Assembly: GCA_019058295.1 (NCBI GenBank)
Contig: JAHPZI010000028.1
Span: 139,715 to 203,714, forward strand
Reading direction: 5' to 3'
From: Promethearchaeota archaeon
GTDB taxonomy: Archaea; Asgardarchaeota; Lokiarchaeia; Sigyniarchaeales; SOKP01
DNA: 64,000 nucleotides
Part shown: one piece after another, positions 1-64,000 of the stretch
How the letters are laid out: every line of letters begins with the position of its first letter
Position numbering within the stretch: position 1 is the first letter of the stretch
The notes under the pieces: generated by a model
What the model saw: only the letters and a program-made list of their open reading frames with translations
Told to the model about the DNA's origin: nothing
Databases searched by the model: none
Program-made: the position numbers and the translations under genes

Positions 1-705
1 GAGCAGAAAGCCGAATATGGTGATAGCTCTTTAATAGGAGCGGATCCTTCCAGTTTAGCAATATCTTTCCTTTTAACTTTTTGGAGATATTTTAGAAAGC
101 TCCAATTGAAAAAAGGATATCAAAAGAGGCCCAATATTTATGTAGATCAAATGGTCCGAAAAAATATTCAAGTTATAAATCATCGTTATGAATATATTTA
201 TGGTCCTATTTCGAGATTAATACGAGATAAAGCGAATCCATTTAATAGTATTAAAATCAGGTGGTTTGATCATGAAGATTTAGATTTTCTACGTAAAAGG
301 AATAATATCATAATTTCTCATCCCCCAGATCTTTCATATGGAATAATTAGGAATATACTTAATATAATAGGAAGAAATCCTCATAATTTAGTTTTTCTTT
401 CCGGGGCAATTCATGAACAACCCGGATTAGATCTTATTGGAGGTGCCGAGGAAATTGAGTTTTCTGAAACCTGGAAAATGCCATTTAGAGCTTTATTTTT
501 GAACAACTTTGCCCCCCAGTTGAAAATAAAACTTCATGGAGATAAACTACAGTTAACTGAAATGATAAAAAATCTTGAGCCCAAGGAAGTCTGTTTTTTT
601 CACCAAAGTCCAAAGAAATTAATTGATGTAGCAGATTACGTAAAAGAATTGGGTGTAGAAAAAGTTAGTGTACCTCAAAAAAGAAAATTATTAATATTAA
701 ATTGA
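1..705 (+). CDS. beta-CASP/MBL-fold RNase-like protein, C-terminal part (5' end lies outside the window)
   Basis: Frame 1 is open from base 1 (EQKAEYGDSSLIGADP...). The C-terminal LHGDKLQLTEMIKNLEPKEVCFFH resembles beta-CASP motifs B/C (SAHAD...LKPKKVFLVHG). Confidence 0.55.
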   Translation, partial: EQKAEYGDSSLIGADPSSLAISFLLTFWRYFRKLQLKKGYQKRPNIYVDQMVRKNIQVINHRYEYIYGPISRLIRDKANPFNSIKIRWFDHEDLDFLRKRNNIIISHPPDLSYGIIRNILNIIGRNPHNLVFLSGAIHEQPGLDLIGGAEEIEFSETWKMPFRALFLNNFAPQLKIKLHGDKLQLTEMIKNLEPKEVCFFHQSPKKLIDVADYVKELGVEKVSVPQKRKLLILN

Positions 706-819
706 ATTTTTAATGCAACGATTGTAAAATCCAAAAATACTTTGAATCTTATTTAAATTAAAAAAAAAAAGAAAAAAATAAAAAGTTATACGTTTAATTA
801 AAAAGAAAAAATATTTTTA

Positions 820-3783
820 TTATTCAATTACTTCCATAGGTTTTCCATGGTGCTCTGGGATCGACTGTGCGCCACATGATGAACCCATCCAGCAAACCAA
901 TTGGTTACCTTCTTTATGCATCGGCTTACCACAATGCATTGGTAAGTCTTGTTCAGCACCACATTCTACACACTTTAATTTTCCCACTGTTTTTTCAACC
1001 TCCTTTTTTGAATTAATTATTTCTTCATTTTTTTCAATTTCAATATAGTTCTCGGGATTTTTTTTAAATTCAGCAACGCATGATTGATTGCAAAAATAAT
1101 ATTTTTTTCCGTTATATTCATGTTCAATCCATTCTTCTGGCTTCCCCTTCATGCCACATACAGGATCCGTAACGAGCTTCTCTTCCTCTATGCCCTTATG
1201 CATTAATTTTGGATCAATGTTGCCAAAGTCCTTATATTTTTCAGGATCTCGTTTAAATTCTACTTCACATGATGAGCTGCAGAAATAATATCTCTCACCA
1301 TTATATTTATACTCAATTGATTGGCTAGGTATTATTTCCATTCCACAGATAGGATCGATTACTTTTTTCTCCACTAGTAATTTTTCTTCTTGTAGTTGCT
1401 GTTCAGTTTTAGGTTCATATCTCTTTAATAATAATGCATTTGTTACAACAGAAACAGAACTTGAAGCCATGAAAATTGCTGCTAAATAAGGAGGAAGAAA
1501 ATATCCAGTAAAGGCAAATAATAATCCAGCTGCTAAAGGAATTCCAATAAGGTTATATATAAATGCCCAGAAAAGGTTAGTAATCATCTTTTTATATGTT
1601 TTCTGAGATAAATTAATTGCCGCAACCACATTTCTTAAATCTCCTCGCATAAGAACGATATCAGCTGTTTCAATAGCTACATCTGTCCCAGATCCAATTG
1701 CAATTCCAACATCTGCCTGTGCCAATGCAGGGGCATCATTTATTCCATCTCCAACCATAGCAACTTGTATATTATCACCAGAATCTTGGAGTTTTTTGAT
1801 GGTCAATGCTTTTTCATTAGGTAATACTTCAGCTAAGATATGATTTTCATCAAAGTTTAAATCCGTTCCAATACTCATCGCGGTTTGTTTATTATCACCA
1901 GTTAACATATATATATCCATTCCTTTCTCTCGTAATTTTTCAAGAGCATAAGGAGCTTGATCTTTTACTCTATCAGCTATACCGATGATCCCTTTAATTT
2001 GATCATCTATACTAACTAACATTGTAGTATTCCCTTTTTCTTGGTTTTCAATGAATTTAGAATTATATTCAGTAAAATCTAAATTATTTTCTAAAAACAA
2101 TTTTTCATTACCAATTAAAACTCGTTTATTATCTATTTTTGTTATTAGCCCTTTTCCTGGTATTGCATCAAATTCACTGGGAGACACTAATGCTAAGCCT
2201 TCTTGATTTGCCTCTTCAATAATAGCTTGCCCAAGAGGATGCTCAGAACCCATCTCAGCACTTCCAGCAAAATAAAGAATGTCTTTTTTTGTTAAACCAT
2301 TTCCTGTTAAATCATTTTCAGAATAAATTATTGTAACTTTTGGTTTTCCAATAGTTAAAGTACCCGTCTTATCAAAAACAATTGTATTAATATTGTTTAC
2401 AGATTCTAAAGAGTCACCACCTTTCATGAGAATACCATTTTCGGCACCTTTCCCTGTTCCAACCATAATTGCTGTGGGGATTGCTAACCCTAAAGCGCAC
2501 GGACAAGAAATTACTACTATTGATGTAAAAACTAATAACGCAACTTCAAGACCTAAATTTGCTATAAAAAACCAATACAAAAATGCAAGAGTAGCTGTTA
2601 TAATTACAATCGGTACAAAATAACTACTTACTTTATCAGCCAAACGTTGTCTTGAACCTTTTCGAGCTTGAGCATCTTTAACAAAATCAATTATTTGAAA
2701 AAGGAGAGTATCTTTCCCAATTTTTTCAGTTCTCATTTTAATTAATCCAGTTTGATTTACAGTAGCTCCTATAACATCATCACCAATTTCTTTTTTAATA
2801 TACTTACTTTCACCTGTTATCATAGATTCATCAATTTTAGTCTTACCTTCAATTACTTTACCATCAACCGGTATTTTTTCACCAGGTCTAACAATTAATG
2901 TATCACCTATTTCTATCTCTTCAATAGGAATTTCAATTTCTTCACCATCTCTTAATAATGTTGCATTCTTTGGTTGTAACCCTATGAGTTTTTTTATAGC
3001 TTCAGATGCCTGGCCTTTTGTTTTATGTTCTAAATATTTCCCTACTAATATAAATGCAAAAATCATACTCATGGCATCATAAAACACTTCACCAGAAATA
3101 AAAAATGTAGTCATAACTGAATAAAAATAAGCTGTCGCCGTTCCTAAAATAATCAACACATCCATATTTGTCGTCCGATTTCGCAAAGATTTATACGCGC
3201 CCTTTAGGAAAAAAGATCCTGATATTGCGAAGTTAAAAGTTGCTAGAATCGTTAGGATTAGATTTCGTGTAAAAGTAATAGGTACAATAAAATTTATTGG
3301 AGTGATTACTGCTGCAAATACTAATGAAATTATAAGAAGGATCAAACGATTTTTCATTTCTTTTTTATGCTGTTCAATTTCTTTATCAATGGCTCCCGCT
3401 ACTTTTTCTATTTTATATCCGAAGCTTTTAACGAGTGAAAAAATTTCATTTTCACTTAATTTTAATTCGTTAAATTCAATGAAGAATTTTCTTGCTTCAA
3501 AATTGCTCCTAACATGCTGTATACCATTAATTTGTTGAATTTTATTTTCTAACATATTAAACTCATTTTCTGTAAGTGTATCAATGATTCCAATGTCCAT
3601 CTTCGCAAGCGATGCTTTATATCCCAAATTTTTAATAGCACTATTGAAATTATTATAATTCACTATCTTAGGATTGTATTCAACAGTTGCTTCTTCATTT
3701 GCAAAATTTACAACAGAACTATTAACCCCCTCTAGTCCTTTTAGTTTAGTTTCTATTTTTAACGCACAGGAAGCACAAGTCAT
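820..3783 (-). CDS. copA: Cu(I)-transporting P1B-type ATPase with N-terminal HMA domains and C-terminal YHS/TRASH and Cys/His domains (true start probably ATA at 3828)
   Basis: [30 protein letters not shown] and MASSS motifs; two DPxCGM...YYFC repeats. Confidence 0.95.
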
Positions 3784-4044
3784 CCCACCAAGTTTTATTT
3801 TAATTTTTTCTTTAGCTTGTTCTTCTATTTTATTTCACCTCGGTTTATCATAAAAAAATATCTAATGAGATTATTATAAGTTTTGTTTATATTTTGTAAA
3901 TATAGCCTCTCTAATTCTCCTTCAGAATCAAGAAATGTTCTCAGATAACTCACCATATAAAAATAATAATTTTTTCGAATAATGATTGCAAATGTCGTTT
4001 TTTCTCTGTTACCATTATTTTAAATTCAAAGATATTTTTTATAG

Positions 4045-4084
4045 ATATTACCTTGAAGTATATATAGAAAAGTATATATTTAAA
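4045..4084 (-). promoter_or_regulatory. Putative promoter/operator upstream of copA (TTTAAATA box plus two ATATATAC repeats)
   Basis: 40-bp sequence 35/40 identical to 4980-5019. Confidence 0.65.
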
Positions 4085-4280
4085 AATTATCTTTATAATT
4101 AATAAAAATATAATGAATCTCACTTTTATCTTAAATTCTGATAAATTTTATTCTAAAATTCTATTTTGCCCCATCTTCTTTCTTAAAATATTAATGTTTC
4201 AGTAAAAATCGTATTTTTAATTTTTTATTAAGGTCTAGAAATAATAATTAAAAAAAATTGGTTTGTTTTTTAAAATTGGT

Positions 4281-4580
4281 TTAAATTTCACTTCCACAAT
4301 ATGGGCATAATTTCAATGTTTTATCGTCTAATTCTTCACCACAATTAGGACAAAAATAAGGATTCTTTTCTTCCATCTCTTCAATCAAGCCAACTTTTGG
4401 GGATTCTTGATTGGATAATGCAAAATCTTTATTCTTACTTGTTCCTCGAAATAACAGGTAAATAAGAATAATTACAATTAAAAGAAAAATAAAAAAGCCC
4501 AAAATCATGTAAATCCATATATTTGGATCCCAACCCATCATTGATCCATCCATGTGATCATCCATATGGTCAAAAATCAT
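4281..4580 (-). CDS. Small single-TM protein with His/Met-rich N-terminus and C-terminal zinc ribbon
   Basis: MIFDHMDDHMDGSMMGW, hydrophobic helix, CPNC...CPYC; GGAG ribosome-binding site upstream. Confidence 0.75.
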   Translation of the reverse strand: MIFDHMDDHMDGSMMGWDPNIWIYMILGFFIFLLIVIILIYLLFRGTSKNKDFALSNQESPKVGLIEEMEEKNPYFCPNCGEELDDKTLKLCPYCGSEI

Positions 4581-4614
4581 TTAATCAACTCCTTTTTATT
4601 TAAATTATTTTTCA

Positions 4615-4911
4615 TTATTTATTCTTATTTTCCACAGTTTTAACAGATGTACTCTCGCTGTAATTATGTCTTACCAATAAATAAAGTATTAAACCGATTA
4701 CATTAAGAATAAAAGCAATTATTAACCACGTTTCAGAATTAGCGATTCCTCTTCTTATGGCATCTTTATGGACATAATAAGCAATTATTATGCTTACAGT
4801 GAAATAAATTATCCACCATAATAACATAAAGATCCACCAAAATGGACCAAATATATAAATCCACCAATCCATCATATCATACCCATCATGATGATTTTCA
4901 TCAAAAATCAT
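4615..4911 (-). CDS. Small membrane protein (PLDc_N-like hairpin) with His/Met-rich N-terminus
   Basis: YVHKDAIRRG...WLII...IGLILYLLVR pattern; AAGGTG ribosome-binding site. Confidence 0.7.
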   Translation of the reverse strand: MIFDENHHDGYDMMDWWIYIFGPFWWIFMLLWWIIYFTVSIIIAYYVHKDAIRRGIANSETWLIIAFILNVIGLILYLLVRHNYSESTSVKTVENKNK

Positions 4912-4979
4912 ATTAGCACCTTTTTTGACAATAGTTTTTTATTTGTATAATTTAGTTTTCTATTTTATTGATTTTATTT

Positions 4980-5019
4980 ATATTACCTTGGGGTATATAT
5001 GATAAAGTATATATTTAAA
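4980..5019 (-). promoter_or_regulatory. Putative promoter/operator, second copy of the 40-bp motif
   Basis: ATATTACCTTGGGGTATATATGATAAAGTATATATTTAAA versus ATATTACCTTGAAGTATATATAGAAAAGTATATATTTAAA at 4045. Confidence 0.65.
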
Positions 5020-5114
5020 TATAATTATTATTTTATATAAAATAAGAATAAATATAATCAACAGGGAAAGTCATTTTTTTTTACCTTAACTCATAAATTA
5101 AGGTGATTTGCTGA

Positions 5115-5558
5115 TTGTTAGAAAAGAATGAAATTAAAGTTCAAAATCTTACAAGGTTTTATACTTTAGCGTTGTTGAAATCAAAAAAGTCGGTTACTGG
5201 CTATTATGTTCTAAAACGACTTGAAGCAGATCTAGGAAAAACAGCCAGTCCTACATATGTTTATGACTTTTTAAAAAAGCTTAAATCCGAAGGATTTATT
5301 AAAGATGTTCAGATTCCAAAGTCAAAGCGATCAGGTGGTTATCAACTTACTCCTTTAGGTTCGAAATTTGTCGATAGAATCTTTACTCGATTTGATAACT
5401 TAATAGAAGTAGCAATCCAATCAAAATTAAAAATTTGTGCAAGTTGTGGTGTCAAGCTTTATGATAATTTTTACGTTGAAAAGATTGGAGGTAAAGAGTT
5501 GATTTTCTGTTGTGAACATTGTGCAATGGCTTATAAAAATTTTAATCACAATCATTGA
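5115..5558 (+). CDS. PadR-like winged-helix regulator with C-terminal TRASH metal-binding domain (probable copper regulator)
   Basis: TGYYVLKRL...YVYDFLKKLKSEGFI...YQLTPLG; CASCG...FCCEHC. Confidence 0.8.
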   Translation: MLEKNEIKVQNLTRFYTLALLKSKKSVTGYYVLKRLEADLGKTASPTYVYDFLKKLKSEGFIKDVQIPKSKRSGGYQLTPLGSKFVDRIFTRFDNLIEVAIQSKLKICASCGVKLYDNFYVEKIGGKELIFCCEHCAMAYKNFNHNH

Positions 5559-5661
5559 AAAGAACTATGTGAAATAACAAACGTTTCCCTCAATTTCAGA
5601 AGATATGAGCTGAATTTCTTTACTCTTTTATCTAGAATGAAGTTTTAAAAAAATTATACAC

Positions 5662-5988
5662 TTATTTTTTTTTCTCACGGTATACTTTAATCGCTTCTTT
5701 TAATCCATCTGCAACCATAACACTACAATGAATTTTAGGTTCAGGTAATCCACCCAAGGCCTCAACGATTTCCAATTTAGTAATTTTTTCTGCATCTTCT
5801 AAAGTTTTCCCTTTTGCCATCTCGGTGGCAATGCTGGATGAGGCTATAGCTGCTGCGCATCCGAAGGTCTCAAATGAAATGTCATCAATAATTTCTTGTC
5901 CACTTTCTTTTTTTACCTTAATATATACGTGCATATAATCTCCGCATTCAGCACTTCCGGCCGTCCCTACAGCGTCAGCATCTTTCAT
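5662..5988 (-). CDS. iscU: IscU/NifU-N Fe-S scaffold protein (N-terminus extends to about 6042-6045)
   Basis: CGD, FGCAAAIAS and KIHCS motifs; in-frame YTDIVLEHFKNPRN lies upstream of the called ATG. Confidence 0.9.
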   Translation of the reverse strand: MKDADAVGTAGSAECGDYMHVYIKVKKESGQEIIDDISFETFGCAAAIASSSIATEMAKGKTLEDAEKITKLEIVEALGGLPEPKIHCSVMVADGLKEAIKVYREKKK

Positions 5989-6129
5989 TTCTCTTTGATT
6001 TCTGGGATTCTTGAAGTGTTCTAGTACTATATCAGTATAAATTATTAAACACCTCTCAATAAAATATTTATTTACAATTTTAAAATAGGTTTCAAGGATT
6101 TAAAACTTAATGTTTAGGAAAAGGAGAAC

Positions 6130-6516
6130 TTATTTTTGTTTTTCACGATACTTTTCTATCGCTTTATGTAATCCATCCGCAGCTAAATTGCTACAGTGCA
6201 TTTTGATTGGTGGAAGACCATCTAAGGCATCAGCCACATCACTTCTAGTTATCTCTAATGCTTCGTCCAATGTTTTCCCTTTTGCCATCTCAGTGACCAT
6301 ACTTGAAGTAGCTATAGCAGCCCCACAGCCGAAGGTTTGAAAAGAAATATCATCTATTTTATCTTCTTTTACCTTAATATAAATATACATAAGATCTCCA
6401 CATACAGGATTGCCAACCTCACCGACGGCGTCAGCATCCTCCATTTCACCCATATTTCGGGGATTCTTAAAATGTTCCATTACTTTATCAGAATAAATTA
6501 TGACCACCTTAATCAA
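6130..6516 (-). CDS. iscU: IscU/NifU-N Fe-S scaffold protein
   Basis: YSDKVMEHFKNPRN, GNPVCGD, GCGAAIA, LPPIKMHCS. Confidence 0.95.
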   Translation of the reverse strand: MIKVVIIYSDKVMEHFKNPRNMGEMEDADAVGEVGNPVCGDLMYIYIKVKEDKIDDISFQTFGCGAAIATSSMVTEMAKGKTLDEALEITRSDVADALDGLPPIKMHCSNLAADGLHKAIEKYREKQK

Positions 6517-6820
6517 AAGATAAATAATTATAGTTAAAAATTTAATGATTTTGGATAATAATAATTCATTTTATCAAAATTATTAAAAACCTAATGAAAA
6601 AGTTTATTCAAAAAAGTAGTTAGTGTTGTTTTTAATATTTTATAAATAATAAATTTAAAACAGCTCATTCATATTTTAGATAAATAATTGATATAATAGA
6701 ATATTTATGAATTCCAATGAAATTTTTTAAAAATAATAAAAAACTTTCTATTGTATGTATATTTTACATTATTTAACACATTCAATTTACAAAATTGACT
6801 AATGATTTGTGAGGAAGCCC

Positions 6821-7822
6821 ATGAAATATTTTCAAAACGTACTGAAATTAATTGGTAGAACCCCTTTAGTCCGCATCAATAAAATTAATCCGAATAAAAA
6901 TGTTCTTATGTTGGCTAAATTAGAAAAATACAATCCAGCAGGTTCCGTGAAAGAAAGAATAGCTATAACTATGATAGAAGAAGCTGAAAAACAAGGAATT
7001 TTAACCAAAGATAAGATAATTATAGAACCAAGTTCTGGTAATACTGGAATTGGATTGGCATTGGTTTGTGCAGTAAAGGATTATCAATTAGAGATCGTTA
7101 TGCCTGAAACGATGTCGATTGAACGCCGTAAGATAATGACGGTTTATGGAGCAAAAATAACATTAACTCCAGGAGATAAGGGGATGGATGGTGCAGAGGA
7201 TTACGTTGAAGAAATAGTATCGAAAAATCCAGATAAATATTTCTATCCACATCAGTTCTCAAATGAAAATAATCCCCTTGCACATTATAGATATACGGCT
7301 GGAGAAATAATTAATGATACAGATGGGGAATTAGACGTATTTATTGCAGGTTTGGGTACATCTGGAACATTAATGGGTGTTTCTAAACGATTAAAAGAGT
7401 ATAATCCTAAAATAAAAGTTATAGCAGTTGAACCAGTTCCTAATGCTCCTATTCAAGGTTTAAAAAGCTTAAAAACTTCATATGTACCAGCGATTTACGA
7501 CGAATCAAGAATAGATGAGAAAATTTATGTTTCAATGGAAGATGCCGAACATTTATCTCGAATGTTAGCATTACAAGAGGGCATTTTTTGTGGTATCAGT
7601 TCGGGAGCAGCTATGCATGTCGCTCTTGAAACTGCTAAAAAAATGGATTCTGGAACTATAGTCGTTCTTTTACCAGATGGAGGTGAAAAATATATCTCTG
7701 ATCCAATATTCACTCCGGAGAAATGTCTCGCCTGTCAATACCAGTGTAAAGTGACAACGCTATGGACCGAAGATTACATAAAATCTATTTCTGAATGGTG
7801 GGAAAAAACAGAATCTAAATAA
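6821..7822 (+). CDS. cysM: PLP-dependent cysteine synthase (CysK/CysM family)
   Basis: IGRTPL, NPAGSVKER, SSGNTG, GTSGT, GISSGA, PDGGEKY. Confidence 0.88.
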   Translation: MKYFQNVLKLIGRTPLVRINKINPNKNVLMLAKLEKYNPAGSVKERIAITMIEEAEKQGILTKDKIIIEPSSGNTGIGLALVCAVKDYQLEIVMPETMSIERRKIMTVYGAKITLTPGDKGMDGAEDYVEEIVSKNPDKYFYPHQFSNENNPLAHYRYTAGEIINDTDGELDVFIAGLGTSGTLMGVSKRLKEYNPKIKVIAVEPVPNAPIQGLKSLKTSYVPAIYDESRIDEKIYVSMEDAEHLSRMLALQEGIFCGISSGAAMHVALETAKKMDSGTIVVLLPDGGEKYISDPIFTPEKCLACQYQCKVTTLWTEDYIKSISEWWEKTESK

Positions 7823-7909
7823 CTCCTTTTATTATATTTTAATAGAAATAGAGAAATATTTTTAAAAATTTCTTCGAAAAGATTTAAATATATAGTAGAT
7901 AAATTATAA

Positions 7910-8194
7910 ATGATGACAAAAGAAAAAGGCATTGACAAAGAAAGTCTATTAAGTTATATAAAAAAGGCAATTAAGTTATTATGTGAAAACAACTTATCTG
8001 AAGTGGTAATTTTATCATCTTACAAAATAAATTCTGTTCTAAAGGAGAATTTCGGCGTTAACATAAAAGTCGATAAAATTGGGAGAATATTAAGCGGTAT
8101 AGCTAAGCGAAATCAATTAAAAAGATTAAGTACCTCAATACCTAAATACAAATTACGAATATCTAATTTCTCCAGTTTGAAATTTAAGATTTGA
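7910..8194 (+). CDS. Small basic hypothetical protein, possible winged helix
   Basis: 94-aa ORF filling the gap after an AT-rich promoter-like spacer; IGRILSGIAKRNQL...PKYKL. Confidence 0.55.
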   Translation: MMTKEKGIDKESLLSYIKKAIKLLCENNLSEVVILSSYKINSVLKENFGVNIKVDKIGRILSGIAKRNQLKRLSTSIPKYKLRISNFSSLKFKI

Positions 8195-9515
8195 TTATTT
8201 TTTTTAATTTTTCAGTTGCTAAATTCATTTCTTTATAAGTTTCTTTAAGATTATTCAGTTCTGTGTTCAATTTTTCAATTTCATTTGTAATATTCTGCTC
8301 TAAAGATGATATATCCGTTGATATGATATTCTCTATTTTATTAGAGAAATTTTCTGTCTCGTTTGAGACTTCTGTGATGTTTTCTGAGGTCTTGTTCACT
8401 GATTCTTCCAACTTAAAGGTTAAACTGCTAGAATTGCTAATTTTATCTGAAAGGTCTTTTAAATTATTTTCTATGTGATTCATAATATTCTTAAAGTTTG
8501 TTTCTACGAGGTTATTTAAATCGTTCAAAATCTCGTCTTTAGATGAAGATAATTGGGTTATTAAATCTCTTTGGGCGTCAATCCGAATATCTAAATACAT
8601 AGATATATTTTCCTTAAAGTTTTCAGCAATTTCATCTAAATTTCTTTTAAACCAGTTTGCTACATTGGAAATTCCGTCAGAGATTTTACCTTTCATATTA
8701 CTCGTTGAATTTTTCAGAAGCTCAGATCCGGTTAATGCCCCATCTCTAATATCTTTAGTCCAGGTACCTAATTGATGTTCAAATTGATCCATAAATAAAT
8801 CTGCAAATTTTGAAGTTCCTTCTTGAAATCCTGAAATTATTGGTCCTAGGGCGAGTATAGGTTCTTTTGACATAGGGATCTCTTGGAGATCATCAAGAGG
8901 AGATTCCGCCAATTCATTAATTTCTCTGATTAGGATTGGTGCTTTTTTCTGAGTATCTTCAACTAATTTTTGAACCCATTTAAAATAGTCAAGAGTGCTT
9001 GGAAATTCCAACTCGTATTCAACTTTATGATATTCATTATTTTTATCGTCGGAAGAATCATTTAATCTATAAATTTCAAAACCTAAATTCCCTTCTTTAC
9101 CCATTAAAGTGTGATCGAAAACAACATAAAAACCATAGGGTTTTTGTTCATTCTGGAAAAAGGAATGGTGGGTTTTGATTGCTGAATCAGAAAAAAATAG
9201 CCCCCATCCTGGGTGGGATGAGTACCAACCTACTATATTCATTTTTTTGCTAGCATATCTATTTTCAATTTCAGAAAAAGTATTATAATCATCTGAATTA
9301 AAACCTATTGATATTTTTTTTCCATGAGTGATAGGTATGGCATTAATAAGATCAATATCTTTATCGTTTAATTTACCAATGCAAATTCCCATCACCTCAA
9401 CACTTTCGTCTAATGCTTCATTTCCAAATCTTAAAACATGCGTTATCATGTTTCTAAACGCCTCTTTTTTAATTTTTATCTTTCCTTCTCCTGAATTTTC
9501 TTTTTGTGTCGGCAT
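8184..9515 (-). CDS. MPN-domain protein with degenerate JAMM motif (MPN-minus) and long helical/coiled-coil C-terminus
   Basis: EVMGICIG; GWYSSHPGWGLFFSDSA (first His and Asp ligands lost). Confidence 0.85.
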   Translation of the reverse strand: MPTQKENSGEGKIKIKKEAFRNMITHVLRFGNEALDESVEVMGICIGKLNDKDIDLINAIPITHGKKISIGFNSDDYNTFSEIENRYASKKMNIVGWYSSHPGWGLFFSDSAIKTHHSFFQNEQKPYGFYVVFDHTLMGKEGNLGFEIYRLNDSSDDKNNEYHKVEYELEFPSTLDYFKWVQKLVEDTQKKAPILIREINELAESPLDDLQEIPMSKEPILALGPIISGFQEGTSKFADLFMDQFEHQLGTWTKDIRDGALTGSELLKNSTSNMKGKISDGISNVANWFKRNLDEIAENFKENISMYLDIRIDAQRDLITQLSSSKDEILNDLNNLVETNFKNIMNHIENNLKDLSDKISNSSSLTFKLEESVNKTSENITEVSNETENFSNKIENIISTDISSLEQNITNEIEKLNTELNNLKETYKEMNLATEKLKKIIKS

Positions 9516-9520
9516 TTTAG

Positions 9521-10975
9521 TTATTCACCCCCTCCTTCTAGATTTTTAATTTTATTTAATAAATCCTCCTTCTGAGACTCCATTTCTTTTAATTTATCAT
9601 TTAAAGATTTAAAAGTGGCTTCAATTTCAGATGATGATGAATCATAATTCGATAAAAATTCTTGTGTTTCATTACGGTAATCAGTAAATTTATTTAATAT
9701 ATTAGCTATTTTTTCTTTTAAATTGCTTTCAATTTTTCCACAAAATCCCCTTAATTTTTCTGAAGTTAACCTTTCTAAAGATTTAGTCTTTTCAGATATT
9801 TTTTCTAAAGATAATCTTTGTTGAGCTAAACTTTCTGAAGAGAGTTTATTTTTTTGATTAATTTCTGTCAATTTATTTGAATTTTCAGCGAAATTTTCAC
9901 TAATTTTATTTAATAAACCATTGACGTTTTGTTCAAATAATTCATTTATCTGTGTAGGGAGTTCTTCTTTTAATTTTTCAATAAAATTTTTTGCAATTTC
10001 ATTGTTTTTATCAAAATTTTCAAACTGATCACCTATATAGGTCTCAAGATCATCTAGCTTATATTTTAATGAGAATTTAAAATTATTCTGAAGCTTATCA
10101 ATTCCTTTCCTTAAATCATCTTTTAAATCAACTAAATCATCTCTAATTTGAATATTATTTTCCATTATATTTTTTATAATCTCTTGGCTCCAAGAGTTTA
10201 AAAAATTTATTAGTGGTTCAATAGATAATTGTAAAAATTGCGAAATTCCATTATGTAAAGCTGAGAGAATATCTTCTAAATTTAATTGGGGCTTAGCCGC
10301 TAATAATTCCCTTTTGCTTGGAAAGAAAATCTCGCCGAAAAGATCAGGGGTTTCGTTAATCTCCAAAATTGGGGGTTCTTTTGAGTGAATACAATTAATT
10401 AATTCCATTATTTTAAAGTAATAATCTATACTGTCAGGAGGTTCTACAATAGTTTCTACCTCATGATAATCTGATTTTTGACCCTTGGACGGATCATCAA
10501 GTCTAAAAGTTCTAAAACCTAAATCTCCCTGATTTTCTAAAAAAGTATGATCAAAAACTATGCCTATAGCGCTAGGATTTGGAGTTTGCCAACCCAGCTG
10601 ATTTATTTTGTCTACTCCCGAGAAAAAAATGTTTAACCCAGGATGTGAATGGAACCAACCAACACTGAAAAGCCCCTTATCAGCGTATTTTTCATCTATT
10701 AGAGCAAAAGACACATAATCTTCAGGAGCAAAAGCAACCTCAATCGAACCGCCATGCGAAATTGGCACAGCATCTTCAACAATTATATTTTTAATGCCCC
10801 TTTTATTTGGTTCACCTTCAAGGCGTCCAATAAGTATTCCCATTACTTCCTTGTATTGTCTCTGATCTCTTACTCTATTACCAAATCGCAATATATGGAC
10901 GAGCATTTTGTAATAGGCAAGTGGTTTGATAAGGACGGACCTATCGCTCTCTTGATGACGTTTACTCAAATTCAT
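9521..10975 (-). CDS. MPN+/JAMM metalloprotease (Rpn11/CSN5-like) with long coiled-coil C-terminus
   Basis: LAYYKMLVH...EVMGILIG; GWFHSHPGLNIFFSGVD. Confidence 0.88.
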   Translation of the reverse strand: MNLSKRHQESDRSVLIKPLAYYKMLVHILRFGNRVRDQRQYKEVMGILIGRLEGEPNKRGIKNIIVEDAVPISHGGSIEVAFAPEDYVSFALIDEKYADKGLFSVGWFHSHPGLNIFFSGVDKINQLGWQTPNPSAIGIVFDHTFLENQGDLGFRTFRLDDPSKGQKSDYHEVETIVEPPDSIDYYFKIMELINCIHSKEPPILEINETPDLFGEIFFPSKRELLAAKPQLNLEDILSALHNGISQFLQLSIEPLINFLNSWSQEIIKNIMENNIQIRDDLVDLKDDLRKGIDKLQNNFKFSLKYKLDDLETYIGDQFENFDKNNEIAKNFIEKLKEELPTQINELFEQNVNGLLNKISENFAENSNKLTEINQKNKLSSESLAQQRLSLEKISEKTKSLERLTSEKLRGFCGKIESNLKEKIANILNKFTDYRNETQEFLSNYDSSSSEIEATFKSLNDKLKEMESQKEDLLNKIKNLEGGGE

Positions 10976-11081
10976 TCACTTTTTTTTAAAATTTAGATTT
11001 GTTAATTCTTATTATTAATATAATTTAACGATTTTAAAATACTATTTATAGAATAAAAAAGAGTAAAATTTTTCCTAAATA

Positions 11082-11774
11082 TTAATGCTTATGAGGTATT
11101 TCGCGACCGCAGTCTGGACAATATTTAGGAATCAAATTTTTACCGCAATAAGGGCAAAATTCTGATGATTTTTCACTAACTTCCTCTGTCGAAACTACAG
11201 CAGATGATTTTTCACTAACTTTTTCTGTCGAAACTTCAGCAGATGCAGGAGTTTCTTGAGGAGTACCTCCTGGAATTGAAGGTAATTTTCTTTTTGTTTT
11301 TATAGTAGATGAAGCAGATGCCTGTTCTTCTTTTGCTCTTTCAGCAGCCACTCTTTCTTTAAATGCTTTTCGCTGTTCTTCTAACTTCTCCTCTTGAGTT
11401 TGTTCACCTTCTTGTTTCACCCAACCAGGACCCTTAAAAGCACCTTTGATCTCACTTTGAGGTACTTTTTCTAATTCAACTTTTTTCGTTTCAGCAACAG
11501 GTGCAACAGCTCTTTTTTCTTGTTTTTTACTAATTGCTTGTTTTATTAACGCTTGAGTTGTTTTCATAATTTGGTGTGGGTTTATATTTGGTAGCGTAAT
11601 AGTTCGTAGGACCCAGCCAACAATATAATTCTGATTTGGAAAGTCTCCATCTCCCATTTCAGCATCTTTATATACATAAGAATCGATTACGTCCTTACCT
11701 TTAAGAAGGCGAGACGCCCAGCGTTTATTTATAAGTCCCAGTTGTAATCGATAAGAAGTACCTGAAATTCCCAA
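11082..11774 (-). CDS. Hypothetical protein with low-complexity linker and C-terminal zinc ribbon (probable start ATT at 11810)
   Basis: CPYCG...CPDCG; AAGGTGA ribosome-binding site upstream of an in-frame ATT. Confidence 0.75.
   Translation of the reverse strand: MGISGTSYRLQLGLINKRWASRLLKGKDVIDSYVYKDAEMGDGDFPNQNYIVGWVLRTITLPNINPHQIMKTTQALIKQAISKKQEKRAVAPVAETKKVELEKVPQSEIKGAFKGPGWVKQEGEQTQEEKLEEQRKAFKERVAAERAKEEQASASSTIKTKRKLPSIPGGTPQETPASAEVSTEKVSEKSSAVVSTEEVSEKSSEFCPYCGKNLIPKYCPDCGREIPHKH
11164..11241. repeat. Two-copy 39-nt coding tandem repeat (AxVSTExVSEKSS)
   Basis: gatgatttttcactaactt..tctgtcgaaact.cagca starts at both 11164 and 11203. Confidence 0.8.
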
Positions 11775-11972
11775 CTGGGATGATAAGGGGATGAAACCTT
11801 GTTCTGTAATGATATTTCACCTTATTATTATTGTAATATTTTGATTATGATTATTATAATAATTATAATTTTACTAATTTATAATTTTATATGCAAGAAA
11901 AAGCATAAATAGAAAAAGTTTTATTATGAATCAACAAGCTTAAAAATATAATAAAAAAACTCATAATAAAAA

Positions 11973-12929
11973 ATGACTGTAATTATCCCAAAAAAAGCTT
12001 ATTTAACTATCGTAGCAGCGTCTGTTAGATTTGCAAATCCTAAGATTCCCTTTGACGATTGGTTAGAAATATATGGTATTTTTACGGGAAAATCTTCCAA
12101 GAATGGTAAGGATTTAATAATTACTGAAGCATATAATATAACACACCAAGTAAAAAGGGAAGAGGATATAATAGACAAGGTATATTGGTCTGATGAAGAT
12201 TATATCTCATTTAGTATGATTGATGACGATGCTTTTTCAAGAGGCGAATATACAGTAGGATGGTACCATTCTCATCCTGGTCACAGAGTAATGATGACTA
12301 GTTTAGATATTCGCACTACAGCAACTTATCAACAATATAATCCTCTTGCAGTTTCTCTTGTATTTAATCCACAACGATTAACCAGACAAATTGAAGTTCC
12401 AGCAAGAAAAGGAGATCCCGAACTAAGATTGGATTGCGATCCCGGTTTTAAAATTTTTAGATTGGGCAATCCTGAAGATGTTGATTCAAATTACCATGAA
12501 GTATATGATTATAAGATTGATGGATTTGAAAGTGAAGAGCAATTAGTAGAATATGCTAAAAAGTTCGCTATAGAAATAACAGATTTATTTCCTAAAGATA
12601 ATGTTGTTGAATCATATAATAATTACGTCAATGATAAATTAAGACAATTAAACTCATTATTGATGGGAACTGAAGATTATTTGAAATCATTAGCTCGAAA
12701 AGATGAAAAAAGTAGGATCCCTGAAGTGTTAGAAAATCAAAAAAAAGAGATTAATAAATTTGTAGCAGAAACATATGTTAAAATAGAAAATATGAAAGAA
12801 TTCCTTGATTATCTCGAATATAAAGAAAAAGATGTTATCATTCCAAAAGTTAAGGACGTCTTATCCAATTGGGATGAAAATATAGCTAATTTAGATAAGA
12901 AATTAGATGAATTATCAAAAAAATTCTAA
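11973..12929 (+). CDS. MPN/JAMM domain protein with helical C-terminus
   Basis: LEIYGIF; GWYHSHPGHRVMMTSLD. Confidence 0.85.
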   Translation: MTVIIPKKAYLTIVAASVRFANPKIPFDDWLEIYGIFTGKSSKNGKDLIITEAYNITHQVKREEDIIDKVYWSDEDYISFSMIDDDAFSRGEYTVGWYHSHPGHRVMMTSLDIRTTATYQQYNPLAVSLVFNPQRLTRQIEVPARKGDPELRLDCDPGFKIFRLGNPEDVDSNYHEVYDYKIDGFESEEQLVEYAKKFAIEITDLFPKDNVVESYNNYVNDKLRQLNSLLMGTEDYLKSLARKDEKSRIPEVLENQKKEINKFVAETYVKIENMKEFLDYLEYKEKDVIIPKVKDVLSNWDENIANLDKKLDELSKKF

Positions 12930-13053
12930 ATTACTTAAAATCAGTTTTTTATTCTCAAAATCAGTAGTTTCTAACTTTAAAAAATCATAATAATATTTTT
13001 AATAATTGGTTTGTACCAAAAATCTTTTAATTCCTTTTATTTTACTACTTACA

Positions 13054-15264
13054 ATGAAAAAGATTAATTTTCCCTTCACAGCGATATTAGGACAAGATAA
13101 AATGAAGATGGGTTTAATTTTAAACGTTATAGACCCACAAATAGGAGGAGTTCTTTTAACAGGACATCAAGGGACGGGTAAGTCTACGGCTGTAAGGTCT
13201 TTAGTAGAAGTTATGCCAAAAATAGAAGTTATCGAAGATTGCCAATTTTCTTGTGATCCAGCATCAAATATTGATGATCTTTGTGCTTCTTGCCGCCAGA
13301 AAAAAAAGGAAGATAAATTAAAAACTTATGTACGCAATATGAGAATCGTTAATCTTCCTCTTGGTGTAACAGAAGATATGGTATGTGGGAGTTTATCAAT
13401 TGATAAAGTTCTTACAGAAGGAACTTCTGAACTTCATTCAGGCTTATTAGCTAAAGCTAATCGTGGTATTTTATATGTTGATGAAATAAATCTTTTACAA
13501 GACCATATAGTTGACGTTCTGTTGGATGCCGCAGCGTCAGGGATCAATATAATAGAGCGCGAGGGAATATCAGTTTCTCATCCATCTCGATTTGTTTTAG
13601 TAGGTTCGATGAACCCTGAAGAAGGGGAATTAAGACCACAGATCGCAGATAGGTTAGGTTTAGAAGTTAAAATAAAGGCACCGAGAGATCCTACATTGCG
13701 GGCCGAAATTACGAAAAGAGTAATAGAATTTGACGATAATCCAAAGGATTTTATTGAGAAATATGAAGAAGAGCAAGAAAAATTAAGGCAAAAAATACTT
13801 AATGCGAGAAAGATCATTAGTACGGTTGAAATTCCAGCGCGTATTTACGAATTAGTATCGAAAATTGTTAATGATCTTGGAATTTTTTCACAAAGAGCAG
13901 ATATTACATTCATTAGATGTGCTAGGGCGAACGCTGCTTTAAATGGTAGACAGAGGATTGAACAAGAGGATCTCAATGTTGCAATGGATTTAGTATTCGA
14001 ACATCGAATAGCGTCATTACATTATGAAATGACACCTAATGAAATAAAAGCGAAAATTGCCGAAGTTTATGGAAAAATTGAAGAAGCTATTGAAGATCCA
14101 GAAGTATATAAATCAAATCCCGAGACTGAAGGACCTTTAAAGCACGATGATACTCCTCAAGAAGAATTTAAGCGACAATCTATTGATCCTGATAAAGTGG
14201 ATGTTGGGGAAACAAAAGAACAAAAATACCCTCCTCCTAAATATCCAGATAAGAAAAAGAGAAAAGCAAAACCAGCAGGAGGTTGGAAAGTTAAAGATAT
14301 ACCGTTTGAAGAAGCGGATGATTTTAATTTATCAGATGATGATTTTGATATAACATCATTTATTTATAGAATGGAAAAGAAAATGACTTCTATTTTAGAT
14401 AATATTCGCAGAGAACGTAGAGTTTCTGATTATGGAGGTCGGGGAATTGGTCGTAGAATTAAAATAGCATCGTCTCAAAAAGGAAGGTATGTATCATATC
14501 GGACTCCTAGAGGTCAGCGACCAAAAAGTATAGCTTTAGATGCGACAATTAGGAACTACTTAAAAAATATTGTGTACAATCAAACGGAAATTAGCTTTCC
14601 AATTCGATTTAATAAATATGATTTAATGGATAAAATCTATGAATATCGAGCACCATTAGCGCTATTTTTTGTTCTTGACAGTTCTGCGTCTATGTACTAT
14701 GTTATTAAACAAATGACTGATGTTATTTTATCTTTACAAAAGGAAGGATATAGAAAAAGAGATAAAATTTGCCTTATAATCTTTAGAGGCAAAGAGGCAG
14801 TTGTCTTGCAGAAACCGACTGTCATTTTTAAATATGCTTTAAATAAATTAAAAAAAATAGAGGGAAAATCATATACACCAATGGCAGCTGCCTTAAGGAA
14901 AGTTATGGATTTAATAAAGGCAGAGAAAATGAAAAATAAAAATATTGTTCCTGTAATTTTTATTTGTTCAGACTGTGGTGCTAATATTTCTGCGAAATAT
15001 CCTGAGTTAATTGCTCAAATTGAAAGTGATTATGCTATAATTATTCAGGAATTAAAAGAATTGACCAAAAAGCTTTCAAAACAAAAAGTTCATATAGTTG
15101 TGTTAGAACCAAAAAAATCATACGCAACGCAGGCACTAGGTGTACATCCATATTCTGCTGATAAAATTAAGAAAAATTTCAAAAGGTATGGAGGAGCTGA
15201 GATATATAAATTTGATCGATATAATCCTTCATCGCTAATTTTAGAATTAAAAAAGATTCTTTAA
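13054..15264 (+). CDS. Mg/Co-chelatase ChlI/ChlD-like AAA+ ATPase with C-terminal VWA domain
   Basis: FPFTAILGQ, GHQGTGKST, LYVDEINLL, NPEEGELRPQ; VLDSSASM MIDAS motif, YTPM, CSDC. ATG at 13054 preferred over TTG at 13006. Confidence 0.88.
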   Translation: MKKINFPFTAILGQDKMKMGLILNVIDPQIGGVLLTGHQGTGKSTAVRSLVEVMPKIEVIEDCQFSCDPASNIDDLCASCRQKKKEDKLKTYVRNMRIVNLPLGVTEDMVCGSLSIDKVLTEGTSELHSGLLAKANRGILYVDEINLLQDHIVDVLLDAAASGINIIEREGISVSHPSRFVLVGSMNPEEGELRPQIADRLGLEVKIKAPRDPTLRAEITKRVIEFDDNPKDFIEKYEEEQEKLRQKILNARKIISTVEIPARIYELVSKIVNDLGIFSQRADITFIRCARANAALNGRQRIEQEDLNVAMDLVFEHRIASLHYEMTPNEIKAKIAEVYGKIEEAIEDPEVYKSNPETEGPLKHDDTPQEEFKRQSIDPDKVDVGETKEQKYPPPKYPDKKKRKAKPAGGWKVKDIPFEEADDFNLSDDDFDITSFIYRMEKKMTSILDNIRRERRVSDYGGRGIGRRIKIASSQKGRYVSYRTPRGQRPKSIALDATIRNYLKNIVYNQTEISFPIRFNKYDLMDKIYEYRAPLALFFVLDSSASMYYVIKQMTDVILSLQKEGYRKRDKICLIIFRGKEAVVLQKPTVIFKYALNKLKKIEGKSYTPMAAALRKVMDLIKAEKMKNKNIVPVIFICSDCGANISAKYPELIAQIESDYAIIIQELKELTKKLSKQKVHIVVLEPKKSYATQALGVHPYSADKIKKNFKRYGGAEIYKFDRYNPSSLILELKKIL

Positions 15265-15330
15265 TGATATATCTCGTTTCTAATATTTATTCTTTTAATC
15301 CTAATTTTAAGGTAATTTATTTAATTTTTT

Positions 15331-16275
15331 TTATTGTTTTTTTGCAAACTCTAAAGCTTTTTCGGTAGCCTCATTTAATAATTTTAGATGTCTTTTTCCG
15401 AATGATATTAATATTTTTCTATAAAGTCCAGGAATGAATCCTCGTAAAAACTGCATTGCTCTTCCATAGCGTCTCTCAAAAATATAAAGTTTTTTCTTTT
15501 TAATCTTTTTAATAAAACGTTTTACAGCTCGCTCTACGGGAAATCCCCCAGCAAAACCATGAGATAATCCTTGCTTTTTAGTGAATTCTTCCCAATAATG
15601 ACTTTTCCCTATTTTAAGTGCTTCTTGCATATCATCAGCATTAATTCCTTCCAATTTTTCAGGGGATATTCCAAATCCAACTGAATCAATTAAATTTGTT
15701 CTAATTGGAAAAGGACAAATCACAGACACGTCAATTCCTCTATGACTATATTCACTATAGAGTGATTCACAAAATCCTGCATTAGCAAATTTTGATGTAT
15801 TATATGGATTTAAGCCACCAACGCCTAAACTTCCCGCAATTGAAGCAGTCACGATAATATGACCAAATTTTTGTTCTAAAAATTTAGATATAAACGCTTT
15901 TACTACATAATACATGCCAAATAAATTGACATTTATAGTTTTCTCCCATTGGGCTTGAGTTATATCCTCAAATGGCCCTCCAGTAGCAATACCTGCGTTA
16001 GAAAATAAAAAATATATCTCTCCTAATTCTTTAATTGAAATTTTAGCTAAATTTCTTACTTGGGAATTTTTTGTCACATCACAATTAACTGAGATTACCT
16101 TTATAGGAAATTCTTCTAATTCTTTTCTTAGTAATTCTAACTTTTCCATATTGATATCAGAGATTACAAGATTACATCCATATTTTGCTAAGTTTAAAGC
16201 AAATTCTCGTCCAATACCACTGGCAGCTCCTGTTATAACAGCACTTTTTCCTTTAAAAAACTTCTTGCTTTTCAT
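15331..16275 (-). CDS. Short-chain dehydrogenase/reductase
   Basis: TGAASGIG, NAG, YNTSK. Confidence 0.92.
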   Translation of the reverse strand: MKSKKFFKGKSAVITGAASGIGREFALNLAKYGCNLVISDINMEKLELLRKELEEFPIKVISVNCDVTKNSQVRNLAKISIKELGEIYFLFSNAGIATGGPFEDITQAQWEKTINVNLFGMYYVVKAFISKFLEQKFGHIIVTASIAGSLGVGGLNPYNTSKFANAGFCESLYSEYSHRGIDVSVICPFPIRTNLIDSVGFGISPEKLEGINADDMQEALKIGKSHYWEEFTKKQGLSHGFAGGFPVERAVKRFIKKIKKKKLYIFERRYGRAMQFLRGFIPGLYRKILISFGKRHLKLLNEATEKALEFAKKQ

Positions 16276-16383
16276 TATTTTAATTCACTTGCTATTTCTA
16301 ACAATAAATTATAGAATTAAGGAGAATTTAATTAAATTAGCATAATAAATATTTCTTTAAATTCTCTATCTATTATTTTATTA

Positions 16384-17628
16384 ATGGCTAAAAATTCACG
16401 ATCCGTATTAGTCGTAGGATTCAATACTCGCCCTCTCACTTATTCTTTAAATAAGGCAGGATATGAGGTATATGCAGTTGATTTTTTTGGCGATTTAGAC
16501 TTATATCCAAATGTAAAAGATTGCCTAATCGTAATAAAAGAATTAGAAACTAATTATGATCTTTTAAGAAATAAGTATAGTATTTTTTTAGCTAATTTGA
16601 CAATCGAGATATTACAAAAATATCCAAATATAGAATATTTAATAATAGGGAGTGGTCTAGATGATGCTTTTGAGGAAAGGGAGGTGATTTTAAAGGAAAT
16701 AAAAAAATATCAATATTCTATAAAAAATTTAAATAACTCTATAGAATCAATTAAAAAAGCCAGAAATATCGAAATTGTGTATAATATTCTGTCATCAAAA
16801 GGATATAAAATCCCCCTTACCCTCCCGTATGAAAAACTCAAATCAAAAGAAAATGTGTTGAGATATCCGTTTATTGTAAAGAAAAAAACGGGAGCCGGAG
16901 GTATTAACGTTTATAAAATGGAAAATAAAAGCAGTTTATCCTCCTTTTTACATACACAAGAGGCGAAAGGTTTTAAAGCATCAGAGTGGCTAATTCAAGA
17001 ATTCAAAGAAGGTATCCCGGTTAGTTGTACAACAATTTCAAATGGAGAAGAATGCGAAGTGATTTCTATCAATAGACAAATTATTGGTTTAAAATTTCTA
17101 AATCCTCCTAAAGAATTTATGTATTGTGGCAATATTGTTCCTGCTTATTTATTTAAAGAAGATGAGGAATTAATTTCTGAAATTTCAATAATTTTAACTA
17201 AAGAACTCGGATTAAAAGGGATTAATGGATTTGATTATGTGTTAAAAAATCATTATCCTTATCTAATGGAGATTAATCCAAGAATTCCCGGTTCAATTAA
17301 TGTTTCGGGAGCTGTCCTTGATCTAAACTTATTGGATTTGTATATTAAAAGTTTTGATGGAAGTAAATGGGACTATATTAAAAAAAAACTTAATTTAACT
17401 CAATCTCAAGGATTTGCAACCAAATTAATTATGTTTGCTCCTAAAGAAATATATAGAGATAAAATACAACAAATAAATCAATTTGAAAACATACACGATA
17501 AAACTGAGCCAAAAATTATATCTAAAGGTGAACCTATATGTACAATATTATATAAAGATAAGAACTTTTCAAGATCTTTTTTTGGAGCCTTAAAAATTGC
17601 GGATGAAATAAAGAAAATCATTGGTTAA
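16384..17628 (+). CDS. ATP-grasp domain protein (archaeal COG2232-like carboligase)
   Basis: VDFFGDLD, KKKTGAGG, IQEFKEG, EINPR. Confidence 0.85.
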   Translation: MAKNSRSVLVVGFNTRPLTYSLNKAGYEVYAVDFFGDLDLYPNVKDCLIVIKELETNYDLLRNKYSIFLANLTIEILQKYPNIEYLIIGSGLDDAFEEREVILKEIKKYQYSIKNLNNSIESIKKARNIEIVYNILSSKGYKIPLTLPYEKLKSKENVLRYPFIVKKKTGAGGINVYKMENKSSLSSFLHTQEAKGFKASEWLIQEFKEGIPVSCTTISNGEECEVISINRQIIGLKFLNPPKEFMYCGNIVPAYLFKEDEELISEISIILTKELGLKGINGFDYVLKNHYPYLMEINPRIPGSINVSGAVLDLNLLDLYIKSFDGSKWDYIKKKLNLTQSQGFATKLIMFAPKEIYRDKIQQINQFENIHDKTEPKIISKGEPICTILYKDKNFSRSFFGALKIADEIKKIIG

Positions 17629-17796
17629 TAGAGTAATTAAAAGGATATTCATAATAAAAAAATTATTAGACTAATTAAAATATACAAATAGGCTATTAAG
17701 ATCTTTTTTCTCAATAGTAATACTAAAAATTAAATTTTAATAAGAATTGAATATATATAATTTAGAGAAAAAAAGTTATTTTCAAAAAACCTAATC

Positions 17797-18621
17797 ATGG
17801 AAGTAAATGGAGATAAAGAAAAACTCTTAAGAGATACAATAGAGGATATAAAAAAAACCATCGCTCTTAAAGAAGATCAATTAAGCACTATTAATTCTAC
17901 CTTGGTCCTTAAGGATGCGCAAATAAAGACGTTAGAAGACTCGTTAAAAGTTAAAGAAGAAAAAATTGCCGCTTTAGAAAAGACTGTAAAATTAAAAGAA
18001 GATGAATTAAAATCGACGGCAGGCTCAGCAGTTGATGAAGAAATACTAATAGAAAAAGACAAGAAAATTGAAGAACTTCAAAAAGAGATTGAAATATTAA
18101 ACGATGAGTTAAATAAATCAGACGAAGTAATCGAGCAGTTAGAATTAGAAAAAGAAAAATTAGAGGAAAAGGAAAAAAATTCCAAATCCTCAGATTCGAA
18201 AATTATTGACTTTACAAATATTTCTATTAGCGTATCTGAGATTATTGAAAAAATGCGCGAAATTTTACAAAAAGCAATGCATAACGTAACAATTGCCGTT
18301 CCTAATATAACAGATTTACAAGATTTACATCTTTATGAAGTTAGGTCGTCGGTTAATATGAAAATATCTTGTGAAATTAATCCTGGAATTGAGGAAAACG
18401 CTGATTTATTGGATGAATATGAAAGCCTCGACAATATCTCTCTGAGAAATTTTGAGGGAAGCGATAGATATATTATAATAAGAGATGGTGAAGAGTTAAT
18501 GATTGGAGTTATTGGAAAAAACGATAATAATCATCTAGTCTTTCACACAAGTGATCCTTCTCATATAAAACTCTTTAATTCTCTCGTAATGGAAGGTTGG
18601 CTGAGATCACGTAAGATTTAG
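17797..18621 (+). CDS. Coiled-coil protein with C-terminal TrmB-effector/PLD-like alpha-beta domain
   Basis: Heptad-rich N-terminal half; MREILQKAMHNVTIAVP...IIRDGEELMIG. Confidence 0.6.
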   Translation: MEVNGDKEKLLRDTIEDIKKTIALKEDQLSTINSTLVLKDAQIKTLEDSLKVKEEKIAALEKTVKLKEDELKSTAGSAVDEEILIEKDKKIEELQKEIEILNDELNKSDEVIEQLELEKEKLEEKEKNSKSSDSKIIDFTNISISVSEIIEKMREILQKAMHNVTIAVPNITDLQDLHLYEVRSSVNMKISCEINPGIEENADLLDEYESLDNISLRNFEGSDRYIIIRDGEELMIGVIGKNDNNHLVFHTSDPSHIKLFNSLVMEGWLRSRKI

Positions 18622-18666
18622 CTTCCTACAAAAATATTTTAAATCTAATTTTGTATTAATTTATTT

Positions 18667-19386
18667 TCAAGTGAAAATTGGACAATTAATCTTTTCACAT
18701 CTGTCATTAATACCCGAAAATCTACACTTTATTGGTTCGTAATTTAAAACAATATCAAATTTCTCTTTTAAGAACTTTAATGTTTCAATAATAGATATTT
18801 TTACAGATCTTTTACAGCAATGTTCTAGATTATCTGCGATTTTAGCTAATACTTTTGATGTCATTTGATTTGCTAGTGTTCTTTCTTTATCTTTTGACGG
18901 AGTAGCTCCTGTAAATATACTAATAGCAATCCCAGCGCCCATACCAGCACCACATGTGCCATAAAAACCACACCACCCCCCAGGTATTTTGGATGCTCTT
19001 TTAATTGCCTCTTTAATATCCATAAAGGTTATATCGTCCCCGTTGGGTTTTTTTACATCATTATTTTTTAAAGCTGTTAATATAACTGCTGGGGTTAACA
19101 CATGATGTTCAGGGCCATAAACTTTAAAATTATTATGCATCATAATCTTATCAGCTATTTCAAAAGGATTTTTTAAATCTGTATTTTCACAAAATCTTGT
19201 TATTATTTCGATTGGAACATTGGAATGGCATGAATCGCATATATAATGACCATTTGGGCAATAGATATTTACAACATCCCGTTTTAAACAGAATTCACAT
19301 TGAAGTTCTTTTCGATCATCTAATTGAGTTGCGTAGACTAACTCATGACCACAAATTTCGCATTTATCCTTCTTTTTTTCTGACAT
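18667..19386 (-). CDS. Cys-rich DUF5714-like protein
   Basis: CPNGHYICDSCH, GPEHH, PGGWCGFYGTCGAG, CCKR. Confidence 0.7.
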   Translation of the reverse strand: MSEKKKDKCEICGHELVYATQLDDRKELQCEFCLKRDVVNIYCPNGHYICDSCHSNVPIEIITRFCENTDLKNPFEIADKIMMHNNFKVYGPEHHVLTPAVILTALKNNDVKKPNGDDITFMDIKEAIKRASKIPGGWCGFYGTCGAGMGAGIAISIFTGATPSKDKERTLANQMTSKVLAKIADNLEHCCKRSVKISIIETLKFLKEKFDIVLNYEPIKCRFSGINDRCEKINCPIFT

Positions 19387-19406
19387 TATTAAATTTACTC
19401 TTTTAA

Positions 19407-20261
19407 TTATATTATATCAATAAATGATCTTTTTCTTTGACTAAAAGATGCCAATTTATTGTATCCAATTTTTTTTAATGATTTTAGCATCTTTTTAAAA
19501 TCATAAGCAAGTTCATTAGGATCATGTGCGTCAGATCCTAGTAAGATTGGGATGTCTAACTCACACATTTTTTTTAAGATCTCTTCACTTGGATATTGTT
19601 CTTTAACATCTTTTCTAAATCCTCCTGTATTAATTTCAACAGTTAGATCTCTTTTTTTAATGAGATCAAGTGTTTTTGAAATCTCAATCATGATTAAATC
19701 TTTTGAATTCTTACTGGGAAATTTATTAAACTTTTTGGGCAAATCAAAATGGCTTACTATATCAAAATCAAATTCCGTTGAATTTAGCATTTTTTGTATT
19801 GTCTGATAATATAGAAGAAAAACACGGTCGGCCCCCAAAGAATTATATTTTTCTAAAAATCTATTATCGTCCATTGCCCAAGGTCCATTCTCTAAGAATA
19901 ATATATGTACCGATCCCAAAATAAAATCCAAGCGAGATTTAATTTTATTCAAATGAGTATTTAATGTTTCTACTTGGTTTTCTATATAATCTATTTCAAA
20001 TCCTATTTTTAAATCGATTTTTTCTCTATATTTCTCTTTTAAATTTTCAATTGTAGAAATATAACTCTCAGTTTCGGTTAAAATCATTGCATAATCCTCA
20101 ATAGGAACTCCATCCATTCCTATTAGATAATCATATGGAAAATGATCGCTTATCCCCAGTAGATCTAAATCCAACTCAATACCTTTTTTAACATAATCCT
20201 CCAGAGATCCAATAGCGTGATGACACATTGAATTATGAGTATGCCAATCTTGTAGCTTCAT
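19407..20261 (-). CDS. PHP-family histidinol-phosphatase (HisJ/HisK type)
   Basis: DWHTH, CHHA, SDH, GSVH, HFDLPK, EINTGG, GSDAH. Confidence 0.88.
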   Translation of the reverse strand: MKLQDWHTHNSMCHHAIGSLEDYVKKGIELDLDLLGISDHFPYDYLIGMDGVPIEDYAMILTETESYISTIENLKEKYREKIDLKIGFEIDYIENQVETLNTHLNKIKSRLDFILGSVHILFLENGPWAMDDNRFLEKYNSLGADRVFLLYYQTIQKMLNSTEFDFDIVSHFDLPKKFNKFPSKNSKDLIMIEISKTLDLIKKRDLTVEINTGGFRKDVKEQYPSEEILKKMCELDIPILLGSDAHDPNELAYDFKKMLKSLKKIGYNKLASFSQRKRSFIDII

Positions 20262-20362
20262 TTTCCTATTATCATAATTTATTTTAGAGAAAATATGTTT
20301 AAATAGCAGTATTAAATAAATAAGTTAAAGTTTTTTATTATATTATATTAAGGAGTGATTAA

Positions 20363-21169
20363 ATGGAATTTGAAAATAAGCAATTTGATGGTCCATACGA
20401 AGTATCTGAAATCCAAATTGATCAAATGTTGAGAGGGATACTCTATTTTCCTCCCCAATCTTTTAAAAAACCTTATCCCTTAATAATATACTTCCATGGT
20501 TTTCCTCAAGTATTCCCTTTAATAGAGTTCATTAAACGTTATAAATCTATGTTAGACATCGGATATTCATTATTAGTTTTTAATTTTAGAGGATACGGTT
20601 ATAGTAAAGGCAAAATTTCAATTAGCTCACAAGTGTTAGATGGGCAGAAAATAATTGAGTTTGTCAATGCAATGGTAAAAAATGAGATTTTTGACATAAA
20701 TAATATAAATATTATTGCTCATGATTTTGGAGCTTATATTGCTTTGCTATTGTGTTCTAAAGTTAGAGTTGTAAATAAATTATTATTAATTAACCCAATA
20801 TTAGAACTTAAGAATAGAGTAAATAGTGAAGATTTTAAGAAAGCTCTACAATATCTCAATCGATTTCTCCCTAGAAGCATTCATGGTATAGAAAATATTG
20901 AAGAATTCATCCAAATGACTAAGAATGAATTATCTAAAGAAGAATTTCAAATTGAAAAATGCATTCCAAATTTAAAAAATAAACAACTTAAAATTATCAT
21001 TGGTGAAATAGATAAAATTACTCCTATAGTTGAAGCTAAGAAAATATTGAGAGGAGCAAATATAGCTCCAGATATATTCATAGTCAATAAAATGGATCAT
21101 GAATGCATTCAAGATGAGGATTTCAAAAAGATTAATGAAGAAGTTTCAAAATTTTTTAAAATTAATTAA
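20363..21169 (+). CDS. Alpha/beta hydrolase fold protein
   Basis: HGFP, FNFRGYGYSKG, AHDFG elbow, GEID, MDH. Confidence 0.8.
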   Translation: MEFENKQFDGPYEVSEIQIDQMLRGILYFPPQSFKKPYPLIIYFHGFPQVFPLIEFIKRYKSMLDIGYSLLVFNFRGYGYSKGKISISSQVLDGQKIIEFVNAMVKNEIFDINNINIIAHDFGAYIALLLCSKVRVVNKLLLINPILELKNRVNSEDFKKALQYLNRFLPRSIHGIENIEEFIQMTKNELSKEEFQIEKCIPNLKNKQLKIIIGEIDKITPIVEAKKILRGANIAPDIFIVNKMDHECIQDEDFKKINEEVSKFFKIN

Positions 21170-21179
21170 GAGTTTTTAA

Positions 21180-22091
21180 TTAAATCCCTTCCATTCTTCT
21201 TTTTTCTTCCTCTATCCTCTCTTGTTTAAGCTCTTTTTTTTCTTTATGAGTCAAATGCTGGTCGTGTCTTTTAATATAGAGCTCTTCATATTTTTTTCTT
21301 AAATCTTCAACATCTTCAATATGTCCCAATACATCCTCTAAACCATCTTCAAAAAATCTATTTTTTTTGAATTTCTTTGCCGGAACCCCAACATAAATCC
21401 ATCCGTCTTCTAATTCTTGACCGACAATAGTAACTGAATTGGCTGCTAAAACACTATTCTTTCCTATATGAGTACCTGGCATAACAACAGCATGGGCACC
21501 TATTCTAACATTATCTTCTATTATTGTTTTTTTTATTATTAAGAGATTTCCGACAATTACGGCAGATTGAACAATGGTTCCTTGCCCTACAACCACATTT
21601 TTTCCAAATTCTATAAATTCGCAATCTACCCAGCCCTCAAATAACGAGTTTGAAAATTTTGTTTTTACTCCAAACATTTTAAAAACGATATTGTCTAAAA
21701 AAGGGAATGGAAATTTATGTGCTAGCCAAATAGGCCATTTCTTTATGGTATTTCGAAGACTCCAATAACGATAATCTCTATCTGAGGACTCTCTTAAAAA
21801 AACACCTTCCAAAGGTCTATGAATTGCATTGACTATTAAAAGCAATATCTTAGCAAATATTAATGATGTGAAAACGGCTGTAATATACATTAGAAAACAG
21901 AGTAACGGAAGAAAAATATAAAAATGAATTGGTCTTACTGGATCCCAGAGCCACCTCCAATAAAACCATAATTCTAAGAGTACGGGAATCATAGAGACCC
22001 ACATAAGAAATATATAAAAAATTAAATATCTTTTTTTTACTAAAACTGTTGGAACAAACGGGCCCACCCTCATAGAAGTTGGAACAGACAT
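21180..22091 (-). CDS. Membrane-anchored hexapeptide-repeat (LbH) acyltransferase-like protein
   Basis: Two TM helices, then IEFGKNVVVG...IIEDNVRIGAHAVVMPGTHIG...YVGVPAK. Confidence 0.85.
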   Translation of the reverse strand: MSVPTSMRVGPFVPTVLVKKRYLIFYIFLMWVSMIPVLLELWFYWRWLWDPVRPIHFYIFLPLLCFLMYITAVFTSLIFAKILLLIVNAIHRPLEGVFLRESSDRDYRYWSLRNTIKKWPIWLAHKFPFPFLDNIVFKMFGVKTKFSNSLFEGWVDCEFIEFGKNVVVGQGTIVQSAVIVGNLLIIKKTIIEDNVRIGAHAVVMPGTHIGKNSVLAANSVTIVGQELEDGWIYVGVPAKKFKKNRFFEDGLEDVLGHIEDVEDLRKKYEELYIKRHDQHLTHKEKKELKQERIEEEKRRMEGI

Positions 22092-22108
22092 TTTTTCAAA
22101 CCCCTGAA

Positions 22109-23008
22109 TTATATATTAATTTTATCCTTTTTGTCTTCTTCAATATTAATTTCATGCTCAACGCTTATTGCCTGCTCATCATCAACAATACTCTTTGTTA
22201 TATGTTTCACTCCACCTAGCTTATTTGGTTTCAGTTTTATGCAAGGAATACCAAAGTAAATCCATTCTGGTTCTAAGAATTGACTAAAAACTGTAGCAGA
22301 AAGTGCGCCTAACAATGAATCCTTTCCTATAATAGTTCCTGGTGAGACACAAGCCATTCCTCCAACAACTGTATAATCGCTAAATATTATTTCTTTGATA
22401 ATAAGGTACTTTCCAACAACCATTGAACTCATGACTACAGCACCTTGTCCAACCAAAACTTTCCGTCCAAATTTTATGAACTCCATATCACACCAAGAAT
22501 CTTGGAGATGACTCGAAAAATCCATTTTCACTCCAAACCATCGGAAAGCTAATGTATCAATCCACGGTAAAGGACAATTTCTCACAAACCACATCACTAA
22601 TTTTTTTAATTCGGTTCTCATACACCAGAACTCAAAGTCTTGGTCCCCTTTCTGAGCTAAAAATATACCTTCTTTTGGTTTATGAATAAGATTTATTAAA
22701 ACTAAAAAAAGCTTACTAAAAAATATGCATCCCAAAATAAAAATAAACAACATAGAGAATATTGCGATTGGTAAGAATAAAATAGGAAAAAGATATACTG
22801 TCCAATCATCTGTTATCAGATATAAAAGCCTGAAATATTCATATAAATATATTCCAACTAATAACCCGCTAAACCAGAAAATTGGAATATATATTATAAG
22901 AATTTTACTACTAACTCTACTAATTGCGCTACTAGTTTGGAAATCAAGCGCATATTCCTTCTTATCTGTATTTCCTTTATCTGATGTTTCAATTATCTTT
23001 TCAGTCAT
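22109..23008 (-). CDS. Membrane-anchored hexapeptide-repeat (LbH) acyltransferase-like protein, paralog 2
   Basis: Same architecture; IKFGRKVLVG...VSPGTIIG...YFGIP. Confidence 0.82.
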   Translation of the reverse strand: MTEKIIETSDKGNTDKKEYALDFQTSSAISRVSSKILIIYIPIFWFSGLLVGIYLYEYFRLLYLITDDWTVYLFPILFLPIAIFSMLFIFILGCIFFSKLFLVLINLIHKPKEGIFLAQKGDQDFEFWCMRTELKKLVMWFVRNCPLPWIDTLAFRWFGVKMDFSSHLQDSWCDMEFIKFGRKVLVGQGAVVMSSMVVGKYLIIKEIIFSDYTVVGGMACVSPGTIIGKDSLLGALSATVFSQFLEPEWIYFGIPCIKLKPNKLGGVKHITKSIVDDEQAISVEHEINIEEDKKDKINI

Positions 23009-23017
23009 TTGTTTATT

Positions 23018-23917
23018 TTATAAGTTTTCTTCTATATCATTGATTTCTTTTAAATTCTTATTTTTCTCTAAATCTTCTTCAGATATTTTCAAATAATTCA
23101 TTACTTTTTTCGTAAAAATTTTACGGGCTGGAATACCAAAATAATAATTATTACCCTTCGTAATCTGTTTTTTCGCAAAGGCACCAAGTGGTAATAAATA
23201 AGAGTTATCTTTTATTTCACAACCAGGTCCAGCTATATTAAATGCGGCACCTGTAACATTATTTCCAATCTTTATTTCATAATAAGGAATTCTTCCAAAT
23301 ATACCCTCGACTGCATGAGAACATATTGCTGAATTAACTCCTATATAACAGTTCTCCCCAACATCAATATATTTATCAGCAACAATCTCTTCTTCGATTG
23401 TTGTACCTTTCCCAATTTTACATGATCCTACAAAATTAAAGAACCAATTTGCTAACCATGGAAAAAGACCTTTAGTAAATGCATTTTTTCCATATTTTAT
23501 TATAAATGATCGGATATGGTAATAATTCAATGTATCACTAGGGACAGTCCGGAGAATAATCCCATCTCGTGTAGGACACCTCCATTCTGTAAATCTCCAG
23601 AACACTCGAGTTAATAATGCTACAAAAAATAGATGTAAAAGGTAGCAACCAATTGAAATTAACGGCATTAAAGTTAACGCTAATAGGGGTTTAAGGTCTG
23701 TAAAAAGAGAGAAAAAATCATTGATATCCAAAAAGAAAGGTTTAAAAACTAAAAAAAAATATAACATGAAAACAATTCCGGGAAGGAAGTAAGATCCTAA
23801 ATAAATAATAGCAAAAAAAGTTAAATAGAAGTGATATTGTAGGTTAATCTCTTGTTCTTTTTCGCCTTTTTTTTCTTCAGTATTATTAATCTTTGGCTCT
23901 TCTTTCATATTAGCCAT
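23018..23917 (-). CDS. Membrane-anchored hexapeptide-repeat (LbH) acyltransferase-like protein, paralog 3
   Basis: Same architecture; KIGKGTTI...IDVGENCYIG...SHAVE...YFGIPAR. Confidence 0.82.
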   Translation of the reverse strand: MANMKEEPKINNTEEKKGEKEQEINLQYHFYLTFFAIIYLGSYFLPGIVFMLYFFLVFKPFFLDINDFFSLFTDLKPLLALTLMPLISIGCYLLHLFFVALLTRVFWRFTEWRCPTRDGIILRTVPSDTLNYYHIRSFIIKYGKNAFTKGLFPWLANWFFNFVGSCKIGKGTTIEEEIVADKYIDVGENCYIGVNSAICSHAVEGIFGRIPYYEIKIGNNVTGAAFNIAGPGCEIKDNSYLLPLGAFAKKQITKGNNYYFGIPARKIFTKKVMNYLKISEEDLEKNKNLKEINDIEENL

Positions 23918-24037
23918 TTTATGTCCTTTTTATAAAGAATGCTAATTTATTATAGTTTTTAATATTTTAATAGATAGTTTTTCCAAGTATTAATTTTTGA
24001 CGATTATTTCTATAATAATATTTATCTACTTATGATT

Positions 24038-24204
24038 TTATCTATTAGAATCCATATACCCTTTTATATATTTATAAATTTCTTCAGCAGGTTGAAATAC
24101 TCCAAAATGCCCTTCGCATAAAATATCTGCTTTTACATCAAGCAGTTTTTGCATTGATTTTTGATAATCGCCTTTATTAGAACCAAAACTTTTCATAAAT
24201 GGAC
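24038..24204 (-). pseudogene. Displaced 3' fragment of the MBL-fold hydrolase gene at 25731-26405
   Basis: 35 of 46 aligned residues are identical to that protein's C-terminus; similarity starts abruptly at GTCC (24204). Confidence 0.85.
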
Positions 24205-25906
24205 AATAGATAGGTTTTATTCTATAAAGAAAATAATATATTAAAGGAATTATTTTTATCAAATATTTTCATTTTTTGGCCCATATACTTTTCTTAATAA
24301 ATTAAAGATCTCATATTTAGTATTAAGTTTTTTAATCGTATTCTTAACAAGTGGATCAGTTATAAATAAATTTTTAAAAAAAATTGTTGCATGTTTTTCA
24401 AAACCTTTTAACCCAAACTCCTTAGAATATATTGTATACAGAGAAACTCCATTTCTAAGAAGATCTTTGACTCTTTTATAACGATTCTCTTTTATTAAGA
24501 ATGCCTCTGGTTTTAACTTAATATTCCATTTTGATAGATAATTATTTAAAGTTCCTTTAGCAATTGAAAATTTGAAAATTTTGAAATGTAGTTTAATTAA
24601 ATCCTCTATTCTCGTATTTGGATTTTGGAGAATAATATTTTTCAATTGAAGTTTTGTCCACATCATCTTACGTCTCTTTAATCCTGCCCATGAAGAAGAT
24701 TTATATCTCAATCTTTTTCTCTCTAGACTATTTTCATAATTATCAAGTAATTTATTAAACAATTCACCGCCTAATGTGAGATAATATCCAATTAATTTAT
24801 TATTTGAAAAATGAAGTTTGGGAACTTTTTTTAATTCGAATTCATAAATAATATCTTTTAAAAATCTTTTACTTTTAATTGTTCCAATTCTAGGTGCTCC
24901 CCCTGAATGAGTTCCATCTCCATCAAAAAATCCAAGCAAACAACTCATAGACAAATTAGTATTATTAAATCTCGGAAAGAGAATCAAATTTGACTTTTTT
25001 CCTATAGGGAATCCATGAGTATATAAATATTTTCCAAATAAATTACCAGAAATCCTAAACGAGAATGTATATGAATAATTTAAACTAAATTCATTAGGAG
25101 GTTTTCTTGTAAAATCAACATTTCTTGGAGAAAGCCCAATTGCTTGAATAAATCGTTTAATTAAAATTCCATCTTTAACTCCAATTTCTACTGACAATTC
25201 ATACTTCCTACGGTGCATTCTAAGATGTCCTTCTGCTAATAGCCAACCATACCAATATGCCTTCTCTTTAATATCAATATTTTGAAAATAATTATCAATT
25301 AAATTAGGATTTTTTTGATTATATTGACCAGAATGGAAATTATGATATTTTACAAAATATGTATTTAATTTATCAAAATTTTTCTTTAATTTTAGTTTAA
25401 GCGCTCTTGTATAAGAATTTAAAGTTTGTGTAGAAAGAAAATAATCAGGATTTCTTTTCGATTTAAGTATTAAATCATTGATATACCATTTACTTTTTTT
25501 CATTAAATAATTAGTTGATAAAAAATGATAATTTATTATTTTATTATCTAAGGAATTAATTACATTTTTAATATCCCAAAAGAATTCACGAATAGAATAA
25601 ATAGGATTCACATCAGCAATATAATGTAGTTAAATTAGTCAAGTTTATTCAAGATATTCTCTCTTGAAAATAATTTAGAGATACTTAATTTATTAATTTG
25701 TTTTAATTATGTTATAATCATAAAATAATTTCAGCTTTTAGGTTGATTTAATTTTTTATGTTGCATTATATATTTCTTTACTTGCTCAGCAGGTTGAAAG
25801 ATGCCAAAATGTCCTTCACACAGAATATCTGCGTTTAGATCTAGTATTTTTTGCATTGAATTCTGATAATCATATAAATTTGAACTAAAACTTTTCATAA
25901 AAGGAC
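24205..25906 (-). mobile_element. Putative intron-less homing element: replacement 3' end of host gene plus LAGLIDADG endonuclease
   Basis: Bounded by the two copies of the MBL 3' end; contains no transposase or integrase. Confidence 0.65.
24259..25611 (-). CDS. Free-standing double-motif LAGLIDADG homing endonuclease with basic C-terminal extension
   Basis: KAYWYGWLLAEGHL and SCLLGFFDGDGT motifs; NYFQNIDIKEKAY preceding motif 1; very AT-rich. Confidence 0.85.
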   Translation of the reverse strand: MNPIYSIREFFWDIKNVINSLDNKIINYHFLSTNYLMKKSKWYINDLILKSKRNPDYFLSTQTLNSYTRALKLKLKKNFDKLNTYFVKYHNFHSGQYNQKNPNLIDNYFQNIDIKEKAYWYGWLLAEGHLRMHRRKYELSVEIGVKDGILIKRFIQAIGLSPRNVDFTRKPPNEFSLNYSYTFSFRISGNLFGKYLYTHGFPIGKKSNLILFPRFNNTNLSMSCLLGFFDGDGTHSGGAPRIGTIKSKRFLKDIIYEFELKKVPKLHFSNNKLIGYYLTLGGELFNKLLDNYENSLERKRLRYKSSSWAGLKRRKMMWTKLQLKNIILQNPNTRIEDLIKLHFKIFKFSIAKGTLNNYLSKWNIKLKPEAFLIKENRYKRVKDLLRNGVSLYTIYSKEFGLKGFEKHATIFFKNLFITDPLVKNTIKKLNTKYEIFNLLRKVYGPKNENI

Positions 25907-26405
25907 CGTGAAGATCTTGGGCAAAAAGAATTTTAGTATCCTCAATTTCTACCAACACAGAAATGGATCCAGGAGTGTGGCCGGGGGTATGAATACATTG
26001 AAATTCATAATCACCCAATTTTAAGATCTCAATATCTTTAGTAAATCTCTGGTGTAATTTTATTGGTTTATAATCAACACCATACCAAGATGCAGCAGTT
26101 TTACGATCATATCCTTTTTGTTCAATAGCATCAGCATCTAAATCGTGAGCGTAAAATTTCATATTCTCATTAAGTGAAACTTTTAATTCATAGCAGATAG
26201 CAATATGATCTATATGGCAATGTGTTAGAATGCAATGTTTTATGTTTTTTGGACTTAATCCAAAACTATTGATATTTTTTACTATTAAATAAATATTCAT
26301 CCCAGAATCAATTAAAACAAGACCATCATCACTATTTGTATCCACTAAATATACAGAACAACCAGAATCTCCTAAATGGTACACATTTTTAAATATTTTT
26401 TTCAT
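25731..26405 (-). CDS. MBL-fold metallo-hydrolase (glyoxalase II-like)
   Basis: LIDSG, THCHIDH, HTPGHTPGS, QDLHGP, CEGH. Confidence 0.92.
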   Translation of the reverse strand: MKKIFKNVYHLGDSGCSVYLVDTNSDDGLVLIDSGMNIYLIVKNINSFGLSPKNIKHCILTHCHIDHIAICYELKVSLNENMKFYAHDLDADAIEQKGYDRKTAASWYGVDYKPIKLHQRFTKDIEILKLGDYEFQCIHTPGHTPGSISVLVEIEDTKILFAQDLHGPFMKSFSSNLYDYQNSMQKILDLNADILCEGHFGIFQPAEQVKKYIMQHKKLNQPKS

Positions 26406-26415
26406 TTCGATTAAA

Positions 26416-28032
26416 TTAAAGGATTTTTTCTCTTAAAGTTTTTACATCTATATTTTTTAACTTTTTATAGAATCGGATGAAAATTAAATAAACTCCGAAA
26501 GACCAAATAATCCAAGAAAAAACCTGCCCCCTATCAAGATTTAAGAGATAATTGATAAAATTGTCAGCTTTACCTAAACCAAAAAAGTCCAAAACATCAT
26601 GAAATGGGTATTGAACCTCTATTCTTCTATGATTATCATTCATCGCTACTACTTCATGGTCGTTTCTCCTCAAATTTTTAAAGATATTATCAACTGATTT
26701 ATCCTTAGGATTTTTCAATCGGAGTTTAATAAATGTGTCTAATTCATTGCTTTTATGTTCATCGGTACCGGCAATGCATGTTAAATTGTTATCTAAGCAA
26801 AATTCTCTTATTTTTTTGTCTTTAGGATTTCCTCCATTTACGATTTCGAATCCATCTACACCCCAATCCATTAACTGTTCAAGAGTATAAGGAACACCTC
26901 TTCCATTTTCTTTTTCATTTTTTTCCGCGTTATAGTGGTTTACAAAGATATAACCTCCTTCTCGTTTAACATGTTTTATAGTGTCTTCGGCGTTCATTGA
27001 TTTGAACGGGCATGTTGGTGCATCTGATTCTTTAGGAACAACTGTATGATCAAGACCGAAAATGTTCATGTGTATATCATTGTCATGATCAGTCCACTCT
27101 TCTGCAATAATAACGGTAAAATCTAAATCGTATTCTTTAACAAATTTTCTTGCTACCTTTGCACCTCTTTGATTATCATGATCCGAAAAGGCAGCTCCCG
27201 AAATCCCTTGTTCTATATACCACATTACTCTTTCTTCGGGTGTCAAATATCCATCAGAATATATTGTGTGCACATGAAAATCAAAAAGAAATTCATCATG
27301 ATCGAGGTCAGTTTCGATCTCTTGAGTGGGCCACTTAAATGATACTAAAATCACGCTCAGTCCAAGCATTAAAAAGATAAACCCGGCACAATATGCCAAA
27401 TGCTTTTTGAATTCGTTAGCGTTGTGATTTTTTTTTTCTTTTTTCTTGAATTTTTCTGAATAATTAAATTTATATTCAGGATTCCGGTATTTTGCCAGAA
27501 TATATCCTCCTTTAAGAGCAACCAGAGTCAATCCAATAGGGACGAAAAGTTGTACTAAAAACATAAAATAAAGGTTAACAAAGTAGAACCCAATAAAAAT
27601 ATAAGCGAACAATAAAAACAACATACAACAGGCCACCCCTCCTCCAATTATAATACCTATAAATCTTAAAAAATCTCTGAGAGGATAAATTAACAACTGT
27701 GCTTTTTCCGAAGGCTCAAACCCTCGCTTTTTTTTAACATAAAAGCGGTATATAACCTGTATAATGATATAAGATATTATAAATCCAGAAATCCAATTAA
27801 AATCGACTGAAAATACAAAAGTAATTCCTATAATTGGTTCAAAAAAATATCTTAAAAGCGGGATTTGAGAATCATATTTCGGGGAAACATTCTTTCCATC
27901 AATCAAGTCATAAAAAGTAACTTTACGCTGAGCAAATATAGCTAATATTATCAGACAGATAATCCAAACTAAAAAAACCCTCTGAACAAACTTTAAAAAT
28001 TTAGATTTGTTTTGATAGTTTGTATTTTTCAT
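26416..28032 (-). CDS. Membrane protein with PHP phosphoesterase domain
   Basis: Multiple TM helices; DFHVHTIYSDG, SDHD, VNH, GTDEH. Confidence 0.82.
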   Translation of the reverse strand: MKNTNYQNKSKFLKFVQRVFLVWIICLIILAIFAQRKVTFYDLIDGKNVSPKYDSQIPLLRYFFEPIIGITFVFSVDFNWISGFIISYIIIQVIYRFYVKKKRGFEPSEKAQLLIYPLRDFLRFIGIIIGGGVACCMLFLLFAYIFIGFYFVNLYFMFLVQLFVPIGLTLVALKGGYILAKYRNPEYKFNYSEKFKKKEKKNHNANEFKKHLAYCAGFIFLMLGLSVILVSFKWPTQEIETDLDHDEFLFDFHVHTIYSDGYLTPEERVMWYIEQGISGAAFSDHDNQRGAKVARKFVKEYDLDFTVIIAEEWTDHDNDIHMNIFGLDHTVVPKESDAPTCPFKSMNAEDTIKHVKREGGYIFVNHYNAEKNEKENGRGVPYTLEQLMDWGVDGFEIVNGGNPKDKKIREFCLDNNLTCIAGTDEHKSNELDTFIKLRLKNPKDKSVDNIFKNLRRNDHEVVAMNDNHRRIEVQYPFHDVLDFFGLGKADNFINYLLNLDRGQVFSWIIWSFGVYLIFIRFYKKLKNIDVKTLREKIL

Positions 28033-28058
28033 AATTATGCGTATTGATTAAAAAAAAT

Positions 28059-29507
28059 TCATTTCCTTTTAAAAAATAAAAGTAGTGAATAAAAACCTTC
28101 AAGTAAAATCTTGAAATCTAATATTGTTTGAATTTTAGATAATTTTTTTAAGAAAAATTGAAACCTTAAATAAAATTTTTTATACATTAAATTGTATAAT
28201 TTTTTAATATCTTTCTCAGATAGATTTTCTAATCTCATAATTTGATTAGAAAAATCGTAATCATCCCAATTATATGTTAAAATCAAATTTTTTTCTTTTG
28301 CCCATTTATACATTTCTGTTCCAGGATAAGGGGTTGTAATATTAACAATCAAAATATCAGGTTTTAACTTATTCACAAAAACAATATTTCTAATAATACT
28401 TTCTTTGGTATCCCCTGGATTACCTACCATAAATGCAAGCCGATTATCAATACCAGCTTGTTTTGTCCAATTAACTGCATTAATTACCTCTTTTATATTT
28501 ATTTTCTTATTTATATTATTCAATACTTTTTTGTCGATGGTTTCAATTCCATACATAATTTGATGACAACCTGCATATTTCATCCATTTTAGCATTTTAG
28601 GTTTTACGTAATCAACTCGTGAAAAACAGCACCATGAAATTTTAATTTTATTATTTATAATCAATTTACAGAAGTCTATTACATTTTTTCTTAAAGATGT
28701 AAAATTATCATCATAAAATTGAAATTCTCTTATACCATAATTATCAATAAGATATTTAACTTCTTTAAAAATAGTCTTAGCAGATTTATTTACTAATATA
28801 TTTCCAAGAGTTTTGGAACAAAATGTACATTTTCCTGGACACCCTCTTGAAGTAAGCATACTCATTGCTGGCAATTGTTTATAACTCCCCTTGGCTGGTT
28901 TATATTTATGAATTGGTAATAGATCATAAGCAGGCATTGGCAAACTATCTAAATTTTTTATTCTCTCTCTTGTTTTATTATAAATAATTTTGTAATCCTT
29001 GTTTGAGTAATTTTTATAAACAATTCCATTAATATTTTCAACCTCTTCACCTCTTACAAGTTCCTCCAATGTAATCTCACCTTCTCCAATGACTACTATA
29101 TCAATATATTCTTTATTAATTACTTCTTCTGGCATGAATGTTGCGTGTACCCCTCCAAAAACTATTATGGCATTTGGAAAGTATTCTTTACAAATTTCAG
29201 CAATTTTAAATGCCTTTTTTATTTCAACAGTCATGGCAGTAAAACCAATATATTTTATTAAACTATATTTTGAAACATATTCCTTTTTAAAATATTTCCG
29301 AAAGGTTTGAACTGAAGGAGATTCTATTAAACAATCGAGGATTCTTACACTATGACCTTTCAATCGTAAATAACCTGCTATATCAGCAAGACCTAAATGT
29401 GGAAAATTAGACTCAACTCCCCACCAGATATTTTTGCTTTTTCTATAAAATCTAGGTGGAGCAATTAACAAACAATCTAATACATATTTATTATCTGCTA
29501 TTTTCAT
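28059..29507 (-). CDS. B12-binding radical SAM protein (class B methyltransferase-like)
   Basis: GGVHAT, GEGE, TSRGCPGKCTFC, DDNF, PYPGT. Confidence 0.92.
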   Translation of the reverse strand: MKIADNKYVLDCLLIAPPRFYRKSKNIWWGVESNFPHLGLADIAGYLRLKGHSVRILDCLIESPSVQTFRKYFKKEYVSKYSLIKYIGFTAMTVEIKKAFKIAEICKEYFPNAIIVFGGVHATFMPEEVINKEYIDIVVIGEGEITLEELVRGEEVENINGIVYKNYSNKDYKIIYNKTRERIKNLDSLPMPAYDLLPIHKYKPAKGSYKQLPAMSMLTSRGCPGKCTFCSKTLGNILVNKSAKTIFKEVKYLIDNYGIREFQFYDDNFTSLRKNVIDFCKLIINNKIKISWCCFSRVDYVKPKMLKWMKYAGCHQIMYGIETIDKKVLNNINKKINIKEVINAVNWTKQAGIDNRLAFMVGNPGDTKESIIRNIVFVNKLKPDILIVNITTPYPGTEMYKWAKEKNLILTYNWDDYDFSNQIMRLENLSEKDIKKLYNLMYKKFYLRFQFFLKKLSKIQTILDFKILLEGFYSLLLFFKRK

Positions 29508-29569
29508 TATGAGTGTTATTTAATATTTTTTAATAATTTTTCTTTTTATTTCGATTAAATCCATTTAAT

Positions 29570-30400
29570 TTATATTTTACTTTTATAAAATTTATTATAG
29601 AGTAGGATAATTGCTACAAACGCAACCCCCGTTGAAAAAAGAACATCAGATGCAAAATGTTCCCCTACTACAATTCTAGATATCCCAATAAACAACCCCC
29701 AGCTAATAATAAGAATTGTAATAATTATTCTAATAGGATCTGAGACTTTACGATCCTTGACAACTATTAATAAAGGTAATAGCATCCATCCCATCGCAGT
29801 ATGCCCCGAAGGAAATGAAGCATTATCCTGTAACCAACTAATTGGCCCTGGTGGTAAAAACCAAGGTGTATAATTTGAATAATCTGACGATAAATCATTA
29901 TATCGCACTCTCCCACATAATATTTTACCAATTTGGACAAAGATTAATGGATTTATTATAGAAAGTAAAATTATTACAATAGCTATCTTTTTGAATTCTC
30001 TCCAATCTCTATTATAGGTAAATACTAAAAATAATAAAACTCCAAGAGTAATTCCCCCTCCAAAAGCCATAAACCAAATACTACCAAAAATTATCGCCAA
30101 AATTAATATAACAGCTCCAATTATTAAGAAAACATAAGCCGCAATTTTCTGCTTTTTTAATTCATCCTGATAACTACCAACTAATATTGAGATTGCTACT
30201 GCTATAATACCATAGCCTGGCGCCTCTCCATAGTCTTTTCCGATATTAGCCCATAAACATTCTCTATTTACTAAAGCCTTCGATATTTCTAAATCAGTAA
30301 ATCCAAATATTATTGCTAAAATAATCCAAATGATTATAACAACAATTAATAATTTTGTAATGTTTGAATCCCAATCAATTTTCAATGTCATAAGTATCAT
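29570..30400 (-). CDS. PAP2-family membrane phosphatase
   Basis: K...GRVR, SFPSGH, SRIVVGEHFASDV. Confidence 0.9.
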   Translation of the reverse strand: MILMTLKIDWDSNITKLLIVVIIIWIILAIIFGFTDLEISKALVNRECLWANIGKDYGEAPGYGIIAVAISILVGSYQDELKKQKIAAYVFLIIGAVILILAIIFGSIWFMAFGGGITLGVLLFLVFTYNRDWREFKKIAIVIILLSIINPLIFVQIGKILCGRVRYNDLSSDYSNYTPWFLPPGPISWLQDNASFPSGHTAMGWMLLPLLIVVKDRKVSDPIRIIITILIISWGLFIGISRIVVGEHFASDVLFSTGVAFVAIILLYNKFYKSKI

Positions 30401-30545
30401 ATGTTTTCAATTTTTAAACTAATTTCCATAGAATTGATATTAATATCTAAGCGATTTTTTTATTATCAAATATATAAAGAAAATAGTTTTTATAACAATA
30501 AAAATTACCTATATTACTTATTTCTTATTCAAAAAGCTGATTTGA

Positions 30546-31628
30546 ATGACGGAAAATAACGCACAAGCAGAAAAAGGAAAGGAAACAGTTGAGAAAAAAC
30601 CAATTAAAACAAAAAGCTATTTCAAAAACCTTTTTGACTTTTCTCAATATGATGTAAAGACTATTATCTATATGATTATATTTATGTTTTTAGTAGTATT
30701 TTCTTTGTATTTGCTTTATTATATATATTTTGTTGATGAAACATTTCTCTTTAGACTAGTGGTAGAATGGTTTGTAAATCCAATCATTTTATTGGGGATA
30801 ATTGGAATTCTTTTATTTCTTTTAATTATGGCAATACAAGGTTTAATTGTTCCTATTCCCTCAGAGATCGTTTTGTTAGCCGTTGGAATGATTTGGGGCT
30901 GGTTTTGGGGGGGATTATTAGGAGTTGCTGGGTCTATGTTAGCAGGAATATTATGTTTTTATGTTAGTAAAAAAGGGGGGAGACCATTGGCAGAAAAATT
31001 CATTGGAAAAAGCGCTCTCGAGATGGCAGATGATTTAATAGAAAAGCATGGTATGGTAGCAATAATTCTTGCAAGGAGCTTGCCATTTGTTAGTTTTGAT
31101 GCTATTTCATACACAGCTGGGTTAGTTGATATGGATATTAAGAAATATTCTATTGGAACTTTAATTGGAACAATTCCAAGAGCTTTTTTTTACTCATATT
31201 TAGGTTCCATTTTAATTAAGCATGAACCAGGACAAACAATTAATTTAAAAGATATTCCATTAAAAAAAATAGAAGGCTTATCTCAAACTTTTAATATGAT
31301 ATTATTGGTTATTTTAGTAGTTTTAGTGATTGTGTTTGGTCTATATTATATAACGGGAAAAATATGGGAAAAAAAGAGATTAAGTGGCAAATATTTAATA
31401 AAAACAAAACAAAAAATGAATGAAAATCAAAATATAAATGTTAAGTTTATTAGAAAAGCAATTCTTATGGATGAGGAATTATTTAACAAAAAGATAATCG
31501 AATGGTCTGAGAAGTTTGATTTTGAAATCGATGAAGGGGTATTAATTATAAATAAACAAACGCTTCCTGATTTTTACAAGGTTTTAGATGAGCAATTTGC
31601 AGAGATGAATAAATTAAGAGAACTATAA
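30546..31628 (+). CDS. TVP38/TMEM64 (DedA/VTT) family membrane protein with extra C-terminal soluble domain
   Basis: PIPSE, ARSLPFVSFDAISYTAG, GTLIGTIPR. Confidence 0.88.
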   Translation: MTENNAQAEKGKETVEKKPIKTKSYFKNLFDFSQYDVKTIIYMIIFMFLVVFSLYLLYYIYFVDETFLFRLVVEWFVNPIILLGIIGILLFLLIMAIQGLIVPIPSEIVLLAVGMIWGWFWGGLLGVAGSMLAGILCFYVSKKGGRPLAEKFIGKSALEMADDLIEKHGMVAIILARSLPFVSFDAISYTAGLVDMDIKKYSIGTLIGTIPRAFFYSYLGSILIKHEPGQTINLKDIPLKKIEGLSQTFNMILLVILVVLVIVFGLYYITGKIWEKKRLSGKYLIKTKQKMNENQNINVKFIRKAILMDEELFNKKIIEWSEKFDFEIDEGVLIINKQTLPDFYKVLDEQFAEMNKLREL

Positions 31629-31750
31629 CTACAACTACAAATCTGAATTTGAAATAAAGGATAAATAGATTCATTGCATAAAATATATATTTAAATTACC
31701 TATAATAATTAAAGAGAAATTGTTTCAATTCTAATATATATTAAATTAAA

Positions 31751-32842
31751 ATGCAATCCATAATTATTGTTCATTGGAGTAAAAGTACTGGTCCAGAACC
31801 AATAATACAATATCCCCCCGAAAGTAAGAAATTCCCCTCAAAAGAGTTATTCCTTAAAATATGGGCTTTACATGAATTAGATAAAGAATCCAGTATAATT
31901 GAATTTATCCCTGAAGGAGAACACGAACAATATATTTCTATTATTCAAAATTTTGAAGGAGAAATTTACTTTTTGGTTCTAGTTTATAATCAAGAAGACA
32001 TACTTGGAAAAGACATCAAGGATAATTCAGATATATTAGCAATCGTCAGTAAAAATCTAATTGAATTAGTAAATACAGATAAAATTACCCGAGCGATCTC
32101 AGAAGCATTTTATACAATTAGAGATTATTCCAAGCTTGAAAAAGAAGAGAATTTGTTGAACTTTTTTAAAAATAAAATCAAATATACAATTTTACAAATC
32201 TTGAGAAATGGTATAATTTCAAAAAATGAATTAAACAATATTTTAAGAAAGGAATATGGATTTTCAACAATCAACATTGATTTACTCTTAATATCATTTA
32301 TTCGGGAAAATCTAATTGTAAAACAAAGTGTTCCAGGAAGTGATGATTGTTATCTTTTAATAAAGGATCTTGCGTGTACGAGAATACCTCCTGTAGATTT
32401 TTCATCTAAACCTCAAATTGAAGATGAAATCACAGAAGATTATCAAGAAAAATTGATTAAATTTTATTCTAATTACAATTGTGCTTCTGCAATAGAAAAT
32501 AAAACTATAATTAATTTTTTAATGAATAAAGATAATTATCGTTTGCTAAGAAAATTAAGAGAAAAAAGCTTATCGGTTAGTGATTGCATAGATCTTTTAA
32601 ATAATAAAGAAGATCTATTTAACGAACTCTTAGAAAATAAATTTATTTATGAAGCAAAAGGAAAAGTTCTTCTTTTTTCAGATATTCGTTTTATAAAGTT
32701 TACACCCTTTTATATTATCGAAAACATTTCAAAGCGATATAAAAATAGGCAGATCTCTTTTAATGAATATATAACCCATTTGAAACTCTTAACTGAACAA
32801 TATAACAAGGAACAATCCTTAATTGATTACGAAATAATATGA
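31751..32842 (+). CDS. Longin/uDENN-like N-terminal domain protein with probable winged-helix repeats
   Basis: IIIVHWSKSTGPEPIIQYP N-terminus; ILQILRNGIISKNEL...FIRENLI. Confidence 0.55.
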   Translation: MQSIIIVHWSKSTGPEPIIQYPPESKKFPSKELFLKIWALHELDKESSIIEFIPEGEHEQYISIIQNFEGEIYFLVLVYNQEDILGKDIKDNSDILAIVSKNLIELVNTDKITRAISEAFYTIRDYSKLEKEENLLNFFKNKIKYTILQILRNGIISKNELNNILRKEYGFSTINIDLLLISFIRENLIVKQSVPGSDDCYLLIKDLACTRIPPVDFSSKPQIEDEITEDYQEKLIKFYSNYNCASAIENKTIINFLMNKDNYRLLRKLREKSLSVSDCIDLLNNKEDLFNELLENKFIYEAKGKVLLFSDIRFIKFTPFYIIENISKRYKNRQISFNEYITHLKLLTEQYNKEQSLIDYEII

Positions 32843-32860
32843 ATAAAAAGTAAAACTTTT

Positions 32861-33739
32861 TTATCGAGTTAGAAGAAACTCTATAAATTTTTTAATCTTT
32901 TTAACATTATTAAATGTTTTTGGTGCTTTTTCCTCTAGATAATCCCCAAATTTTTCCCAATTCTCTTTTTTATCTGTCGGAGCTTCGGATATTATCTTTT
33001 TAACAGCATTAATATCGCTTGACATAATTAATTGGTCATTTACTCTGTTAGCATCGTCAGTTAGAAGGAATAGATAATAATCGTTCAACTCCCAAGGATT
33101 CATAACACTATCAGGTTTATTCCCATCTCCAGCTTTTCTTCCACGTAAGAGTTTTGTGTCAACCATTGTCGGTAAGATTTGGTTAAATGTTATGTTTTCT
33201 CTTTTATATTCTGCAGCTAAGGTTCTCTGTAATCCCACAGTAGCATATTTACTCGCTGTATAAGCAGCAAATTTAACAATTCCTTGTGGGTAAGCCTCAC
33301 TTCCAGTTATTATAAACCGAGCTTTATTTTTTTTATCGTCCTTCTTCAAATAAGGATAAGCCGCTTTAAAAGTATTAAACACACCAAGTATGTTTATTTT
33401 AAGTATGTTATCGAATGTATTAGAGTCAAAATCATGTGTATCTCCCATTCTAGATACTCCAGCATTTGCGATAACTCCATTTAATAAACCTAATTCGTCA
33501 TAAAAATGTTTGAATGCTAATTCTACTTCATTATAATTAGTGATATCTGCTGTTTTTATTATGACCTTAATTCCAGTACCTAAATTTTCGATTTCTTTTT
33601 TAGTAGTATTTAATTCATCAAGTGTTCTTGAAGTTAAACCCACTTTTGCTCCTTCTTTTGCGCATGCTATGGCAACTGCTTTTCCTATTCCCCTCCCAGA
33701 ACCAGTAATAATAATAGATTTTCCATCTAAAATTCCCAT
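32861..33739 (-). CDS. Short-chain dehydrogenase/reductase
   Basis: TGSGRGIG, NAG, YTASK. Confidence 0.92.
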   Translation of the reverse strand: MGILDGKSIIITGSGRGIGKAVAIACAKEGAKVGLTSRTLDELNTTKKEIENLGTGIKVIIKTADITNYNEVELAFKHFYDELGLLNGVIANAGVSRMGDTHDFDSNTFDNILKINILGVFNTFKAAYPYLKKDDKKNKARFIITGSEAYPQGIVKFAAYTASKYATVGLQRTLAAEYKRENITFNQILPTMVDTKLLRGRKAGDGNKPDSVMNPWELNDYYLFLLTDDANRVNDQLIMSSDINAVKKIISEAPTDKKENWEKFGDYLEEKAPKTFNNVKKIKKFIEFLLTR

Positions 33740-33922
33740 ATTGATTTTTCACTCTAAATTTATATTTTTTATTCATATCTTTTTAATTAATATTAATGAA
33801 AATTACGCTAAATATTATTTTTTCTAACAAAATAGCAAATATATATTATATTTGAAAACTAATAATTTTTTTACAATGAATTATGATTTTCATATAGGAA
33901 GAGAATAAAATTTTGTATAAAT

Positions 33923-34471
33923 ATGGAAGATAAAGCAGAATCTGATGAAGATTGGAATTACCAATTCTTAGAAGAGTTGGTAGAGGATGTGGAAGAAAAT
34001 CAGAATATAAGGCAGTGTATTGAATGTGGAAAATGCATTGGCGAGTGCCCTGCTTCAAAAATCTCAGATTTTAATATAAGAAGAATTATCCGAAAAGTCC
34101 TTCGAGGCGATAAGAGTGTCTTAAAAGATTCTGATATATGGTATTGTTTTTTATGCGAAAGATGTAAAAGAGTCTGCCCAAAAAAAGGAGTAAATATTCC
34201 ATTACTCATTCTTAATTTGAGAAACGAATCGTTTAAAAAAGGATATGGGCCACGATATAATGATCTAACCAAATATGTTGAAATGGCAGAGAAATTTCTT
34301 ACAAACGGAACTGTATTGGAAGACCCGTTAGATGGCTCATTATCCCCCGAGAGAATAGAGGAATTAAACGAAATCTGTAATTTCGCAAGAATAAAATATG
34401 TTTTTAAGGCAAGTGAAGCCAGTAAGGCACATAAAAAAAAAAACCTAAATAAAAAAAGAGTTAAAAAATAA
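33923..34471 (+). CDS. hdrC: Heterodisulfide reductase subunit C-like 2x[4Fe-4S] protein
   Basis: CIECGKCIGECP, WYCFLCERCKRVCP; adjacent to hdrB. Confidence 0.85.
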   Translation: MEDKAESDEDWNYQFLEELVEDVEENQNIRQCIECGKCIGECPASKISDFNIRRIIRKVLRGDKSVLKDSDIWYCFLCERCKRVCPKKGVNIPLLILNLRNESFKKGYGPRYNDLTKYVEMAEKFLTNGTVLEDPLDGSLSPERIEELNEICNFARIKYVFKASEASKAHKKKNLNKKRVKK

Positions 34472-34492
34472 GAGATATCAAGTCTTTTTAAA

Positions 34493-35500
34493 ATGGAAAT
34501 TAATAATTTGGCTATAGATTTAGAGGAAATTGAAAAGAGGTATGAAAATCCTTTAGATTTTTTTAGGGGAAAAAAACTTTGCTTGTTTAAGGCTTGTTTA
34601 GAAAAGTATTTTCCGGGGGTACGATTTGGAATTCAGGATTTCTTAGAAGAATTAGGTATGGAAGTTATCATCTGTCAAAATCAATCGTGTTGTTCAGGGA
34701 CTTTTTTTCAAAGAAATTTGATCACAAGAGCCCAATTTGCAGCCATTAACGAGAGGAATATTAATGAAATTAATCATCAAGCCGATATTCTTTTAGTAAG
34801 TTGTAATGGTTGTTATAACTCTCTGTTAAGAGGAAGAGACTTTCTAAAAGATAATACTGTGAGAAAAAAAACACAAGATATTTTAAATGATGTAAAGGAA
34901 AAAATGGGCGGTGAAAAATATCTTGGGCAATACGATATTTTAGAAAATCCAAAATTAAGAATAATCCATGATTTAGATTTCTTTTATTTAATTAGAGATG
35001 AGCTTGTTAATACTCTGAAGTTTGGTTTAAAAGGAATTAAAATAGCTGTCCATTATGGGTGTCATTATTTAAATTTGGACAGAGATAAAGACATAAACAC
35101 TTATTTGAAAGATAAAACTAAATTAGAGGAACTCATCCGACTTTTTGGAGGTGTCCCTATCGATTACCAAGAAAGAGAATCATGCTGCGGATGGGGTGCC
35201 AGTCAAATAGTGATTCATCCTGATGATGCTTTAAAAGTTACTTATAAAAAATTGAAAAGCGCTGAGAATGTAAATGCTTGTTTTATTTTAATGCCATGTC
35301 CCACATGTTTATATACATTAAGTAAGCCTGAATTTCGGGAAAGAATGCATAAAATATTTAACGATGAAGTAGAAATACCAACAATTCATTTAAACGAATT
35401 AATAGCCATTTTAAGGGGTTGCGAGGAAGAACGATGTATAACACTTAGGAGAAAATCTCCTCGTTTTAATCAAATATATGCTACAATTACTCAAGAGTAA
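34493..35500 (+). CDS. hdrB: Heterodisulfide reductase subunit B-like (two CCG domains)
   Basis: SCCSG, CNGC, HYGCH, CCGWG, CPTC. Confidence 0.85.
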   Translation: MEINNLAIDLEEIEKRYENPLDFFRGKKLCLFKACLEKYFPGVRFGIQDFLEELGMEVIICQNQSCCSGTFFQRNLITRAQFAAINERNINEINHQADILLVSCNGCYNSLLRGRDFLKDNTVRKKTQDILNDVKEKMGGEKYLGQYDILENPKLRIIHDLDFFYLIRDELVNTLKFGLKGIKIAVHYGCHYLNLDRDKDINTYLKDKTKLEELIRLFGGVPIDYQERESCCGWGASQIVIHPDDALKVTYKKLKSAENVNACFILMPCPTCLYTLSKPEFRERMHKIFNDEVEIPTIHLNELIAILRGCEEERCITLRRKSPRFNQIYATITQE

Positions 35501-35546
35501 GTTTTTTATTTGCATTTAGAATTTTAATAAAAAAAATAGATAATTT

Positions 35547-35942
35547 TTAATCTTCTTTAATAGCAAAGCGGGGACAACTGTCCACACAAAGCAAACACGC
35601 GATACATCTTTCTTCAGTGTATTCTAATCGATCCTCACTATTCATATATAGAGCATCAGTCGGGCACATCGCTACACATGCCCCACAGTCTATACAGTTT
35701 TCGAAATCTATTTTGACCCTTCCTTTTTTATTTATAATTGCATTGTTTTCTTCAAGAGCCTCAGTAATTATTTCTATTTTATCATCTGGTACGTCTAATA
35801 ATAAAGTTACACCACTTGAAATGATGGAAAATTTTAGGATATTAAAGCTTATATCGTGTTTTAATATATCATTTATAATTTTGGAGTAATCATTTATTTC
35901 TTTTATTAGTTCCAGTGGCAGAGTCACATTTATTACAGTCAT
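35547..35942 (-). CDS. NIL domain-ferredoxin, partner of aspartate semialdehyde sulfurtransferase
   Basis: CIDCGACVAMCP and CIACLLCVDSCP; directly downstream of the DUF39-CBS gene. Confidence 0.85.
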   Translation of the reverse strand: MTVINVTLPLELIKEINDYSKIINDILKHDISFNILKFSIISSGVTLLLDVPDDKIEIITEALEENNAIINKKGRVKIDFENCIDCGACVAMCPTDALYMNSEDRLEYTEERCIACLLCVDSCPRFAIKED

Positions 35943-35945
35943 TTT

Positions 35946-37418
35946 TTACATCAGCTCCTCCGAGGTTATAATTCCAACAACTTTTTTATTATCGTCAATA
36001 ACCGGCAAAGCTGAAATATTATTATTTCTCATTCTTCTAGCTGCAACATCTATAGGATCGTTATCAGAAGCTGTAACTACTCGCTTTGTGATTATTTCTT
36101 TTAAATCACTCTTGTTTTGTGCCAATGCTTTAGTAATATCAAAACTAGTAACTATTCCTTGCAAAATTTTTGCTCGATTAGTTATTACTATGTGATTCAT
36201 ATTATTCTCAATAATTTTTTCGGCAACAATTTTAATATCACAATCATCATAACAAATTATTGCTTTCTTTTTTAAATCCTTTACAAACTTTAATTCTGAA
36301 ATTTGTTTTAATGGTTTAAAAATAGTTTCTGTAGATAATGTTTCAGCAGGAGAGTTTAATAAAAATTCTCCATTTTTTATCCATTTTTTAAGAGTTTCAG
36401 CAATTTTTCTTGCGTAGAAGATTGATGATAAAGAAGAACATTTTATAAATTTTCCATTGAGTTCGACAAATCCACTTTTTAATTCTTTATAGCTTACTTG
36501 TCGTAGTTTTGGTCTATCTCTTCTTGGGACTCCATAATCAACAACGTCTGTTAAAATTTCATTGTCGCTAATGGCGGTCTTTTTCGCTAATCCCTCATTT
36601 AAAATTGGAATTGGAATCCCCACTCCAACAAACATAGTTGTACCATATTTTGTATAGGTAGCGCCTCTTAAATATTCTGAAGTCATTTGTTTTAAATCTC
36701 CTTTAAGAAATAATGTTCCAAATCTATTTTTAGGACTATGTTGTGTACCCTCTCCAAGGACATATCCAACCCCTCCACCTAAAAATATTCTTGTACCAAT
36801 TCCTATTGTCTCGTAATCTGGATCATTACTTAAAGGACTTAAAGCTCCAGCTCCCGCAAAATGAGCATTTCCAAAACGTGGCAATAATTTACCCATATAA
36901 GTATATAAGGTTCTATCGGAACTGTTTACCGCACAAACATATCGTTGGTAAGCATTTCTCGGATTACATAAAATTGCTTGGTTTATATCATCGATTGTAA
37001 CCTCTGTATCAACTTCTGCGAGAGGATAACAATCAGTAGTATATGAGTTTCCTCGAAGTCTAATTGGTTTGCCTCCAACGAGATCTTCGATTAAATGACC
37101 ACCACCATATTCAAAGGGTCTGACATCAGCCATTCTAGTACAGCCTATATAACAGTCTGCAGCAGCATTTCCATGATATGCATGGACATCATTTAACCAG
37201 AGATGCTCATACTTTATTGGAGGATCTGCGTGTCCAAAATTTAGAAAAGCACCACTTGAACACATTGGCCCAAAAGTCCCAGTTGTGACTATATCTACTT
37301 CTTCAGCAGCAACTGTAATCCCTTTTTCTTCAACAATTTTTATCATTTCTTCGGCTGTAACTACCACAACATTGCCATTTTTAATTTTTTCATTAATTTC
37401 AGCATAAGTCTTTGTCAA
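35946..37418 (-). CDS. L-aspartate semialdehyde sulfurtransferase (homocysteine biosynthesis, DUF39 + CBS; MA1821/MJ0100 family)
   Basis: TYAEINEKI...VVTAEE, VTTGTFGPMCSSG, NPRNAYQ, C-terminal CBS pair. Confidence 0.92.
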   Translation of the reverse strand: MTKTYAEINEKIKNGNVVVVTAEEMIKIVEEKGITVAAEEVDIVTTGTFGPMCSSGAFLNFGHADPPIKYEHLWLNDVHAYHGNAAADCYIGCTRMADVRPFEYGGGHLIEDLVGGKPIRLRGNSYTTDCYPLAEVDTEVTIDDINQAILCNPRNAYQRYVCAVNSSDRTLYTYMGKLLPRFGNAHFAGAGALSPLSNDPDYETIGIGTRIFLGGGVGYVLGEGTQHSPKNRFGTLFLKGDLKQMTSEYLRGATYTKYGTTMFVGVGIPIPILNEGLAKKTAISDNEILTDVVDYGVPRRDRPKLRQVSYKELKSGFVELNGKFIKCSSLSSIFYARKIAETLKKWIKNGEFLLNSPAETLSTETIFKPLKQISELKFVKDLKKKAIICYDDCDIKIVAEKIIENNMNHIVITNRAKILQGIVTSFDITKALAQNKSDLKEIITKRVVTASDNDPIDVAARRMRNNNISALPVIDDNKKVVGIITSEELM

Positions 37419-37532
37419 ATTATCACCAATTAGTAGAATTAATTTTAATTAATATTTATAAGCATATATTGTTTATAAATAATTAAGTACTGAAATATAT
37501 TGTATATGGATAAATTATAATTTAGATGGATA

Positions 37533-38093
37533 ATGCCAATTCTGCCAGAACTAAAGAGATTAAAAGATTTAAGAAAAGATTTACATATAAGCCAAAAATA
37601 TATTGAGAAGAATCTAAATATACCTCAAGCAACTATATCCAGAATTGAAAATGGCATCGGTAATCCTTCATATATTACGGTAAAAAATATCTTTAATTTC
37701 CTGGAAAATGAAAAGTTGAGAAGGGAAAAGTCCGACAAAAAAGTAAAAGACATAATGACTGACAAAATAATATGGGTTGAACCAAAAACAACAGTTAAAG
37801 ATACAGTTGAGTTAATGACAAGACATAACGTGTCCCAAATACCTATTTTAGAAGACAATAAAAATATTGGAAGCATAACTGCAAAAAAAATTCAAAAAGA
37901 AATTATAGATAATCCAATATTAATTAATGCTGAAATCACAATAATTATGGAATTACCCTTTCCGGAAATCGAACTAAGCTGGGATATTAAAGCAATTTCA
38001 AACTTACTGATTATTTATCCAGCGGTATTGGTAAAAAAAAATAATAATTATGTTGGAATAATTACAGATGCCGACTTATTGAAAATATCTTAA
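37533..38093 (+). CDS. XRE-type HTH + CBS-pair transcriptional regulator
   Basis: LRKDLHISQ...QATISRIENG...PSY; VKDIMT, SQIPI, GIITDADLL. Confidence 0.88.
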   Translation: MPILPELKRLKDLRKDLHISQKYIEKNLNIPQATISRIENGIGNPSYITVKNIFNFLENEKLRREKSDKKVKDIMTDKIIWVEPKTTVKDTVELMTRHNVSQIPILEDNKNIGSITAKKIQKEIIDNPILINAEITIIMELPFPEIELSWDIKAISNLLIIYPAVLVKKNNNYVGIITDADLLKIS

Positions 38094-38265
38094 AAAATTT
38101 GATTGTTAAACCTCTTTTTTTGCCTTTCTTTTTTTAAAATCGTCTGGATTTCCTCCTGCCTCTAAATATCCAGCATATATCTATAGTTTTAATAAGCCTA
38201 ACCTTTGAAAAAAAAAGTATTAATAAAAAAAAATTTAAATTTTAAAAATTTCCTTCTACATTTAT

Positions 38266-38748
38266 TTAACTTGAAAGAGCTCCTCCAATTAAGGCTAAAA
38301 GCCCACCAAGAATACAGAGATAGAATCCAACGAATGGTACCAAATATCCTGCTGACGCTGCAGCGGTCACCCAAGATGGAACCATAAAACCCCCATAAAC
38401 GCCACCAATATAAATTCCCATGCCAAGTATCCCAAAAAGTCCACCAATAAGAGCCGCCTTTGAGTCGCTACCCGACAAAACAAAAGCAAGAATCGCACCC
38501 ACAATGATTACTGCCATGCAAATCCCTCCGAGCATATCCAAATCGAAGTTTGACGATGTCATAGAAGCGGTTTGACCTCCATATGAAGCTGAAGCTACCG
38601 CATATGCAAAACCAAACATCCAATAGTACACTGATGCACTAAAACTTACACCATATCCCGAACCAGATATATTGAAAAATAACACTGGTAAAAACACGGA
38701 AATAATCATTAGGGCTCCACCTACTATACATAATGCCTTTTTTGCCAT
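38266..38748 (-). CDS. Gly/Ala-rich four-TM membrane protein
   Basis: Hydrophobic helices; GTGA ribosome-binding site 6 nt before ATG. Confidence 0.75.
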   Translation of the reverse strand: MAKKALCIVGGALMIISVFLPVLFFNISGSGYGVSFSASVYYWMFGFAYAVASASYGGQTASMTSSNFDLDMLGGICMAVIIVGAILAFVLSGSDSKAALIGGLFGILGMGIYIGGVYGGFMVPSWVTAAASAGYLVPFVGFYLCILGGLLALIGGALSS

Positions 38749-38953
38749 ATTATTTCACATTTACATTTTTAATTGATTTTTGATGTATAAATATTGAAAT
38801 TTAAATAGGATTTCAATAATAAATACTGACTTTTTTATTATTTAAACTTTATACATTATTTTTGCCTTATTAAAAGAAAAAACTAGTGCTTAATTATAAT
38901 TAGGTTCATTCAAATCTAAAAATCTTTATTACAAAATAGAAATTTAAATAGGT

Positions 38954-39883
38954 GTGTCTAAAGAGAAAACAGATAATACTTCTGATTCAACTAGTAGGAT
39001 AATTGCAATTATTTTTTTAATACTTACTACAATACTTTGGGGCACTACTTTTATTATTACGAAAACTATGATTCAAGAAATACCCATATTTATATATCTT
39101 GGCTTGAGGTTTCTTATTGCTCTCATTGGTTTTGCTCCCTTTTTTTATCGCTTGAAGGAAATAAATAAAAATATTGTTATTTATGGAAGTGTTGCTGGAT
39201 TATTATATTTTCTGGCAATAGTTTTTCAAACGTATGGACTTCAAACAACATCAGCTGGAAAGGCAGGTTTTATTACTGGTTTAGCCTCTGTTATGGTACC
39301 ATTTATCGTATGGATATTGTATAACAAACCATTAGATAAGAAAATATGGTTTGCAGTCGTTTTGTCAATAATTGGTATGGCATTTTTAATGTTGGAAGGA
39401 GAAAGTGGAATTATAATTGGTGATATTCTTGTTCTAATCTGTGCTTTTTTTTGCGCTCTTTTCATCATAATGAATGATAAATATGTAAGAATTGTTGATG
39501 TATATTTATATTCAATAGTCCAGTTGATTGTTATCACAATGCTCTGCTTTTCATTTTCCTTTCTAATAAATGAGGATTATGATTTAGCATCAGCAAATAT
39601 TGGTTTTTGGCTAATTATGATTTATATGGGGCTCATCGTTACAACACTTACTTTCTTTTTTCAAAATTGGAGCCAAAAATATATAGAACCTAGCAAAACA
39701 GCTATTATTTTTACACTTGAACCTGTGTTCGCAGTGTTATTTGCAAGCTGGATTATAGGAAGCGAAGTTTTATCTTGGTTAGGATGGCTTGGATGTGGTT
39801 TGATTTTTATAGCAATTCTAATAACTGTTATAAAATCAGGAGAGAGATTTGAAATTTCTGAGGGAACAGATGAACCTATATAA
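38954..39883 (+). CDS. DMT/EamA family transporter
   Basis: LWGTTF, LRFLIA, GLQTTSAGKAGFI, LEPVFA; about ten TM helices. Confidence 0.92.
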   Translation: MSKEKTDNTSDSTSRIIAIIFLILTTILWGTTFIITKTMIQEIPIFIYLGLRFLIALIGFAPFFYRLKEINKNIVIYGSVAGLLYFLAIVFQTYGLQTTSAGKAGFITGLASVMVPFIVWILYNKPLDKKIWFAVVLSIIGMAFLMLEGESGIIIGDILVLICAFFCALFIIMNDKYVRIVDVYLYSIVQLIVITMLCFSFSFLINEDYDLASANIGFWLIMIYMGLIVTTLTFFFQNWSQKYIEPSKTAIIFTLEPVFAVLFASWIIGSEVLSWLGWLGCGLIFIAILITVIKSGERFEISEGTDEPI

Positions 39884-40095
39884 TAATTATTGAATATTTA
39901 GAAAAAATAAGTATTTTCGCTCTTCATACTTATAACACACGAAATAATAAGCTTAAAATAATCACATTTAAATACTTGAAGAACTATACCTATATTAAAG
40001 AATATTAATAATATTAATACGATTATTTGTATGTAAAAAAAAACTGTGATTTTATTATGTGTTATTATGGTAATTATTGTAGAAAGGAAGATTTA

Positions 40096-40185
40096 TTGAA
40101 AAGTAAGGTATCAGAATCATCAGAATTAGAATTAGAAGAAATTAAGTTAGAAGAAATAATCCCTGAATTTGAAAAAGCTAATTAA
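40096..40185 (+). CDS. Possible 29-aa acidic micro-protein (MKSKVSESSELELEEIKLEEIIPEFEKAN)
   Basis: TTG start after AAGGAAG; purine-rich coding-like stretch followed by a T-tract. Confidence 0.35.
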   Translation: MKSKVSESSELELEEIKLEEIIPEFEKAN

Positions 40186-40349
40186 GGAAAATTCTAATAA
40201 TTTCTTTTTTTTTTAATCATCTCAGTTCTATTTATCGATTTTAGCAAGTTATTTAAGGAATTTTATAAAATAAGTCATTATTTATAAACCTAAGAAATAA
40301 AATTTACATAAAACATAAAAATTTATAAAAATAAAAAAAGTGTGAACGA

Positions 40350-40547
40350 ATGCCAGGAAAAGAAATTGGAATTGTTGGTGTAATTTTAGGTCTGATTATG
40401 AACATAATTTCAATAATTATTATAGTTTTAACCAATGAAGGCGGAATAAGTCCTATTTATATCGTTGTTCTAATTACCCTTATCTTAAATATTATCCTAA
40501 TAATCGGTTTTGTCATACTGATACTCGCTGCGACAAGGGGTACATAG
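40350..40547 (+). CDS. Small two-TM membrane protein
   Basis: Hydrophobic hairpin; GTGA upstream and T-tract downstream. Confidence 0.65.
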   Translation: MPGKEIGIVGVILGLIMNIISIIIIVLTNEGGISPIYIVVLITLILNIILIIGFVILILAATRGT

Positions 40548-40746
40548 AAGTAAAAAATTCAAATTAAGCTAAAAATCTAATTTTTTTTTTATTAAATCGA
40601 TTTTATTTATCTAAATTACAAACTTTAGCTAATTACTTAAATTTATATGTTTCTTTTTTTTTAATATTAGTAAGATATATTTTTTACTAAATAGATATAT
40701 ATTTTAGTAAATAAATCGTATCTAAGTAAGAAGATAAAACAGGAAA

Positions 40747-40947
40747 TTGAAACAAAATCAACTCGGGAAGAAAGAGATGACAGAACAAAAATTAAAAACA
40801 AAGTCAAAAGGCTATATCTGTGAAAAGTGCGGTAATATTATGTTCCCGAGAGTGCTTGCTGTTAAAAAATCTAAGAACTTTAATTTTATAAAAATAATTC
40901 AATGTAATGTATGTCGTCATTATGTTGAATTAAAAAAAAAACCATAG
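40747..40947 (+). CDS. Small zinc-ribbon protein
   Basis: CEKCG...CNVC. Confidence 0.65.
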   Translation: MKQNQLGKKEMTEQKLKTKSKGYICEKCGNIMFPRVLAVKKSKNFNFIKIIQCNVCRHYVELKKKP

Positions 40948-41129
40948 ACTTAACGATATCGATAAGCCAAGCTTTTTATATTTACACTTTTCTTAAGATT
41001 TAATTAGAACTTTCAATCCAAATAGAATAAGTGAATTACATAAAAGGGATTTTTACAAAAACATTAAATATTAATCTATAGATTTTTTATTTAATCAGAT
41101 AATTCTTAAAAAAAAATAAAATCAGATCA

Positions 41130-42902
41130 ATGGCTAAAAAGGATTCGAAATCTAAAATGGAAACATCTCCCGTAGAAATTTTGAAGAAAGAACATGAAAG
41201 CTTAATTAAAGCGAAATCTGAAGCTCTAAGCATGCGATTAGAGGAGTTATCTAAAAATAAGAGAATTGAAATAGATGAAATTAAAAGCCAAATTAGTGCA
41301 CACGAAAAAGAAATAACTAAGATCGAAGAAAAATTCGCAAAGGAAGAAGCTTCAGTAGAAAAAGACGTTGATGATGAATTTGCTCCTCAAATAAAGAAAA
41401 TTACATCAGAATTAGAGATTAAACAGAAGAAATTAGATGAGGCAATTAAAAAGGAAGAAGAACTAACCGTAAAAAAGAAAGCCTTAATTGATACTATTAA
41501 AAATTTAAAAAAAACCCAAAAATTAGCAATATCTTTAGCAGAAAAATCTAAAGTTCTAAGTACGCAATTAAAAAGCCTTCCAGAAAAAGAAGAATCCTTG
41601 GAGGAAAAAACTACTTCGAAGTTAGGAATTGATAATGAATTTGACACCCAAATAAAGGATATTGACGCTAAATTAAGCGCTGAAGAGCAGAATTTAGAAG
41701 CTATTATCAAAGATATTGACGATTGGACCGTAAAAAAAAATGAATTAAAGGATATAGTAAAAAATTTGAAGAGAGAGAATGGGATCTTAGAAAAAGCGAG
41801 ATCTAAAATTCTAAATCCTCGATTAGATGAATTATCTAAAAATAAGAAAAATGAAATAAACGAAATTAGGAAAAATATTAGTGCGAACGAGAAAGAAATA
41901 ACAAAGGTCGAACAAAATTTTGCAAAGAAAGAAGCTTCTTTAGCAAAAGAAGTTGATAATGAATTTGATCCTCAAATAGCTAAAGCTTTATCAAAATTAC
42001 AGAAGAAATTAGAAGAAACAATCAAAAAGGTTGATGTAACGCCCGTAAAAAAGGAAGAATTAGTAAGAAAACCAAAAATCGAAGTAAAACCTAAAAAGGA
42101 GATCGCTCCTGAAGAACTTAGAATATGCCCCGCATGTGGGCGAGATACTAAAATTTCTCATAAATTCTGTAAATTTTGCGGTATAAGCTTTAATCGTATT
42201 GATGCTGTTATGACAAAATTATCTGACGCAGAAAAGAAAGAATTAGAGTCAGTTCTTAAAAAAGAGAAAAAGGAGAGAATATGTCCCGCATGTGGGCGAA
42301 AAATTAAACTAGGTATGAAATTCTGTAAATTTTGCGGCGTAGAAATTAGTCGTATTGAAGCAATATTGACAAAAGCAACTAAATCAGAGGCTAAAGAATT
42401 AGGAGCAGTACCTAAAAAGGATTTGAAACCTAAAAAAGTAGTCGCTCCCAAAAAGCAAAAAGCAGGTGTAATAGCAGCCGCTGATACGGTAGGGCTATCC
42501 GAAACAGAAAAGAAAGAATTGGAAAGAACAGAATCTGAGATGGATATAAAAAAGAAAGAAGTTAAATGTATTGTACATAGAGGGCCTATCGTTGGAAGTA
42601 TATATCTCTGTCCAAACTGCATGACCTATTATTGCGTAAAATGCGCTAAAGCATTGAAAGAAAAAGGTGAAGCCTGTTGGTCTTGTGGAGAAAAGATTGA
42701 AATTGCCGTATCTGAATCAGAAATTAAACAAAGAATTAAAGATTATGAGACCAGATTAGATTCTCTTAAAATAACTGTAAAAAATCTTGATGAAAGTTTC
42801 TTCACCGGTGCCATTGGTAAAGAAGAATATATAAAAATGAAAGATTCTCTGACAGAAAAAATAGGGGTTCTATTAAGAGAAATTAATAATTATAAAAGTT
42901 AG
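41130..42902 (+). CDS. Coiled-coil repeat protein with two zinc-ribbon modules and a C-terminal RING-like domain
   Basis: Internal duplications; two CPACG...CKFCG modules; CIVH-CPNC-CVKC-CWSC. Confidence 0.75.
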   Translation: MAKKDSKSKMETSPVEILKKEHESLIKAKSEALSMRLEELSKNKRIEIDEIKSQISAHEKEITKIEEKFAKEEASVEKDVDDEFAPQIKKITSELEIKQKKLDEAIKKEEELTVKKKALIDTIKNLKKTQKLAISLAEKSKVLSTQLKSLPEKEESLEEKTTSKLGIDNEFDTQIKDIDAKLSAEEQNLEAIIKDIDDWTVKKNELKDIVKNLKRENGILEKARSKILNPRLDELSKNKKNEINEIRKNISANEKEITKVEQNFAKKEASLAKEVDNEFDPQIAKALSKLQKKLEETIKKVDVTPVKKEELVRKPKIEVKPKKEIAPEELRICPACGRDTKISHKFCKFCGISFNRIDAVMTKLSDAEKKELESVLKKEKKERICPACGRKIKLGMKFCKFCGVEISRIEAILTKATKSEAKELGAVPKKDLKPKKVVAPKKQKAGVIAAADTVGLSETEKKELERTESEMDIKKKEVKCIVHRGPIVGSIYLCPNCMTYYCVKCAKALKEKGEACWSCGEKIEIAVSESEIKQRIKDYETRLDSLKITVKNLDESFFTGAIGKEEYIKMKDSLTEKIGVLLREINNYKS

Positions 42903-43095
42903 TTATTCCTTCATCTAAATTTTTAAAATTAACTATATAAATAATTTAAATTTGACTCAATTCAAGGCAAATTAGAATTATATTTTAAAACACTAAAATA
43001 AATCCATTAATAAATTATATAATATATTAATATACTGAAAATCAAATATAATATATCGAATTTTAATATTAAAAATAAAAAGGAATAAATGTATT

Positions 43096-43353
43096 ATGAG
43101 AATCTCTGTGGAAGATAGTCGGACAGGCAAGCTGATTAAGCTCGATGTAAAAGAACATCATCAGATTGAACGAATTGTAGACATTATCGTCAAACATATG
43201 GGGATTATTAGCACAGAACAACGCTCATATACTTTAGTTTTGAACGATCAGGAATTGCCTACAACCATAACAATAGAAGATGCTATACACAAATATGGCT
43301 TAAAGGAAAATGACAAATTAGCCTTATGGGCTAGAGTAGTTGGGGGCTTTTAA
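43096..43353 (+). CDS. Ubiquitin-like modifier precursor (beta-grasp, ends RVVGG-F)
   Basis: MRISVED.RTGKLIKLDV, YGLKENDKLAL, di-Gly near C-terminus; adjacent to E2/E1/JAB genes. Confidence 0.88.
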   Translation: MRISVEDSRTGKLIKLDVKEHHQIERIVDIIVKHMGIISTEQRSYTLVLNDQELPTTITIEDAIHKYGLKENDKLALWARVVGGF

Positions 43354-43913
43354 TCGTCGATTATAACAATATCGTCATCTGCCTCTTCTGCTTCTGCTTT
43401 TTCAAAATCATACTTTTCTTTAAGATCTGCCATCGTATTATGTTTGAAAAATTCAGTAGCCTCTAAACAAATAGGATAATTTAAAGGATCATCTGGATTT
43501 GGATTTTCTACGAGTAGTTTTAGTGCTTTTACAGTGGTATCCATATCAGATAAGAGAGACCATTTCTTTAAGACATTAAGGCAAATGTATCCCGTTCCAG
43601 TTTCTCCAGAACCTAATTCGACCGGATGGATATTTGGGTGGAATATAGGGGAATACCAAGCAAAATCTATGCCTCCTGGATAGGGGAAGTTTCGATTAAG
43701 CTTCAGCATAATTTTATGATTCTTTTGAGGGATTAATTCCAAGCTTTGCGATCCCTCCTTTAAAACAAAGCCTAACGATTTTATATTTACAATTAATTCA
43801 ACTGAGTTTTCCTTGCGAATTATACTATTATCCTCAAGAACGTTTAAACGTTTTAAAGACTCCAATTCATTTTCGATACGGTCTTTCCAAATTTCAAGTG
43901 GAAGCTCTGGCAT
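43350..43913 (-). CDS. Ubiquitin-conjugating enzyme E2-like
   Basis: FPYP, IFHPNI, GYICLNVLKKWS, NPNPDDPLN. Confidence 0.92.
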   Translation of the reverse strand: MPELPLEIWKDRIENELESLKRLNVLEDNSIIRKENSVELIVNIKSLGFVLKEGSQSLELIPQKNHKIMLKLNRNFPYPGGIDFAWYSPIFHPNIHPVELGSGETGTGYICLNVLKKWSLLSDMDTTVKALKLLVENPNPDDPLNYPICLEATEFFKHNTMADLKEKYDFEKAEAEEADDDIVIIDD

Positions 43914-43992
43914 TTCTAAACCCGTTTATTTAATTATAAATTTTATATACCAATACTAATATTTATAACTTTGTTCATAACCATATAAGAAT

Positions 43993-44874
43993 TTATTTTT
44001 TATTAAAACTGCAGATCCAACACTTAGGATCTTTTCTTTTTTCTATTATATCAAATTTATTTGTGAGCCCATTGTAATTTAGTTGTTTATTTATAAGAGG
44101 TTCTCCTATATTTGGATGCCATTTTCCATGTTCTTTGAAATAATCTATTCCTAAGACAAATTTTAATACCTGTTGTGTTTGAATTCCACCAATTATAGCG
44201 GTAGTAGTAATTATTGTTGCCATTTTTCCCATTGACTCACCATTTTCGGATTTTATTTCTTGTCCAGTACAGGAAAACTTTTTCCACATCAAATTTAAAT
44301 CAGCACTAGTTATTCCACATTGTAAACAAGCTGCATTTTCAACTCCTGAATATACAGCTTGTACAGAACCAAAAAACTCATCGATACCACTGTCAATAAA
44401 AGGAATACCATAATAATAGGCATAATTATTTGCTTGAAGTCGGGCTTCGATATTATCGAGACATGAACAGACAACATCAGACTGTTTATAAAGATTTTTA
44501 TCAATATCATTTAAATCCTGCTTTAATGCAACAATTTCTACCTCTGAATTTAAATTTTCGCAGGCTTCTTTAACAACATCAACTTTATATTTATTTTCAA
44601 TTGTACATTCCATGTTAAATAATACACACCGATTAAGATTTGATTTTTCAATAATATCATAATCGATTAAAATAATTTTTCTAATCCCAGTAAGTACTAG
44701 ATTTTTAATTAATTCATTTCCAGTGGCACCAGCACCCACAACCATAATCGTTGCATTCGATATTTTATTTTGATCCCATCCAGGGATTCGTTTTTGACGA
44801 TCGTAAATATCCTCATCTATCGAATCTAATCCTAATACTTTATAATCTTTATTAATATCTTTTTTTCTAGTCAT
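43993..44874 (-). CDS. Ubiquitin-activating enzyme E1-like (ThiF family)
   Basis: YDRQ, VGAGATG, SNLNR, CLDNIEAR, CLQC, FSC, CWIC. Confidence 0.92.
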   Translation of the reverse strand: MTRKKDINKDYKVLGLDSIDEDIYDRQKRIPGWDQNKISNATIMVVGAGATGNELIKNLVLTGIRKIILIDYDIIEKSNLNRCVLFNMECTIENKYKVDVVKEACENLNSEVEIVALKQDLNDIDKNLYKQSDVVCSCLDNIEARLQANNYAYYYGIPFIDSGIDEFFGSVQAVYSGVENAACLQCGITSADLNLMWKKFSCTGQEIKSENGESMGKMATIITTTAIIGGIQTQQVLKFVLGIDYFKEHGKWHPNIGEPLINKQLNYNGLTNKFDIIEKRKDPKCWICSFNKK

Positions 44875-44898
44875 TTTTGTTATGAGCCAATAAATTAT

Positions 44899-45390
44899 TC
44901 ATTTTGGGGAAATAATAGCAAAACTTATTGGTTTGTATCCATTTTCAGAATTATTATCAAGACTAAAAAATTTATAATATTTTTTTACGGGATCCACGAC
45001 TAGAGCTACTTGATACGACTCAGGAAAGAAAAATCTCTGAGTTTCCACATCTGTCGAACTCAAGAAACAGCCAAAATCGGGATGTGAGTGCCACCACCCA
45101 ACTATTCTTAAGTCTTCATTATTTCTTTTACTTTTTAACTTCTGAAATTTTTTTTCGTATTTACCCGCAGTTCCTTCTATTTGTGTCGTTGAATATTTAT
45201 GGCTATGGACAGCACCATTAATAAAAAGTTGATTTTCAATGACAACATAAATTATATCATTCCATTTTAAAATGTTCCCAATTAAGTAGCCAAAAATTTC
45301 TAATTCGTTTTTTGTACATAATTTTTTAATGTTATTTAAAACAGCTTCTTCCATATATACAGGGAATACAAAATTTTCGTCAATTGTCAT
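44899..45390 (-). CDS. JAB/MPN+ isopeptidase (Ubl-processing/deconjugating)
   Basis: EIFGYLIG; GWWHSHPDFGCFLSSTD; LVVDP. Confidence 0.92.
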   Translation of the reverse strand: MTIDENFVFPVYMEEAVLNNIKKLCTKNELEIFGYLIGNILKWNDIIYVVIENQLFINGAVHSHKYSTTQIEGTAGKYEKKFQKLKSKRNNEDLRIVGWWHSHPDFGCFLSSTDVETQRFFFPESYQVALVVDPVKKYYKFFSLDNNSENGYKPISFAIISPK

Positions 45391-46322
45391 TTTTCATTTT
45401 GCCTTGCTTTTAATTTCTCTAAGACTGAAATCTTTAACATTTCAGTAAATATCGAATAGATTTTTTCTTTTGAGTCTTCTTTAATCGCTGAGAATCCATA
45501 TGTTTTTATCTCAAAGGCTTTTTCAATTTTATCAGGTTCAAACGCAGAATCCTTTAAATCTTGAAAATTTGCTATAATATAAAAATCGGCTTTCTTAACT
45601 AATGGTCTCAATCGGTTAAAAAGACTCCTAGTTCTACCCAAGTTACTAGCTGCTGAATTAGATACAATACAAATAATTTCGACGGTGTCTAATAATTTCC
45701 TATAAAGTTTTGATTTATTTACCAATTCTTCTAAATCTATTTCTCTTAATTTAAATTGTTTTAAATCTTCTACACCTGATACTGCTATAAGCTTCTCAAT
45801 TATTTCATTTAAATCCTCATCCAATTCAAGGACTGTCTGACCGGGGAATAAATCCATTATTGTAGACTTCCCTACGCCAATCTCACCAATTAATAATATT
45901 TTCGGAGGTATAAATATATGTTCTTCGATGAAGTCATCAAAATTGTTGAAAGTTGAAACATTTCCGTCAAAATTTTTTAATAATTTACTGTATCTTTTTA
46001 AAAATTCAGATTTCATTAGTTCTACTTTAGGTCTAGCCTCTTCTTCTAAGTCGTCTATATCGGTAACAACAATAAACATACAACCAAATTCATCATCATA
46101 AGAATATATAAAATTGAAGTTTCTAAAGTTTAGAGCCTTAATTTCGCCCCCTTTTATTTCTTGTGCAAAACTGCTAATTGCTGTAAGAAAACCACTAATT
46201 AAATCGTCATCAGCTTCTAAATCACTGGAGCTCTTTCCAAAAAAATTTTTAGAATAACACAAAATGCCTCCTGCCGCGATAATAAGAACCCTAGAGATCA
46301 TTTTTATATCCTTTTTTTCCAC
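45387..46322 (-). CDS. Longin/roadblock-like domain fused to a divergent small GTPase
   Basis: DDLISGFLTAISSFAQEI; GEIGVGKST, ANFQD, FSA. Confidence 0.82.
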   Translation of the reverse strand: MEKKDIKMISRVLIIAAGGILCYSKNFFGKSSSDLEADDDLISGFLTAISSFAQEIKGGEIKALNFRNFNFIYSYDDEFGCMFIVVTDIDDLEEEARPKVELMKSEFLKRYSKLLKNFDGNVSTFNNFDDFIEEHIFIPPKILLIGEIGVGKSTIMDLFPGQTVLELDEDLNEIIEKLIAVSGVEDLKQFKLREIDLEELVNKSKLYRKLLDTVEIICIVSNSAASNLGRTRSLFNRLRPLVKKADFYIIANFQDLKDSAFEPDKIEKAFEIKTYGFSAIKEDSKEKIYSIFTEMLKISVLEKLKARQNEK

Positions 46323-46625
46323 TTGATAATTGAATTCAATTGAATAGATTTAAAATGATAAATTTTTACTAATTTTAATCATTCAGAGATTCACGTATAA
46401 TTTAATTATTTATATGTTTTTTATATTTTTTAATTTATGTTGTTTTAGATTAATTATTCCTCTTATAAAATTGAAAAAAGAATTGACTCAGATTATCGTT
46501 TAAAAAATATTTAAATTTCCTTGCTTTTCATATCAAAAATTTATATCCAGATCACGAAAATAAATATATTATAACAAATTAAAATTAATATTAAAATAAA
46601 TATAGAACTAAGAAGGCTAACCACA

Positions 46626-46751
46626 TTGGGAGAGAAAGAAGAAAAGCACCCAACTATAGTAGAAACTGAAGAGAAAGAAATACCGGAAAAAAGACCACCT
46701 AATGATAAAATTCTCTATTTCAATATAGCAGATAACAAAGATAAAAATTAG
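46626..46751 (+). CDS. Possible 41-aa micro-protein (MGEKEEKHPTIVETEEKEIPEKRPPNDKILYFNIADNKDKN)
   Basis: TTG start; coding-like purine-rich composition inside an AT-rich gap. Confidence 0.4.
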   Translation: MGEKEEKHPTIVETEEKEIPEKRPPNDKILYFNIADNKDKN

Positions 46752-46840
46752 GTAAATACCAATCGATATTTGTTTTATTTATTAACTCATTTTAACAATT
46801 TGAATAATTAAGTTAATTTTAATTTATTTAAAAGAAAGAA

Positions 46841-46960
46841 AGAAGGGCCAACGAAATCCACACAATTTTGCAAAAATTAGGGAGAAAATTAAACTCTAAA
46901 CAGAGTTTAATAGAGGGCGAAATCCAATGTTGTGCGTGAATTTTGCTAAATTTCCCTTCT
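46841..46960. other. Structured intergenic element (candidate ncRNA or tandem operator)
   Basis: Terminal AGAAGGG/CCCTTCT pairing, perfect 10-bp hairpin at 46888-46911, two CGAAATCCA...AATTTTGC modules. Confidence 0.35.
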
Positions 46961-47185
46961 ATACATATTTATCATTTGGTTGATTAATAAATATAGGTTT
47001 ATTGACAGTTTTATGTTCTAATAGAACATACATATTTTAACTTAAATTATTCAGATTGAAAACTGTATTTTATGAAATATTAACTTACTTTAAAGTTAAT
47101 TTATAAAAAATATAAATGATTTAAGTAAGAAATTGTTAATTTTTAAAGTAAAACCTCTTGCTATTTTTTTAATCGCATTAATCGT

Positions 47186-47989
47186 TTAAAGAAGTTCTAA
47201 AATCTTAATTTTCATTCCGTCCTGAGCAGCAATGATGTTCTTTATCTTGGTGTATTTTTTTAGTTTTTCAACTTGGCTTGGGACATGATTTTTTTTAGAG
47301 CGTGGTCCATCCATATAGGACCCAAAATGAGTTATTATTAAGCTGTCAAGCGGGGGATTTATTTTATTTAAATAAGGAATAACTTCATCTGTGCATAAAT
47401 GCCGTTTGCATGTAATTGAGTCTGGTCTTAAAAGATTTAAAATTAAAATATTAACACCATTAAATTGTTCTGAAAAACCATCGAAAACCATGGTATCACT
47501 GGAGAAAGCAAGTGAGTAATTCTTCAGATTAAATCTAATCCCGAATCCTTCTACTTTTGGACTATGAATTACCTTAGTAGCAACAATATCTACTCCCTTA
47601 TAGTTAAAAGTATCACCCGGTGTAAAAATTACAGTTTTTTCGAGCATATTTAAATGATAATCCGAAATGAATCGCATGGTGTCTTCCGTTGTAAATAAAA
47701 TCCCCTTTTTAAAGTAATTGTAATTTCTATCATGAAGAATTTCATGGGAAGATTCAATAATAGCACTTAAATCGTTAAAATGATCAATATGAACATGGGT
47801 AGCAAAAAATAAATCAGTTTTAGTTGGATCTTCTTTATATTGATTTATTCGAACTAAAGCTCCTGGTCCTGGATCTATGTGGGCTTGTGTACCATTAAAT
47901 TTATAGAGATATCCTCCCGTAGCTCTATGTTGGGTTCTGATATGATGCCTTCCTCCTCCAGATCCGAGTATAATTAATTCATCTTCCAT
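47186..47989 (-). CDS. MBL-fold metallo-hydrolase (RNase Z/PhnP-like archaeal family)
   Basis: LGSGGGR, IDPGPG, THVHIDH, SSDT, ITHFG. Confidence 0.88.
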   Translation of the reverse strand: MEDELIILGSGGGRHHIRTQHRATGGYLYKFNGTQAHIDPGPGALVRINQYKEDPTKTDLFFATHVHIDHFNDLSAIIESSHEILHDRNYNYFKKGILFTTEDTMRFISDYHLNMLEKTVIFTPGDTFNYKGVDIVATKVIHSPKVEGFGIRFNLKNYSLAFSSDTMVFDGFSEQFNGVNILILNLLRPDSITCKRHLCTDEVIPYLNKINPPLDSLIITHFGSYMDGPRSKKNHVPSQVEKLKKYTKIKNIIAAQDGMKIKILELL

Positions 47990-48067
47990 TTTTCTATGAC
48001 CAGAATTCAGTTTTTATTATATATCCTTAATGAATAGTAACTTAATAAATGATAAGTTCATATCAAT

Positions 48068-50326
48068 TTAGCTGGAAGATTTTAATTCTAAAAGTAAATT
48101 TTCATCAATTTCTTTTATTAATGGTTTTAATCTACTGCTTAGAATTTTTTGAATTCTATTTTTTAACAAATGTTTTTTATTTTCTTTTTGAATTTCGTCA
48201 ATTGTGGATTTAGCAATACTCTGCCCCATTTTACCTAGCTCTACTAACTTACAGTGAATTCGATTTTGACTGTTAAATTTTTTAATAGGACTTTCTAGTG
48301 GAATTTTAAATATGTGCCTAGAGCTTTTCTTGATTTGAATTTGTTCAGTCATAATCTTAGAATTCAGAATTGCCACGAGATAATAAGCCTCATCAATATT
48401 CTCAGTGGCGTAAAAGCTTAAATCTCCAGTAATTAAAAAATTTCCCTGAATTACTGCTGAATTTAGAATTGAGCCGGAATTATTATATACCACTTTAATT
48501 TTTGATAATTGTCTTTTATTTATCAGTTTTGACCATCGATTTAGGTTATCCATCAAAGAATTATGATATGTAGTATCTTTCTTTAATCTTAAATAGATTT
48601 TGTTAATTTTATCATAGAATTTTTTCGCATTTGGCATTAAATTATTGTAATTAAATTGCAAATCTATTTTAGAAAGAGGTAAAAAAGCATTATAATAATC
48701 ATAGACATGAAATTTGACCAATTCTGTACTCTTAATTATTTTGAAAAGATACTCTTTCTCAATAATTTCATTTTTATACTCTATTTCATTCCAAGGAGCT
48801 TTTGCTCTTTTGAAAATTCTATCATCTGGATTAATATTGACTAAAGTATCGTTAATTTGATTACCCTTGATAAAAATTAAGTTTCTTGGATTTAAATCTG
48901 CTCCTTTATGAAATAAATTTTTATAATCACTTTCTATAGAAGGGAATAATTCCTTTTTTTGTTTTTTAAGAATTAGTTTTTTAGTATAAACTTTATTACC
49001 TTTATTTTCAATTGAATAAGGAACTAGAGTCTTAATTTCTTTCAGTTTCAATTCTACCTTAGTAAAGTAATTTATATTACTATTGTCATTATTTAACGTG
49101 AAATGATAAGCTGGTAGTTCTAAATTTAAATTTGGTTGAGGAATTTCGGATTTTTGAGCATAAATGCATATAAAATCAATGTTAAATATTTTTTCAATCT
49201 TTATATCAAAAGTCCAGAATTTAACATTCTTAAAACCTTTAAAATTGCGAAACCGAGATGCATGGGAGCCAGTTATTACCCCTTTGGTTATTACAAAAAA
49301 TATTTTGGCATTTTTCTTCATAAAAACTTTTGATTGATAAAAGAAAAGTGCTGCAATCTCAATGTTTAGTATGTTTTTTGGTCTCGGTTTAATTTCAAGT
49401 TGTTCTGCTAACTTTTTTATTTTTTCTTGATACTGAGAAGATTCTATATCTCTAAAAGTATACCATGGTGGATTTCCTATAATAAGATCAAACCTATTAT
49501 TCTCAATAATTTGAAATAATGAATCTGCTACATATAAATTGATGTGTGAGTTTTCATGAGTAGCAAAATCTTTCAGAACAATTATAAAATTAATTTTAGT
49601 AATAAAAATTGAAATTGGATTAATATCAAAACCATAAACATTATTAATAGCTAAAATTTTTTCTTTTTCGCTTTTATTTGCTGAAATTATTTTACTTAAT
49701 ATAACAATCAAGAAATTTCCTGACCCACAACACGGATCAAGAACCGATTCTCCAAATTTATAAGCTTCATTTACCATCTTTTCTACTAAGAATGGAGGAG
49801 TATAATATTCTCCTGATTTATGTCTAAGTAATGGAGAAATTATTTCTTGAATCAAATAATCAAATCTATGTTCAAGTTTAATATCTAAATTAAAGATATG
49901 TTCAGCTAGATTACAAATTAATTCGTTATATGAACTAAAATCTTTATTTTCATATATTTTACATAATGGATGAAAATATTCAAAATTAAACAAATTGAGA
50001 GTTTTAAATTTCTCTTTTATGAATTTTTGGCAGTTTTCAAAAAATTTAGCATTTATATTATGATAATTAATAGATTTGTTTCTATTTATAATATATTTAA
50101 AGATAAAAATATGGCTAACGAAATATAGCAGAGAAAATGTAATATATAATTCAATATTTACGCTTTTTGGACCGTATATTGATTGAAAATCGGTATACCA
50201 GCTTTTATAATGGTTATTATTATGAATCTTTTTTTCAATTATAAATTTCTTTAAGTTTTCAATTTCTTCATTTAAAGTATCTAATTTAAGTTTATTATCT
50301 TTAAAATATTCTAATATTCTAAACAA
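48068..50326 (-). CDS. N6-adenine DNA methyltransferase (gamma class, Eco57I/type IIG-like, with target-recognition region)
   Basis: GEYYTP, LDPCCGSGNF, GFDINP, IGNPPW. Confidence 0.88.
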   Translation of the reverse strand: MFRILEYFKDNKLKLDTLNEEIENLKKFIIEKKIHNNNHYKSWYTDFQSIYGPKSVNIELYITFSLLYFVSHIFIFKYIINRNKSINYHNINAKFFENCQKFIKEKFKTLNLFNFEYFHPLCKIYENKDFSSYNELICNLAEHIFNLDIKLEHRFDYLIQEIISPLLRHKSGEYYTPPFLVEKMVNEAYKFGESVLDPCCGSGNFLIVILSKIISANKSEKEKILAINNVYGFDINPISIFITKINFIIVLKDFATHENSHINLYVADSLFQIIENNRFDLIIGNPPWYTFRDIESSQYQEKIKKLAEQLEIKPRPKNILNIEIAALFFYQSKVFMKKNAKIFFVITKGVITGSHASRFRNFKGFKNVKFWTFDIKIEKIFNIDFICIYAQKSEIPQPNLNLELPAYHFTLNNDNSNINYFTKVELKLKEIKTLVPYSIENKGNKVYTKKLILKKQKKELFPSIESDYKNLFHKGADLNPRNLIFIKGNQINDTLVNINPDDRIFKRAKAPWNEIEYKNEIIEKEYLFKIIKSTELVKFHVYDYYNAFLPLSKIDLQFNYNNLMPNAKKFYDKINKIYLRLKKDTTYHNSLMDNLNRWSKLINKRQLSKIKVVYNNSGSILNSAVIQGNFLITGDLSFYATENIDEAYYLVAILNSKIMTEQIQIKKSSRHIFKIPLESPIKKFNSQNRIHCKLVELGKMGQSIAKSTIDEIQKENKKHLLKNRIQKILSSRLKPLIKEIDENLLLELKSSS

Positions 50327-50483
50327 ATACTATTACTCCATTTTCTTTTTAAACTTATTAATCTATTTATCATTACCATTAAATAAAATTAATATTATTA
50401 TTAAACCAGAATTAAATTAAAATTAATTAACATTATCTATTAAATTATTTAATAATAATAATAAAAAAGGAGTTATTTTTATT

Positions 50484-51089
50484 TTGACCACAAGTGAAAT
50501 TAACCTTTCCAAAGAACTCGAAAATGGAAAGGAATTTTCATGTAAGGCTTGTGGAGCTTGTTGTCGAGGATTGCTTGAAGGAGAGGTGTATCTCTATAAA
50601 GATGATATTGTTAGGCTGGTAAAACATCTAAAATTAAAAGGGGAATTAGGATTAAAAGAATTTGCCAGAAAATATGTAAATATCATTGGTCAAACATTTT
50701 ATTGGAAAGAACCCGGAGCAAAAAGAGGTCGGAATTACAAATTTAAAACTCTAGCTTTTAAATTTACAGGAGATGACGAACATTGCTTTTTTTTAGATGA
50801 TAATAATTTATGTACTGTTCACAAAGCTAGACCATTCCAATGTCGTTGTTTCCCTTGGTGGCGAATGATGGTAAATTCGTCTTCTGGTTGGAAAAATTTA
50901 ATAGATTATTCAAAAAAATGTCCAGGGTTACGTGATTCTCTTTCAAACAAAGGAAAGTTTTATTCCCGCGATGAAATCTTAAAATGGGCGAAAAGGGAGT
51001 ATGAGATTGAAAAAAAGTATTTCTTGGAAATGAAAAAGAATAATTTTGATATTTATAGAGTTTATGAATTTCTTCCGAAAAATGAATAG
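50484..51089 (+). CDS. YkgJ-family cysteine cluster (CxxCxxCC) protein
   Basis: CKACGACC, CFFL, CTVHKARPFQCRCFPW, CPG. Confidence 0.88.
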   Translation: MTTSEINLSKELENGKEFSCKACGACCRGLLEGEVYLYKDDIVRLVKHLKLKGELGLKEFARKYVNIIGQTFYWKEPGAKRGRNYKFKTLAFKFTGDDEHCFFLDDNNLCTVHKARPFQCRCFPWWRMMVNSSSGWKNLIDYSKKCPGLRDSLSNKGKFYSRDEILKWAKREYEIEKKYFLEMKKNNFDIYRVYEFLPKNE

Positions 51090-51158
51090 AAAATTTAATA
51101 TTGACTTATATTTTTGATTATTATAGAAAGAAAAGGAACTAAAATTTTTAAAACTTAA

Positions 51159-53549
51159 ATGATTGGACTTTTTTTATGTGATTGCGGAAAAAATATTAGT
51201 GGTGTTATTGATAACGATAGATTAAAAGAACATTTTGAGAAATATCCCGATGTATATGTTTTAGGCAATCAATACTTATGTTCAGAAACAGGATTAAGCG
51301 AAATTAAGGAAGCAATAAAAGATTATAAAATTGATCGTGTTGTCATTGCTGCTTGTTCTTTTAAATTACATGGACAACTATTTCGCAAGACAATTGAGGA
51401 AGCAAATATTAATAGATTTCTTATTGCATTTGCTAATATTAGAGAGCAGAATTCATGGGTTCATCCTGATGAACCAGAAAAAGCAACTCAAAAAGCAATT
51501 GATCAAATTAATATGGCTATAGAACAAGTCAAACTCTTAAAACCGTTAAAAGTTCAATATTCTACTGTTACTCCAGCCACATTAATTATTGGTGGAGGTA
51601 TAGCAGGGATTAAAGCAGCGATGGTAATTGCGGATGCTGGATATAAAGTTTATTTAGTAGAAAGAGATCTTACAATTGGAGGCCATATGGCTTTATTTGA
51701 TAAGACTTTTCCTACATTAGATTGTTCGATTTGTATTTTGGGACCATTAATGAGTGAGGTTAAAGACCATCCAAATATTGAATTAGTAACATATTCTGAA
51801 GTTGAGAAGGTTGAGGGCTATGTTGGGAATTTTGATGTAGCTATAAAAAAACACCCTCGCTTTATTGTAGAAGAAAATTGTGTTGGATGTTTTGATATAT
51901 GTCGAGAAGTTTGTCCCATTGATGTTGAGGATACCTTCTTTCCGAGAAAAGCAATAGATGTTCCTTATCCTCAAGCAATCCCGCTTTTCCCTAATATAAT
52001 GGAAGATTATTGCATCGGATGTAAAGCATGCCAACAAGCATGTGGAGATAGAGACGCAATTGATTTCGATCAAAAACCAGAGACTATTAATATAAAAGTA
52101 GGAACGATAATTGTCGCAACAGGTTTTAAAACATTTGATCCTTCTTTGCTCTCAGAATTAAATTATCAGAAATATCCCGATGTAATAACCTCAATGCAAA
52201 TGGAACGATTATTAAATAATGATGGTCCAACTAAAGGAAAAATTGTGAGACCATCAAACGGTAAGCCTCCGAAAAAAGTTTCTTTTATTTTATGCGTTGG
52301 TTCAAGAAATAAACAAATTAATCACGAATATTGCAGCCAAGTTTGTTGTAATGTGGCAATTAAACAAGCAGTTTTATTAAAAAACGAACATCCTGATATT
52401 AAAATTAATATTTATTATACAGACATAAGGGCTGTGGGTAAAAATTGTGAAGAATTTTATAACAGAGCACGAGAAGTTTTTGGAATAAGATTTATAAAAA
52501 GTAATGTTTCAGCAGTATTAAAAAGCGATACATCTGATGAATTGTTAGTCCGTGGTGAAGATGTTATCGAGAATCGTCTTTTCGAGAATAAAACAGATTT
52601 GGTAGTTTTAGCTGTGGGTACTGAACCTGCAGAAGGAACTGATAAATTAAGCCAAATATTGAATATCTCTCAAGATCCTTATGGATTCTTACTTGAAAAA
52701 CACTTAAAAGTTAAACCTTCAGAAACATCCGTGAATGGAATATATCTAGCAGGAATGATCCAAGGACCAAAAGATATTCCTTCAAGTATAGCTCAGGCAG
52801 AAAGTGCCGCAGCTAAAGCAATATCTTTAATAGCTGCCGGGAGAGTCGAATTAGATCCACATATAGTCTATTTCGATTCAGAAAAATGCGATCTTTGTAG
52901 GTTGTGTGAGAATATATGTATTTATAATGCTATTAACATTAAGGGAAAAGAATTAAATATTATTCAGGCAAATTGTACTGGATGTGGTGCGTGCGCTGCA
53001 ATGTGTCCTCAAGATGCACTTTATATTCCCGGGTTTACAAAAAACCAAATTTCGTCTCAATTCAAATCTATATTAGAGGAGAAAAAGGAGTTTCCGTTAA
53101 TTGTAGGATTTCTATGTAATTGGTGTTCTTATTTAGGTGCTGATCTCGCAGGTACAAGTAAATTAATGTATCCTACAAATATTAGAGCAATTCTTGTTAT
53201 GTGTACGGCAATGCTCGATCCCTCTTTAGTATTTGAAGCTTTTTTTAATGGGGCGGATGGAGTCTTGATTGCTGGATGCCATGAACAAGACTGTCATTAT
53301 AAAGAAGGATTTATAAAAGCTAAGACAAGATATGAAAGCATAAAAGAAATGCTAGCTGAATCAGGTATAAATGAAAAAAGAGTAAAGATTGTGAGTATAT
53401 CTGCAGGCGAAGGTGAAAAATTTGCTCAAACCATCTCGGAATTTAAAGAAGAATTAGAGAAATTAGGTCCCATTAAACCAGAAGAATATAAGCACGAAGT
53501 AATGAGAGAGGAAAAAGTAAAGGAAAAAGCTCATTTGGATGAAATCTGA
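51159..53549 (+). CDS. hdrA: Heterodisulfide reductase subunit A fused to MvhD
   Basis: GGGIAG, DKTFPTLDC, CVGSR, YCSQVCC, ferredoxin motifs; C-terminal FLCNWCSY.GAD...VMCT...GCH..DCHY. Confidence 0.93.
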   Translation: MIGLFLCDCGKNISGVIDNDRLKEHFEKYPDVYVLGNQYLCSETGLSEIKEAIKDYKIDRVVIAACSFKLHGQLFRKTIEEANINRFLIAFANIREQNSWVHPDEPEKATQKAIDQINMAIEQVKLLKPLKVQYSTVTPATLIIGGGIAGIKAAMVIADAGYKVYLVERDLTIGGHMALFDKTFPTLDCSICILGPLMSEVKDHPNIELVTYSEVEKVEGYVGNFDVAIKKHPRFIVEENCVGCFDICREVCPIDVEDTFFPRKAIDVPYPQAIPLFPNIMEDYCIGCKACQQACGDRDAIDFDQKPETINIKVGTIIVATGFKTFDPSLLSELNYQKYPDVITSMQMERLLNNDGPTKGKIVRPSNGKPPKKVSFILCVGSRNKQINHEYCSQVCCNVAIKQAVLLKNEHPDIKINIYYTDIRAVGKNCEEFYNRAREVFGIRFIKSNVSAVLKSDTSDELLVRGEDVIENRLFENKTDLVVLAVGTEPAEGTDKLSQILNISQDPYGFLLEKHLKVKPSETSVNGIYLAGMIQGPKDIPSSIAQAESAAAKAISLIAAGRVELDPHIVYFDSEKCDLCRLCENICIYNAINIKGKELNIIQANCTGCGACAAMCPQDALYIPGFTKNQISSQFKSILEEKKEFPLIVGFLCNWCSYLGADLAGTSKLMYPTNIRAILVMCTAMLDPSLVFEAFFNGADGVLIAGCHEQDCHYKEGFIKAKTRYESIKEMLAESGINEKRVKIVSISAGEGEKFAQTISEFKEELEKLGPIKPEEYKHEVMREEKVKEKAHLDEI

Positions 53550-53622
53550 AAGACTTTTCAAATTATTATAAAGTTCTCTTAAAACATTAATCTTTATTAT
53601 ATTTAAAAAATTAAAAACTATT

Positions 53623-54732
53623 ATGAAAGAGAATGGAAATAATAGATATGTGATTGATTCATTTCATTCTAAAACCTTAGAAGGAAATCCTTTAGGGACA
53701 ACTGCTGATCGAGATATTTTGGTTTATTTACCTCCTGGGTATTTTGATAACAAAAAAAGAAGATATCCTGTGATATACTTTCTTCATGGTTATGGTGGTC
53801 ATAATCACAATTGGACTATAGCATCAAAAGATTCAGAAGATAGTGTTGATTATTGGAAAATCCTCCCTAAAAAATATTTAAAAGAAATCGATGTTGATAG
53901 GGTATTAGATTTTGAAAAATTAGACGATTTAATTGCAAGCGGAGAATTGGATCCTATTATATTTATACAACCAGATGGAAGTCTCCATGCACCCCATAAA
54001 CACGGTCTACGTGATTTTACAAGAAGAATCATGCTCAAGGGTAGTTTTTACATTAATTCTCCACATACGGGTAATTATAGGGATTATATCATAAATGATG
54101 TTATAGATTATATTGATAATAAATATCGTACCATCTCAGATAGACAACATCGAGCTATCATGGGTGGTTCTATGGGTGGCTATGGTACGCTAAATTTAGC
54201 TGTCCACCATCCTGAAAAGTTTATCTCTGCAGTATCGTTAAGTCCTGCAGATTTCAGTGGTTTCGGATTAACACAAGTAAAGTTAAGAATTCCTATATTT
54301 ACGAGACTATTTGGTGAAAAATTTTCGAATCAACTCGGAGATTCCGAAATGGACGATATTTTAGATACAATGGATTTGATTACATCTAAAAATAATCCTT
54401 TACTTCCATCCATTAAAAATGATAGTGAAGGAAATGTTGTTGATTATAATAAGGAGGCATTAAATAATTGGTTAAAACATGATATTAATAAATTAGTAAG
54501 AGAAAACCCAGAAGCCTTCAAAAAAGTTCATTTATATTTAAGTTGTGATCTTGAAGATGAATTTAAATTAGCTGATGGAGTCAAAAAATTACATGAGACT
54601 TTAAACGAATTAGACATCCCTCACGTGTGCGATTTAGACCGTGATCCCAAAGCTGCTCTCACACCCCATATGTTGGGAATCGGTTATAGATTTCTTCCAG
54701 GAATCAAATTCTGCTTACAATATTTTTCCTAA
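53623..54732 (+). CDS. Esterase family alpha/beta hydrolase
   Basis: VYLPPGY, YPVIYFLHG, GGSMGG. Confidence 0.88.
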   Translation: MKENGNNRYVIDSFHSKTLEGNPLGTTADRDILVYLPPGYFDNKKRRYPVIYFLHGYGGHNHNWTIASKDSEDSVDYWKILPKKYLKEIDVDRVLDFEKLDDLIASGELDPIIFIQPDGSLHAPHKHGLRDFTRRIMLKGSFYINSPHTGNYRDYIINDVIDYIDNKYRTISDRQHRAIMGGSMGGYGTLNLAVHHPEKFISAVSLSPADFSGFGLTQVKLRIPIFTRLFGEKFSNQLGDSEMDDILDTMDLITSKNNPLLPSIKNDSEGNVVDYNKEALNNWLKHDINKLVRENPEAFKKVHLYLSCDLEDEFKLADGVKKLHETLNELDIPHVCDLDRDPKAALTPHMLGIGYRFLPGIKFCLQYFS

Positions 54733-54817
54733 AAAAGAAAAATAAAAAATACGAAAACGGAACCATATTGAAAAAGAAAATTATATTTAAATAATTCCCT
54801 CAATAATTTAATAACTC

Positions 54818-55609
54818 ATGATTAATGCAATTCTTAGTAAATCCTATCAAAATTTAAAAAAACTCTCAGTTGATTCTCATTTAATAAATCAAATAATTTC
54901 AAAAAATCTTTTTCTTAGATTAATTCACTATATAGCCGGAATTAATTTAAAGAAAGAATCTATAAAATGTAAAAAAATAGATGATTATATAAATTTAGCA
55001 TTTTCATACCAATATTCTCTCTTTAAATGGTTTCCCTATAAGATCACCTTAGAAATTTTCCAAAAAAAAAAAGAAATAAGGAAACTATGTAAACTAATTT
55101 CTAAAATACGAGCAAAAGTAATTCTTGAAATCGGTACAGCTCAGGGAGGAACATTATTTTTATTAGCAAAATTAGCAAACTCAAATAGTGTTCTTTTAAG
55201 TATGGCGTTGCCTAATGTTGGAAAAAGTGAGGGATATTTCCCTTACCGAATTCCTTTATACAAATCATTTGCCACCAATAATCAAAAAATCCGCTTGATT
55301 AGAAAGAATTCCCATAATCCTGCTACATTAGTCCAAATTAAAAAGATATTAAAAAACAAGGAGATTGACATACTTTTTATTGACGGAGATCATAGCTACG
55401 AGGGTGTTAAACAAGATTTTGAAATGTACGCACCTTTAGTTAAAAAAAATGGAATCATTGTCTTTCATGACATAGTTGTTATTCCCCCTAAATATAATTG
55501 TAATGTTAATAAATTTTGGAACGAAATCAAAAAGTCTTACGATTATAAAGAATTTGTTGAGGATTGGGAACAAGGTAATTGTGGGATTGGAGTTATATTT
55601 AATAAATAA
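54818..55609 (+). CDS. Class I SAM-dependent methyltransferase (Methyltransf_24-like)
   Basis: LEIGTAQGGT, LFIDGDHSYEGV..D, VFHD. Confidence 0.88.
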   Translation: MINAILSKSYQNLKKLSVDSHLINQIISKNLFLRLIHYIAGINLKKESIKCKKIDDYINLAFSYQYSLFKWFPYKITLEIFQKKKEIRKLCKLISKIRAKVILEIGTAQGGTLFLLAKLANSNSVLLSMALPNVGKSEGYFPYRIPLYKSFATNNQKIRLIRKNSHNPATLVQIKKILKNKEIDILFIDGDHSYEGVKQDFEMYAPLVKKNGIIVFHDIVVIPPKYNCNVNKFWNEIKKSYDYKEFVEDWEQGNCGIGVIFNK

Positions 55610-55732
55610 TTATAAGAGAATAAAAAAAAAAACGAGCTTGATATAGCTAACTTATGTATTTTTCAAAAAGATTTTTTAAATTTAATTTCTACTAGTTGTA
55701 TGAATTAAAATTTTTTTAAATTCAAACTAATT

Positions 55733-56194
55733 ATGACTGAGATTAACCTTAAAAAGGGAAGAAATAAGAAATTGATATTTTTCAATGATGCTGTTGAATA
55801 TTTTGATAAATTCGATACCCAAGAAATATTTATTGATCGAAGAAGGAATGAATCAGACAATCTTACCAATCCGAACCAATTGAGAGATCTAATGTTAGAC
55901 GAATTAAATAATTTAAGAGATTTAATTGCTAATAATCCCGATTTGAAATTTAAAGCATTAACTAAAGAACAGAAAAACTTTTTCTATGATTTCATTAATT
56001 TCTATTCAATATGCCCTGTTTGTGGGAATTACAATCATTATTCGCATCTAAAGAGATTCTACTTTGACGAGAGCACTACCTCAATAAAGCATAAATTAAT
56101 AAGATTAATGAAATTAAAAAGTAAACTACAAAAAAATTTTAATGTGAATTTTGGAATTCCCTGTTGTAATTGCTTCAAAAAAAATTTCACGTAG
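55733..56194 (+). CDS. Hypothetical Zn-binding protein
   Basis: CPVC...CCNC. Confidence 0.65.
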   Translation: MTEINLKKGRNKKLIFFNDAVEYFDKFDTQEIFIDRRRNESDNLTNPNQLRDLMLDELNNLRDLIANNPDLKFKALTKEQKNFFYDFINFYSICPVCGNYNHYSHLKRFYFDESTTSIKHKLIRLMKLKSKLQKNFNVNFGIPCCNCFKKNFT

Positions 56195-56222
56195 AAATAA
56201 AAAGTAATAAGTGTGGTATTTT

Positions 56223-56555
56223 TTACTCTAAATAGTCTACAACTTTACCGAACTGACTTATCTCGTAAAATATTTCATCTTCTCTTTCAAGAAGATTAAT
56301 ACAAAAAGCTTTGATTAAAAAATCTATATTATAATTAAACATAGATTCGTCGCTAATAATTTTATTTTCTAAAAGTGTTTTTAATAATTCCTTTTTTGAG
56401 ATTCGGCATTCTTTATTAATAATATTTAAAATCTCCCTACGAATAGGGTGATTTACGGCTTTCAAATAAAGATCATGTAAATATCTAACCCCCTCAACGG
56501 ATTTATTAAACTCATCTGGGCTTTCATAATTTTTAAAATCAAATTCATCTGGCAT
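56223..56555 (-). CDS. ArsR-like winged-helix protein
   Basis: KAVNHPIRREIL...YNIDFL...YEISQFG. Confidence 0.75.
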   Translation of the reverse strand: MPDEFDFKNYESPDEFNKSVEGVRYLHDLYLKAVNHPIRREILNIINKECRISKKELLKTLLENKIISDESMFNYNIDFLIKAFCINLLEREDEIFYEISQFGKVVDYLE

Positions 56556-56727
56556 TATCTTATAAAAATTATTTAAAATGAAAAAATTTTACCTCATTTT
56601 TTAGCATAATTTTTAAATCTCAGAAGCTAATATAAACCATCCAAATATTTATAAATATTCTGAACTAAATATTTTAATATTAGTAGAATCACTAATAATA
56701 AAGATTTAACAAAAAAGAAAAAAATAG

Positions 56728-56988
56728 GTGAAAAAAATGGGAAATGCAATGGGCATTTTAGGCTTAGTATTTGGACTAATTGGATTGCTTCTAAGTGTTC
56801 TTATTATTACAGTCGTAATAGGTCTAATTTTGGGCATTTTAGGCCTCATATTTTCGATAATAGGAATAGTTACATGTGATTCAAAGGTACCGGGTATAAT
56901 TGGATTAATTGCTTCAATAGGGGCTATTGCTATAGCTCTTGCAGTAATTATATTTATTGCAGCTTTGATTGGTAGGGCTTCTGCTTAA
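56728..56988 (+). CDS. Small Gly-rich membrane protein (DUF4190-like)
   Basis: GILGLVFGLIG...GLIFSIIG...GIIGLI. Confidence 0.7.
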   Translation: MKKMGNAMGILGLVFGLIGLLLSVLIITVVIGLILGILGLIFSIIGIVTCDSKVPGIIGLIASIGAIAIALAVIIFIAALIGRASA

Positions 56989-57146
56989 AAAATATTAAAT
57001 CTTTTTTTTTTTTTAATTGTTCGGTTTTAGTTCGTATAATTAGCTAACTAAAAAATTGGACTCCAAATTATTTTATAATATCGCGTTTATATATATATTA
57101 TAAAAAAATTGGACTAAATGAATTTAATAATCTCTAAGTGATATAA

Positions 57147-57830
57147 ATGTCAAAAAAGGATTTTATACCAGATCCTAACAGAAATCCATATAGGGTAAGA
57201 AATTCACCTCAATCCCAAAATAATCCGGGAAACCCCGAATTTATTGATTTTAATACTCAACGGGTTTGTCCTTCTTGTGGAGGAGTTATTAAAATCACTC
57301 ATAACTTTTGTAAATATTGCGGCGTAGATCTCAGTCGTATTGAAGCAATTGGTACTGCTGATGAAATTTCCAAGCAATTAGCAATAACCGCTGTAACAGA
57401 TCCCAATGCTGAAGTTAGGAAAGAAGCTGTGGATACTCTTGGAAATTTTGGAGATACAAAAGTTCTTGGTGTTTTAACTTATGTCATGTTACATGATCTT
57501 GATCCAGAAGTGCGAAGAGAAGCAGTTGATGAATTAGGAGATTTACATCACCCTTATTCTTTAGAGGTATTGGCTAAAGCTCTTAAAGATGAATCACCTG
57601 AAGTAAGAAAAGAAGCAATAGAGGGTTTGAAAAAGATAAAAAAGAAGGTTAAAGAGAAAAAAATGGAAAAAGGAAAAGCTTCAGAGAGAGGAAAAGTCGA
57701 CGATAAAGAAGAAGAGGATAAAGAAGAAAAGGACAAAGAAAAAAAGGACAAAAAAGAAAAGGACAAAGAAGATAAGGACAAAAAGAAAGATGATTTAGAG
57801 GATGATAATAAAGAAGAATTTTTACTTTAA
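57147..57830 (+). CDS. Zinc ribbon + HEAT-repeat protein with charged K/D/E tail
   Basis: CPSCG...CKYCG; three D...EVR.EAV..LG repeats. Confidence 0.85.
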   Translation: MSKKDFIPDPNRNPYRVRNSPQSQNNPGNPEFIDFNTQRVCPSCGGVIKITHNFCKYCGVDLSRIEAIGTADEISKQLAITAVTDPNAEVRKEAVDTLGNFGDTKVLGVLTYVMLHDLDPEVRREAVDELGDLHHPYSLEVLAKALKDESPEVRKEAIEGLKKIKKKVKEKKMEKGKASERGKVDDKEEEDKEEKDKEKKDKKEKDKEDKDKKKDDLEDDNKEEFLL

Positions 57831-57931
57831 ATACTATTTTTTAACTTTTTTACTTTTACAACAAGTTTTAATATTATTTCCTTGTTTAAATTTCAATCTT
57901 CAGAACTAGGAAAATTAGGTAACTTTCTTTT

Positions 57932-58975
57932 TCATTTAAATTTTTTACCTGTGGGTCTTCTCTTAGCAGTAGTTTTTCTCTTAGCAGTAGTTTTTCTCTT
58001 AGCAGTAGGTCTTCTCTTAGCAGTAGGTTTTTTTTTAGCGGGCGACTTTTTTTTAGGAATGGGCGTATCTCCTTCTTTTTCAAATAATTCAACTGCCTCA
58101 ACAATTCCTTTTTTGGCGTTGAAATAAACTCGTACTTTTTGATTGTCTAACTCTATCATACTCTCCTTGGGTAGTTTTTTAACATTTTCCCAGACAGTTT
58201 CCTGTATTTTTTTACCTAATACCTTAACACTTTTATTAACCGCACCATATAAGGTATGTCCAAAAATTAAATTTTGCCGTACGTAACCTTCAGGAACTTC
58301 ATTTTTAAGTATCTTATCTTTAATTTGATTAGTCAGCTCTTCTGATAACTCTTTTGATAATGTTGAAGCTTTCCTAGGTGGAGGGGCAACTGTGCGGTCT
58401 TGAACAATTTTAGGGCTTTTAGGTTTTGAAATAATATTTTCAGAAGGAGTAGCAATCGTTTTAGCCATCGGCTTTTGAATTTCTTTTGTTGATGGTATAG
58501 TGATTTTTTCTACCTTCTTCTCTACTTTAACAAATTTTGGCCTATCCTCAGGAATAATCCCCTTATCTATCATCTTTTCTCGATCAACGTTGCGGATGTA
58601 TCGCATATCAGCAAGTTTTTCTTCTACAGGCATCGATGTAAATCGAAATGCTTTTAAAAACTCCTCAACCTCGTCACCTTGATCTACGGAAACTATTTTG
58701 CATCGATGGAATGCTGCATTATTAATTAATTCTTGTTGAAGTTGACTTGCAACTCTACTACTAATAAATCGCCTTCGAACAGGCGATTTAGCCCCTTTCC
58801 AAATATATATTCTTCTTATAGCTTCTTTTACTATGACTGCGACTTGTTCTGGATGCAATACTTTACTTCCATTTTCTTCACAAAATTCATCCTCTGTTAT
58901 AGATAATCTTATCCTTTCCCCTGAATCATCAAGCTCAAAAACCATAAAGTTTCCGTAAGCTTCTGACATATTCAA
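57932..58975 (-). CDS. Single gelsolin-domain protein with C-terminal domain and basic repeat tail
   Basis: IYIWKGAKSPVRRRF...VDQGDEVEEFLKAF. Confidence 0.8.
   Translation of the reverse strand: MNMSEAYGNFMVFELDDSGERIRLSITEDEFCEENGSKVLHPEQVAVIVKEAIRRIYIWKGAKSPVRRRFISSRVASQLQQELINNAAFHRCKIVSVDQGDEVEEFLKAFRFTSMPVEEKLADMRYIRNVDREKMIDKGIIPEDRPKFVKVEKKVEKITIPSTKEIQKPMAKTIATPSENIISKPKSPKIVQDRTVAPPPRKASTLSKELSEELTNQIKDKILKNEVPEGYVRQNLIFGHTLYGAVNKSVKVLGKKIQETVWENVKKLPKESMIELDNQKVRVYFNAKKGIVEAVELFEKEGDTPIPKKKSPAKKKPTAKRRPTAKRKTTAKRKTTAKRRPTGKKFK
57955..58040. repeat. 18-nt coding tandem repeat (about 4-5 copies; AKR[RK][PT]T)
   Basis: tctcttagcagtag recurs every 18 nt. Confidence 0.85.
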
Positions 58976-59192
58976 ACGATTTTATTTTTTTCAATTCAAA
59001 ATAATTTCAATAAAAAAAAATATTATACACTCTTTTAAAGAATTTATAGATTAGGCATATAAAAATTTTAGTTGTTTACTCATTATTCGTGAATTATAAA
59101 ATAAAATAATGTTGGTAGATCTAATGATCGTGCTAATCCTTCATTTTATCGACAAATAAATGATATGCCCCAGATCGGTAATTCTGTTTTCT

Positions 59193-59900
59193 CTAATGGT
59201 CGTGCATCACGTTATCTATGCTGATTACGAAGCCAAGCAAGATACGCCTGTCAGTTTCTTTATCTAATATTTTGAGAGCGTATGTGTCTTTAAAATCAAA
59301 CATTCCACCGAGAAACACATCCCTCCAACGATCAGCTTTCTCTATTTCGGCAATAATTTTTCCGGTAGATAAATCCATTACTTTAAATGAGAAACCCATA
59401 AATTTACCTAATGCTTCATACCATCGATTACCATCGGGATCCTCTAAAAAGAATTTTGGCTTAAATAAGGATAATATTTTTTTCTTTATCTTAGCTATTA
59501 TATTCCCTTCAGAATCCATTAAAGTTTGGGCTCCTCGCGCAGTAATTATTTTCTCGTGTATTGCGGCTGACACAGTTCCATCTATTTCTCTGAGTTCTAT
59601 CTTTTTTCGGATGCTTAAAATTTTTCGGTGCATTTTACCAATGACTTGACCCTTATCATCTAAGATATCGCCTGAGCCCCAGTCCCAATATTTTTCCTTC
59701 AAAACATAATAGGTCCTATTGATATCGAATAAACCTCCAGGTCGGCTATAAGGCTTTTGCTGACTCTGAGTTGTTGGAATGCTCACAGTTTTTTCTGCTA
59801 TTTCAGTTTTCAATGGTATTTCAGCTCCACATTGTTCACAAAATTTTTGATTAGATTTTAAAATCTCAGCCCCACAATCTTTACATTTCAATTTTTTCAC
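59193..59900 (-). CDS. Zinc ribbon + LURP-one/scramblase (tubby C-like) protein
   Basis: CKDCG...CEQCG; YVLKEK...ILD..GQVIG...DTYALKI...ISID. Confidence 0.8.
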   Translation of the reverse strand: MKKLKCKDCGAEILKSNQKFCEQCGAEIPLKTEIAEKTVSIPTTQSQQKPYSRPGGLFDINRTYYVLKEKYWDWGSGDILDDKGQVIGKMHRKILSIRKKIELREIDGTVSAAIHEKIITARGAQTLMDSEGNIIAKIKKKILSLFKPKFFLEDPDGNRWYEALGKFMGFSFKVMDLSTGKIIAEIEKADRWRDVFLGGMFDFKDTYALKILDKETDRRILLGFVISIDNVMHDH

Positions 59901-59984
59901 TCCATAATTATTTTTTAATTAATTCTGTTTTAAATCACACATAGCAAAGACTCTTTTTAAATTTAAGCTAAAAAAGAGAAGAAA

Positions 59985-60016
59985 AAGATATATTAAGATA
60001 TATTAAGATATATTAA
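59985..60016. repeat. 3x 10-nt tandem repeat AAGATATATT in divergent promoter region
   Basis: Read directly from sequence. Confidence 0.8.
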
Positions 60017-60048
60017 TTAATTAAAAAAATAAAAATGATTTATGAATA

Positions 60049-60828
60049 ATGACAAGCATACCAAAACTTTTAAAATTAAAGGACTATATCACTCTAACTG
60101 GTACAACTCTGGGAATTATAGCCTTAATACTGGGATGTTTTGGAACGCGTTATTTTATTTCTTTTGGATTTTTTTTAATAACAGCTAGTTTAGGTACTGA
60201 TTTATTAGATGGTTATATTGCTCGAAAAACTGGTACCGTAAATAGATTTGGGATAGAATTAGATTCTCTCAGTGATTCCTTAACGTTTGGAATTGCACCA
60301 GCGGTTTTAATTTTTCAAGCTTTTAGGACTGGGGGAATATATGACTATGTCCTTATAATAGGATGTATATCTTTTGCTTTAGGTGCTATACTTAGACTGG
60401 CAAGATTTAACATTACAACTGAGGAACAATCTGGATATACCGGAGTTCCAACCCCGTTAAGCTGTTTAACGATAATAGTGTTTTTTTATGGAAATTATTT
60501 TTTATCATATGGTATAGGGGGTATTTCTCATCCTTTTCCAGAGATATCTTATTACTTAATTCCGATTATCATGATTTTTATCGGGTGGTTTAACATAACA
60601 ACACATATTAAGTTTGGGGAAAAAAGCAAACATATTTATATAGCAGTCATTATTCTATCTCCTGTTGCACCAATTATAGGAATCATAGGTCTAATGGATC
60701 CTAATTTTGGGATTTCTGTAGGACTTTCCATATTCTTTTTTGCATGTTTTCTTCTATTAATTTCTTATTTTGTAATTGGCTTTTTTATAAAACCTAAGCC
60801 TAAAAAGAAGGTTGATGATTCTTCTTAA
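60049..60828 (+). CDS. pssA: CDP-alcohol phosphatidyltransferase (archaetidylserine synthase-like)
   Basis: DLLDGYIAR...FGIELDSLSD...FGIAP, LRLARFN, GVPTP. Confidence 0.85.
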   Translation: MTSIPKLLKLKDYITLTGTTLGIIALILGCFGTRYFISFGFFLITASLGTDLLDGYIARKTGTVNRFGIELDSLSDSLTFGIAPAVLIFQAFRTGGIYDYVLIIGCISFALGAILRLARFNITTEEQSGYTGVPTPLSCLTIIVFFYGNYFLSYGIGGISHPFPEISYYLIPIIMIFIGWFNITTHIKFGEKSKHIYIAVIILSPVAPIIGIIGLMDPNFGISVGLSIFFFACFLLLISYFVIGFFIKPKPKKKVDDSS

Positions 60829-60876
60829 ATTGGTAATTTGAATTTTAAAAAAGGAAGGTAATGATTTAACAAATTT

Positions 60877-62676
60877 TTATACTAATCTTTTTTTAATTTC
60901 TTCAATTTCTTCAATTAATTCTGGAACATTCTGTTGGCTGCTAATTGATGCAGTTTGATCTTTATATTTATTAATTAAATCTTTAATTCGGAGTAGATGC
61001 ACAGAAGATCCTATTTTTTCTACAATCAGATCTGCGATCCTTTCTAGTGCTTTGCTAAAATCATCACCAGACATCGTTTCTAATCTTTTAATTACTAGGT
61101 TAAACGCAGTATTAATTTGTCTTCCTACATTATCCATTGATATAGTACTCTTTTGCGATGGTTCAATTTTCTTTGTCTTAATAGATTCAACTGGAGTCTT
61201 ATATGTGGAAGGAGCTGTTTCTTTTTTTTCAATTTGAGGCATTTTCTTGGGAGATGCTTTCATTTTTGGAGTGTGAACTTGTTTCGTATATGCATAAGTA
61301 TCACTACTCGCAGCATTCCAGGATGCCTCGATTATAGGAGAAAAAACATTTATTAAAGGCTTAAAATTACTTCCAATACCTATAATATTTTCTAATGGAT
61401 TTTTTGAATCCTCTTTGACTAACCCAACTATGATATAATCATTATCTCCTTTTAAAAAGACTCTATTCTCATTTTGTAAGTTCTTATATTCTACTTTCAT
61501 TTCTTTAAATTTCTTTACTAGACTATTTGTATGAGGATTTGAGGCACCCATTTTAATCTTAAGGTTCTTAGGAATATTTTGAAATTGTTCTATCTGTAGA
61601 AATTCCTCAATTTTTGGAATTATAAATATAATTTCGTTTTTAGAATTAGAAATTATATGTGTAATTTCTTCTGTTATTCTAGATTTGCTCTTAATTAACC
61701 AAAGGTTATTAATGCTAAGGTTTTTAGAAAAAACTTCGAATTGCTGTATTATATTCTCTATATGGTTGCTAAATCCCGAAACCGGTTTAAATAAATCCTG
61801 AATAATAGAATTTAACTTTTCTATGATAAGATTTTCCGTGTCTTTTAAATTATCGTCAAATTTGTTCTTTTTATTTAAGATCATTGTTTGAATTTTACTC
61901 ATTATTTTCTCAAAACTACTTATTACATTTAGATATAAAAGTTTGAAATCTTTAACGTATTGGAAACTTTCGTTAATTTTATTTTTAACTGGCTCAATGG
62001 TTATTTCTTCAAATAGCGCTTCAATTTCTTTAAATTGATTATTAATTAATTCTTCAACTTCTATCCTAGAATTTTCTAAACTCTCTTTCACAGCAGTTTT
62101 ATTTTTAATTTTTGGTAGATCGTCTAATAAATTTGCAAATTTTGGATGAAGTCCCCTAATTATCTTCTGAGACAGATCTGGTAATAAATCTTTTAATTCG
62201 GATAAATTATTTTTAATTTCGTTAAATCTCTCAAAATCTTCTATAATTTCTTCTACATCTTGTTTTTGAATCAATCCATCTTCCGAAACATCTTTACGTA
62301 TCTCTAGAAATTTATTAAGAAAGGAATCTAATTCAATAATTTCGCTCTCTCCAAAAATTTGATTTAATGAACTTTCCGTTGATTTTTGAATATTTTCTTG
62401 AAAATTAGAAGTCAAATTTAAATGAAAATTTAAAATGGGTTTAATTGGTGGGAGGGCTAAATATTGATTAAGAATTTCGGGCTTTTGAGGCGGAATTTGG
62501 ATTAATATTTTATGATTAATAAGCTCATCAATAAACTTTTTAACATCGTCGAAAGATAAATCAGGAATAATTGAAGATAATTCATTGTAAGTTAGAGGCG
62601 TTAGATGTTTTAAGCATTGTTCATAAATCTTAATAGCCTCGCTTGAAAGCTGTAGTTGTTTTAAAATTTCTTCCAT
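60877..62676 (-). CDS. TrmB-like HTH + helical/coiled-coil + TrmB-effector/PLD-like domain protein
   Basis: LQLSSEAIKIY...LTYNELS...YLALPP; IISNSKNEIIFIIP...KGDNDYIIVG. Confidence 0.6.
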   Translation of the reverse strand: MEEILKQLQLSSEAIKIYEQCLKHLTPLTYNELSSIIPDLSFDDVKKFIDELINHKILIQIPPQKPEILNQYLALPPIKPILNFHLNLTSNFQENIQKSTESSLNQIFGESEIIELDSFLNKFLEIRKDVSEDGLIQKQDVEEIIEDFERFNEIKNNLSELKDLLPDLSQKIIRGLHPKFANLLDDLPKIKNKTAVKESLENSRIEVEELINNQFKEIEALFEEITIEPVKNKINESFQYVKDFKLLYLNVISSFEKIMSKIQTMILNKKNKFDDNLKDTENLIIEKLNSIIQDLFKPVSGFSNHIENIIQQFEVFSKNLSINNLWLIKSKSRITEEITHIISNSKNEIIFIIPKIEEFLQIEQFQNIPKNLKIKMGASNPHTNSLVKKFKEMKVEYKNLQNENRVFLKGDNDYIIVGLVKEDSKNPLENIIGIGSNFKPLINVFSPIIEASWNAASSDTYAYTKQVHTPKMKASPKKMPQIEKKETAPSTYKTPVESIKTKKIEPSQKSTISMDNVGRQINTAFNLVIKRLETMSGDDFSKALERIADLIVEKIGSSVHLLRIKDLINKYKDQTASISSQQNVPELIEEIEEIKKRLV

Positions 62677-62845
62677 TTGATCTTCAATCTCTCTCTATAA
62701 CAATTTTACATATATCAAAAAGAATTTAATTTTTTTCTATTTAATTAAATATAAAATTAAATAAAAAGAGTAATATCTTTTTTATAGGTTTATTTTAAAT
62801 TGAATTATACTCTAATAAAAAACTAGAGACATAGTGAAAACGGAG

Positions 62846-64000
62846 ATGGCCTCGGAGGAATTCATATTATTTATCGATTTAGCCACAGATTACATTGATA
62901 AAAAATTTCTTATCAAAGAAATTAAATCGTTTATTGAAAATAAAAATAAGTATGGTAATGACTCATCATTTGGCATTGTCATATTTCAAGAAAATGAAAA
63001 TCCAATAACATTATATGATAGTAAAGAGATTGATTCAATCATTAAGATAATTGAAGAAAGCTGGGATACACGACCAAAAAGTCAAAGCTTTATAGAAAAT
63101 GGGCTTTTTGAAATATTATCTTATATTTTTAGAAAAAGCACAGATATTAATAGAATTTATCGAATCATAATTTTCTCAGACACTCCATCAAACCGTTCAG
63201 ATGAGTATCATCAAGCTGTTTATGATTTAATTATAAAATCAAAAAAATTTTCAACATTTATTGATATTATTCGTGTCGGAGAAGCCGAACACTACGATGA
63301 TGACGTTAAAATAAAAGTTATAACAAGCACAACTTTTGGAGGTACATTTTATTGTGATAAAAATTCATTCAATTATGTACTTAGCTCGTTGGTTAAGAGT
63401 AAACAAGAATTCAATATAATTCAAGTAGAAAAAGAAGAAATTTTAGAGGAAGATAAAAGTTTTTATGAAAGTTTGGCAGCAGATTTAATATCACTTGACT
63501 CGGAAGATGATAATGTTTGCTCAGTTTGTCAGTTCGAGATCTGCCCTATTTGTGGAAAAACATCTGATGAGATTCTTAAATGCTATAACTGTGGTGCGAA
63601 ATATCATGGTTGTTGTATAGCAGGCTATGCTATTTCCGATAATATAGGGTTTAAACATATTTTTCATTGTCCTCAATGTGAAAATTTACTAAAACTTGAT
63701 GAGGATTATGTTGATACATTCTATGAAAAAGATTTTAAAGATTTAGACCTACAAGAAATACCACCTATGGAAGAAGTTGAAGTAAACAATATTGTAGAAG
63801 AAGAATTAGTAGAAGAAGCAATAGAATATGAAGAATACTCTGAAATAGAACAGCCACCTCCAATTGACCTATTTGAAGTACCTGAACAAGAACTAAATGA
63901 ATTTTTTGAAGCACCTGAACAAGAACTAAATGAATTTTTTGAAGCACCTGAACAGGAACCATTTGAAGTATTTGAAGTACCTGAACAGGAACCATTTGAA
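62846..64000 (+). CDS. VWA domain + C4HC3 (PHD/RING-variant-like) zinc finger protein with acidic repeats; runs off the window (absent from ORF track)
   Basis: Manual translation: MASEEFILFIDLA...FGIVIF...IIIFSD...IDIIRVG...TFGGTFY...CSVC-CPIC-CYNC-HGCC-CPQC, with no stop before 64000. In-frame GTG at 62834 is an alternative start. Confidence 0.8.
   Translation, partial: MASEEFILFIDLATDYIDKKFLIKEIKSFIENKNKYGNDSSFGIVIFQENENPITLYDSKEIDSIIKIIEESWDTRPKSQSFIENGLFEILSYIFRKSTDINRIYRIIIFSDTPSNRSDEYHQAVYDLIIKSKKFSTFIDIIRVGEAEHYDDDVKIKVITSTTFGGTFYCDKNSFNYVLSSLVKSKQEFNIIQVEKEEILEEDKSFYESLAADLISLDSEDDNVCSVCQFEICPICGKTSDEILKCYNCGAKYHGCCIAGYAISDNIGFKHIFHCPQCENLLKLDEDYVDTFYEKDFKDLDLQEIPPMEEVEVNNIVEEELVEEAIEYEEYSEIEQPPPIDLFEVPEQELNEFFEAPEQELNEFFEAPEQEPFEVFEVPEQEPFE
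63872..64000 (+). repeat. 33-nt coding tandem repeat (FE[VA]PEQE....), at least four copies
   Basis: cctgaaca at 63881, 63914, 63947 and 63980. Confidence 0.88.

Follow-up and report, generated by a model that had tools for sequence, protein, structure and literature searches.

Adjacent MPN paralogues with an intact and a repeatedly degenerated active site in one family of Promethearchaeia: a possible parallel to eukaryotic MPN+/MPN- pairs

At the catalytic core of the proteasome lid, the COP9 signalosome, eIF3, BRISC and BRCA1-A lies a pair of MPN+ and MPN- subunits. To our knowledge, only the ancient outcome of the transition from an active dimer to such an enzyme/pseudoenzyme pair is known. 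In the BRCC36-KIAA0157 (ABRO1) complex, the C-terminal helices of both subunits come together in a coiled-coil bundle next to the fused MPN domains (PMC4579573). Enzymes of the CsRpn11 type, in turn, are small, single-domain proteins encoded inside a Ub/E1/E2/E3 operon (PMC6043591). Here we describe a pair of adjacent MPN genes, A and B, in a 64,000-nt stretch (hereinafter, the window) of contig JAHPZI010000028.1 from a Promethearchaeota archaeon; a literature search returned no published description of this pair.

The first-pass annotation of the window reported two co-oriented genes 5 bp apart, and both open reading frames are indeed found at the positions given (Table 1), with a spacer short enough to suggest translational coupling. 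The two products align with 27% identity over 461 columns that span MPN domain and tail alike (BLASTP, E = 4e-53), a similarity far above chance, and the shared motifs quoted for them were recovered, except that B reads NMITHVLRFGN, not KM at this position. The MPN fold is recognised in A by the Pfam JAB profile (PF01398; 41.2 bits, cut-off 22.5) and is kept in B (56.9 bits). A carries the complete JAMM motif ascribed to it, E...HxH-x7-S-xx-D, in the form of E43 (KEVMG) and HSH-PGLNIFF-S-GV-D, with H109, H111, S119 and D122 all present. In B, VEVMG is kept, but the remainder of the site, previously called catalytically dead, reads SSH-PGWGLFF-S-DS-A; the first His is replaced by Ser and the Asp by Ala, so that just one of the three Zn ligands is left. 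The best PDB sequence matches of A are the Caldiarchaeum Rpn11-like protein CsRpn11 (6fjv; the top match, E = 1.6e-8), CSN5 and Rpn11. For the B model, Foldseek ranked CSN5 and Rpn11 best (E down to 3e-13, TM-score up to 0.75 on the target), and BRCC36 is among the best matches of B in both sequence and fold. By profile and motif, A is a JAMM/MPN+ metalloprotease of predicted activity, and the proposal of an active/dead pair of MPN paralogues is borne out by the motifs, the paralogy and the tight operon.

Table 1. Features of the A/B locus and of the ubiquitin-like system in the window
Feature	Positions	Strand	Basis
Gene B, MPN paralogue with degenerate site, 443 aa	8184-9515	minus	ORF, Pfam JAB, AF2
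A-B spacer, 5 nt, stop of A to start of B	9516-9520	minus	coordinates
Gene A, MPN+ (JAMM) protein, 484 aa	9521-10975	minus	ORF, Pfam JAB, PDB matches, AF2
Gene Z, first gene of the Z-A-B operon	11082-11813	minus	Pfam DZR/zinc ribbon, synteny, alignment
Gene C, third MPN+ paralogue, 318 aa, HSH..T..D	11973-12929	plus	ORF, Pfam, orthologue alignment, paralogue tree
Gene V, fusion of a ChlI/ChlD-type AAA+ ATPase and a VWA domain	13006-15264	plus	Pfam, NCBIfam, synteny; downstream of C
Ubiquitin-like protein (Ubl), 85 aa, ending in VVGGF	43096-43353		
Ubl/E2/E1/JAB operon, complete	43096-46322		
Small JAB protease gene of the Ub operon, 163 aa	44899-45390		

The Z-A-B operon is present in all 25 genomes, from 6 genera, of one GTDB family of Promethearchaeia (Loki-type Asgard), whereas neither full-length A nor full-length B was found in any of 126 other Asgard genomes sampled from the phylum outside this family. 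The gene-pair synteny, the absence of which the first-pass annotation would have counted against its proposal, is pervasive: A immediately precedes B in 76 of the 78 species-level loci, each of which belongs to that family, and the two genes are separated by no more than 15 nt, or overlap, in 72 of 73 loci. The NCBI phylum labels of the JBHL-series metagenome-assembled genomes (Hod-, Hermod-, Odin- and Thorarchaeota) conflict with placement in a single GTDB family and were set aside. In one genome of the same genus, A and B are 6 kb apart with unrelated genes in between, indicating that co-transcription is not obligatory.

The two active sites have had different histories. The catalytic E/H/H/S/D set is intact in A from all 74 species. 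Among 78 species, B has kept the whole set in 38 and carries a damaged one in the other 40, with lesions as varied as SSH..A, LSH..G, HSR..D, I/L-S-R..T, SSH..E and C-H with an E to Q change, among others. The SSH..S..A state of the window B is shared with its 13 closest metagenomic relatives. When the catalytic columns are masked, a tree of B shows the state switching between intact and damaged at least seven times, and one triple loss is nested inside a well-supported clade in which the other members are intact. The site of B has been lost at least seven independent times, by chemically different lesions. All B genes are full-length open reading frames, and damaged B is still under purifying selection, with dN/dS of 0.12-0.33 (eight pairs; 0.21 for the window B against a relative from the same genus) compared to 0.09-0.28 for A and 0.25-0.63 for intact B. 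All other MPN paralogues examined keep HxH..S..D, so that degeneration is confined to B. The combination of an invariant site in A with a dispensable site in a B that remains under purifying selection is the pattern that a catalytic subunit and a structural partner would leave.

Retention of HxH..D among orthologues of the second gene had been named beforehand as evidence against the enzyme/pseudoenzyme proposal, and this is what we observe in 38 of the 78 species. The dead state is thus recurrent and lineage-specific rather than ancestral, and in the half of the orthologues that have a full JAMM motif, the pair is MPN+/MPN+ and B may be an enzyme itself. The window B can be described as a putative MPN- pseudoenzyme that has kept the fold, lost Zn ligands and stayed under selection, a loss that is not family-wide. 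In evolutionary terms, the ancestral B would have been an active MPN+ enzyme, the A/B duplication would have occurred in the ancestor of the archaeal family, and repeated independent decay of the zinc site of B would have followed.

The long helical tail claimed for both proteins is reproduced by AlphaFold2. In A, an MPN domain (residues ~1-196) is followed by a conserved linker (EPPILEINE) and a single helix spanning residues 246-479 (pLDDT 72); in B, the MPN domain (1-190) is followed by a conserved linker (192-233), disordered in the model, and a single helix spanning residues 227-442 (pLDDT 74). The helices are 234 and 216 residues long, respectively, or about 32-35 nm, and the tails are co-linear and homologous, both proteins having the MPN-linker-long helix architecture. 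The invariant linker motifs, EPPILEINE in A as well as PI.I.E..E and LQEIP in B, fall in segments that are disordered in the monomer models, a pattern expected of interaction sites. Measured from the linker anchors, tail length is nearly fixed across species (mostly 245-250 residues in B and 282-300 in A), and near-constant lengths leave a test of A-B covariation without power (Spearman 0.21, p = 0.08).

The tails show no classic heptad pattern. The hydrophobic period of the B tail peaks at 3.65 residues (11/3; power 2.4 versus a shuffle 95% level of 1.5), and the same period is marginal in A. Furthermore, the B-family profile matches apolipoprotein A-IV with E = 1.9e-8 and, weakly, apolipophorin-III and ApoA-I, and there is a Pfam Apolipoprotein match below the cut-off. 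These signals would fit tails that act as amphipathic helices of the apolipoprotein kind, holding A and B against a membrane or lipid surface, rather than as a coiled-coil stalk, with contact between A and B being secondary, in a membrane-tethered deubiquitinase system of a logic comparable to that of endosomal AMSH. However, the B profile also finds other long helical proteins (the ZorA tail, chemoreceptors, spike HR1 and designed bundles), suggesting that the apolipoprotein signal may be compositional; a period of 3.67 is also seen in straight helical bundles, and the conserved locus contains no transmembrane or lipid-related gene. A membrane-tethered system with lipid-binding tails appears quite unlikely.

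The reading that we favour, with a probability of roughly 0.6, is that A and B are translated together and belong to a single stalked MPN complex. Building on the observed paralogy, architecture, synteny, asymmetry of site conservation and purifying selection, we infer heterodimerisation, catalysis by A and the kind of substrate, as follows. The MPN domains of A and B would pair as in the solved eukaryotic MPN dimers, with the two homologous helices running side by side to form the stalk; A would furnish the Zn-dependent isopeptidase site, and B would have a structural or regulatory role for which its own site is not needed. Prediction of the full-length A+B complex from orthologue alignments yielded ipSAE values of 0.60, 0.63 and 0.60 (best of three controls, 0.00), a score that may reflect the similar complexes already solved and, given that close paralogues would pass too, does not separate a heterodimer from homodimers. 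Of the cases used for calibration, 58 of the 80 solved complexes and 2 of the 110 mismatched pairs attained the mark, with 7 of the 80 solved complexes and both passing mismatched pairs scoring no higher than 0.60. At least 65% of the contacts agree between the runs, and partner pLDDT is at least 70. We therefore weigh this prediction neither for nor against the complex.

An ipSAE of about 0.60 is graded as weak support, and A and B could instead act apart, with B being an independent non-catalytic MPN protein, for example, a receptor or scaffold that binds ubiquitin-like proteins on a stalk of its own, and the adjacency of the genes resulting from tandem duplication and shared regulation. The genome in which the two genes are 6 kb apart, and the intact B orthologues, which could work alone, are compatible with such separate action. 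The minimal or negative spacing in nearly all loci and the co-linear tails of fixed length argue against it, as does the fact that the MPN domains of Rpn11, CSN5 and BRCC36, in the solved structures, dimerise with a second MPN subunit (PMC4579573). Overall, independent action of the two proteins seems unlikely.

The substrates of the putative A/B complex are likely to be conjugates of the ubiquitin-like system located 33 kb from A/B in the same genome. The ubiquitin-like protein cited in the first-pass annotation is found where it was placed, as part of a complete operon (Table 1). This operon includes its own small JAB protease, so that its conjugates are candidate substrates of A/B.

The pair is embedded in a larger conserved neighbourhood. 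Gene Z is located upstream of A in 21 of 21 loci and in most of the 78 loci. In its product, a conserved domain at the N terminus is accompanied by short linear motifs, also conserved, and by a zinc ribbon (CPxCG-x8-9-CPxCG) at the C terminus; judging from the upstream reading frame, translation of Z probably begins at an ATA/ATT codon near 11810-11813. The divergently oriented gene C, 1 kb from A/B and absent from the first-pass annotation, encodes a protein with a shorter helical tail and a site intact in all 17 aligned orthologues, which forms a clade apart from A and B in the Asgard paralogue tree. The product of gene V shows the highest conservation in the locus (75-91% identity) and matches NCBIfam TIGR02442 with 583 bits, below the cut-off. 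The assignment of V as an ordinary cobaltochelatase subunit is weakened by the distribution of its CobN partner, which is encoded in just 8 of 26 genomes of the family and was not found in several that are 98-100% complete. No PCI gene is present in the conserved locus; elsewhere in the genome, PF01399 (PCI) matches large repeat proteins, a non-specific signal also obtained in 4 of 14 control prokaryotes. It is conceivable, albeit doubtful, that the five genes (Z, A and B, and the divergent C and V) encode a single archaeal machine, in which stalked deubiquitinase-like MPN subunits would work with an AAA+/VWA ATPase devoid of its usual CobN chelatase partner. Such a machine would be a PCI-less counterpart, evolved independently, of ubiquitin-processing complexes like the proteasome lid or BRISC, with a dead subunit at several stages on the way to a pseudoenzyme.

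The first-pass annotation suggested that the pair either prefigures or parallels the eukaryotic complexes. Relations to eukaryotic proteins were judged from the ranks of profile matches to the PDB and from a paralogue tree limited to Asgard sequences, in which A and B group as sisters within a set of five tailed MPN paralogues that form a clade specific to the family. The B profile is MPN+-like, matching Rpn11 (8.9e-11) and CSN5 (8e-10) but Rpn8 only at 4e-3. The sister relationship within a family-specific expansion, along with a profile far nearer to Rpn11, BRCC36 and CSN5 than to Rpn8, favours the parallel over the prefiguration, and the restriction of the pair to one family points the same way. 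By these profile ranks and the placement of B as a sister of A in the Asgard tree, B does not appear to be an orthologue of Rpn8 or CSN6. The Asgard host with its eukaryote-like Ub system, and the proximity of A and B, among solved structures, to CSN5 and Rpn11 in both sequence and fold, could be taken to mean that Rpn11/Rpn8 or CSN5/CSN6 descend from the pair or are its orthologues. Against this stand the narrow distribution, the family-specific origin, the profile ranks and the MPN+ ancestral state of B, as well as the lack of PCI genes in the locus and of long single-helix tails in the eukaryotic proteins, so that we consider common ancestry of the pairs highly improbable. The A/B arrangement would rather have arisen convergently, in this lineage alone, as a counterpart of Rpn11-Rpn8, CSN5-CSN6 and BRCC36-Abraxas.

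In this family, the transition otherwise seen at its end is caught in progress, with relatives carrying a B that is intact or has lost one, two or three ligands next to an unchanged A. The A/B family accordingly offers a natural comparative series on the contribution of a dead MPN partner. It indicates that the enzyme/dead-partner design evolves readily outside eukaryotes, and cautions against taking each eukaryote-like feature of Asgard archaea to be ancestral.

Among the known systems, A/B resembles BRCC36-KIAA0157/Abraxas, the core of BRISC and BRCA1-A, which couples an MPN+ isopeptidase to a paralogous MPN- pseudo-DUB (PMC4579573). A and B, too, have C-terminal helices that are co-linear and homologous, as seen in sequence and monomer models. 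Unlike in BRCC36-Abraxas, each tail is one rod of 216-234 residues rather than two short helices, the dead B derives from a recent duplication of an active gene in one archaeal family and is still intact in about half of the species, partners of the BRCC45/MERIT40 type are not evident, and the pairing itself is putative. With Rpn11-Rpn8 and CSN5-CSN6, to whose active members A and B are nearest, the pair shares the MPN+/MPN- logic, and, by analogy only, the AAA+/VWA protein V of the same conserved locus faintly recalls the Rpt ring and Rpn10. By contrast, the tails are long single helices instead of lid helical-bundle segments, PCI subunits are missing from the locus, B does not rank as an Rpn8/CSN6 orthologue, and V belongs to the ChlI/ChlD clade, not to Rpt/PAN-type unfoldases. 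Finally, Caldiarchaeum subterraneum CsRpn11 and the Asgard Rpn11-like JAMMs are, similar to A, archaeal MPN+ proteases of eukaryote-like type (PMC6043591), whereas A and B are much longer (443-484 aa), tailed, paired and encoded away from the Ub operon, in a genome that has a separate CsRpn11-type gene of 163 aa.

The first-pass annotation had described two adjoining MPN paralogs, one with a complete JAMM motif and one with a degenerate site, an observation borne out by the ORFs of genes A and B, their Pfam JAB/MPN matches, their alignment and the motif residues. Both proteins pass the Pfam JAB/MPN cut-off, and their alignment, which spans 461 columns from the MPN domain to the end of the tail, shows 27% identity (E = 4e-53). 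A carries the complete JAMM set, namely, E43 (in KEVMG), H109-S-H111, S119 and D122. In B, the Glu, second His and Ser are retained, with the first His replaced by Ser and the Asp by Ala. A third MPN+ gene, C, absent from that annotation, is located close to the pair.

Features of the locus and of related loci (window positions, or positions in the loci and genomes of relatives)
Feature	Position	Strand	Description
Gene B	8184-9515	minus	ORF, 443 aa, 5 nt after A
Gene A	9521-10975	minus	ORF, 484 aa
Gene Z	11082-11774; upstream start region 11775-11813	minus	zinc ribbon; ortholog alignment A3
Gene C	11973-12929	plus	MPN+, 318 aa; divergent, 1 kb upstream of A/B
Gene V	13006-15264	plus	ChlI/ChlD-type AAA+/VWA fusion
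590-aa coiled-coil protein	41130-42902		adjoins the Ub operon; several zinc ribbons, Cys-rich RING-like end
Ub operon	43096-46322		eukaryote-like, complete: Ubl, E2, E1, small JAB, 311-aa protein
MPN paralog loci	G000:C12:7191-7691; G000:C21:273201-273782; L101, L102, L104
A and B separated (G144)	L001:3820-9865
A in two ORFs	L058:1451-3000

A 5.8-billion-protein collection contains 251 relatives of B, and all the named ones come from Asgard MAGs. In a phylum sample of 151 genomes, full-length A and B are encoded by all 25 members of the window's GTDB family (6 genera), and the 126 other genomes yielded only short MPN matches, with no full-length A or B. In 21 loci, V and C share a strand and are divergent from Z, A and B, which occupy the opposite one, the exception being genus g4, in which C is elsewhere and V is not in the stretch examined. 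B immediately follows A in 76 of 78 species-level loci, and the two genes overlap or are at most 15 nt apart in 72/73. The one real split is in G144, the closest sequenced relative, from the same genus, in which 6 kb with four unrelated ORFs separate A from B; one of these encodes a hexapeptide-repeat transferase and another a 336-aa protein that matches Arf at a borderline level. In one further species (L058), gene A is divided between ORFs of 232 and 261 aa that lie in different frames, while B is intact (EHHSD); a frameshift, an insertion or an assembly error could account for this.

AlphaFold2 models built from 21-ortholog alignments predict the same layout for both proteins: in B, an MPN domain (1-190), a low-confidence linker (192-233) and a single uninterrupted helix (227-442; pLDDT 74), and in A, an MPN domain (1-196), a linker and a helix (246-479; pLDDT 72). 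At 0.15 nm per residue, the predicted helices would extend over 32 nm (B) and 35 nm (A), and tail length is nearly constant between species. Although disordered in the monomer models, the linkers contain invariant motifs (that of A is EPPILEINE, those of B are PI.I.E..E and LQEIP), as is typical of segments that become folded upon binding a partner. Given that hydrophobicity along the tails has a period of ~3.65 residues, as opposed to 3.5, and that apolipoprotein A-IV is among the matches of the B profile (E = 1.9e-8), the tails may alternatively be lipid-binding amphipathic helices, although many other long-helix proteins are matched by the same profile.

All five catalytic residues are preserved in A from 74/74 species, whereas B has kept them in 38 of 78 species and carries damage in 40. 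The lesions vary by clade and include SSH..A (the window's genus), LSH..G, HSR..D, (I/L/V)SH..T..D, (I/L)SR..T..T, SSH..E or S, ISH lacking the Ser, CSH combined with E->Q, and E->Q by itself. On a maximum likelihood tree of B computed with the five catalytic columns masked, the intact/damaged state requires at least seven changes, and the detailed states 22. Furthermore, one clade in which all three ligands are replaced is nested in a well-supported clade whose remaining members are intact. Because the site is intact in A, C and all other MPN paralogs examined, and regain of both His and the Asp from such varied states is implausible, these sequence comparisons indicate that the ancestor of B was active and that its zinc site was lost repeatedly. 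The damaged genes are all full-length and evolve with dN/dS of 0.12-0.33, compared to 0.09-0.28 for A in the same genome pairs and 0.25-0.63 for intact B, a pattern akin to that of A and intact B which argues against decay. The active/dead pair of the first-pass annotation is supported in a refined form, in which a partner under constraint has been inactivated recurrently and in a lineage-specific manner.

Gene Z, the first of the Z-A-B operon, has no family matches besides the zinc ribbon. Its orthologs start M-T-E-Q-G-F-. In the window, the frame ahead of the listed TTG reads stop-N-I-I-T-E-Q-G-F-, which suggests an ATA/ATT codon as the translation start. The CPxCG..CPxCG ribbon is preceded by an invariant core (PNxN..V.W...T...PNINPHQ.MKT) and by short motifs (VELEKVP, GW, LPSIP) that are invariant within an otherwise variable E/K-rich linker, and the protein resembles an adaptor equipped with linear binding motifs. 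V, which is more conserved than any other gene of the locus (75-91% identity across the family), matches TIGR02442 at 583 bits, under the cut-off. Its expected partner, CobN (the large subunit), turned up in only 8/26 family genomes, and was detected neither in several that are 98-100% complete nor in the window's genome (79% complete). V thus resembles an orphan 'chelatase' ATPase with a genetic tie to C, and its linkage to C and the Z-A-B operon is compatible with a larger MPN/AAA+/VWA machine, of which these proteins may be parts.

The tight translational coupling, the invariant site of A and the dispensable site of a constrained B, together with co-linear tails of fixed length and conserved linkers resembling interaction sites, favour a 1:1 complex of A and B on a common helical stalk. 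In this complex, for which we infer binding, activity and substrate alike, A would probably act as an isopeptidase and B as its structural or regulatory partner; species with an intact B would have two sites per complex. Conjugates of the Ubl system are candidate substrates only, since the Ub operon encodes its own 163-aa JAB protease, along with E2 (UQ_con), E1 (ThiF), a 311-aa protein that shows no more than a weak small-GTPase match, and an 85-aa Ubl that ends VVGGF, one residue past GG.

The family has five tailed MPN paralogs, namely, A, B, C and forms of ~370-390 and ~515-520 aa, which constitute one clade (SH-aLRT 98); among them, catalytic residues are lost in B only. A search with B did not recover the ~520-aa form in the window's genus, only a 266-aa MPN protein of another clade.

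In an MPN-domain tree that also covers the family's other paralogs and the MPN proteins of seven other Asgard families, clades A (99) and B (96) are sisters (SH-aLRT 91) inside a clade (98) of tailed paralogs of this family only, plus one C-like sequence from the sister family. CsRpn11 and Asgard Ub systems have been covered previously (PMC6043591, PMC5654768); our literature search found no description of the A/B pair. No PCI gene is present in the locus, and PCI-like matches elsewhere in the genome are non-specific. The closest sequences to both A and B are the MPN+ proteins CSN5, Rpn11, CsRpn11 and BRCC36, which are also the closest folds to the B model, and the B-family profile scores 8.9e-11 against Rpn11 versus only 4e-3 against Rpn8. 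The proposal that the pair prefigures the eukaryotic complexes is thus not supported; within the Asgard sequences of the tree, the family-specific A/B clade, the MPN+ likeness, the weak Rpn8 score and the lack of a PCI gene in the locus point to a convergent parallel of the eukaryotic MPN+/MPN- pairs, such as Rpn11/Rpn8 and CSN5/CSN6, and not to a forerunner.

Follow-up and report, generated by a model that had tools for sequence, protein, structure and literature searches.

Homing elements that are neither introns nor inteins are known from yeasts and fungal mitochondria. The closest described system is that of the WHO elements of Torulaspora and Lachancea yeasts, which home into FBA1 (Coughlan et al. 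2020, PMC7282813). Each consists of an endonuclease gene and a replacement 3' end: a free-standing LAGLIDADG gene stands downstream of the intact host gene and before a duplicated 3' fragment, the old end, which has been pushed out and acts as a second homology arm. WHO fragments begin at the cut (PMC7282813), trees of the 5' and 3' parts of the host gene are discordant, elements occur in either orientation, and old tails can be stacked. Comparable gene hybrids, the mORFs, are found in fungal mitochondria, in atp6 of Allomyces macrogynus and in atp6, atp9, cox2, and nad3 of Glomus (PMC3630166). There, a foreign C-terminal part of horizontal origin is in frame with the native gene, an endonuclease ORF is present, and the displaced native C-terminus matches element-free relatives. 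In T-even and ICP1 phages, homing endonucleases also occur free-standing, most of them being of the GIY-YIG or HNH type. They likewise involve no intron or intein and spread by break repair with co-converted flanking alleles (PMC10448857); a text search of that paper gave no mention of a duplicated host gene end. Archaea have enzymes of the LAGLIDADG fold in I-DmoI, I-Tsp061I, and PI-PfuI, but their targets are interrupted by the spliced intron or intein in which these enzymes reside.

In the locus described here, the endonuclease gene lies outside an uninterrupted gene of an archaeal chromosome. The window (the whole stretch of DNA analysed) is 64,000 nt from Promethearchaeota archaeon GCA_019058295.1, contig JAHPZI010000028.1, 139,715-203,714 of the forward strand. 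All ORFs of the layout originally read from the sequence were located on the minus strand, from the hydrolase gene through the LAGLIDADG gene to an orphan tail of 54 codons (Table 1). The endonuclease gene has its own start 119 nt after the hydrolase stop, whereas some mORFs are in phase with the host gene, and the spacer between the two genes is absent from empty alleles. The orphan consists of its 54 codons (24038-24202) and two bases of a Gly codon (24203-24204). Described earlier as start-less, it does lack a native start, but an in-frame TTG exists at 24262 (L062 lacks it), and gene callers use an internal ATG at 24196 (P0193, 52 aa). The three LbH genes downstream are tandem paralogues that are conserved in the genus.

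Table 1. Features of the locus, in window positions (position 1 is the first base of the window).
Feature	Position	Strand	Evidence
Host gene: MBL-fold metallo-hydrolase, 224 aa, chimeric (native head, foreign tail)	25731..26405	-	ORF list; PF00753
Native 5' part of host gene	25942..26405	-	11 mismatches/464 nt vs L313; groups with L313/L002/L003 at 100/98
Probable co-conversion tract upstream of junction	25907..25941	-	9 mismatches/35 nt vs L313; boundary fuzzy
Foreign replacement 3' end carried by element, 57 codons + stop	25731..25906	-	dS; AU test; tree
AT-rich element spacer; presumed endonuclease promoter region	25612..25730	-	Near-identical in L312, L062, L374
Free-standing two-motif LAGLIDADG endonuclease gene, 450 aa, GTG start, helical N-/C-terminal extensions	24259..25611	-	
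First LAGLIDADG motif, codons 120-129, acidic residue E127	25225..25254	-	Presumed catalytic role, from family
Second LAGLIDADG motif, codons 225-234, acidic residue D232	24910..24939	-	Presumed catalytic role, from family
Element 3' spacer up to right junction	24205..24258	-	Junction identical in L062 and L374
Stranded native 3' end of host gene, 54 codons, open; right homology arm	24038..24204	-	162/167 nt vs L313
Upstream neighbour outside element: membrane PHP-domain gene	26416..28032	-	Syntenic in L002, L003
Downstream neighbours outside element: three membrane LbH (hexapeptide) genes	21180..23917	-	Directly after hydrolase in empty alleles

The two copies of the hydrolase tail form a 141-nt direct repeat, 113/141 (80 per cent) identical and 1702 nt apart. 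At the protein level they agree at 35/46 positions (76.1 per cent), reproducing the value given for them before. Similarity sets in abruptly at 25906/24204, inside the Gly codon of the QDLHG-P motif, just where it had been placed; upstream of this point only 15/60 bases match. The spacing fits the unit of about 1.7 kb (24205-25906) put forward in the original prediction, but foreign sequence begins some 35 nt further upstream, at about 25941. The insert gave no match to an intein, transposase, or integrase family, also as predicted. It contains no replication gene, and its coding strand has no further ORF of at least 60 aa. The locus region had no Rfam or ARAGORN match, the inverted repeats around the insert are AT-rich chance matches only, and there are no terminal repeats and no target duplication apart from the gene tail. 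A promoter scan of the locus stayed at chance level, with a model of bacterial promoters applied to an archaeal host. An assembly artefact is ruled out because the insert and its right junction recur in two independent sequencing runs (L374, 99.7 per cent; L062, 94.8 per cent).

We next compared the locus with its relatives, which lie on Promethearchaeota chromosomal contigs and carry the target as an archaeal MBL-fold gene. By its homologues, the source genome belongs to Promethearchaeota. Empty alleles of the expected form were found. The same-genus genomes L002 and L003 have the PHP gene, hydrolase, and LbH genes with no insert, and in both of these and in L313, the nearest empty allele, a single hydrolase with an orphan-type tail stands directly before the LbH genes. 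The orphan matches L313 at 162/167 nt and L002 at 160/167, and the 3165 nt of flank beyond it are 97.8 per cent identical to L313 without a gap. The head of the host gene is 97-98 per cent identical to empty alleles, and the attached tail has 26 mismatches to L313 in 141 nt. Measured against L313, dS is 0.11 in the orphan and 0.15 in the head, and it rises to 0.68 in the attached tail. Separate trees of head and tails, proposed earlier as a check, are discordant: head and orphan group with L313, L002, and L003 (100/98 and 100/99), and the attached tail groups with the tails of L062 and L312. The AU test rejected a placement of the attached tail within the L313/L002/L003 group (P = 1.2e-5). Identity, dS, and trees thus all show that the inherited end of the hydrolase is the orphan and not the attached tail, the reverse of which would have counted against the original prediction. 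The orphan's lack of stops had been taken as a sign of a recent event; it says little alone because only five bases differ from L313.

We did not find a donor genome for the attached tail. The best non-element tails are 75 per cent identical to it, and contigs P0003, P0004, P0005, and P0006 have no hydrolase tail. Occupied alleles are rare: two adjacent tails were seen only in the source genome among the matches listed from 147 class genomes, which leave aside 47 weak matches. A 68-nt gap behind the orphan relative to L002 and L003 was considered as a product of the element and rejected, since it is also present in the empty allele L313 and is a strain difference.

A Pfam scan of the 450-aa endonuclease alone gave no match, and for this reason its assignment to LAGLIDADG rests on homologues and fold. 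PF14528 (LAGLIDADG_3) was found in 34 of the 44 aligned members of its family, and the protein itself matches phrog_4645. The AlphaFold2 model (pLDDT 90) has a LAGLIDADG fold with two motif helices, flanked by all-helical N- and C-terminal parts. All 50 Foldseek matches listed were LAGLIDADG proteins, the best being bI3 maturase, I-AniI, I-SceI, and I-Tsp061I (E down to 9e-6). Both E127 and D232 are present in an intact frame and unchanged in L062, and D232 is nearly invariant in the family alignment. From the fold and the motif acids we predict a two-motif LAGLIDADG homing endonuclease with putative cleavage activity. Its dN/dS against L062 is 0.54, which amounts to weak constraint. No Hint, intein, or zinc-finger family was found among the 44 members. 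WHO endonucleases, in contrast, have an Intein-like (Hint) region and a Cys-X-X-Cys zinc finger and are related to HO and VDE; the archaeal enzyme is a PF14528-type core with helical extensions and has distant relatives in phages. Several of these phage homologues (L236, L265, L266, L291-L293, L304) are flanked by repeats that, by eye, resemble group I intron cores. Five other loci (L038, L045, L054, L059, L041) encode long N-terminal extensions (600-860 aa) without an intein match.

The insertion has spread recently and leaves traces beyond its own ends. Relative to L313, the 9 mismatches in the 35 nt upstream of the junction stand against 11 in the preceding 464 (Fisher P = 1.4e-6). This tract is partly shared with L003 and includes a Gly-to-Ala change in the GQD motif, where 145 of 149 homologues have GQ. 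In a second occupied allele, L312, the hydrolase head is about 80 per cent identical to that of the window and the upstream neighbour is different. Identity to the window element nevertheless reaches about 97 per cent over the stretch between a point about 80 nt inside the tail and the beginning of the endonuclease gene. The first 80 nt of its attached tail differ from the window's, so an extra recombination event is needed. L312 has its own empty allele in L375: 237/237 flank bases and the first 428 bases of the gene are identical; the next 232 nt contain 50 mismatches, which set in 67 nt before the junction and run into element sequence. This is the pattern that recent repair with co-conversion would be expected to leave. 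In another genus-level lineage, L061 has a 51 per cent identical endonuclease behind the same hydrolase gene, with a foreign tail attached. Its head is at most 63 per cent identical to g1-type heads and 89-91 per cent to g8 genomes, and its orphan is 94 per cent identical to empty tails of its own lineage; the AU test for its attached tail was not significant (P = 0.39).

We therefore favour, at a probability of roughly 0.88, a homing element that is free-standing and spreads by swapping gene tails; it measures about 1.7 kb (24205-25906), with the converted sequence extending to about 25941. From established LAGLIDADG homing and the WHO model (PMC7282813) we infer its cleavage and resistance steps. 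The enzyme would cut the empty allele at or near the QD(I/L)HG-P motif, and the break would be repaired from an occupied allele, its left end pairing with the donor's 5' gene part and its right end with the donor's stranded tail. The recipient would keep an intact gene with the donor's tail and gain the endonuclease gene, and its own tail would become the new orphan. Re-cutting would be prevented by differences at the junction or, in the orphan, by loss of the left half of the site. Neither RNA nor protein splicing would be required.

The position of the cut is the point at which another homing scheme could apply. T4 free-standing endonucleases cut in a neighbouring gene, and here too the cut might lie deeper in the tail or in a neighbouring gene, with resistance outside the QDLHG-P motif. 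Such a site would suit the close likeness of occupied and empty alleles right at the junction, and the sequence common to three near-identical elements begins only about 80 nt into the tail. We nevertheless think it unlikely. The orphan matches an empty-allele tail almost completely (162/167), so that a site within it would leave it open to cutting, and the WHO precedent places the cut where the fragments begin (PMC7282813). Recipient-type bases survive as far as about -35 on one side and reappear within the first 70 nt of the orphan on the other, lineage-specific ones being retained 30-70 nt into it; this brackets the break around the junction. The junction is fixed in QD(I/L)HG-P, with the orphan starting at the same base in the window, L062, and L374, and conversion tracts extend 35-67 nt upstream of that base. 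The common starting base and the conversion tracts weigh against a relic of Campbell-type integration or excision, in which a circular DNA with a hydrolase piece and the endonuclease entered by a single crossover, the endonuclease being a passenger or inactive. A single crossover in a homologous segment does give a chimeric gene and a stranded end, cargo lies between endonuclease and orphan at L110, L114, L124, L138, and L169, and no targeted cutting of the kind that we infer for homing is called for. Even so, the insert has no integrase or replication gene, and the endonuclease clades track their target genes over long branches, unlike a passenger; this origin strikes us as very improbable.

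Tandem duplication of the hydrolase with later 5' deletion of one copy, the endonuclease being incidental, has a parallel in L157, where two full paralogues surround the endonuclease gene. Two such paralogues had been named in advance as grounds for giving up the homing reading, but the closest relatives carry one hydrolase, before the LbH genes and in the same neighbourhood. The attached tail is not a recent local duplicate because its dS from the native tail is 0.68, against 0.15 for the head, and in L312 the same tail is joined to an unrelated head. This history is refuted by two occupied/empty pairs, window-L313 and L312-L375, and we give it practically no credence.

Resistance is the weakest step of the proposed homing cycle. 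Near the junction, several bases set occupied alleles apart from the empty alleles closest to them, yet no single change there is common to all occupied alleles. The GQD motif is changed in L061 and in the window, whereas rare bases are absent from L312 within 24 nt of the junction. The attached tail of L062 carries an additional codon and several changes directly behind the junction (L062:60-95), a candidate alternative resistance change. The reconstructed empty site that the original prediction offered as a cleavage substrate turned out to be a poor choice: its left half is co-converted, and a single base within 13 nt of the junction separates it from the occupied site, a base that occurs in 46 per cent of empty alleles. 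Real empty alleles are therefore needed for an assay.

A screen of other Asgard LAGLIDADG genes for flanking duplicates of gene tails, as had been suggested, was positive. We surveyed 103 non-redundant, high-scoring family loci with enough flank, using 591 genes of the source genome as controls and leaving duplicates beside the distant phage homologues out of the count. A same-strand short duplicate on both sides of the gene was found at 17/103 family loci and 15/591 controls (P = 2e-7). Judged by eye, 14 of the 17 family duplicates are ends of protein genes, and the control duplicates are non-coding-looking or full paralogues. The other 86 loci have no duplicate within 1 kb, but many adjoin their clade's target gene, some with orphans further off.

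The endonuclease tree has one target per clade: the hydrolase, an LsrF-type aldolase, an SNF2 helicase, an acetoacetate-type CoA ligase, a radical-SAM-like gene, and an alpha-mannosidase-like gene, with all names except that of the hydrolase resting on recognised motifs and not on family scans. The three hydrolase-linked endonucleases form one clade (SH-aLRT 100). Unlabelled clade members are mostly beside the same target gene, some with two orphans or cargo; kin share labels, so this clustering is not a count of independent events. At the aldolase locus of genome G007, the orphan matches the empty allele of the source genome at 111/116 positions and the attached tail does so at 84/116, an independent replicate of a native orphan with a foreign tail.

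Other arrangements were also seen. The source genome has a second family member, L057 (G000:C10:12031-15885), between a stranded 5' fragment and a full DUF1848-like copy (48 per cent identical), a possible head replacement. At L124, L138, L110, L169, L109, and L173, the orphan tails are stacked or distant and are separated from the endonuclease by other genes, a layout also seen in WHO clusters. At L180, L134, and L135 the endonuclease genes are flanked by duplicated tRNA-like sequences, although ARAGORN did not call the duplicates. L073, on a contig binned as an actinobacterium, has a family member and target near-identical to those of Promethearchaeia L075 and L149 and is probably a binning error.

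Two sister clades have a short insert at the junction, where the window hydrolase has no such insert. In the aldolase clade, a 32-nt hairpin lies exactly at the orphan start in 4/4 endonuclease-bearing alleles, and it is found in 3/27 alleles without an adjacent endonuclease (L316, L323, L334). At L114:3500-3545, L128:3260-3300, L131:3325-3365, and L120, the aldolase gene has this 32-nt insert at the element junction in bulge-helix-bulge-like form with a stop. The stems show compensatory changes, and the conserved aldolase frame is restored if each 3-nt bulge is cut behind its second base. The mannosidase clade combines a 30-nt hairpin insert at the junction with a replaced 5' end, and in L139 and L141 the endonuclease is on the strand opposite the alpha-mannosidase-like gene. 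In both, a stranded native mannosidase-like head ends at the codon of the 30-nt insert (L139:3490-3570 and 5002-5067; L141:3720-3800 and 5160-5216). On sequence grounds, the 30-32 nt inserts of the two clades appear to be tRNA-type mini-introns that would be spliced. Their position recalls collaborative homing in phages. Further inserts of about 30 nt break CoA-ligase and aldolase genes away from the junction (L112:2455-2459, L176:3190-3194, L128:2640-2690) and are probably mini-introns as well.

The element works like the WHO elements and the fungal mORF hybrids but belongs to neither family. It shares with WHO elements the make-up of endonuclease gene plus replacement 3' end, the displaced end as a presumed second homology arm, discordant 5' and 3' trees (here the AU test and the L312/L375 pair), either orientation, and stacks of old tails (here in the CoA-ligase clade, at L124 and L138). 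WHO elements have FBA1 of budding yeasts as their target, whereas the archaeal family has many targets, also replaces 5' ends (mannosidase, DUF1848-like), and has a cleavage activity that is so far predicted. The mORF hybrids are organellar and eukaryotic. Fungal mitochondrial elements with a substitute gene end, the precedent named in the original prediction, do exist (PMC3630166), but the closest one, in yeasts, had been missed. Its claim of novelty for archaeal chromosomes stood: we found no archaeal precedent for a gene-tail-replacing homing element in the literature searched, which is thin on subscription papers.

With this finding, the 'third class' of homing elements (those that are not introns or inteins), which the literature searched places in yeasts and fungal mitochondria, extends to archaeal chromosomes, with an unrelated endonuclease architecture there. 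Occupied/empty pairs are ready substrates, and each clade would be a natural meganuclease with a predictable target. Because homing needs two alleles per cell, a near-identical element on host alleles that are about 80 per cent identical points to recent DNA exchange and homologous repair between distinct Lokiarchaeal lineages. Chimeric gene ends in these archaea can mislead single-gene trees. More tentatively, and at odds that we put slightly short of even, the clade-per-target family as a whole may be an engine of gene-end exchange between Asgard genera, in which the element protects itself either by a re-spelled tail or by a bulge-helix-bulge mini-intron of 30-32 nt in the cut site. If so, the family would actively bring introns into archaeal protein-coding genes, where they would outlast the loss of the endonuclease.
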